Shown here: positions 1-32,000 of the stretch, one piece after another | How the letters are laid out: every line of letters begins with the position of its first letter | Numbering within the stretch: the first letter of the stretch is position 1 | DNA from: Candidatus Harpocratesius repetitus | GTDB taxonomy: Archaea > Asgardarchaeota > Lokiarchaeia > Sigyniarchaeales > Promethearchaeaceae | Assembly: GCA_021498095.1 (NCBI GenBank) | Contig: JAIZWK010000001.1 | Span: 1,830,001 to 1,862,000 of the forward strand | Direction of reading: 5' to 3' | DNA length: 32,000 bases | Notes under the pieces: generated by a model | The model's input: only the letters and a program-made list of their open reading frames with translations | Database searches by the model: none | Told to the model about the DNA's origin: nothing | Position numbers and translations under genes: made by a program

Positions 1-1
1 T

Positions 2-655
2 GCAGTTCTTCTAGTTCATCCAAATCCCTCCATTCGGAAAATTGTAGCTTCTTTTCTGCATAAATGTCTTCCTAACAGAACTTTACAGCTCTATGATGCA
101 GGTAATTTAATTAATGAATTGCCAAATTCTATTAAAATCAAAGTCATTCAGCAAATGACAGAATATTATAAAAAAGCAGATTTATCATATCTTAACTTCT
201 CTACTTTTTGGTTGGGAATGTATGGAACTGATGATAGCCTTCCCTTACTTATTAAGAATTTATCACATCCTTCTATTAAAATTGTCAAACAAGTGATTAA
301 CGCTATTGGTATATTTGGTTCTCCACGTGCAATTCCATATTTACTTCCCTTAATTCATAAGTATAATGATCAATCCCAAATTCAACGCGCTGTCATAGAA
401 GCCATTGGAATCTTAGGTCAAGAAGGTGTTGGTATCCAAAGTTTAATACATGAACTTTATACCCAAGATTCTACAAATTATCAATTATTAGAAAGTTATA
501 TCAAATCATTTGGAGCGCGTATATTAAAATATATTGCTTGTGAGATTGAATTCGAAAAGAATTCATTTAGAAGGAGGCAACTACAAGAATTCTGTGATTC
601 GATTGCTCAAGAATTTGCCATAAAAACATCAAAACAATACACTATCCTTTTATAG
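2..655 (+). CDS. HEAT/PBS-lyase-like repeat protein, 5'-truncated by the window edge
   Basis: Frame 2 is open from base 2 (AVLLVHPNPSIRKIVASFL...) into the tracked ORF, so the TTG at 119 is not the true start. Repeats such as 'LIKNLSHPSIKIVKQVINAIGIFGSPRAIPYLLPL' and 'IQRAVIEAIGILG' match HEAT-PBS repeats. Confidence 0.75.
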   Translation, partial: AVLLVHPNPSIRKIVASFLHKCLPNRTLQLYDAGNLINELPNSIKIKVIQQMTEYYKKADLSYLNFSTFWLGMYGTDDSLPLLIKNLSHPSIKIVKQVINAIGIFGSPRAIPYLLPLIHKYNDQSQIQRAVIEAIGILGQEGVGIQSLIHELYTQDSTNYQLLESYIKSFGARILKYIACEIEFEKNSFRRRQLQEFCDSIAQEFAIKTSKQYTILL

Positions 656-686
656 GTTGCGAATTTCTTTTTAAATAGGAACTTAA

Positions 687-1823
687 ATGATATCTTTTAG
701 TAAATCTCAAATTCTTATCATAGTAATTTGGTGTTTAATATATACAATAGGTTTGATTCTGCGTTTATTCAATCTTTTCCCTTTATATTATCTGATTATT
801 GTTGAAATATATTTATTTATTTTCTTTTTATTGAATATTCGATATGCTCTTTCATCCCATAATAATTTCGAGAAAAAGAAGCATTCAGATTATTTTATAA
901 ATGAAATCTTACTTTCAATTTCATATTTAGCATTAATAATCTATCTTCCTTTTCTTTTTTCTCGGAATTTAGGCGATGAATTATGGTCGTTTATCTATTT
1001 TAATTTATGGAATTCGCTTTCCATTCATATTTTTTGCTGGTTTATTTACATTCTTTGTGCTCAAAGGAATAATCAGCGAAAACATCGTAATCTAAATTAT
1101 TCTGAGTGGTTATATATTGTCAGAATGCTTCACAATTCGAAAAATGATGTAGTTCATAATTCTACACGTAAATTGATGCATTTTGGAATTGCTTTTGGCT
1201 TATTATTAATCTACATTTTATCTAGAATATTTGTGGATATTCCCTTGTTTTCCCAATTTAAAATTTCTGAATCCCTTTTTATAAATTATTGGTGGTTTGC
1301 AATCTCTCTTCATTTATTATGGATGCTTAATATTGCCGATCTCTTCCGTTTGAATGGTTTTTCTTTTTTGGGTCGTTTTGCTACAAGGTGGTTTGAATCA
1401 TCTATTCGAGAAAAAGAATTTTATACGTTTACTTCAGCTCCTTTAATGATTATTTCTTGGCTTCCCTTTCTTTTAGCATCACAGCCAATTTTTATTATTG
1501 TAGCATTTATTGGTTCAATAAGTGATGCTTTAGCAAGTATTATTGGTAAAAAATATGGTAAAATTAAGGATTCTCATGATAAAACAAGAGAAGGGTATTT
1601 TACAGGATTTTTTTCTACTTTTATTCTAAGTTTCTTGGGAATTATGCTTTTTATTCCATCGATTAATTCAATTTGGTTAATTTCATTCGCATCTGTACTG
1701 ACTTCAATTGGATTCTATATAGTAGATCGCTATGCAAAATTAATTTCTGATAACTTTCTAAATTCCATGATAGTTGGTGGAATCTTATGGGGTTTCATTG
1801 CTTTTTTACAAAATTTTTCTTAG
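687..1823 (+). CDS. Polytopic membrane protein, CTP-dependent dolichol/phytol kinase-like (SEC59/VTE5/DGK1 superfamily)
   Basis: Many TM helices. Motifs RKLMHF, REKE, SDALASIIGKKYG and KTREG resemble the family signatures RKxxH, GDxxAxxxGxxxG and KTxEG. Confidence 0.7.
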   Translation: MISFSKSQILIIVIWCLIYTIGLILRLFNLFPLYYLIIVEIYLFIFFLLNIRYALSSHNNFEKKKHSDYFINEILLSISYLALIIYLPFLFSRNLGDELWSFIYFNLWNSLSIHIFCWFIYILCAQRNNQRKHRNLNYSEWLYIVRMLHNSKNDVVHNSTRKLMHFGIAFGLLLIYILSRIFVDIPLFSQFKISESLFINYWWFAISLHLLWMLNIADLFRLNGFSFLGRFATRWFESSIREKEFYTFTSAPLMIISWLPFLLASQPIFIIVAFIGSISDALASIIGKKYGKIKDSHDKTREGYFTGFFSTFILSFLGIMLFIPSINSIWLISFASVLTSIGFYIVDRYAKLISDNFLNSMIVGGILWGFIAFLQNFS

Positions 1824-2348
1824 CGGAAGATTTTTCTACAAAATTTAAAAGGTTATTCTCGGTATAAGTTTTTAGCAAATCATTGGGGGATGTACTATAG
1901 AATTCAATATTGAAAATGAAATTTATAGTGAAATATTAAACGCTTTTAATGCTCAAAATTTCAAAACAGGATTTGAAGAAAGAGAAATCATAAAATTAAT
2001 GCAATTATCAAAAAATCCCGCATTAAATCCAAAATTAGTTAATATTATTATAAACAATGCTATTATATTGTTATTAACGCTCTTTTTTCAAAAAAATTCA
2101 ATTACATCTAATGAATATTCTTTAAATTCTCATAATTGTAAAATAAATCTGAAATCTCTTTTTTTAAACGTTTTAAATGGCGATTTAACTACATTCTCTG
2201 CAAATTAATAAATATACCGAGATTTTTTTTATCTTATTCCTTTCCTTAACTTGGAAGAATCTTCTCAATTTTCTTTTTTTGTGCAAAATTTTATTTAAGT
2301 AAGTGCTTAAAATAAAGATAGAAGGAAATTTTACTCCCACGATCTGCC

Positions 2349-3422
2349 ATGAATGATTATAACCCTTTTCCTCAAGATCTCTCTTCTTTGCACGATAAGA
2401 TTTCAGATAATCCATTTAAGAATTATACGATCAGAGATTATCAAGAAATTGGGAAAAAATACGATCTTTTTCTCTCTGAAGCAAGTGTAGCTTATCAAAA
2501 AGGAAAATCTGTGTTGCATAATATAAGTTTGTTTTTAAAACCAGGGGAAATATTAGGATTGATTGGAGGAAGTGGTGCTGGGAAAAGCACATGCATGAGA
2601 GTAATGACCGGTCAAATCAAACCTCCTCAATTGACCCATGGGTTTGCAGTTACTGCAGGATATCGTGCGGTTAGGGATAATTTAAAATTAATTCATCAAA
2701 TTGGCTATGTTCCACAATTAGAATATCTCTCTTTATACGAACAATTTTCGGCTCTAGATAATTGCCTGTTCTTTGGTAGGAATTATTGTATTTCAAAGAA
2801 ACAGATTTTAAAAAGAGCTCGTGAGATTTTAGGTATTTTGGGATTTGAAAATGAAGAATTACTGAATAAACCTGTTAAATATCTTTCAGGTGGCGAACGA
2901 AAGCGAGTCTCAATTGCTGTTGGGCTTATAAATACACCAAAAGTATTATTCCTAGATGAACCGACTACTGGTTTAGATCCACATCTTAGAATCGGTGTTT
3001 TAAATTTCCTATTAAAGATTAACAAGGAATTTAATACAACAATGGTAATCGTATCACATGATTTAGAAATCGCGGATTACTGCACTAAAGTTGCTATTCT
3101 TAATTTTGGAGAACTGGCAGGTTTTGGAAAACCAAAAGATCTCGTGGAATCTTTACCAAGCCATGGGAAGATGTTAAATATTCATCTAAAATCCTATAAT
3201 TCACGGATTCATCTTAGAAAAATAAAAGAAATTGCTGGAATTCGTTATGTCTTAAATGCAGGAAGAAATCAAATTAAACTGTTTTCTGATGAAATTGAAA
3301 ATTTAAATTTAATAATTTCACAATTAAGAGAGATTGGTTTGGAAATTGAACATTTTAGTTTAGATCAAGCTGTTTTTTTAGAATATTTTCGCATAAAAGG
3401 AAAACATATTGAGGGGGTTTAG
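2349..3422 (+). CDS. ABC-2 type transporter ATP-binding subunit (A1)
   Basis: Walker A GGSGAGKST, Q-loop VPQ, signature LSGGERKR, Walker B LFLDEPT, H-loop VSHD, and a C-terminal DUF4162/ACT-like domain. Confidence 0.95.
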   Translation: MNDYNPFPQDLSSLHDKISDNPFKNYTIRDYQEIGKKYDLFLSEASVAYQKGKSVLHNISLFLKPGEILGLIGGSGAGKSTCMRVMTGQIKPPQLTHGFAVTAGYRAVRDNLKLIHQIGYVPQLEYLSLYEQFSALDNCLFFGRNYCISKKQILKRAREILGILGFENEELLNKPVKYLSGGERKRVSIAVGLINTPKVLFLDEPTTGLDPHLRIGVLNFLLKINKEFNTTMVIVSHDLEIADYCTKVAILNFGELAGFGKPKDLVESLPSHGKMLNIHLKSYNSRIHLRKIKEIAGIRYVLNAGRNQIKLFSDEIENLNLIISQLREIGLEIEHFSLDQAVFLEYFRIKGKHIEGV

Positions 3423-3424
3423 AG

Positions 3425-4612
3425 ATGTCAGAAGATATTTTATCGGATACTCGATCACGATTATTAAGAATTACCAATATGGTAAGAAAAGAAGTAAAAA
3501 CATTAATTTCTGATAAAACTGCTATGTTTATCCTCTTTTTCATTCCATTTTTGTTGATTCTAATATTAGGAACTTCACAACCGAATTTGGAGGCGACTAA
3601 AACCACTATTTGGATCATTGACTATGATCATTCTGAAAGATCAGAACAATTTATCGAGACAATGAAATCTTTGAATCTATCTTTGGCAGTGGGTCAAAGA
3701 TTAACCCCAAAGATTTACGCTTCTGGTGAATTCGCCCCTATTGAGCCAGACCTTGGGGAAGTGGAATCTTATGGAAATGTTACTGAAGAATTGGCTAGAC
3801 GAACAATTACCACCCAATATTTAGATGCATATATTATTTTACCTCAAGGATTTGAACAAGATATTTCAATAAATGGAACAACCACAATTATTGTTTACTA
3901 TGATGCAATTGATTTTACAAAAATGATTGTCTCTGATATGATAGTTTTGGTGGGTTCAAGTGAGATTCAAGTGAAGAATATGTTATTTGAACGCGATATT
4001 ATATATTTTCCTGAGACTCGGCCTAAGAATTATGATCTTAATATCTTGGATCTTGGTGCACCTTATTTTGTTCCATTGATGCTCTTCTTTACCATGCAGT
4101 TGATTTCTACTCAATCAATTGTAGGGGACATTCCTCTTCGGCGATTACTTAATACAAGTTTGAAACGGGGAGAAGTTATAACTGGAAAATTAATTGCTTA
4201 TACAATTATTGGTATTTTTCAAGTTCTGCTTAGTATGTCAATGCTTTCAATATTTAAGGTTACAATGCATTGTTTATGGTTAGATCTATTTTTGATTCTT
4301 CTTTTAAATTCCATTGTAGGCATCACCATGGGTATATTTATTTCAACTATAACAAAAAGCCGTTTACAAGCGTCACAATTATTCCTTTTACTCTTTTTTT
4401 TGATGTATATAAACGTATATTATGTTCGAAATATATTCTTTCTAACATTTATTCCTATTGAACAAACTCGAATTGTCTATGAATTTCTTGCTTATCGTGG
4501 AAAAGGAATGCTCTCACTTTGGGCTCCAATAATGTATATGGGTATTACAGGATTATTTTTCTACCTGGCTTCAGTGATTTATATAAAATTTATTAAAAAG
4601 GAGTTTATATGA
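3425..4612 (+). CDS. ABC-2 type transporter permease (P1)
   Basis: N-terminal KEVKTLISDK plus TM1, a large extracytoplasmic loop (IIDYDHSERSEQF...AYIILPQGF), then five TM helices with the RRLLNTSLKRGEVITGK motif. Starts 2 bp after the ATPase. Confidence 0.9.
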   Translation: MSEDILSDTRSRLLRITNMVRKEVKTLISDKTAMFILFFIPFLLILILGTSQPNLEATKTTIWIIDYDHSERSEQFIETMKSLNLSLAVGQRLTPKIYASGEFAPIEPDLGEVESYGNVTEELARRTITTQYLDAYIILPQGFEQDISINGTTTIIVYYDAIDFTKMIVSDMIVLVGSSEIQVKNMLFERDIIYFPETRPKNYDLNILDLGAPYFVPLMLFFTMQLISTQSIVGDIPLRRLLNTSLKRGEVITGKLIAYTIIGIFQVLLSMSMLSIFKVTMHCLWLDLFLILLLNSIVGITMGIFISTITKSRLQASQLFLLLFFLMYINVYYVRNIFFLTFIPIEQTRIVYEFLAYRGKGMLSLWAPIMYMGITGLFFYLASVIYIKFIKKEFI

Positions 4613-5835
4613 TGAAAGGTAAATTTAAATTGTTCAGTAATTCTTTACTTTCGAAATTGGCAGGATGGAAAGAAGATCATTTAATAAAACCCCTTAAACG
4701 TTATGGAGCCTTAGTAGTGAAAGAGATTAAAGTCTTGATTAATGATAAAGGTGCAATGATAATCACATATGTCATTCCCTTAATTGTAGTTCTTGTGTTA
4801 ACTATAGGTTCTAGCGGCCAAATTATTTCAACTGATGATTCCAGCAATAGTGCCAGAATAAATGAATTATTTAAAAATGAAATACCAATAATTGGGATCA
4901 TCGACTACGATCAAAGTGAAGGTTTTCCAGATCGAGATCTTTCTTCAGATTTTCTCGCAAAATTTCAAGAAGCACAAACAGAAGGGCTCTGTACTCTTTT
5001 TGAAACAACAAATCAAAGCGAATTGGAATTTTTATTAGGAGATGGGGAAATAAATGCATTTATAATCATTCCACCCATGTTTGAGTTTAATCTTTCAATT
5101 CATCTTCCAGTAATCATTCCAATCGTAATTGATTCAATAAATACGGTCAATCTTCAATCTACTCAGCAGATTGTGGATAGTATAATTCAAGATTTTAAGC
5201 AAGAAAATGATTTTACTGGAGTATTTAAAATAGACAAGAATTTGGTGAATGTACCTGATAAGAATCAAATATTTTTCGCCGCTGCCCCTTATATAATTCC
5301 TTTAGTGATATTTGGGATTGGTTGTCTGACTTCTACTCAAAGTATCGTCTCAGATATACCAAAAGATCGAATGGTTTTGACCCCAACGAATAAAGGTGAA
5401 ATGATGCTGGCTAAAGTATCTGCAAATATTCTTATTCAGCTGGGTGTTGTCATTATTTTTATTATAACAAGTCTTTTTGTTAATTTACAAATTATGAGTA
5501 ACTATTTTATGTATTTTATTGTGTTATTTTTAATGGAGATTAATGCCGTATTAATTGGTGTAGCTATTTCAGCTATTTCTAAAACACCCTTGGCTGCTTA
5601 TCAATATTTTATTTTTGTTTTTATTTTTCAAATTGTGGCTATTTTATTTATTGAAAATCCGATGATATTGATGACAATGCCTCTTTACAACGGTTATCAA
5701 TTACTTTTACAAATTGTGCTCCGGGGACAGACTTTTTGGTCAGTACGTGTGAATTTTTTTAGTCTGGCGGTTGAATCTTTAATTATATATTTCATTGGAT
5801 ATATTGTGTTTAAAATTCAGAAAACAATGCTTTGA
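4609..5835 (+). CDS. ABC-2 type transporter permease (P2), paralogue of P1
   Basis: KEIKVLINDK plus TM1, IIDYDQS loop, AFIIIPPMF, RMVLTPTNKGEMMLAK. ATGA overlap with P1. Confidence 0.9.
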   Translation: MMKGKFKLFSNSLLSKLAGWKEDHLIKPLKRYGALVVKEIKVLINDKGAMIITYVIPLIVVLVLTIGSSGQIISTDDSSNSARINELFKNEIPIIGIIDYDQSEGFPDRDLSSDFLAKFQEAQTEGLCTLFETTNQSELEFLLGDGEINAFIIIPPMFEFNLSIHLPVIIPIVIDSINTVNLQSTQQIVDSIIQDFKQENDFTGVFKIDKNLVNVPDKNQIFFAAAPYIIPLVIFGIGCLTSTQSIVSDIPKDRMVLTPTNKGEMMLAKVSANILIQLGVVIIFIITSLFVNLQIMSNYFMYFIVLFLMEINAVLIGVAISAISKTPLAAYQYFIFVFIFQIVAILFIENPMILMTMPLYNGYQLLLQIVLRGQTFWSVRVNFFSLAVESLIIYFIGYIVFKIQKTML

Positions 5836-5861
5836 TTTTTTTAAGATAAAAAATATCTAAT

Positions 5862-7790
5862 ATGGAGATAAAAATGGGACCGGTTCAAGATGAAATTGAA
5901 GAAGAAATTGTGGAACAGAGTATTTTTGGACGTAATCAATTTAAAGAATTGATAGAATGGCTTCAAGCACGAAAAATGTTCCAAATACGATGTGAAATCA
6001 CAGGTATGTATAACTTAACCGAGCAATTTTTCAAAGGTAAAGGTGTTATTCTGAAAAGATATGATGGCCGGATTTTCCCAAATACTGTTTATATTCTGCT
6101 TAATGAAGGAGATATTGGAAAAGATGAGATTTTAATTGGTAGGCGAATAATAGAAGTTAGTAATCAGCAATTAATTCAGCCATTTCAAACTTTCGGAATG
6201 AATCAACTTGAAATTTCAGAATTATCAGAAGCTATTGCTCCTAATGTATTTGTTCTTGAAAATTCATTTAAAAAAGATTTGCAGCACCAAACCTTTTTTC
6301 GTAATAGAGAATATGATAGAAGTATTGATTTTTTGACTTCTTTAATTAAAAAATATGAAGTTAATGCTTATATCGAAGGGATACTTGTTTCAAAAACAAA
6401 ACAGATTCCTTGTATTATTACAGGAATGGTCAAATCAGTTGTTGGAAAAGATATTTATATTTCATTATGGGATGCTTTTGATCCTACTGATCCATTGAAT
6501 GATGAAACTAAAGAATGGCTAACCAGGGACTGGATAATCCAAATAGGTCAAATGGGTATAAACAAGGTTCATCCGAAATATTTACTGTTTGAAACAGGAG
6601 AAGAACTTTCATTAACAAAAAAGGTTTTAATTACAAAAAATTTATCCGTTTCATTTTCTGGAAGAAAAATTATTGAAGATGTATCTTTTACCTTGGAAAA
6701 GGGAGAGATTATGGGAATAATCGGAGAATCTGGAGCAGGTAAATCTACTACAGTTAAAGCAATACTCGGGGAAGTTGATTATTCTGGAGAAATACTTGTT
6801 TTTGGCATTGATGCACATGATACTAAAGCGATTGCTCCATTTATTGGATATGTCCCACAAGATCTTTCACGTATGTATCAAAATTTCAACTGTTTGGAGA
6901 ATATTGTTGCCTTTGGAAGACAATATGGGGTTCCAGATGAACTTTTAATTCAACGAGGAAAAAAAATTCTTACAGATTTGGGTATTGGACATGTCGCTAA
7001 TCAACCGGTTTCTTCGCTTTCAGGGGGTCAGAAAAGACGCGCTTCAATTGCAATCGCTATGGTTCATAATCCATATCTCATATTTTTAGATGAGCCCACT
7101 TCTGGTCTAGATCCATTAGCGAGATATGAGTTATGGAATTATTTGGATTTGATAAATAAAGAATATGGGATTTCTTTAGTAGTCATTTCTCATTATTTAG
7201 ATGAAATTGAATATTGCGATAAAGCTTGCATTTTCTTACGCGGGATCGGGTTTTATGACTTTAATTCTCCTCAAGGATTAAAAAAGGCTCTACCTGGAAA
7301 AGGATTGGCATTAGAAGTTACACTAGAAACTGTTAACATAGAAGCAGTAGAAGTACTAAAGCAAATTCCTGGGGTCGTTTTTACAATTCAACGTGGAGAA
7401 CGAATACGATTATTAAGTGACATTCCTTCCAAAATATTAGGTGATCGTGTCATTGAATCATTACAACGTGCGAAAATTCCCCTTCACAGTATTACATATA
7501 AAGTTTCAGTAGATATGGTTGATTATTTTACCTATGTGAGTGTAATTCATCAGCAAGAAGGGGGAGGTGACTTAGGTCATCTTTCAAAACTGGAAATACT
7601 TGAAATAACAAAAGGTGTAAATAATACCAGTGAGCCTGGAATTGTAACTTTATCAGATAACCAAATTTTAATGGTTGATGTTGACATGGATAAGATTAAT
7701 GTTCCTGTAGAAAAAATTGATGAAACGCGCGCCAGCTTGAAAGAGCAAAAGGATAAACTTAAAAAAAAAAATCTGAAACATAAAAAGTGA
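5862..7790 (+). CDS. ABC-2 type transporter ATP-binding subunit (A2) with a ~250-aa N-terminal extension
   Basis: Walker A GESGAGKST, VPQ, LSGGQKRR, IFLDEPT, ISHY. Has an extra N-terminal beta-rich region and a charged C-terminal tail. Confidence 0.95.
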   Translation: MEIKMGPVQDEIEEEIVEQSIFGRNQFKELIEWLQARKMFQIRCEITGMYNLTEQFFKGKGVILKRYDGRIFPNTVYILLNEGDIGKDEILIGRRIIEVSNQQLIQPFQTFGMNQLEISELSEAIAPNVFVLENSFKKDLQHQTFFRNREYDRSIDFLTSLIKKYEVNAYIEGILVSKTKQIPCIITGMVKSVVGKDIYISLWDAFDPTDPLNDETKEWLTRDWIIQIGQMGINKVHPKYLLFETGEELSLTKKVLITKNLSVSFSGRKIIEDVSFTLEKGEIMGIIGESGAGKSTTVKAILGEVDYSGEILVFGIDAHDTKAIAPFIGYVPQDLSRMYQNFNCLENIVAFGRQYGVPDELLIQRGKKILTDLGIGHVANQPVSSLSGGQKRRASIAIAMVHNPYLIFLDEPTSGLDPLARYELWNYLDLINKEYGISLVVISHYLDEIEYCDKACIFLRGIGFYDFNSPQGLKKALPGKGLALEVTLETVNIEAVEVLKQIPGVVFTIQRGERIRLLSDIPSKILGDRVIESLQRAKIPLHSITYKVSVDMVDYFTYVSVIHQQEGGGDLGHLSKLEILEITKGVNNTSEPGIVTLSDNQILMVDVDMDKINVPVEKIDETRASLKEQKDKLKKKNLKHKK

Positions 7791-7802
7791 AGGGGTAAAA
7801 AA

Positions 7803-10800
7803 ATGCAACAAACTCGACAAAAAACAAAGATATATGGTAAAATCTTCCGAAAACAAGTCAATATCTTCTTTATTTTCCTTATTTTAATGATTCCCGGATT
7901 ATTTCTCCATTTTCAATCACCAGCAATACAAAATAATAATTTTAATTTTCTTCAAATGATAAATAAATCCACTCCGAATTCACTAAAAACATCTACTTAT
8001 GCTCATATTGATCCACGATTAGCCGATCTTATCAAAAATAATGAAGATCCATATAAGAAAGTAAATGTTCTTCTTTTTTTTTCCGATAAACCTGTTAAAT
8101 ATTCTGAATTATCCAAATATGGAACAATACAAATCTCATTTACTTTACTTAAAGGATGTAAATTTGAAACTACTCTTAGTCATATCGAAAAATTGGGATT
8201 ATTGCCTTATATTCAATCAATTTGGTGGGATTTACCTATTCCTACTTCAATTCCCTCATCAAATATTATAGAATCTTCTTCTTTTTCAATAAAGGCTGAA
8301 TACAAAACTCAGAGCACTGAATTTGTAAATTTTACTAATGAAATTAACGCAAATCAGTTATGGCAGCGTGGTATTTCTGGAAAAGGTGTAGTTATTGCTT
8401 TGCTTGATACTGGTATTGATATTTCAGGTTCTGGAGGAGGCAATTTGGATGATTTAGACGATAACAGTTCAACAAACGATCCTAAATTTCTTGGTGGGGT
8501 ATCAATGGTTCCTGATGAACCTCTTTACTATACCGATTTAACAGGACGAGGAACTTTTCATGCAGGAATTGCTTGTGGGACTGCTGGATTAAATCCTGAA
8601 TATATTGGTGTTGCTCCAGATGCAAAGTACTTAAACGTGAAAATTTTCGATTCACTTGGGATAACATATTGGTCGTTTATGATATCTGGTATTGAGTGGG
8701 CTATTGAGCATGGAGCGGATATAATTCTATTTGTAGCCACTATTCCTGGATTGTATTTGGATCCAGTTTGCCAAATAGTGAATGCTGCCGTAGATCGTGG
8801 TGTAATCGTAATAACCCCTGTGGGTGATGATGGTCCTTCTTATATGAGCGTCAATACTCCTGGACAAGCCAATCAAGCAATTTCTGTTGGAGCTTACAAT
8901 TCAATAACTAAAGAAGTTTGGGAACATTCCAGTCGAGGGCCATCATATGATTTTCACGTTGGACCTGATGTAATCGCTCCTGGGGTTGATTTGATTGGAC
9001 CAAGGGCAAGATATCTAACGAATGAAAGTATAGAATTGGCAGTGAATTTTATAACTCAGATTTCACCCGAGATGACTGCTGTTTTGAATTCTCAATTGAA
9101 TTCCCTTCAAGCAGAATTTGATACTCTTTCAAATTCTATCCCAAAGTCACCTTACGGGACTCCTCTTTCTGAAGACTCAAGTTTTACTCGTGCTTCTGGG
9201 ACAGGTGCTGCAGCTGCAGTATGTGCTGGGGGTGTTGCTTTATTACTTAATGCTTTTCCTTTAGCTACTCCTGTAATTATTCAACAAGCTCTAATGCGAG
9301 GTGCACATTCTATTAGTTTTCCTCAAGATATTAATTCAGAAGGTTCAGGATTAATTGATCTATTGGCTTCTTATTCATGGCTCCAGGATTTTTATAAGAA
9401 AAACTTTACTGATTTTCAGAGTTCTTCAGTACCGCTTTTTTATTCAGGAATGATAACTAATGAAGATTTAACCAATGTATCTCAATACAGCACAGATCTG
9501 AATTATTCACAAATTGAAAACACTACTTTTTCAGCATTTATGAGTTCTCAAATGATGAGTTCTGCTTTAGTTATTAATACATTAAATGAAAGTAATCCAT
9601 TAAACGTTCAGAACATCTCAATACATCTTCCATTGAATCAATTTGGTGTTGGATACTCCCTTTCTGGAGATTCTGAAGATTTTGAATTTCATTGGTTATC
9701 AGAATTTAAGGTAGTAAAAGAAATGCATGAAATGGTAAATACAATTGTATATCCTGATGGATATCGAAGATATGTCAGTATTCTTGAATTTAATGGGCTT
9801 TATATTGCTTGCTTAGTGGAGACTTGGGCTTATATAGGGGAAAAGAGTGATACCATATCAACATTTAATTTTACAAGTCCCTTAACAGGGGAATCTTATC
9901 AGACTGGTTTAAATTTTTCAACCTTGAAATTGACTCATCGATTAAACGCCTTTAAATTTTCCTTTCATTTTATGAATGAGCGAAAAGATCATCAATCATT
10001 TAGAAACTTAACTTTAATTTCTTTTATAAAGGGAGATTTGTTTGTAAATGAAACAGGAACCTTAGATAATTTAAATTACAAAGGATTTGATGCAGAAAAT
10101 ACCTTAGAATTCATGAAGGACGATATAGTTATATTTGATTCACAATCTCAAATGATGTGGGTGGAAGATTTTGATAATTCATCGAATTTACTTAATAATC
10201 CAAGATACGCAGCAATTGGATTTGTATCTTCATCGCATAATTTGTCTTCTTTTGCAGTTGGGAATAGCTTTAACATCTTATTAAATATTTCTCAAGCTAA
10301 ATTGGCAAATTCTACTTGGAATTCAAATATTTCAAAAGATGTTGTTTTTTCACAAAAAAATTCAACTAATTCTCTTATCGATCCAAGTTTTGCACAACTT
10401 TATTCTTTAAATGATTTGGAATTTGGAACTACTTCTGAATTTAATGGAGTTATGTCCATTTCACAAGCAAATTCAATATCAGAATGTCGCGATATTGTTA
10501 AATCAAATGCTGAATTACTTCAAACAAATACAACTAACTATAATGTCACTGATCTGATTGTTTTTTCTGCCAGTTTTTCGAGAATTCATGAACCTCATGT
10601 TCCCTATCAATCATCTGTAAAAATTCTTAATTTAGGAAATCAAATTATTCCAAATACACAATTAGTTTTTTATTCAAATCGAACTGTAAAACATGGAGAA
10701 TCCGAGATTTATTCACGTATTATTTCTATTCAAAATCTTCAACCATTTAATTTAAAATCATATAATACTTCTTGGATTCCTCTGGATTCTGGAATTTATC

Positions 10801-19017: not shown

Positions 19018-19860
19018 TTATCCTTTTCTAAGATTATGAAGGAATCGAGGCCAAAATAGCAACCAAATGCAAATTGCCAGCAAATAATTCCATTCTAAGA
19101 TCGCTGAAATTTCTTTATCAAAAAAAAATTTATTCAAAATAAATGATCCCAAACACAAAATACCCGAGATTTGAAAATACATTTTTAAAACGTACATTGG
19201 AAAAAGCTTTTTCTCGTTTCCATTTCTGTGAAAAAATAATTTTTGAGACTCTATAATTTGAAAGCTTAAATTAGCAGTATAATAATAGCCCAAAAAGGCA
19301 ATGAGTGCGAATATGTAGTGAATTGCTCCTAAATCTAATGGGAAAATGCCAACAAATGAAAACCCTAAAGCTGATAATATTCCCACAAATAAAAATTGCT
19401 TTGCTTTTTTAGGATGAATTGTTTTAAACTTCCCTGTTAAATAGATTATGTATGGAATATGGGCAATTCCATTAAGTATCACCCCAATTCGCCAATATAT
19501 ACTTCCAATTGGATTCAAACCAGGACTTCCTTGATCGCTAATTGTATTTTTCCAGAAAAAATAATCCGTTGGATAAAGTATTTGTGCAAGAATTGAAACA
19601 AGAACTAATCCTGAAAATACAATCCAGATATAAGAACGAATAAATCTAAAATTAAAACTCTGAAAATAATTAAAATTCTGAAAGTATTTAAAATCTTTTT
19701 GCTTAGAAATAAATCCTTTATCTGTTTTTAACTTGAAATCTTCACCAAATTTTCTAGTTCGACCGAATTCTGTATCAAGATCTCCTTTTTCATTTCCATT
19801 TCTTGTATTCATAATTACTTTTGATTTTATCATTGTTTTGGGTAGAAGCATTTTTTTCAC
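19018..19860 (-). CDS. DUF998-like membrane protein
   Basis: Five TM helices, TISDQG (ISxLG-like) motif, GIFP...IHYIFA and LEW motifs. Hydrophilic N-terminal extension; exact start uncertain. Confidence 0.65.
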   Translation of the reverse strand: MKKMLLPKTMIKSKVIMNTRNGNEKGDLDTEFGRTRKFGEDFKLKTDKGFISKQKDFKYFQNFNYFQSFNFRFIRSYIWIVFSGLVLVSILAQILYPTDYFFWKNTISDQGSPGLNPIGSIYWRIGVILNGIAHIPYIIYLTGKFKTIHPKKAKQFLFVGILSALGFSFVGIFPLDLGAIHYIFALIAFLGYYYTANLSFQIIESQKLFFHRNGNEKKLFPMYVLKMYFQISGILCLGSFILNKFFFDKEISAILEWNYLLAICIWLLFWPRFLHNLRKG

Positions 19861-19887
19861 CTTTTAACTTATGTAGATTCAACAATA

Positions 19888-19945
19888 TTTGTTATATCTA
19901 TATAGTGTAAATTCATATATATAAACTTTGTCATATCTATATAGT
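19888..19945 (-). promoter_or_regulatory. Putative promoter of the DUF998 gene (BRE-like GACAAAG plus TATA box TTTATATA at 19918-19925) flanked by two 19-bp direct repeats
   Basis: TTTGTTATATCTATATAGT (19888-19906) and TTTGTCATATCTATATAGT (19927-19945) differ at one base and each contains the palindrome CTATATAG. Confidence 0.55.
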
Positions 19946-20006
19946 CGTGAAGAATGCTTTTTACTTCATTTTAAAATGTATGAAAAATTTCATACTGTTT
20001 ACCATT

Positions 20007-20339
20007 TTATTTGTGAATTTTAGCAGCTATATCAATTAATTGTGTTTCAGATAAAAGATCAAGCAGTTTTAAAAAGATGTCCCAATCCTGCGAGCTAAAT
20101 AAGTTATGAATAACACAAATAAATCCCCATCTTACAATAAATTTTAAATGATTTTGTACGATAGGAATAAATTCGTTTCTAAATACAGCACCACCTAATT
20201 CTAAAAAAAAATGGATTTCATCATATCGCATATAATTAACTACTTTCCAGCCCCAACTAAGAAATTTTTGAGATTTATCCTGATTAAGAAGGGATTTTTT
20301 ACTTTGAAGTGGTGTATTCACTGATACTAACTTATTCAT
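20007..20339 (-). CDS. Hypothetical protein (110 aa)
   Basis: ATG-started ORF filling an otherwise empty gap, co-directional with its neighbours. No recognisable motif. Confidence 0.4.
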   Translation of the reverse strand: MNKLVSVNTPLQSKKSLLNQDKSQKFLSWGWKVVNYMRYDEIHFFLELGGAVFRNEFIPIVQNHLKFIVRWGFICVIHNLFSSQDWDIFLKLLDLLSETQLIDIAAKIHK

Positions 20340-20492
20340 AATAATTCTATATTGATGTGATGTTGTTGTATTTTAATTCCGAAGAAATCTGGAAAGCGAT
20401 GAAAATCATATGTTTTGCATAATATCTATCTTTTCAAACAAGGAATTTTCTTAATTATTTAATAAAAAATTTTTGGCGAAATATGTCGATTT

Positions 20493-20510
20493 TTATCCTC
20501 CGGAGGATAA
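20493..20510. repeat. Perfect 18-bp palindrome TTATCCTCCGGAGGATAA in an intergenic region
   Basis: Read directly from the sequence; GC-rich core in very AT-rich surroundings. Confidence 0.7.
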
Positions 20511-20674
20511 TAAAATTAAATACAAAAAAAACAATTAATGAAAAGAACATAATAAGAAAATTAATGAATAATCAAAGAAGAGTGAAGTTTTCTGCAGGAA
20601 TTTTGCTTATGCGGGGGAGTATTCTTTGGTAACTTAATTCTACTAAGAAAAGCGAAAAAAAATATCATTATGAT

Positions 20675-21796
20675 TTAAATAGCACGCAGATTATTCAACT
20701 TTATACCTTTCCATTTTTTTATTCCCCCTTCCACGAAGAGAAGATTTTGAAATCCTAATTTCTTCAATATTCGTGCAGCAATTTCCGCTCTTTTTCCTGA
20801 GCCACAAATAGTAATTATCTTTTTATCACGCCATTTTAATAGTTGGGAAATATCGTTCATGATTGAAGATAAAGGAATATGATTTGCTTCAGGAATAGTT
20901 CCTAATTTTCCAGATAATTCTTTTTCTGAACGTACATCTAATAAAATATAGTCTTTATTATCTTTCAATATCTGAGAAAATACAAGAGGTGAAATCGCCT
21001 TAACAGAATATTTTTCCAAAGAAGGATCTAAAGTACCTAATGATTCACATGCTGGACTATCCAATGGAACCCATGCTGATTTGGGATCTTGCGTGCACTG
21101 ATAATTCGCTTTCAATACATCCTTCATCCAATCAGCTGGTCCTAAAACTAAATCGCTTAGATATTCAACATATGCTTCTTGATTAGTAAATTTAAGATAT
21201 GGATTTGTTTGCTTTTGCTCTCCAAGTGTTGTAGGTTGTCTTCCACGGTATTCATGAGCAGGATATACGATTAAATTATCAGGTAATCGCTTAATTTTTT
21301 CTAATGATATCCAATGTTGTTCTGGGGAACCTCCAGGTAAATCATCTCTTCCAGCTCCAGCTTCTCCTAAAAATAATGAATCTCCAGTAAAAAATTTCCC
21401 CAGAATTATTAAAGATATAGAATCTAAAGTGTGTCCAGGTGTTTCTAAAATTTTTATAGGAATTCCTTCAAAATTAATCTCCATTTCATCTTGAACCTTT
21501 AGTGAAACACATCGAACTTGAGAATATTTACTCATAACTAAATCTGGTTCAACCTCTTTGTATTTTTCTTTTAGTGCGGCTGCAGCTGAAATATGGTCGG
21601 CGTGAGTATGTGTATCGAAAATGTATTTAAGTGTATATTTATTTTGCTCAATTATATCAATATAATCTTGTAGATGCTCTAATTGTGGGTCTATCAACGC
21701 AATTGATGATGAGTTAATCGGCCGAATTAGGTATGCTTTACAAGTATGGTCTGGATTAATCATTTGAAAATAATATTCTTGATCCTTTGTTAGCAT
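20675..21796 (-). CDS. MBL-fold metallo-hydrolase (ETHE1/persulfide dioxygenase-like) fused to a C-terminal rhodanese domain
   Basis: THTHADH, TPGHT, TGDSL, GRDDL, YPAHEY, ANYQC (ETHE1-type ANxxC). Rhodanese LLDVRS...ANHIPL...ICGSGKRA with the active-site Cys. GAGG RBS. Confidence 0.9.
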   Translation of the reverse strand: MLTKDQEYYFQMINPDHTCKAYLIRPINSSSIALIDPQLEHLQDYIDIIEQNKYTLKYIFDTHTHADHISAAAALKEKYKEVEPDLVMSKYSQVRCVSLKVQDEMEINFEGIPIKILETPGHTLDSISLIILGKFFTGDSLFLGEAGAGRDDLPGGSPEQHWISLEKIKRLPDNLIVYPAHEYRGRQPTTLGEQKQTNPYLKFTNQEAYVEYLSDLVLGPADWMKDVLKANYQCTQDPKSAWVPLDSPACESLGTLDPSLEKYSVKAISPLVFSQILKDNKDYILLDVRSEKELSGKLGTIPEANHIPLSSIMNDISQLLKWRDKKIITICGSGKRAEIAARILKKLGFQNLLFVEGGIKKWKGIKLNNLRAI

Positions 21797-21827
21797 GCGT
21801 GTTTTTCCTCATTTGTCTTAAATTCTT

Positions 21828-22220
21828 TTAAAAACGCTCCCAAGCACGGTGAACAGCAGCACCAGTCATCTCAATTACCGGTTTCATTTCACTTTCTGGT
21901 GCGAGTCCAATTGCTGGTGCGATTTTCATAATTGAAATATGAGATACATAAATCTTGCCTAAATCTTCATATACAGCAAAACTACATGGAAATAATAATC
22001 CAACATCTTTTGAAACATCCAATGCTGCTTTAGCAAATTCAGGACCGCATGCTAAGATGATTGTATATCGTGGATACTCGATGCCTAATTTTTTTTTAAA
22101 CATCTCATCGAGAGATTTGATTAGCATAACGTTAAAACCCTCTTCGCCAACAATTTTTGTTACAGTTGCTACTGCTTCATCAAAATTCATATTCATTTTT
22201 TTTTTTAGAAAGTCAACCAT
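21828..22220 (-). CDS. DUF302 domain protein
   Basis: FDEAVATV...GFNV..IKSLDEMFKKKLG...YTIILACGP..A....VGLLFPCSFAVYE matches the DUF302 pattern. Probable start at 22220 (the track starts at 22286). Confidence 0.85.
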   Translation of the reverse strand: MVDFLKKKMNMNFDEAVATVTKIVGEEGFNVMLIKSLDEMFKKKLGIEYPRYTIILACGPEFAKAALDVSKDVGLLFPCSFAVYEDLGKIYVSHISIMKIAPAIGLAPESEMKPVIEMTGAAVHRAWERF

Positions 22221-22405
22221 TTTACTCAAAATTTTTTTAATTTTTGTCCTCAAAAAGGTTGTGCTTTGTAAAAATAGAGAAATCAAGCGCTGGATTTAGA
22301 ATTAATAACAAGCAAAATACGATCTTTATTCCAATAAATTTTAAATCATTTTTTGCTTACTTTCGAAGGCTCAAATTTCTTAACTGAGATCTCCTTATTT
22401 CAAAT

Positions 22406-22795
22406 ATGGTCAAAGAAATTACTGAAGATGAACTCGATGAGTTGATCAAAACCAAAAAAATTGTTATTGTTGATTTTTCAGCTGTTTGGTGTATGCCATG
22501 TAAATCACTAGGAAAAGTCTTAGAAGAAAAAGTTGCTCCAAAATTAAAAGATCGAGACGATGTTGCATTAGTAAAAATTGATATCGATAAAAATCGTGGT
22601 ATTGCTGAGGGTTTGCAAATTATGTCCGTTCCAAGTATGATGTTTTTCTTTAAAGGGCAACGAATTGTATTTCAAGGTGAAAATGGGCAGAATGAAGACC
22701 GTATTGTAGGATTTGCTCCAAATATTGATGAAATTATTTTTGGATTAATAGAGCAGTTAGATAATACCCCAGAAACCCCAGCAGAGAATTTATAA
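22406..22795 (+). CDS. trxA: Thioredoxin
   Basis: VIVDFSAVWCMPCK active site, IDID, IMSVPSMMFFFKG cis-Pro motif. Confidence 0.93.
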   Translation: MVKEITEDELDELIKTKKIVIVDFSAVWCMPCKSLGKVLEEKVAPKLKDRDDVALVKIDIDKNRGIAEGLQIMSVPSMMFFFKGQRIVFQGENGQNEDRIVGFAPNIDEIIFGLIEQLDNTPETPAENL

Positions 22796-22873
22796 TAAAT
22801 AATTGAATTTATCGTGTATAATTTTGTTTTTATTTATTTTTATGAATATTGATTCTCTATTAATTCTGTTTTC

Positions 22874-23842
22874 TTAAATATTTGATTTTTTCTTTCGTTT
22901 TGCTTTCTTTTTTTCAGGTAAAGGTTTTCTGAAGATAAGGAAATAATGATGATGCACATTTGAGATATAAGTGTTAGGATAGCCCCAAATTCCTAATTTT
23001 TTATCGCGTTGACACCACAAGAATTCTTGGCACAGCTGCCAGCCGAATTTTCGCATTTCTAAAGCGAATTCCCATGCAATAGGATAAAATTGTTGTTTTG
23101 CTTTAAGTAAATTCTGCATAATTACTGCAATATAAGCTCCAGGGCGCATTACTTCCAATATTTTAGCGTAAATTTGAAGTAACTCGTTTAAAAATTCTGA
23201 ATATTCTGCAATATTTCCCATATCTTGCGTACTTTCAGAAAAGGTTAAATCTAGTCCTTCTGCTTTACGATCTTTATGCGTGCTGTTTGAACCACCACGG
23301 GAATGATGCAACATATCCCAATATGGCGGAGAAGAAATGCAGAAATCAAATTTGGGAAGTCCCAATTTGGGAATATTTCTAGCATCTCCAACTACAATAT
23401 ATTGATTTGTTCTTTGCGCTGCAATTTTTGCCCATTTTTCTGTTAATTCAATTCCGACTCCATTACGATGAGTCTGATCACAGGCAACTAAGGTTGATCC
23501 AGTTCCTAAAAACGGATCTAATACCCACATTCCTTCCTTAGTAAAAAATTTGATAAATTTTCCAATCAGATCCTCTGGAAATTTTGCAGGATGAAGATGT
23601 TCTTGCAAATTTTTATTTCTAGGTGGAGGATGATGTTCAAACCATGATCGTGTAAATTTAATCCATTCTGTGCCTGTAAGGTTGTTTAAAGTATTTCGAG
23701 GACTGTATTTTCCACGACCTTCAATCTCAATGGGTTCACTAGGTTCTTCAATTTTAGAAAAGTGTGGTACAAATATTGATGAAGAAGAAGAATCTTCGTT
23801 GGAATGTTGCAATGTAAGTAAATCTTTGGCATAGAGAAGCAT
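22874..23842 (-). CDS. DNA amino-methyltransferase (probably m4C), circularly permuted beta-family (zeta-type motif order)
   Basis: HPAKFP, then VLDPFLGTGST (motif I), GIEL, GDAR, then SSPPY (motif IV). Probable start ATG at 23842. Confidence 0.88.
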   Translation of the reverse strand: MLLYAKDLLTLQHSNEDSSSSSIFVPHFSKIEEPSEPIEIEGRGKYSPRNTLNNLTGTEWIKFTRSWFEHHPPPRNKNLQEHLHPAKFPEDLIGKFIKFFTKEGMWVLDPFLGTGSTLVACDQTHRNGVGIELTEKWAKIAAQRTNQYIVVGDARNIPKLGLPKFDFCISSPPYWDMLHHSRGGSNSTHKDRKAEGLDLTFSESTQDMGNIAEYSEFLNELLQIYAKILEVMRPGAYIAVIMQNLLKAKQQFYPIAWEFALEMRKFGWQLCQEFLWCQRDKKLGIWGYPNTYISNVHHHYFLIFRKPLPEKKKAKRKKKSNI

Positions 23843-23900
23843 CTTTAGTGAAAATATGCATGGAAATCTTTTATTTATTCGGATTTTTATATCAACTTGC

Positions 23901-25145
23901 ATGGTAAAAAATGATTTTATAACTAATGATAACGATCACATTTTTCATTTTGATGTTTGTATTATTGGTGGGGGTATCGCAGGTAATTTTTTAGCTTCAC
24001 TTCTATGTTCTTCTTACTCGAATTCTTTAAATTCGCCGATTTCTGTATGTGTTGTAGAAGAACATTCCGAAATTGGGTTTCCCTTTCAATGTGCTGGAAT
24101 TGTTTCTCAAAAATTATTATCTTTAGTAAGAATTCCAAAAGAAATTGTTTTAAATCGCATTGATAAAGCATATTTATATTCTCCTAATCTCCAAAGTATT
24201 TGTGTTTCTGCCCAAGAGCGCCCCGTAGTAATCAATAGGATTGCATTTGATAAGTATTTTGCAAAAAAGGCGCTTGAACATGGGGCAGTTTATTTCATGA
24301 AGGAAAAATTCCTTCGATTTAAGCAAATTAACAAAAAATTAGTTGAAGTTCAAACCAATCATCGAAAAATCACTTGTAATATTTTGGTCGGTGCTGATGG
24401 TCCAATTTCTCAAGTTGGTCGCCAATTTGGGCATAAAAATATCGTTATTCCAGCAGCACAAGTTCGGGCTCGAATAAATCATCCTTATAATATTACTTCG
24501 ATGTATTTTAATGATAGATGGCGCGAATTATTCGGATACATTGTTCCAGAAGGAAAAAATGGGATTTCTCGCATTGGATTAGCGTGCCAACATCATACAC
24601 TCCAAAAATTAAAACAGTTTCTACAAATACTTCATGTTTCTTCATTGAGTATCGAAGATAGGCAAGGTGGTATAATTCCTATTGGTGTTCCTAATCGATT
24701 TGTTTGGGACAATGTGGTCTTAATCGGTGATTCTGCAGGATTTGTTAAAGCAACTACTGGTGGAGGTATTATTATGATCTTAAGTGCCGCAAAGATCTTA
24801 GCTCCTGCTATTTTTAGTGCCTTAAATAATCAGGATTTTTCTTACCAATTCTTTCGTAGAAAATATCAGCGGCCATTTAAAAGAACTTTGGGAATAGAGT
24901 TGAAAATTCACTTTTTGATTCGTATTTTCCTTTTAAATTTACGAAAAGCGGATTATAAGCGACTTTTCAAATTTTATCAACTTTCAAAGATCCAAAAGAT
25001 GGTTTTCGATGATGCAGATATGGATTTTCCCGGTCGAATTATAAAAAAACTACTAATGACATCAGAGTTTTGGAGATATATTCTGCCAATTTCTTTTCGT
25101 TACTTGAAATTAGTACCAATTTTTATCAGAATAATTTTAACATAA
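23901..25145 (+). CDS. Geranylgeranyl reductase family FAD oxidoreductase (DGGGPL reductase-like)
   Basis: DVCIIGGGIAG, QCAG (PxxC-type), LVGADG, LIGDSAGFVKATTGGGI. Probable start ATG at 23901. Confidence 0.88.
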   Translation: MVKNDFITNDNDHIFHFDVCIIGGGIAGNFLASLLCSSYSNSLNSPISVCVVEEHSEIGFPFQCAGIVSQKLLSLVRIPKEIVLNRIDKAYLYSPNLQSICVSAQERPVVINRIAFDKYFAKKALEHGAVYFMKEKFLRFKQINKKLVEVQTNHRKITCNILVGADGPISQVGRQFGHKNIVIPAAQVRARINHPYNITSMYFNDRWRELFGYIVPEGKNGISRIGLACQHHTLQKLKQFLQILHVSSLSIEDRQGGIIPIGVPNRFVWDNVVLIGDSAGFVKATTGGGIIMILSAAKILAPAIFSALNNQDFSYQFFRRKYQRPFKRTLGIELKIHFLIRIFLLNLRKADYKRLFKFYQLSKIQKMVFDDADMDFPGRIIKKLLMTSEFWRYILPISFRYLKLVPIFIRIILT

Positions 25146-25258
25146 AGATGAAAGAGTGAAATAAGTGAAAAGTTAAATTTGTCGTTTTTTGTGATGACAT
25201 TTTTAGCCTCCCTTTTTTTTAAATAGCATGCATTTCGCTTTATTAGTGTTGAAAAAAA

Positions 25259-25687
25259 ATGAATTCTTTATCTAAATCTTCATCTCCTCAAATGATAACT
25301 TTATTGAAAACTAACAATAAGAAATTTTTTTTTCTGTTCATAGGAAGTACAATTGGAATAATTTATGTAATTCTGAAATATATCATTCAAAAAACAGATA
25401 TATCACCAATTATTTTTTCAGCCCTTTTTCTGGTTTCAACTTCCAGTTTTTTATTTGGTGTATATTATTGGAGTATTAATTTAACAAAAAGCCAATTATT
25501 TCTTCTCGGTTCAGTGAGTATGTTGGTTGGAAGTGGATTTCTTTTCGTTTTTATCTTGAATAAAAATCAAATTTTCATGGATTTTGGAATAATTGGTATC
25601 GTTATCGGTATTTTTGCGCTTTTCTACTTCACTCTGTTATTACTTGGCAAGAAAATAGATAAAGAATCAGAATATGATTATGAGTAA
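25259..25687 (+). CDS. Small four-TM membrane protein, unknown function
   Basis: Four hydrophobic helices. Its 3' end overlaps the convergent methyltransferase by 10 bp. Confidence 0.6.
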   Translation: MNSLSKSSSPQMITLLKTNNKKFFFLFIGSTIGIIYVILKYIIQKTDISPIIFSALFLVSTSSFLFGVYYWSINLTKSQLFLLGSVSMLVGSGFLFVFILNKNQIFMDFGIIGIVIGIFALFYFTLLLLGKKIDKESEYDYE

Positions 25688-27714
25688 TTATTTTTTAATG
25701 TTCTTTGAATTTCCTTTATGTAATCAAATGGCAAGACATCTGCATGACTAATTGTCGTTTCTTGATTTTTTATGAAGTTAATGGGAATAAAGGGAAGTTC
25801 TTTCAAATTGGAGAGTAAAATACGTGGAAAAAGTCGCTTTCCATGGCTAAAAGTCATAAATAAATAATACGCAGACAATTCAGATCTAATTTGCTTTATC
25901 AGCATTGTTTGATAAGATTGCAGACTTTTGGGTAAAATTATATTATAAATACTTTGAGAAGTCAGTATTCCTGAATCAACTGAAGCTGCACATATATACA
26001 TGTTATGTAGTAATTGCCGAACAATAATTCTTGAATTCTCATAATATTTTAAGGGCTTATATTGAATTCCCTTATAACCTAAAGAAATCAGACTATCGGG
26101 TTCTACATGGGTAGTTGATTCAGAAAAATTTTGAAAGAAATATTTCTGATTATCTAAATTGGATTTTGAAAGCGCTGATATACTTTTTTTTAATTGAAAT
26201 GGTTGAATTATGCAGGTTTTAATAATATCATTTGATTTCGGGAGATTTTGATGACAATTTTTGCATTTTAATCGTTTTTCTGAAAAGGGCATCCAAATCT
26301 TACATGAAGGGCACTGCATTATCTCCCCCTTTTTTGATAATTCAACACCTCGAAAAACATGAATTTTTTCTTGATGGTTATTTCGATTCCACTCATTTAT
26401 ACTAATAAAATTTTTTTTTAACCAAATTACAATGGGACTTTTGTGTATTTGGTGAAGATTTAGCAAATTGGGAAAATTCTGGAGGAGTTTGGACTTTTTT
26501 CCATGAAATTGAGTCGATTCAGCATATTCTATCGATATATGTCCATTTTGATCATTATTTGTTTTATGGAGAAAAATTTCAATATTTTCAACCACAGCAG
26601 TTAAAAATGTATTTGAAACCTTCTTGATCTTAATGAAATTACAATAAGAAACAATCAATTTTCTTATATTCTGGCGTGAATTTAATGTAAGTATCGTTTC
26701 GGGAATAATCATTCCCAATATTCCATTTGGAGGTAGTAATCTTAAACTTCTCTCAATAAATACATCCGATAAATCGAATTGGCCATTTGCAGATTGATAT
26801 CCAGCCTTTCTAAGATAAGAAAGATAAGATTTTGAGAGTTCTCTATAAAAAATATAAGGAGGGTTACCGACAATAATTGTAGGTTTAAATTTTTGTAGAT
26901 CATCTGATTTATCCAAAAAATCATGTTGAAATATTTGAATGGGAGGAATATCTTCAAGAATTTCAAGAGAAAAACTCAATTGTTGATTTTTAATAAAAAG
27001 CAGAGAAATAACTGTGGAAAGTAATGTGGTCATAAATATGCTTAGAGGATCGAGATCAACTGCTGCAAGTTTATTCTTTATACTCTTCCATAATGATTTT
27101 TCTCTGAAATCTCTGGAATGAAGATTATTGTTTAGAAATTCTTTATCTTTAAGAAATGGATGATTTTGAAGTTCTTGCACCAATATCCAAGTAATAAAGA
27201 ATCCTGAACCACAACCAACATCCAACCAATGTTTTTGGTTAAGATTTTGTGCTTGTTTTTGGAAATAATATCGAATATCAATTTGCTCTTTTTGTTTTTC
27301 TTTATTTTGATTTTGATTTTTAAATTCTTTTTGCCATAATAAATTGCAATTCGTGATTATTTCTCTAACTATTGTAATAGGGGTAAGTACCTGACCCAAT
27401 TTACTTTTAATTTCACTATTTCGTGCCATAATAATTTGTGAGAATTGCTCTGTTATAGAAATAAATTGATTCTCTAAGTTTGATTGTAAGAAAAGAGTAT
27501 CAAAAAAGCTTATCCAAGAATTACTACTTGAAGTATTATTATTATTATGAAAAATCATTCGATTATCTGTCAATTCTTGTAAATTTAGAAATATAATATG
27601 ATAAAAATCTGAATAGTTCTCTGAATTAATTATATCTGAATGGTGTTCTAATGCTTTTAAAAAATGTTTCCAAAAATCAATTAACTTTCCATAAATGTCT
27701 CGATCTGATAACAA
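25678..27714 (-). CDS. N6-adenine DNA methyltransferase, gamma class (Eco57I/TaqI-like), with a Cys4 insertion in the target-recognition region
   Basis: GQVLTP (motif X), WLDVGCGSGFF (motif I), AAVDLD, IVGNPPY (motif IV), FIERSLRLL...GMIIP, TaqI_C-like IIVRQL...SIYNI, and CPSC-x12-CKNC. TTG start. Confidence 0.88.
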   Translation of the reverse strand: MLSDRDIYGKLIDFWKHFLKALEHHSDIINSENYSDFYHIIFLNLQELTDNRMIFHNNNNTSSSNSWISFFDTLFLQSNLENQFISITEQFSQIIMARNSEIKSKLGQVLTPITIVREIITNCNLLWQKEFKNQNQNKEKQKEQIDIRYYFQKQAQNLNQKHWLDVGCGSGFFITWILVQELQNHPFLKDKEFLNNNLHSRDFREKSLWKSIKNKLAAVDLDPLSIFMTTLLSTVISLLFIKNQQLSFSLEILEDIPPIQIFQHDFLDKSDDLQKFKPTIIVGNPPYIFYRELSKSYLSYLRKAGYQSANGQFDLSDVFIERSLRLLPPNGILGMIIPETILTLNSRQNIRKLIVSYCNFIKIKKVSNTFLTAVVENIEIFLHKTNNDQNGHISIEYAESTQFHGKKSKLLQNFPNLLNLHQIHKSPIVIWLKKNFISINEWNRNNHQEKIHVFRGVELSKKGEIMQCPSCKIWMPFSEKRLKCKNCHQNLPKSNDIIKTCIIQPFQLKKSISALSKSNLDNQKYFFQNFSESTTHVEPDSLISLGYKGIQYKPLKYYENSRIIVRQLLHNMYICAASVDSGILTSQSIYNIILPKSLQSYQTMLIKQIRSELSAYYLFMTFSHGKRLFPRILLSNLKELPFIPINFIKNQETTISHADVLPFDYIKEIQRTLKNNYS

Positions 27715-27873
27715 GATATAAAAAAAAAGGATTACACTACCAAAAAAAATATCGAATTAATAGAAAAAGTTGTTTTTCTTCAATAATTTTTAAGATACTA
27801 TTAAAGATTAATCAAGTATAAAGAAATCTTTGAAAAAATATGAAAAAAAAGCAAAAAACTCAATTTTTAACAC

Positions 27874-28377
27874 TTATGCAGTAACAAATTCTAAGCTTTT
27901 TCCACAGTATTCACAAAAAACATGATGTTGTTCTTGCATTACTTGTATCATTTCTGGTGTGAATGTTTGTCCACATTCAGGGCAGTGAATTTGTTGGGGT
28001 GCTTCCATTTTTGAGTTTAATGGCCGATTTGCTTCAATTTGTGATGCCGGTCTGAATACTCTATTTGTAACTGGTCGATATCTTTGTGTAGGTTGAGAGT
28101 AATGTTTTGGTGCGTGTATATGTCGCGAAATTGACTGGATTAAAGCTTTAAGGATATTAATTGATGCTCTTAATAATTCAATTGATAATGCAAATGCACC
28201 TTTTATGATATAATAAATAATTGTAAAGAAACCGACTGTAAGTGCAACTAAGCCAATAAAAATTAAAATTTGATTCAACACAGGTAAACTGTGAAGCCAA
28301 CCACGAAAGGCTGAACAAGTTTCGATAACCGAACTAAAGCCATTGACAGCATTAATTGTATGTGACATTGGAGACAT
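27874..28377 (-). CDS. Single-TM protein with a C-terminal zinc ribbon
   Basis: One long hydrophobic helix, a low-complexity Pro/Arg linker, and CPEC...CEYC. Probable start ATG at 28377. Confidence 0.7.
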   Translation of the reverse strand: MSPMSHTINAVNGFSSVIETCSAFRGWLHSLPVLNQILIFIGLVALTVGFFTIIYYIIKGAFALSIELLRASINILKALIQSISRHIHAPKHYSQPTQRYRPVTNRVFRPASQIEANRPLNSKMEAPQQIHCPECGQTFTPEMIQVMQEQHHVFCEYCGKSLEFVTA

Positions 28378-28490
28378 TTTTTTCAACCAAAGGATATGAA
28401 GATTTTTCCTATTACACTTAAATTGGTTAATACATATCAATTATTCAGAGACCATTTTTTATCATTTAGAAAATGATGGAGAACAATTGA

Positions 28491-29264
28491 ATGCGAAAAT
28501 TTTTAGTTTTTGATTTAGGCGAGACATTGCTAAACTTTAATCAAACTGGAAAATGGCATGAGAGATTGAAAGAAGAAATTATTCCAGAAATGATCTCTCT
28601 ACTTAAACGAGAAATTAAAAGAATTGAAGGAAATCCAATATTTGCATATCAAAATAAGAAAAGTTTAGACCTCTTTAAATCCAGATCTCAAAAAGTCCAT
28701 TCGATTATTTATGAAGCAATAGCGTTAAAAGAAGAAAAAAATCGGAGTATGATTTCCCGAATCAAGAACTATTTACTCAAATTGTCTTTATCCCCTGAAC
28801 CACGAATAATTAATTCTCAACTTGATGTCTTTCAACGAAATTTAGACAAATATATTTCTATTTATCGAGATGTTCATAAAACTTTAAACCTGCTGCAAAA
28901 GCAGAAATATATTTTGGGATTATGGTCGAATACTCCATGGCAATCTCCTGGAAGAATTACTCTTTCATTAATGCAAAAATATCATCTTACTCAATATTTT
29001 GATTATATATTTTTTTCTGGTGATTATGAAGTTCAAAAGCCTGATCCTAAATCATTAGAGATTGTTCTTCATGAATCAAAGCAATCAAAGGATGATATGG
29101 TATATATCGGCAATTCTGACATTGATATCATTACTGGAGTAAAGTTTGGTATTCCCACTGTGTGGATTAATCGTGATGGAGGTGTATTAACTCCTCAATG
29201 TCCACGTCCAACTTTAGAAATATCCCACTTGGACGACTTACCTGAAAGGATTAAAAATATTTAA
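28491..29264 (+). CDS. HAD-superfamily hydrolase (subfamily IA)
   Basis: FDLGETL (motif I), WSNT (II), KPDP (III), IGNSDID (IV). Confidence 0.88.
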   Translation: MRKFLVFDLGETLLNFNQTGKWHERLKEEIIPEMISLLKREIKRIEGNPIFAYQNKKSLDLFKSRSQKVHSIIYEAIALKEEKNRSMISRIKNYLLKLSLSPEPRIINSQLDVFQRNLDKYISIYRDVHKTLNLLQKQKYILGLWSNTPWQSPGRITLSLMQKYHLTQYFDYIFFSGDYEVQKPDPKSLEIVLHESKQSKDDMVYIGNSDIDIITGVKFGIPTVWINRDGGVLTPQCPRPTLEISHLDDLPERIKNI

Positions 29265-29303
29265 CTATTCAATATTATACTCAAAAAAAAAGAATAATTA
29301 ATT

Positions 29304-29615
29304 GAGGATATTTTATCTTTTTTAATTTAAACGCTTTTTTGAATATCATTTATATATGTCCGACTTAAATCTGAAATATCGCAATTCTTTTTTTGTCGAA
29401 CTCGATTTTTTCAAAGAATTTGTTAAAAATTTACCATCCTGCTTATAAATTCTTCAATCTGATGTCTATTTTATTATAATTCTTGATTTACATATCTTGA
29501 ATTTGGCACCTTGGTAAAATCGACAAAAAATAAGGAAGGATATTTTAGATTTGAGTCGGAAGAATTAATATGATGAAATGAAAAACTTCGAATCTTTAAA
29601 ATTTAAAATACCCTC
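29304..29615. mobile_element. MITE-like non-autonomous element, copy 1 (312 bp)
   Basis: Ends GAGGATATTTTA...TAAAATACCCTC (11/12 inverted match), flanked by AATT (29300-29303) and AATT (29616-29619). Imperfect inverted arms extend 96 bp. No ORF. Confidence 0.8.
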
Positions 29616-29619
29616 AATT

Positions 29620-29931
29620 GAGGATGTTTTATCTTTTTTAATTTAAACGCTTTTTTGAATATCATTCATATATTTCCGACTTAATTCTGAAATATCGCAA
29701 TTCTTTTTTTGTCGAACTTGGTTTTTTCAAAGAATTTGTTAAAAATTCACCATCCTGTTTATAAATTCTTCAATCTGAAGTCGTTTTTATTAGAATTATT
29801 GATTTTCATACCTTGAATTTGGTACATCGATAAAATCGACAAAAAATAAGGGAGGATATTTTAGATTTGAGTCGGGAGAATTAAGATGATGAAATGAGAA
29901 ACTTCGAATCTTTGAAATTTAAAATACCCTC
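29620..29931. mobile_element. MITE-like non-autonomous element, copy 2 (312 bp), direct tandem with copy 1
   Basis: Same length, no indels, about 24 substitutions versus copy 1 (~92% identity, counted by eye). Flanked by AATT (29616-29619) and AATT (29932-29935). Confidence 0.8.
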
Positions 29932-30092
29932 AATTATTGATGTAATTATGAATTTTTTCTCCATTTAGGATAATTAGAGTCAAAGATAAAAGATTTAGAT
30001 TTCATACTTTTTTTATATTCTCTTATTAATTTTTAATTATCATTTTGAACCCACAACCTTTTCTATTCCCCTATCTTGCACTACACATTATC

Positions 30093-30503
30093 ATGGGAAA
30101 TTCAAACGATTTTGATGAATTATGGGAAGACATCCCCGGTTATGCATTTATTGCCTTAGGAAGGCGTGGACGGGAGCAGATCTCGCTATATCAATGTTTT
30201 ACTCCAGGATGCAATGAAAAAAAGCTTGATATGTTGCATATTGTTGATGTTGAAGAGAAAAACATTCAAACAAATTCTGATGGAAGTAAAGTATCTTCTA
30301 TTGCTTACAAAATTAAATGTGATACTTGTGGTTCTATTTTTAGGCTTGTATTTGAACAGTATCTTTCCCCTAATCCGGATAAGATAGATGAAAGTATTGA
30401 AGCGGAAGAAGATAACTCGTTAGTTTTATTCGAAAATGTTTATGCAACTGATGAATCAGGACAACATAATTATGGCCGGATTGGATTTGTACAATCAAAA
30501 TAA
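30093..30503 (+). CDS. Hypothetical putative Zn-binding protein
   Basis: CFTPGC and CDTC Cys pairs with acidic, beta-rich composition. Probable ATG at 30093 (the track starts at 30045). Confidence 0.7.
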   Translation: MGNSNDFDELWEDIPGYAFIALGRRGREQISLYQCFTPGCNEKKLDMLHIVDVEEKNIQTNSDGSKVSSIAYKIKCDTCGSIFRLVFEQYLSPNPDKIDESIEAEEDNSLVLFENVYATDESGQHNYGRIGFVQSK

Positions 30504-30540
30504 ATTTCAATTTTAATTTTTTGCAGTTTATTCATTAAAT

Positions 30541-31272
30541 GTGAGAACTATGCGCCCAATAATTCATTGTATTTTGTTTGATATGGATAATACTTTAATT
30601 GAAATTCCCGATACTCATTCGTATTTTGATGGCTTGATTCAAGAGGTAATTGCAAAAGATTTTCATCTTCCTATGCCTTCTGTTGAATCCAGGGATCAAC
30701 TTTGGCGAACGGGAGATGATTTCATTCAAGTTTTAAAATCATGGGGTATCGAAAGTTATAAACAATTTTGGCACTTTTTTGATAAACGGGATGTGATTGG
30801 GCGCAAAAAATTGATGCAAGATGGGAAAATGCAATTATATCCTGATGTTCTTCACTTTCTCGAAAAAATGAAGAAAAAAAGCGTTTCTATGGCAATTGTA
30901 ACAAATACTCCTAAATTTATTGCTGAACCAGAATTGCAAGAATTTAATATTATTCGTTTTTTCGATTATATTGCAGGTTTAGGAGATATTCAAGAATTAT
31001 GCAAACCAAATCCAGAAGGAATTCTTCAAGTTCTTAATCATTTGGGTTATCGTGCATCTGAAACAATATTTATTGGAGATTCAGTAGTTGATGCCTTAGC
31101 AGCTGCTCGTGCACGAATACATCCGATCTTAATTAGACGAAAAAAAAAAATACCTAAATTTCCAAAAGAATTGGATGAAAAATCTGTTTTATTCTTGGAT
31201 AATCTAACTGATATTCACGATTATTTTCAAATTATAGGAAAACAAGAAATTATTAATGAGCAATCAAATTAG
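30541..31272 (+). CDS. HAD-superfamily hydrolase, phosphoglycolate-phosphatase-like
   Basis: LFDMDNTL, IVTN, CKPNP, FIGDSVVD motifs. Confidence 0.9.
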   Translation: MRTMRPIIHCILFDMDNTLIEIPDTHSYFDGLIQEVIAKDFHLPMPSVESRDQLWRTGDDFIQVLKSWGIESYKQFWHFFDKRDVIGRKKLMQDGKMQLYPDVLHFLEKMKKKSVSMAIVTNTPKFIAEPELQEFNIIRFFDYIAGLGDIQELCKPNPEGILQVLNHLGYRASETIFIGDSVVDALAAARARIHPILIRRKKKIPKFPKELDEKSVLFLDNLTDIHDYFQIIGKQEIINEQSN

Positions 31273-31275
31273 TAG

Positions 31276-32000
31276 ATGATTAAAATGGAAATTGAATTAA
31301 ATACACATATCGAAAAAGTCTTTGTATATCAACAAGGTGCACGAATTGTACGTGTGGGTAAATGTAATCTTTCAAAAGGTTCACATAAAATCTTGTTAAA
31401 GAAGATGACGAAATTTTTAGATAAAAATTCTGTTCGTATTAAAGGGACAGGAAATGGAAAGATTCTAAATATTGGAATCGAAAAACACACTTCACCTATT
31501 TCTAAAAATGAGGAAATTGCTAATATTAGGCAGAAAATTAAAGAAGTCAAGAAAAAACACCATGAAATAGAATTTCTACTGGAATTTATGGATGAATCTA
31601 CTGAAAATTTGCGAAATTTTGGAAAGGAGTTCTATTCAAGAGCCCCTATTTATCTAATTCGTGATAAGATGGATTTTAATAAAATTTCAGATACAGATAA
31701 TTTCATAACGAAAGAGATTCAACAAAAAATTAAAGAAAAACAAAATGCTGAAGAAAAGAAACGCGAATTAACTGAAGAATTGAACAGATTGCAGCGAGAA
31801 CTTCAATTGCTCTCACGAACATCATCATTTGAAGAATATTGGGAAATAATTATTAGTCTCGACGTTGTAAAAGATGGTGAATTTATATTTGAAATCCAAT
31901 TCCAAGTGAACAAAGCTTCATGGATTCCATTTTATGATATTAACTTATTAGAAAACCAAGCAGAAATAAAGTTGATGGCCAATGTCTTTAATTATATGGA
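31276..32000 (+). CDS. DUF4140/DUF4139 (MuiA-like) protein, 3'-truncated by the window edge; absent from the ORF track
   Basis: Open frame from ATG 31276 to the window end: IEKVFVYQQGARIVR...LDKNSVRIKG (DUF4140), a coiled coil, then ASWIPFYDI (start of DUF4139). Confidence 0.85.
   Translation, partial: MIKMEIELNTHIEKVFVYQQGARIVRVGKCNLSKGSHKILLKKMTKFLDKNSVRIKGTGNGKILNIGIEKHTSPISKNEEIANIRQKIKEVKKKHHEIEFLLEFMDESTENLRNFGKEFYSRAPIYLIRDKMDFNKISDTDNFITKEIQQKIKEKQNAEEKKRELTEELNRLQRELQLLSRTSSFEEYWEIIISLDVVKDGEFIFEIQFQVNKASWIPFYDINLLENQAEIKLMANVFNYM

What the first reader, a model, noticed from the sequence alone, without database searches (positions are those of the whole stretch)
8400..9230. Subtilisin homologue with His, Ser and oxyanion Asn all substituted: a pseudo-protease
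Seen: LLD202TG is intact (GAT 8406-8408). The HGTHVAG motif reads G-R249-GTFHAG (CGA 8547-8549), the GN oxyanion motif reads G-D342-DG (GAT 8826-8828), and GTSMA reads GT-G468-AA (GGT 9204-9206). The surrounding scaffold motifs and the 5.3-kb frame are intact, so this looks like a maintained protein rather than a pseudogene. Known: S8 catalysis needs Asp-His-Ser. Three separate substitutions are unlikely to be sequencing error. Inference: a non-catalytic peptide-binding, scaffolding or regulatory role, analogous to the non-proteolytic receptor-binding role of mature PCSK9.
Basis: partly seen in the sequence, partly recalled or inferred. Interest (0 to 1): 0.75.

Follow-up and report, generated by a model that had tools for sequence, protein, structure and literature searches.

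The report
Conserved Asgard pseudo-subtilase on ABC-2 operon
The gene encodes a large surface-anchored protein whose subtilisin-like domain has lost its catalytic residues but is strongly conserved across Asgard archaea, always fused to a GIFT domain and usually next to ABC-2 transporter genes, so it is a selected non-enzymatic protease relative and not a broken gene.

Summary
In ORF 7803-13091 (1762 aa) the S8 domain keeps Asp202 (GAT 8406). It has Arg249 for the catalytic His, Asp342 for the oxyanion Asn and Gly468 for the catalytic Ser.

It is not a decayed copy:
- 67 orthologues from Loki-, Hod-, Thor- and Freya-type Asgard archaea form one clade. 66 of them have Asp at the Asn position and only 4 keep Ser.
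- The S8 core is the most constrained part of the protein (pN about 0.10-0.12, dN/dS about 0.05).
- The genome's other S8 genes that align across the motifs all keep the canonical residues.

The AlphaFold model best matches unprocessed pro-subtilases, so the protein probably stays a permanent zymogen-like fold.

The architecture is signal anchor, prodomain, pseudo-S8, beta-sandwich stalk, GIFT domain, TM helix and a conserved cytoplasmic tail. The gene order ATPase-permease-permease-ATPase-pseudoS8 recurs in distant Loki genomes and, rearranged, in a Thor genome.

My best reading is a non-catalytic binding or scaffold module in a GldG-like accessory subunit of an ABC-2 transporter. That link is inferred and not shown.

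The closest analogue is CspC, not PCSK9. The domain order resembles eukaryotic S1P, but sequence affinity to S1P is not specific.

The scan had already noted the same feature in orthologues from two other genomes (e1-2433322, e1-5415381).

The parts
2349..3422 (+). ABC ATPase A1 (357 aa)
   Evidence: Pfam ABC_tran 4e-26. A 330-357 aa ABC_tran gene lies in the same block in L016, L017, L020, L021 and L022.
3425..4612 (+). ABC-2 permease P1 (395 aa)
   Evidence: Pfam ABC2_membrane_3 6.3e-18. Gap of 2 bp to A1.
4609..5835 (+). ABC-2 permease P2 (408 aa)
   Evidence: Pfam ABC2_membrane_3 7e-14. Overlaps P1 by 4 bp.
5862..7790 (+). ABC ATPase A2 (642 aa) with a roughly 250-aa N-terminal extension and a C-terminal extension
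   Evidence: Pfam ABC_tran at residues 272-414. Long-form orthologues occur throughout Asgard lineages. It sits directly upstream of the pseudo-S8 gene in L016, L017, L020, L021 and L022.
7803..13091 (+). Pseudo-subtilase/GIFT membrane protein (P0001, 1762 aa), the gene of the finding
   Evidence: 12-bp gap after A2.
7851..7919 (+). N-terminal hydrophobic segment (aa 17-39) after a K/R-rich start: signal anchor or signal peptide
   Evidence: Kyte-Doolittle scan, the only 19-mer stretch with KD above 1.9.
7995..8228 (+). I9-like propeptide fold (aa 65-142), predicted to stay covalently attached
   Evidence: Model residues 11-88 form a strand/helix unit with pLDDT above 90. The best Foldseek matches are the pro-forms 3afg and 3whi. 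It evolves fast (pN 0.34-0.52).
8379..9407 (+). Subtilase (S8) fold without a triad (aa 193-535)
   Evidence: Pfam, PDB alignment, model pLDDT mostly above 90. pN is 0.10-0.12 for aa 190-400.
8406..8408 (+). Asp202 (equivalent to Asp32), retained
   Evidence: GAT. D in 65 of 67 family members.
8547..8549 (+). Arg249 at the catalytic His position
   Evidence: CGA. The family has R 28, H 28, S 7 and single I/V/K/E.
8559..8561 (+). His253, four residues after the lost His (position of Val68 in HGTHVAG)
   Evidence: CAT. H in 35 of the 36 Loki-clade members and in none of the others.
8826..8828 (+). Asp342 at the oxyanion Asn position, followed by Asp343: the family signature G-D-[DE]-G
   Evidence: GAT. 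D in 66 of 67 members, with D/E at the next position in 64 of 67.
9021..9137 (+). Helical-hairpin insertion in the S8 fold (aa 407-445), poorly conserved
   Evidence: Model helices 353-366 and 368-391. Conservation dips at aa 401-450.
9204..9206 (+). Gly468 at the catalytic Ser position; the following Met is Ala
   Evidence: GGT. The family has G 29, T 18, A 16, S 4, and A at the Met222 position in 64 of 67.
9522..11384 (+). Stalk of beta-sandwich (Ig/CARDB-like) domains (about aa 574-1194), rich in N-x-S/T sequons
   Evidence: Model m4c4312b60c54, pLDDT 79. Only generic multi-beta-sandwich matches at low TM. Weak CARDB hit. Sequons cluster at aa 500-1000.
11832..12368 (+). GIFT / DUF4350 domain (aa 1344-1522)
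   Evidence: Pfam DUF4350 38.9 bits and IFT52_GIFT 36.6 bits, both above cut-off. The family profile hits IFT52 at 3.5e-15, the S1P GIFT subdomain at 8e-6 and WBP1 at 0.002.
12792..12851 (+). C-terminal hydrophobic helix (about aa 1664-1683) followed by basic residues: membrane anchor
   Evidence: Read from the sequence. It did not reach the KD 1.9 threshold, so the boundary is approximate.
12852..13088 (+). Conserved cytoplasmic tail of about 79 aa, predicted helical from its sequence pattern
   Evidence: Same length and pattern in all family members from Loki to Thor. pN 0.09-0.17. Absent from the active relative P0055.
13187..13411 (+). Conserved 74-aa hydrophobic small protein downstream (possible sixth operon member)
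   Evidence: ORF. 42% identical to the 74-aa gene at the same place in L022. A 74-aa gene is also called there in L021.

Best explanation
The S8 domain at 8379-9407 is a selected pseudo-enzyme. It keeps the subtilase fold and its N-terminal propeptide. The hydrolytic machinery has been replaced in steps: Asn to Asp at the base of the family, Ser to Gly/Thr/Ala several times, and His to Arg or Ser once in the Loki clade. The SLGG wall of the substrate cleft is also replaced. What the family conserves at the old active site is an acidic cluster: Asp202, Asp342 and Asp/Glu343, next to the invariant G-x-G-T and Thr467-x-Ala469.

The protein is a membrane protein with a large extracellular region. 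The domain order is signal anchor, propeptide, pseudo-S8, glycosylated beta-sandwich stalk, GIFT domain, TM helix and a conserved 79-aa cytoplasmic tail. It is co-transcribed with a two-ATPase/two-permease ABC-2 transporter.

I infer that it is the GldG-like accessory subunit of that transporter. In this reading the pseudo-S8 serves as a non-catalytic binding or scaffold module, locked in a zymogen-like state because it cannot cut off its own propeptide.

Shown: the substitutions, their conservation, purifying selection, the fold, the domain order and the conserved gene neighbourhood. Inferred: physical association with the transporter, retention of the propeptide, and ligand or cation binding by the acidic cluster.
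For: The substitutions are verified.

Conservation and selection:
- In 67 orthologues the counts are D32 65/67, N155 to D 66/67, D/E at 156 64/67, Ser kept in only 4/67, and Met222 to Ala 64/67.
- The family is one clade (SH-aLRT 96). Its sister is an active S8-GIFT group with D/H/N/S (P0055, P0058, P0070).
- The S8 core has the lowest pN, 0.10-0.12, against saturated pS. dN/dS is about 0.05, versus 0.17 for the whole gene.
- It is also the best conserved stretch across the whole family.
- A 94%-identical relative from another study differs mostly at third codon positions, 31 of the 40 differences listed.
- The six other full-length S8 genes in the same genome keep the canonical D/H/N/S residues; three shorter hits are partial or poorly aligned.

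Fold: the model has pLDDT 85.6 and includes a propeptide unit. The top matches are the unprocessed ProN-Tk-SP 3afg and pro-subtilisin E 3whi.

Domains and context:
- The GIFT domain scores above Pfam cut-offs and its profile matches IFT52, S1P GIFT and WBP1.
- The order A1-P1-P2-A2-pseudoS8 recurs in L021, L022 and L020. In L016 an A1-size ATPase gene is inverted. It is rearranged in Thor L017.
- Intergenic gaps are 2, -4, 26 and 12 bp.
- The active Nitrososphaerales relative P0070 has no ABC neighbours.
- The gene is usually single-copy, with an intact 1400-1790-aa frame in nearly every match, in many Asgard families.
Against: No direct evidence links the protein physically to the transporter.
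- The Freya-type orthologue P0040 is not next to ABC genes.
- The Pfam ABC_transp_aux match is below cut-off (21.1 against 34.7 bits).
- The gene was not found in many complete genomes of the same order (family f2: 4 of 40, one of them a weak partial match) or in several other families. It is therefore not a core function.
- The propeptide evolves fast (dN/dS about 0.5), and the propeptide-to-S8 linker has low pLDDT. Retention and docking of the propeptide are therefore uncertain; another protease could remove it.
- The tools gave no coordinates, so the geometry of D202, R249, H253 and D342 is untested.
Confidence: 0.6

Rival explanations
1. The protein is a free-standing surface protein, such as an adhesin, a cell-envelope scaffold or a receptor. 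Its pseudo-S8 head binds a partner (another cell, a matrix polymer, or one of the genome's active subtilases, as CspC/CspA act with CspB). The ABC-2 genes are merely co-expressed or export something else.
For: There is a long glycosylation-rich beta-sandwich stalk. The topology has TM segments at both ends. The Freya orthologue lacks ABC neighbours. The genome holds several active S8 proteases that could be partners. CspC sets a precedent for a signalling pseudo-subtilase.
Against: ABC-2 linkage is retained across about 35-76% identical orthologues in Loki and Thor lineages, with tight or overlapping gene spacing. The GIFT domain is the hallmark of GldG-type ABC accessory proteins. The conserved cytoplasmic tail implies an intracellular partner.
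Confidence: 0.25
2. The domain is still an enzyme that uses a non-canonical set of residues. Candidates are Asp202 with the shifted His253 in the Loki clade, or Asp-His-Thr with an Asp oxyanion residue in the Thor clade, by analogy with PC2 or sedolisins, which use Asp in the oxyanion hole.
For: Asp202 and Asp342 are almost invariant. His253 is conserved in 35 of 36 Loki-clade members. 18 members have Thr and 4 have Ser at the nucleophile position, and Thor members keep His. From established knowledge, not tested here: proprotein convertase PC2 is active with Asp at the oxyanion position, so the first step (Asn to Asp) need not kill activity. P0053 (D/H/S with Asp) may still be active.
Against: This protein and 28 others have Gly at the nucleophile position, and 16 have Ala, so no side chain can attack. 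The residue at the nucleophile and His positions varies freely among close relatives (G/T/A/S and R/H/S/I/V/K/E), which is the opposite of a catalytic constraint. The SLGG substrate-binding wall and Met222 are also replaced.
Confidence: 0.05
3. The S8 module has no ligand of its own and persists as a structural partner of the GIFT domain. In S1P the GIFT subdomain packs on the S8 loops that carry the oxyanion residue. The S8 module would then serve as a folding or rigidity scaffold for the ectodomain.
For: In S1P the GIFT and S8 subdomains interact through the loops that support N338, with a putative Ca2+ in an acidic pocket near the interface (PMC11231238). The domain order is the same here. 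The most conserved residue of the family is the Asp at that very position.
Against: About 730 residues of beta-sandwich domains separate S8 and GIFT here, against one P-like domain in S1P. No model of the two together could be made because of the size limit. Sequence affinity to S1P is not specific.
Confidence: 0.1
4. The gene is a decaying pseudogene or an assembly or sequencing artefact.
For: None beyond the loss of catalytic residues.
Against: The frame is an intact 5.3 kb. The same substitutions occur in dozens of independent assemblies. dN/dS is about 0.05 in the S8 core.
Confidence: 0.01

Closest known systems
CspC / CspA pseudoproteases of Clostridioides difficile (S8 family)
   Same: Subtilase fold with Asp kept and His and Ser replaced (CspC: D105, T170, G485). 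The propeptide stays uncleaved because the triad is dead, and the protein has a non-proteolytic signalling or receptor role (PMC6636752). The Ser-to-Gly change is the same as here.
   Different: Csp proteins are soluble spore proteins of about 550 aa with a jelly-roll insertion. NCBIfam CspC_non_triad scores 49 bits against a cut-off of 675. They have no GIFT domain, no TM, no ABC link, and are bacterial. This is independent (convergent) loss of catalysis.
Eukaryotic site-1 protease (S1P / MBTPS1 / SKI-1)
   Same: Same domain order: signal, prodomain, S8, beta-sandwich, GIFT, TM, cytoplasmic tail (PMC11231238 and PMC12067269). The family GIFT profile hits the S1P GIFT subdomain at E 8e-6. The S8 model matches 9csd and 8uw8.
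   Different: S1P is an active, self-processing protease with D218/H249/N338/S414. Here the stalk is about 730 aa instead of one P-like domain. The S8 domain is closer to Tk-SP and bacterial subtilisins than to S1P, and the GIFT domain is closer to IFT52 (3.5e-15) than to S1P. No S1P-specific Pfam families were hit.
GldG-type accessory proteins of ABC-2 transporters (GldA/GldF/GldG; Pfam ABC_transp_aux / GIFT)
   Same: GIFT-class domain in a large extracytoplasmic region flanked by an N-terminal and a C-terminal TM segment. The gene sits beside ABC-2 permease and ATPase genes.
   Different: GldG has no subtilase module, no long stalk and no conserved cytoplasmic tail, from my general knowledge. 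The ABC_transp_aux match here is below cut-off. GldG itself has no known molecular mechanism.
Tk-SP / pro-subtilisin zymogens (3afg, 3whi)
   Same: Closest solved structures and sequences: propeptide plus S8 in the unprocessed state.
   Different: Those are active enzymes trapped by mutation. Here the unprocessed state would be the native end state.
PCSK9
   Same: An S8-family protein whose biological role is binding and not cleavage of other proteins.
   Different: PCSK9 keeps the triad, cleaves its own prodomain and is blocked by it (PMC11231238 discussion). It is not a pseudo-enzyme by sequence.

Membership tests
Peptidase S8 (subtilase) homologous superfamily | Significant match to the S8 profile and fold | tested here: met
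   Pfam PF00082 112 bits against a cut-off of 21.8. Foldseek gives E 6.6e-29 to 3afg and TM by target 0.87-0.92 to subtilisins.
Peptidase S8 as an active peptidase | Asp-His-Ser triad | tested here: not met
   Asp202 is present, but the His position is Arg249 and the Ser position is Gly468.
Peptidase S8 as an active peptidase | Oxyanion-hole Asn (Asn155 equivalent) | tested here: not met
   Asp342. Asp in 66 of 67 family members.
Peptidase S8 as an active peptidase | Autocatalytic removal of the propeptide | not testable with these tools
   The propeptide fold is predicted and the best matches are unprocessed pro-forms. Cleavage needs intact-mass or N-terminal sequencing.
Csp-type pseudoproteases (CspC/CspA) | Family-level sequence match and jelly-roll insertion | tested here: not met
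   NCBIfam CspC_non_triad scores 49.3 bits against a cut-off of 675, a local match only. The insertion here is a helical hairpin, not a jelly roll.
Site-1 protease (MBTPS1) | Domain order prodomain-S8-beta sandwich-GIFT-TM-tail | tested here: met
   compared with PMC12067269 Fig. 1 legend.
Site-1 protease (MBTPS1) | Intact catalytic residues D/H/N/S | tested here: not met
Site-1 protease (MBTPS1) | Specific (closest) sequence relationship to S1P | tested here: not met
   S1P ranks below Tk-SP and the subtilisins for P0001 (1e-13 against 1e-28) and for the active relative P0070 (1.4e-24 against 1.2e-46). No phylogeny including eukaryotic S1P was made.
GIFT domain (GldG / IFT52 / OST48 / S1P) | Profile match to GIFT-class families | tested here: met
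   IFT52_GIFT 36.6 bits (cut-off 27.2) and DUF4350 38.9 bits (cut-off 30.4). The family profile hits IFT52 at 3.5e-15.
GldG-like ABC-2 accessory subunit | Match to ABC_transp_aux (PF09822) | tested here: inconclusive
   21.1 bits against a cut-off of 34.7. Precomputed hits to PF09822 are listed for several orthologues.
GldG-like ABC-2 accessory subunit | Gene linked to ABC-2 permease and ATPase genes | tested here: met
   Window and L016, L017, L020, L021, L022. Not in L018.
GldG-like ABC-2 accessory subunit | Physical complex with the transporter | not testable with these tools
   Needs biochemistry. The one co-folding attempt gave no verdict (see Tried and rejected).

The most novel reading that the evidence does not exclude
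The archaeal S8-GIFT-TM proteins are the prokaryotic kin of eukaryotic site-1 protease. They comprise an active form (in Nitrososphaerales, and possibly in this genome at C1:689986-693849, where the GIFT hit is sub-threshold) and this Asgard-wide pseudo-enzyme form. In the Asgard form the dead protease head has become the extracellular sensor or effector of an ABC-2 engine. It would be driven or read out through the TM helix and the conserved cytoplasmic tail, in an FtsEX-like mechanotransmission arrangement built on an S1P-like ectodomain.
Probability: 0.12. Interest if true: 0.8.

Novelty: new variant of a known kind. Interest (0 to 1): 0.55.

Why it matters
Pseudo-subtilases with a proven role are few; CspC and CspA are the textbook case. 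This is a second, independent and much older example. It is a family of 1400-1800-aa surface proteins kept under strong selection in many Asgard lineages, usually as one copy per genome.

It offers three things:
- A natural series of stepwise loss of catalysis (Asn to Asp first, then Ser, then His) on a dated tree.
- A candidate handle on the unknown function of GIFT/GldG-type ABC-2 accessory proteins.
- A prokaryotic protein with the same domain order as eukaryotic S1P, in the lineage closest to eukaryotes.

My literature searches found no paper connecting Asgard archaea with GIFT, IFT52, MBTPS1 or GldG, or describing an Asgard pseudo-subtilase.

Tried and rejected
- Co-folding of the A2 ATPase (alignment A5) with the cytoplasmic tail (alignment A4) gave 'no answer' (score 0.00). 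This is no evidence either way.
- The RNA search listed no RNA holder for window:8300-9300, so expression could not be addressed. The laid runs were contigs only.
- Fold searches with the 745-residue stalk model returned only generic multi-beta-sandwich proteins at TM 0.1-0.27, such as alpha-2-macroglobulins, integrins and CARDB proteins. No specific family could be assigned, and in particular no S1P P-like domain could be recognised.
- phmmer of the C-terminal third against PDB found only IFT52. S1P appeared only with the family profile.
- dS is saturated even between the closest available orthologues (pS 0.65-0.77). The dN/dS values are therefore rough, and some regions gave no estimate.
- Geometry of the old active site could not be measured because no tool returns model coordinates. 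This covers whether R249 bridges D202 and D342 and whether H253 is buried.
- The co-occurrence of His253 with loss of the catalytic His maps to a single branch, so it cannot be counted as co-evolution.
- The first Pfam call on paralogues exceeded the residue limit and was repeated with fewer proteins.
Full report
1. OBSERVATION

The ORF 7803-13091 (+) encodes 1762 residues without a stop. Pfam places Peptidase_S8 at residues 193-502 (E 3.7e-32).

The HMMER alignment to the closest solved relative, Tk-SP (3afg/9ues), aligns the query motif G-R-G-T-F-H-A-G with G-H-G-T-H-V-A-S. It aligns V-G-D-D-G-P with A-G-N-S-G-P. It aligns S-G-T-G-A-A-A with P-G-T-A-M-A-T, where these PDB entries carry Ala at the nucleophile position (inactive mutants).

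So Asp32 is kept, His64 is Arg, Asn155 is Asp and Ser221 is Gly.

Contigs of the probable source run are identical here. A 94%-identical contig from another study shows no listed difference in these codons. Of its 40 listed differences, 31 fall on third codon positions.

2. NOT A DECAYING COPY

A search of 5.8 billion proteins with residues 150-560 returned a family of 1420-1810-aa proteins. They are named, where named at all, from Promethearchaeota/Lokiarchaeia, Hodarchaeales, Thorarchaeota and Freyarchaeota, and all combine Peptidase_S8 with DUF4350/IFT52_GIFT.

In an alignment of 67 family members and 7 active relatives the counts are:

| Position | Family members (67) |
|---|---|
| Asp32 | D in 65 |
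| His64 | R 28, H 28, S 7, single I/V/K/E |
| Asn155 | D in 66 |
| Residue 156 | D/E in 64 |
| Ser221 | G 29, T 18, A 16, S 4 |
| Met222 | A in 64 |

All 7 active relatives have D/H/N/S.

A maximum-likelihood tree groups the 67 as one clade (SH-aLRT 96). Its sister is the active S8-GIFT group P0055/P0058/P0070, the last from Nitrososphaerales.

On that tree Asn to Asp is basal and happened once. Ser was lost several times (A/T in the Thor clade, A in Freya, T or G in Loki). His was lost once at the base of the 36-member Loki clade (support 99), on the same branch where His appears four residues later (35 of 36).

The positions of the former nucleophile and general base vary among close relatives, which is the opposite of catalytic constraint.

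3. SELECTION

Across the whole family the S8 core is the best conserved stretch of the protein.

Codon comparisons with the two closest orthologues (L021, L022) give these values:

| Region | pN |
|---|---|
| S8 core (aa 190-400) | 0.10-0.12 |
| Whole gene | 0.22-0.31 |
| Propeptide | 0.34-0.52 |
| TM plus tail | 0.09-0.17 |

pS is saturated at about 0.7. Where dS could be estimated, dN/dS is about 0.05 for the S8 core.

The genome (one 4.36-Mb contig) has other S8 genes. The six full-length ones keep the canonical residues at all four positions; three shorter hits are partial or poorly aligned. Only this gene clearly lacks them.

4. STRUCTURE

AlphaFold2 on residues 55-575 with 74 aligned sequences gave pLDDT 85.6 and pTM 0.86.
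- Model residues 11-88 (protein 65-142) form a compact strand/helix unit in front of the S8 fold.
- The linker (model 98-120) has low confidence.
- A helical hairpin (model 353-391) is inserted before the GT-x motif.

Foldseek ranks the unprocessed pro-forms first: ProN-Tk-SP 3afg (E 6.6e-29, 486 columns) and unautoprocessed pro-subtilisin E 3whi. Mature subtilisins follow, and S1P (9csd, 8uw8) is at ranks 11 and 35.

With no nucleophile the propeptide cannot be removed autocatalytically. The native state is therefore probably zymogen-like, as shown experimentally for CspC. This step is inferred.

The canonical S-L-G-G wall of the substrate cleft reads A-T-I-P here and varies in the family. 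I therefore do not think the old cleft binds peptides in the canonical way.

The conserved feature at the old site is an acidic cluster (D202, D342, D343) with invariant glycines and Thr467. Cation or basic-ligand binding, or a salt bridge to R249 in the Loki clade, are possibilities I could not test without coordinates.

5. REST OF THE PROTEIN
- A K/R-rich N-terminus is followed by the only strongly hydrophobic 19-mer stretch (aa 17-39).
- Residues about 574-1194 fold as a chain of beta-sandwich domains (pLDDT 79). Structural matches are only generic.
- There are 33 N-x-S/T sequons against about 22 expected, concentrated in the stalk.
- Residues 1344-1522 match DUF4350 and IFT52_GIFT above Pfam cut-offs.
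- A profile of this region from 56 family members hits IFT52 (3.5e-15), the GIFT subdomain of S1P (8e-6, chain residues 695-862) and yeast WBP1/OST48 (0.002).
- A hydrophobic helix at about 1664-1683 is followed by basic residues and a 79-residue tail. The tail's length and pattern are kept from Loki to Thor members but are absent in the active relative P0055.

6. CONTEXT

Upstream, in the same direction, lie an ABC ATPase, two ABC-2 permeases and a second ATPase with N- and C-terminal extensions. The gaps are 2, -4, 26 and 12 bp.

The same five-gene order is found next to orthologues P0003, P0004 and P0013. It is found next to P0027 with an A1-size ATPase gene inverted. The Thor orthologue P0041 has the order permease-A2-pseudoS8, followed by an A1-size ATPase gene.

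It is not found beside the Freya orthologue P0040 or the active Nitrososphaerales protein P0070.

The long A2-type ATPase is itself widespread in Asgard lineages. A conserved 74-aa hydrophobic protein follows the gene.

In a sample of 201 genomes of the phylum, the family-specific stalk profile found full-length matches. These were usually one per genome, with open frames of 1400-1790 aa, in several families: f1 3/3, f7 41/43, f8 5/5, f12 17/19, f19 6/6. It found none in many others, including 36 of 40 genomes of family f2 in the window's own order. The gene is widespread but dispensable.

7. MECHANISM

The best-supported reading is that this is the extracytoplasmic accessory subunit of the adjacent ABC-2 transporter.

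It resembles GldG in three ways: a GIFT domain, a TM segment at each end, and gene linkage to the transporter. To this it adds a stalk, a dead subtilase head locked with its propeptide, and a conserved cytoplasmic tail that implies an intracellular partner.

The head would act by binding, not cutting. I put 0.6 on this full statement. Within it, 'maintained non-catalytic subtilase homologue' stands at about 0.95 and 'works with the ABC-2 transporter' at about 0.6.

The rivals are a free-standing adhesin or receptor (0.25), a structural partner of the GIFT domain as in S1P (0.1), residual non-canonical catalysis (0.05) and a pseudogene or artefact (0.01).

8. COMPARISON WITH KNOWN SYSTEMS

The closest functional precedent is CspC/CspA. 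The resemblance is convergent, because the Csp family models score far below cut-off.

PCSK9 is not a pseudo-enzyme by sequence.

The domain order equals that of S1P (prodomain, S8, P-like sandwich, GIFT, TM, tail), and GIFT is said to be unique to S1P among the PCSK family. However, the S8 domain here and in the active archaeal relative scores better with Tk-SP and bacterial subtilisins than with S1P. The GIFT domain scores better with IFT52. Common ancestry with S1P is therefore open, not shown.

9. LITERATURE AND EARLIER NOTES

Full-text searches found no paper joining Asgard or Lokiarchaeota with GIFT, IFT52, MBTPS1 or GldG, and none describing an Asgard pseudo-subtilase.

Earlier notes of this scan had flagged three related things:
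- the operon (e1-5445241);
- the S1P-like architecture on this window (e1-5445244);
- the same substitutions in orthologues from two other genomes (e1-2433322, e1-5415381).

I tested these claims here and did not rely on them.

10. VERDICT

The feature is a new, ancient and well-conserved variant of a known kind, a subtilase pseudo-enzyme, in an undescribed architectural and genomic setting. Interest 0.55.

Noticed in passing
window 13187-13411 (+): A 74-aa hydrophobic small ORF lies just downstream of the pseudo-S8 gene. It is 42% identical to a 74-aa gene at the same place in L022, and a 74-aa gene is also called there in L021. It is a possible extra operon member.
   Followed up: partly
window 5862-6610 (+), N-terminal part of ATPase A2: The second ABC ATPase carries a roughly 250-aa N-terminal extension that is conserved in long-form orthologues across Asgard lineages. 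Many Thor/Odin-type orthologues carry a precomputed PF11495 hit, which I recall as the TrmB regulator C-terminal domain (not checked here).
   Followed up: partly
window 15818-18757; L021 17959-20918; L022 20489-24154: An ESCRT-II (EAP30, Vps25-like) plus Vps4 cluster lies 2.7 kb downstream. It keeps this neighbourhood with the ABC-2/pseudo-S8 operon in the two closest orthologous loci. No functional link was tested.
   Followed up: no
own genome C1:689986-693849 (L015): A 1287-aa S8 protein with canonical D/H/N/S has a weak IFT52_GIFT hit directly after the S8 domain (E 8e-4, below cut-off). It is a possible active S8-GIFT paralogue in the same genome, with a more S1P-like spacing.
   Followed up: partly
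L017 15413-22147: In the Thor locus the pseudo-S8 gene is followed by an ABC ATPase and then a 2244-aa protein with no Pfam hit.
   Followed up: no
P0053 and P0013 (orthologues): P0053 keeps Asp, His and Ser with Asp at the oxyanion position, so it may be an intermediate that is still active. P0013 has reverted to Asn at the oxyanion position while lacking His and Ser.
   Followed up: no
phylum sample: Besides the full-length family, many genomes have 800-1300-aa proteins that match only profile positions of about 428-590 of the stalk (E 1e-11 to 1e-18). This suggests a shared beta-sandwich module in other surface proteins.
   Followed up: no

What the first reader, a model, noticed from the sequence alone, without database searches (positions are those of the whole stretch)
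29300..29935. Tandem pair of 312-bp MITE-like elements sharing AATT target duplications (AATT-[E1]-AATT-[E2]-AATT)
Seen: exact 316-bp periodicity, terminal inverted repeats GAGG(A/G)TATTTTA, three AATT copies at the outer edges and the junction, and no coding capacity. The copies differ at about 24 of 312 positions with no indels, so this is not a fresh local duplication. Known: MITEs are mobilised in trans by IS transposases and duplicate a short target. Inference: two diverged family members inserted sequentially at the same regenerated AATT site, implying strong target preference or array-building behaviour. This is probably an undescribed Asgard element family whose transposase lies elsewhere.
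Basis: partly seen in the sequence, partly recalled or inferred. Interest (0 to 1): 0.72.

Follow-up and report, generated by a model that had tools for sequence, protein, structure and literature searches.

The report
Two MITEs inserted side by side
Two copies of a 312-bp gene-less jumping element landed one after the other in the same four-letter target (AATT) between two genes of a Loki-type Asgard archaeon; this is a real but ordinary by-product of a target-specific transposon family that the scan had already met elsewhere in this genome.

Summary
There are two head-to-tail 312-bp units (window 29304-29615 and 29620-29931), 316-bp period, 24 differences, no indels, 12-nt terminal inverted repeats, and AATT at both edges and the junction.

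The unit is a genuine MITE:
- The 4.36-Mb genome has 47 full-length and 7 partial copies.
- 39 of 44 copies have perfect 4-bp target duplications, 27 of them AATT (extended target T|AATT|A).
- Paralogous empty sites carry a single AATT.
- Four copies at different loci are identical.

The two window copies are not sisters. E2 belongs to a well-supported 7-member subfamily that excludes E1, and an AU test rejects joining them (p = 0.006). The pair is therefore two independent insertions into one regenerated AATT, not a local duplication.

It is the only tandem among the copies and is compatible with chance plus target preference, so nothing supports array-building.

The likely mobiliser is an unclassified DDE_Tnp_1 insertion-sequence family of about 1.84 kb. 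Its ends start GAG(G/T)G and its target duplication is AATT. It is present in this genome and in 29 other genomes of the order.

The scan had already found this 312-bp family on other DNA of this genome (e1-5445084, e1-5449141). No paper found describes MITEs in Asgard archaea.

The parts
29300..29303 (.). AATT, left copy of the target-site duplication (context T|AATT)
   Evidence: Sequence; family-wide 4-bp duplication statistics
29304..29615 (+). E1, a 312-bp MITE copy of the main subfamily. It has 8 differences from the family consensus. Its nearest copy is at genome 889956 (96.5% identity).
29304..29315 (+). E1 left terminal inverted repeat (12 nt, starts GAGGAT)
29604..29615 (-). E1 right terminal inverted repeat (reads GAGGGT... 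on the minus strand)
29616..29619 (.). Shared AATT. It is both the right duplication of E1 and the left duplication of E2, and is the site re-used by the second insertion.
   Evidence: It is the only direct tail-to-head junction of this family in the genome.
29620..29931 (+). E2, a 312-bp MITE copy of a distinct 7-member subfamily. It has 18 differences from the family consensus. Its nearest copy is at genome 2623206 (96.8% identity).
   Evidence: support 100/95 for the subfamily; AU test p = 0.006 against an E1+E2 clade
29932..29935 (.). AATT, right copy of the target-site duplication (context AATT|A)
28491..29264 (+). Upstream flanking gene, a HAD_2 hydrolase. It is not part of the element.
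30045..30503 (+). Downstream flanking ORF (152 aa, no Pfam family, conserved in the congener G002). The pair lies about 110-160 bp upstream of it.

Best explanation
The region is two separate insertions of a non-autonomous DNA transposon (a 312-bp MITE) into the same 4-bp target.

Proposed sequence of events:
1. The original site read T-AATT-A between the HAD gene and the next ORF.
2. A DDE transposase supplied in trans made 4-nt staggered cuts at AATT and joined one MITE copy. Gap repair left AATT on both sides.
3. Later a copy from another subfamily used one of those regenerated AATTs in the same way. This gave AATT-E1-AATT-E2-AATT.

What is shown: the family, its mobility, its target preference, and the independent origin of the two copies.

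What is inferred: the stagger-and-repair chemistry, which follows from general knowledge of DDE transposases, and the identity of the transposase. The best candidate is an unclassified family of about 1.84 kb with a DDE_Tnp_1 transposase, ends starting GAG(G/T)G, and AATT duplications.

This genome holds three paralogues of that family:
- IS-X (genome 3573257-3575115) has perfect ends and an AATT duplication, but its gene is broken.
- A second paralogue (3318221-3319288, 468 aa) has an intact gene but no recognisable ends.
- A third has an end that resembles the 289-bp MITE families instead.

Which copy arrived first cannot be told. The tandem needs no special array-forming mechanism. Target specificity, plus the harmlessness of landing beside an existing element, is enough.
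For: Family and mobility:
- 47 full-length and 7 partial copies in the genome.
- 39 of 44 copies have perfect 4-bp duplications: 27 AATT, the rest ATAT, ATTT, ACTT, TTAT, ATAA, TTAC, ATGA, AAAT.
- The base before the target is T in 30/39 sites and the base after it is A in 22/39.
- Paralogous empty sites exist. The copy at 2654311 interrupts a repeat whose paralogue at 2510841-2511140 is continuous with a single AATT. The copies at 479332 and 2359645 sit at one AATT inside 289-bp MITEs, about 35 other copies of which are uninterrupted there.
- Four copies with different flanks are identical.

Independent origin of E1 and E2:
- They are 92.3% identical, and E2 ranks 41st of 43 among E1's relatives.
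- None of E1's 8 or E2's 18 departures from the consensus is shared with the partner, while six E2 variants are shared by 6-7 other copies.
- E2 lies in a 7-member clade with support 100/95 that excludes E1. The AU test rejects E1+E2 (lnL difference 39, p = 0.006).

Transposase link:
- IS-X is 1859 bp with about 50-nt inverted ends that start GAGGGT, and it sits in a T|AATT|A duplication.
- It encodes a DDE_Tnp_1 protein.
- Its right end ranks 11th of 10,981 GAGG-starting genomic 55-mers for similarity to the MITE left end.
- The relative in G041 has 22-nt ends whose first 11 nt equal the MITE right end. The relative in G019 has similar ends and an AATT duplication.
- Five copies in the closed genome G010 have duplications AATT x3, ACTT and AGCT.
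Against: - The E1/E2 junction is supported only by the deposited assembly. Short-read contigs stop at the element edges.
- No longer element in this genome carries the MITE's own ends, and the MITE shares no internal sequence with IS-X.
- Compared with intact relatives of about 495 aa, the IS-X gene has a frameshift in an A10 run and a TAG at a conserved Trp. It is therefore probably not the present source of transposase.
- The intact paralogue has no detectable ends, so its target and end preference are unknown.
- MITE ends resemble the ends of relatives in other genomes more than those of IS-X.
- Under the loosest null model (any AATT), an exact tandem among 47 copies has only about a 1% probability. 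Some extra local preference is therefore not excluded.
Confidence: 0.85

Rival explanations
1. End-targeted insertion or array-building. The transposase prefers an AATT that abuts a resident terminal repeat, so tandems are a programmed outcome. Alternatively, the abutted ends with a 4-bp spacer form a reactive junction, as in tandem IS dimers.
For: - An exact tandem has only a 1-6% chance under loose AATT models.
- Two other copies occupy one identical AATT inside 289-bp MITEs, which hints at hot spots.
Against: - There is only one tandem among about 47 copies, and no head-to-head or tail-to-tail pairs.
- The probability rises to about 50% if the effective target pool is non-coding TAATTA.
- The two nested copies lie in a composite that aligns as one 625-bp block at 94.6% identity, so they may be a single event that was later copied.
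- The two units are old and diverged, not a fresh dimer.
Confidence: 0.07
2. Assembly artefact. Only one copy exists at this locus, and the second was created by mis-joining reads from other copies.
For: - No short-read contig bridges the junction. Contigs of the source sample end at 29327 and start at 29909.
- The genome is a scaffolded metagenome assembly with one 10-N gap.
Against: - Assemblers normally collapse repeats rather than expand them.
- The two units differ at 24 sites in subfamily-specific patterns and are joined by an exact AATT. That requires reads that truly span an end-AATT-end junction, and such a junction occurs nowhere else in the genome.
- The genome's features (two 16S genes, a two-contig scaffold, repeat richness, vent origin) fit an assembly reported as built from Nanopore reads with Canu, whose reads far exceed 632 bp. 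This identification is an inference, not a tool result.
Confidence: 0.04
3. Local tandem duplication of one inserted copy, by slippage or unequal exchange on the flanking AATT, followed by divergence or by gene conversion from other copies.
For: Perfect register, the same orientation and no indels between the units are what a duplication would give at first.
Against: - E1 and E2 share no derived variants.
- E2 carries the diagnostic states of a separate 7-member subfamily.
- An E1+E2 clade is rejected (p = 0.006).
- Each unit is closer to distant copies (96.5% and 96.8%) than to its neighbour (92.3%).
Confidence: 0.03

Closest known systems
Prokaryotic and archaeal MITEs, e.g. Sulfolobus solfataricus SM1-SM4 (25-44 copies each; review PMC10969869)
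   Same: Small non-coding element with terminal inverted repeats, a fixed-length target duplication and tens of copies per genome. It lies mostly outside genes (2 of 44 copies have both flanks inside long ORFs). It is mobilised in trans by an IS transposase and its body folds as a hairpin.
   Different: The host is a Lokiarchaeial Asgard archaeon, a group for which the papers searched list no MITEs. The target is the palindrome AATT. No parent IS with the same ends is present in the genome.
Plant MITE multimers (Tourist dimers, adjacent or nested Tourist/Stowaway; Jiang and Wessler 2001 as summarised in PMC5172404)
   Same: Adjacent or nested MITEs that arose from independent insertion events, explained by target preference and by MITEs being harmless landing sites. 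This genome has both an adjacent pair (the window) and nested copies.
   Different: Those are eukaryotic PIF/Harbinger or Tc1/mariner partners with TAA or TA targets, and in rice more than 10% of elements are multimers. Here there is one tandem among about 47 copies.
IS4/IS5-superfamily insertion sequences (Pfam DDE_Tnp_1); nearest NCBIfam models IS1634, IS1182, IS5
   Same: The DDE_Tnp_1 catalytic domain scores above the Pfam cut-off. The element has one long transposase gene and inverted ends. By my recollection of ISfinder, the 4-bp duplication and ends beginning GA/GG recall the IS5 group. That is a lead, not a test.
   Different: All NCBIfam IS-family models score far below their cut-offs (best IS1634, 41 bits against 100). 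At about 1.84 kb with a transposase of about 495 aa, it is larger than IS5-group elements. AATT is not a target I know for any named family.
Tandem IS dimers with reactive abutted ends (IS30, IS21, IS911 type; from general knowledge)
   Same: Head-to-tail arrangement with two ends separated by a spacer equal to the duplication length.
   Different: Those dimers consist of identical copies formed in one step by families that use circle or dimer intermediates. Here the units are 7.7% diverged and phylogenetically separate.

Membership tests
MITE (non-autonomous DDE transposon derivative) | Short (under about 600 bp) and without coding capacity | tested here: met
   312 bp. The longest internal ORFs are 30-35 aa and are not shared between copies. 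No Rfam match near its gathering score.
MITE (non-autonomous DDE transposon derivative) | Terminal inverted repeats | tested here: met
   12-nt ends are 11/12 complementary in nearly all copies. The whole body folds as an imperfect hairpin, z = -3.5.
MITE (non-autonomous DDE transposon derivative) | Target-site duplication of fixed length that differs between copies | tested here: met
   39 of 44 copies have perfect 4-bp duplications of ten different sequences, 27 of them AATT.
MITE (non-autonomous DDE transposon derivative) | Multiple dispersed copies and evidence of movement (empty sites) | tested here: met
   47 full and 7 partial copies. Paralogous empty sites have a single AATT. Four copies at distinct loci are identical. 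A congener carries a copy at a locus where this genome has none.
MITE (non-autonomous DDE transposon derivative) | An autonomous element with matching ends and the same duplication | tested here: inconclusive
   IS-X shares the 4-bp AATT duplication and the GAGGGT start, but little more, and its gene is broken. Relatives in other genomes have closer ends and AATT duplications. No element with the MITE's exact ends was found.
IS4/IS5 superfamily (DDE_Tnp_1) for the candidate transposase | Pfam PF01609 domain above the gathering score | tested here: met
   33-37 bits against a cut-off of 23 for three members.
Named IS families IS1634, IS1182, IS5, IS4, IS1380, IS982 | NCBIfam equivalog model above its curated cut-off | tested here: not met
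   Best is IS1634 at 35-42 bits against 100. All others are lower. ISfinder itself was not available.
Tandem IS dimer / active-junction intermediate | Two identical or sister copies formed in one event | tested here: not met
   24 differences, different subfamilies, AU p = 0.006.

The most novel reading that the evidence does not exclude
The transposase of this Asgard IS family preferentially re-uses the AATT that it regenerates beside its own terminal repeat. MITEs would then tend to build head-to-tail arrays whose abutted ends, 4 bp apart, could themselves be recognised as a substrate. The window pair would be the first visible step of such an array.
Probability: 0.07. Interest if true: 0.5.

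Novelty: new member of a known kind. Interest (0 to 1): 0.27.

Why it matters
The pair is a clean natural record of how a target-specific DDE transposon regenerates its own target. It helps define an AATT-targeting IS/MITE system that appears undescribed in Asgard archaea, a group whose mobile elements are studied because of their position next to eukaryotes.

Practically, these about 50 copies and their sister families explain part of the repeat load of this genome. They break short-read assemblies at predictable points.

The near-identity of the MITE between two species whose genes are only 72-78% identical points to recent exchange of mobile DNA among co-occurring Lokiarchaeia.

None of this changes any larger picture. 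MITEs, their target preferences and MITE multimers are well known.

Tried and rejected
- **Rfam scan of the region:** only sub-threshold snoRNA and miRNA noise, so a structured-RNA reading was dropped.
- **Longer elements with the MITE's ends:** searched within 8 kb, with and without a matching duplication; none found. A loose 14-mer scan was uninformative in this AT-rich genome.
- **PF13359 (Harbinger-type DDE):** no match in the genome.
- **Ends of the intact paralogue at 3318221-3319288 and of the third paralogue:** no convincing inverted repeats.
- **Orthologous empty site:** the congener G002 has the syntenic genes at 67-81% identity but a different ORF and a masked stretch in the gap, so no base-level empty site could be read. 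G001 gave no match.
- **Sequencing runs:** no RNA holder is listed. Short-read contigs do not bridge the junction, so they neither confirm nor refute the tandem.
- **Public-collection scans:** the tail-AATT-head junction and a 30-nt left end gave 0 matches in metagenome contigs and genome contigs. These were exact matches only, and near-identical genomes are left out.
- **The search for related loci with the IS-X protein:** returned nothing. Relatives came from the genome search instead.
- **PDB sequence search of the transposase:** nothing relevant.
- **Order of the two insertions:** terminal branches (0.022 for E1, 0.010 for E2) hint that E1 is older, but this is too weak to use.

Full report
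**Observation.** Tandem Repeats Finder gives period 316, 2.0 copies, 92% matches, no indels and score 1104. The repeat finder gives the same pair. Reading the bases places AATT at 29300, 29616 and 29932, E1 at 29304-29615 and E2 at 29620-29931. Each unit starts GAGGAT and ends ACCCTC, so its 12-nt ends are 11/12 complementary. The two units differ at exactly 24 of 312 positions without gaps. Internal ORFs are 30-35 aa and are not shared between units. Nothing in Rfam approaches its threshold. The flanks are a HAD_2 hydrolase gene (28491-29264) and a 152-aa ORF of no Pfam family (30045-30503), followed by a second HAD gene.

**What the unit is.** The window lies at 1,830,001-1,862,000 of a 4,361,485-bp single-scaffold genome with 31% G+C. 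My BLAST census finds 47 copies of at least 280 bp and 7 partial ones, on both strands. Of 44 end-to-end copies, 39 are flanked by a perfect 4-bp direct repeat. Of those, 27 are AATT and the rest are ATAT, ATTT, ACTT, TTAT, ATAA, TTAC, ATGA or AAAT. The base before the target is T in 30 of 39 sites and the base after it is A in 22 of 39, so the preferred site is the palindrome T-AATT-A. Only 2 of 44 copies have both flanks inside long ORFs.

Movement is shown directly by paralogous empty sites. The copy at genome 2654311 splits a repeat whose paralogue at 2510841-2511140 runs straight through with one AATT. The copies at 479332 and 2359645 sit at one AATT inside members of a 289-bp MITE family, about 35 other members of which are uninterrupted there. 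Four copies with unrelated flanks are identical, so the family was active recently. As single-stranded DNA the element folds into a long imperfect hairpin (z = -3.5), which is usual for MITEs. All defining features of a MITE are therefore met, except a parent element with the same ends.

**Origin of the tandem.** E1 and E2 are 92.3% identical. E1 is up to 96.5% identical to distant copies, and E2 is 96.8% identical to the copy at 2623206. E2 ranks 41st of 43 among E1's relatives. None of E1's 8 or E2's 18 departures from the family consensus is shared with its neighbour, while six E2 variants are shared by 6-7 other copies. In a maximum-likelihood tree, E2 lies in a 7-member clade (ultrafast bootstrap 100, SH-aLRT 95) that excludes E1. 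The AU test rejects the best tree that joins them (lnL difference 39, p = 0.006). A local duplication followed by drift is therefore rejected. The pair is two insertions of members of different subfamilies, the second into one of the AATTs regenerated by the first. The reconstructed empty site, T-AATT-A, matches the family's preferred target. The order of arrival cannot be settled.

**Is array-building needed?** This is the only tail-to-head junction of the family in the genome, and there are no head-to-head or tail-to-tail pairs. I modelled 47 sequential insertions. The chance of at least one exact tandem is 1.2% if all 86,717 AATTs are equally available. It is 5.5% for the 18,150 AATTs outside long ORFs. 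It is about 49% if the pool is as narrow as the 1,530 non-coding TAATTA sites. Landing beside an existing element is also guaranteed to be harmless, which favours retention. One tandem is thus mildly surprising at most, and I see no evidence for a dedicated array-forming behaviour, though a weak preference for end-adjacent AATTs is not excluded. Adjacent and nested MITE multimers made by independent insertions are well known in plants (PMC5172404).

**The transposase.** No longer element carries the MITE's own ends. Among 38 DDE_Tnp_1 matches in the genome, one single-copy element stands out. I call it IS-X (genome 3573257-3575115, 1859 bp). It has inverted ends of about 50 nt at 95% identity that begin GAGGGT, and it sits in a T|AATT|A duplication. 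Its 387-aa ORF has the Pfam DDE_Tnp_1 domain. Every NCBIfam IS-family model scores far below its cut-off, the best being IS1634 at 35-42 bits against 100. The IS-X right end ranks 11th of 10,981 GAGG-starting genomic 55-mers for similarity to the MITE left end. This is suggestive, not decisive.

The family-level evidence is stronger. Relatives of the protein occur in 30 of the 154 genomes of the order that were searched, this genome included.
- The relative in G041 is 1840 bp with 22-nt perfect ends whose first 11 nt equal the MITE right end.
- The relative in G019 is 1842 bp with similar ends and an AATT duplication.
- A closed 6.04-Mb genome of the same family (G010) has five copies of about 1.84 kb with duplications AATT (three times), ACTT and AGCT.

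The MITE therefore shares the terminal GAGG motif, the 4-bp duplication and the AATT preference with this IS family.

Within this genome the picture is untidy. Compared with intact relatives of about 495 aa, the IS-X gene has a frameshift in an A10 run and a TAG at a conserved Trp. A 42%-identical paralogue (3318221-3319288, 468 aa) is intact and groups with the G019 element at 54% identity, but it has no detectable ends. A third paralogue (33% identity) has an end that resembles the 289-bp MITEs instead. Which protein moved the four identical copies is therefore open. My estimate is about 55% that it is one of the two AATT-type paralogues.

**Reliability of the tandem.** Contigs from short-read runs of what is probably the source sample enter E1 by 24 nt and E2 by 23 nt and then stop. 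None bridges the junction, so I could not verify it independently. An artefact is unlikely. A spurious join would need reads spanning end-AATT-end, and that junction exists nowhere else in the genome. The genome has two 16S rRNA genes and a single 10-N gap. It is repeat-rich, belongs to the same family as a 4.3-Mb closed relative, and matches hydrothermal-vent runs. This fits Ca. Harpocratesius repetitus FW102, which was assembled from Nanopore reads with Canu (PMC8813620).

**Relatives and spread.** Among 40 relatives, only one congener (G002) has the element. Its full copy has an AATT duplication and lies between genes that are 72-78% identical to genome 738642-741083, where this genome has no MITE. 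Yet the MITE itself is 92-95% identical to copies here. A neutrally evolving element inherited vertically should be more diverged than the genes around it, so the family probably spread between these lineages recently. At the window's own locus, G002 has another small ORF between the conserved genes, and the spacer is not alignable, so no orthologous empty site could be read.

**Known or new.**
- The paper describing Ca. H. repetitus does not mention MITEs or insertion sequences by name.
- A 2026 archaeal IS survey and a 2024 prokaryotic MITE review list no Asgard MITEs.
- This scan had already reported the same 312-bp family from two other windows of this genome (e1-5445084, e1-5449141). My independent census agrees with those reports.

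What this window adds is the tandem and the proof that it is a double hit.

**Verdict.** It is a new member of a known kind and biologically ordinary, so I score interest at 0.27.

Noticed in passing
Genome G000:C1:3573257-3575115 (L031:501-2359), outside the window: Single-copy 1859-bp IS with inverted ends of about 50 nt and an AATT duplication. Compared with intact relatives of about 495 aa, its transposase gene has a frameshift in an A10 run and a TAG at a conserved Trp. The element looks recently inserted, yet its gene looks dead. The A10 frameshift could also be a homopolymer sequencing error.
   Followed up: partly
Genome G000:C1:479212-479831 and 2359457-2360078: A 312-bp MITE is nested at the same AATT, in the same orientation, inside a 289-bp MITE at two loci. 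The two composites align as one 625-bp block at 94.6% identity. Either the composite moved as a unit on the outer ends, or that AATT is a hot spot.
   Followed up: partly
G002:C13:43858-44169 (L044) versus G000:C1:738642-741083: The MITE copy in a congeneric genome is 92-95% identical to copies here, while the genes flanking it are only 72-78% identical to their orthologues, and the orthologous spacer here has no MITE. This suggests recent transfer of the element between species.
   Followed up: partly
G002:C14 (L048:837-1500) versus window 29265-30044: At the syntenic locus, the congener has an extra ORF of about 170 codons (partly masked by N) between the HAD gene and the conserved downstream ORF. 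This genome has only the two MITEs and short spacers there.
   Followed up: no
Genome-wide, e.g. G000:C1:398097-398677, 6116-6708, 360260-360866: A further repeat family of about 580-620 bp with roughly 20 copies. One copy directly abuts a 312-bp MITE at 398678. There are also many IS families of 1.45-1.6 kb and 2.8-4 kb. Ends and partners of the 580-bp family were not examined.
   Followed up: no
Genome G000:C1:3318221-3319288 (L032:1419-2825, minus strand): An intact 468-aa transposase paralogue (42% identical to IS-X, 54% to the AATT-duplicating element of G019) with no recognisable inverted ends. It is not found in the two congeners. It could be a stranded source of transposase for the MITEs.
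   Followed up: partly
Genome G000:C1:72064, 303526, 557062, 1816698: Four 312-bp MITE copies are identical to each other but have different flanks and duplications (AATT/AATA, TTAT, AATT, ATGA). This marks the most recent burst of the family.
   Followed up: yes
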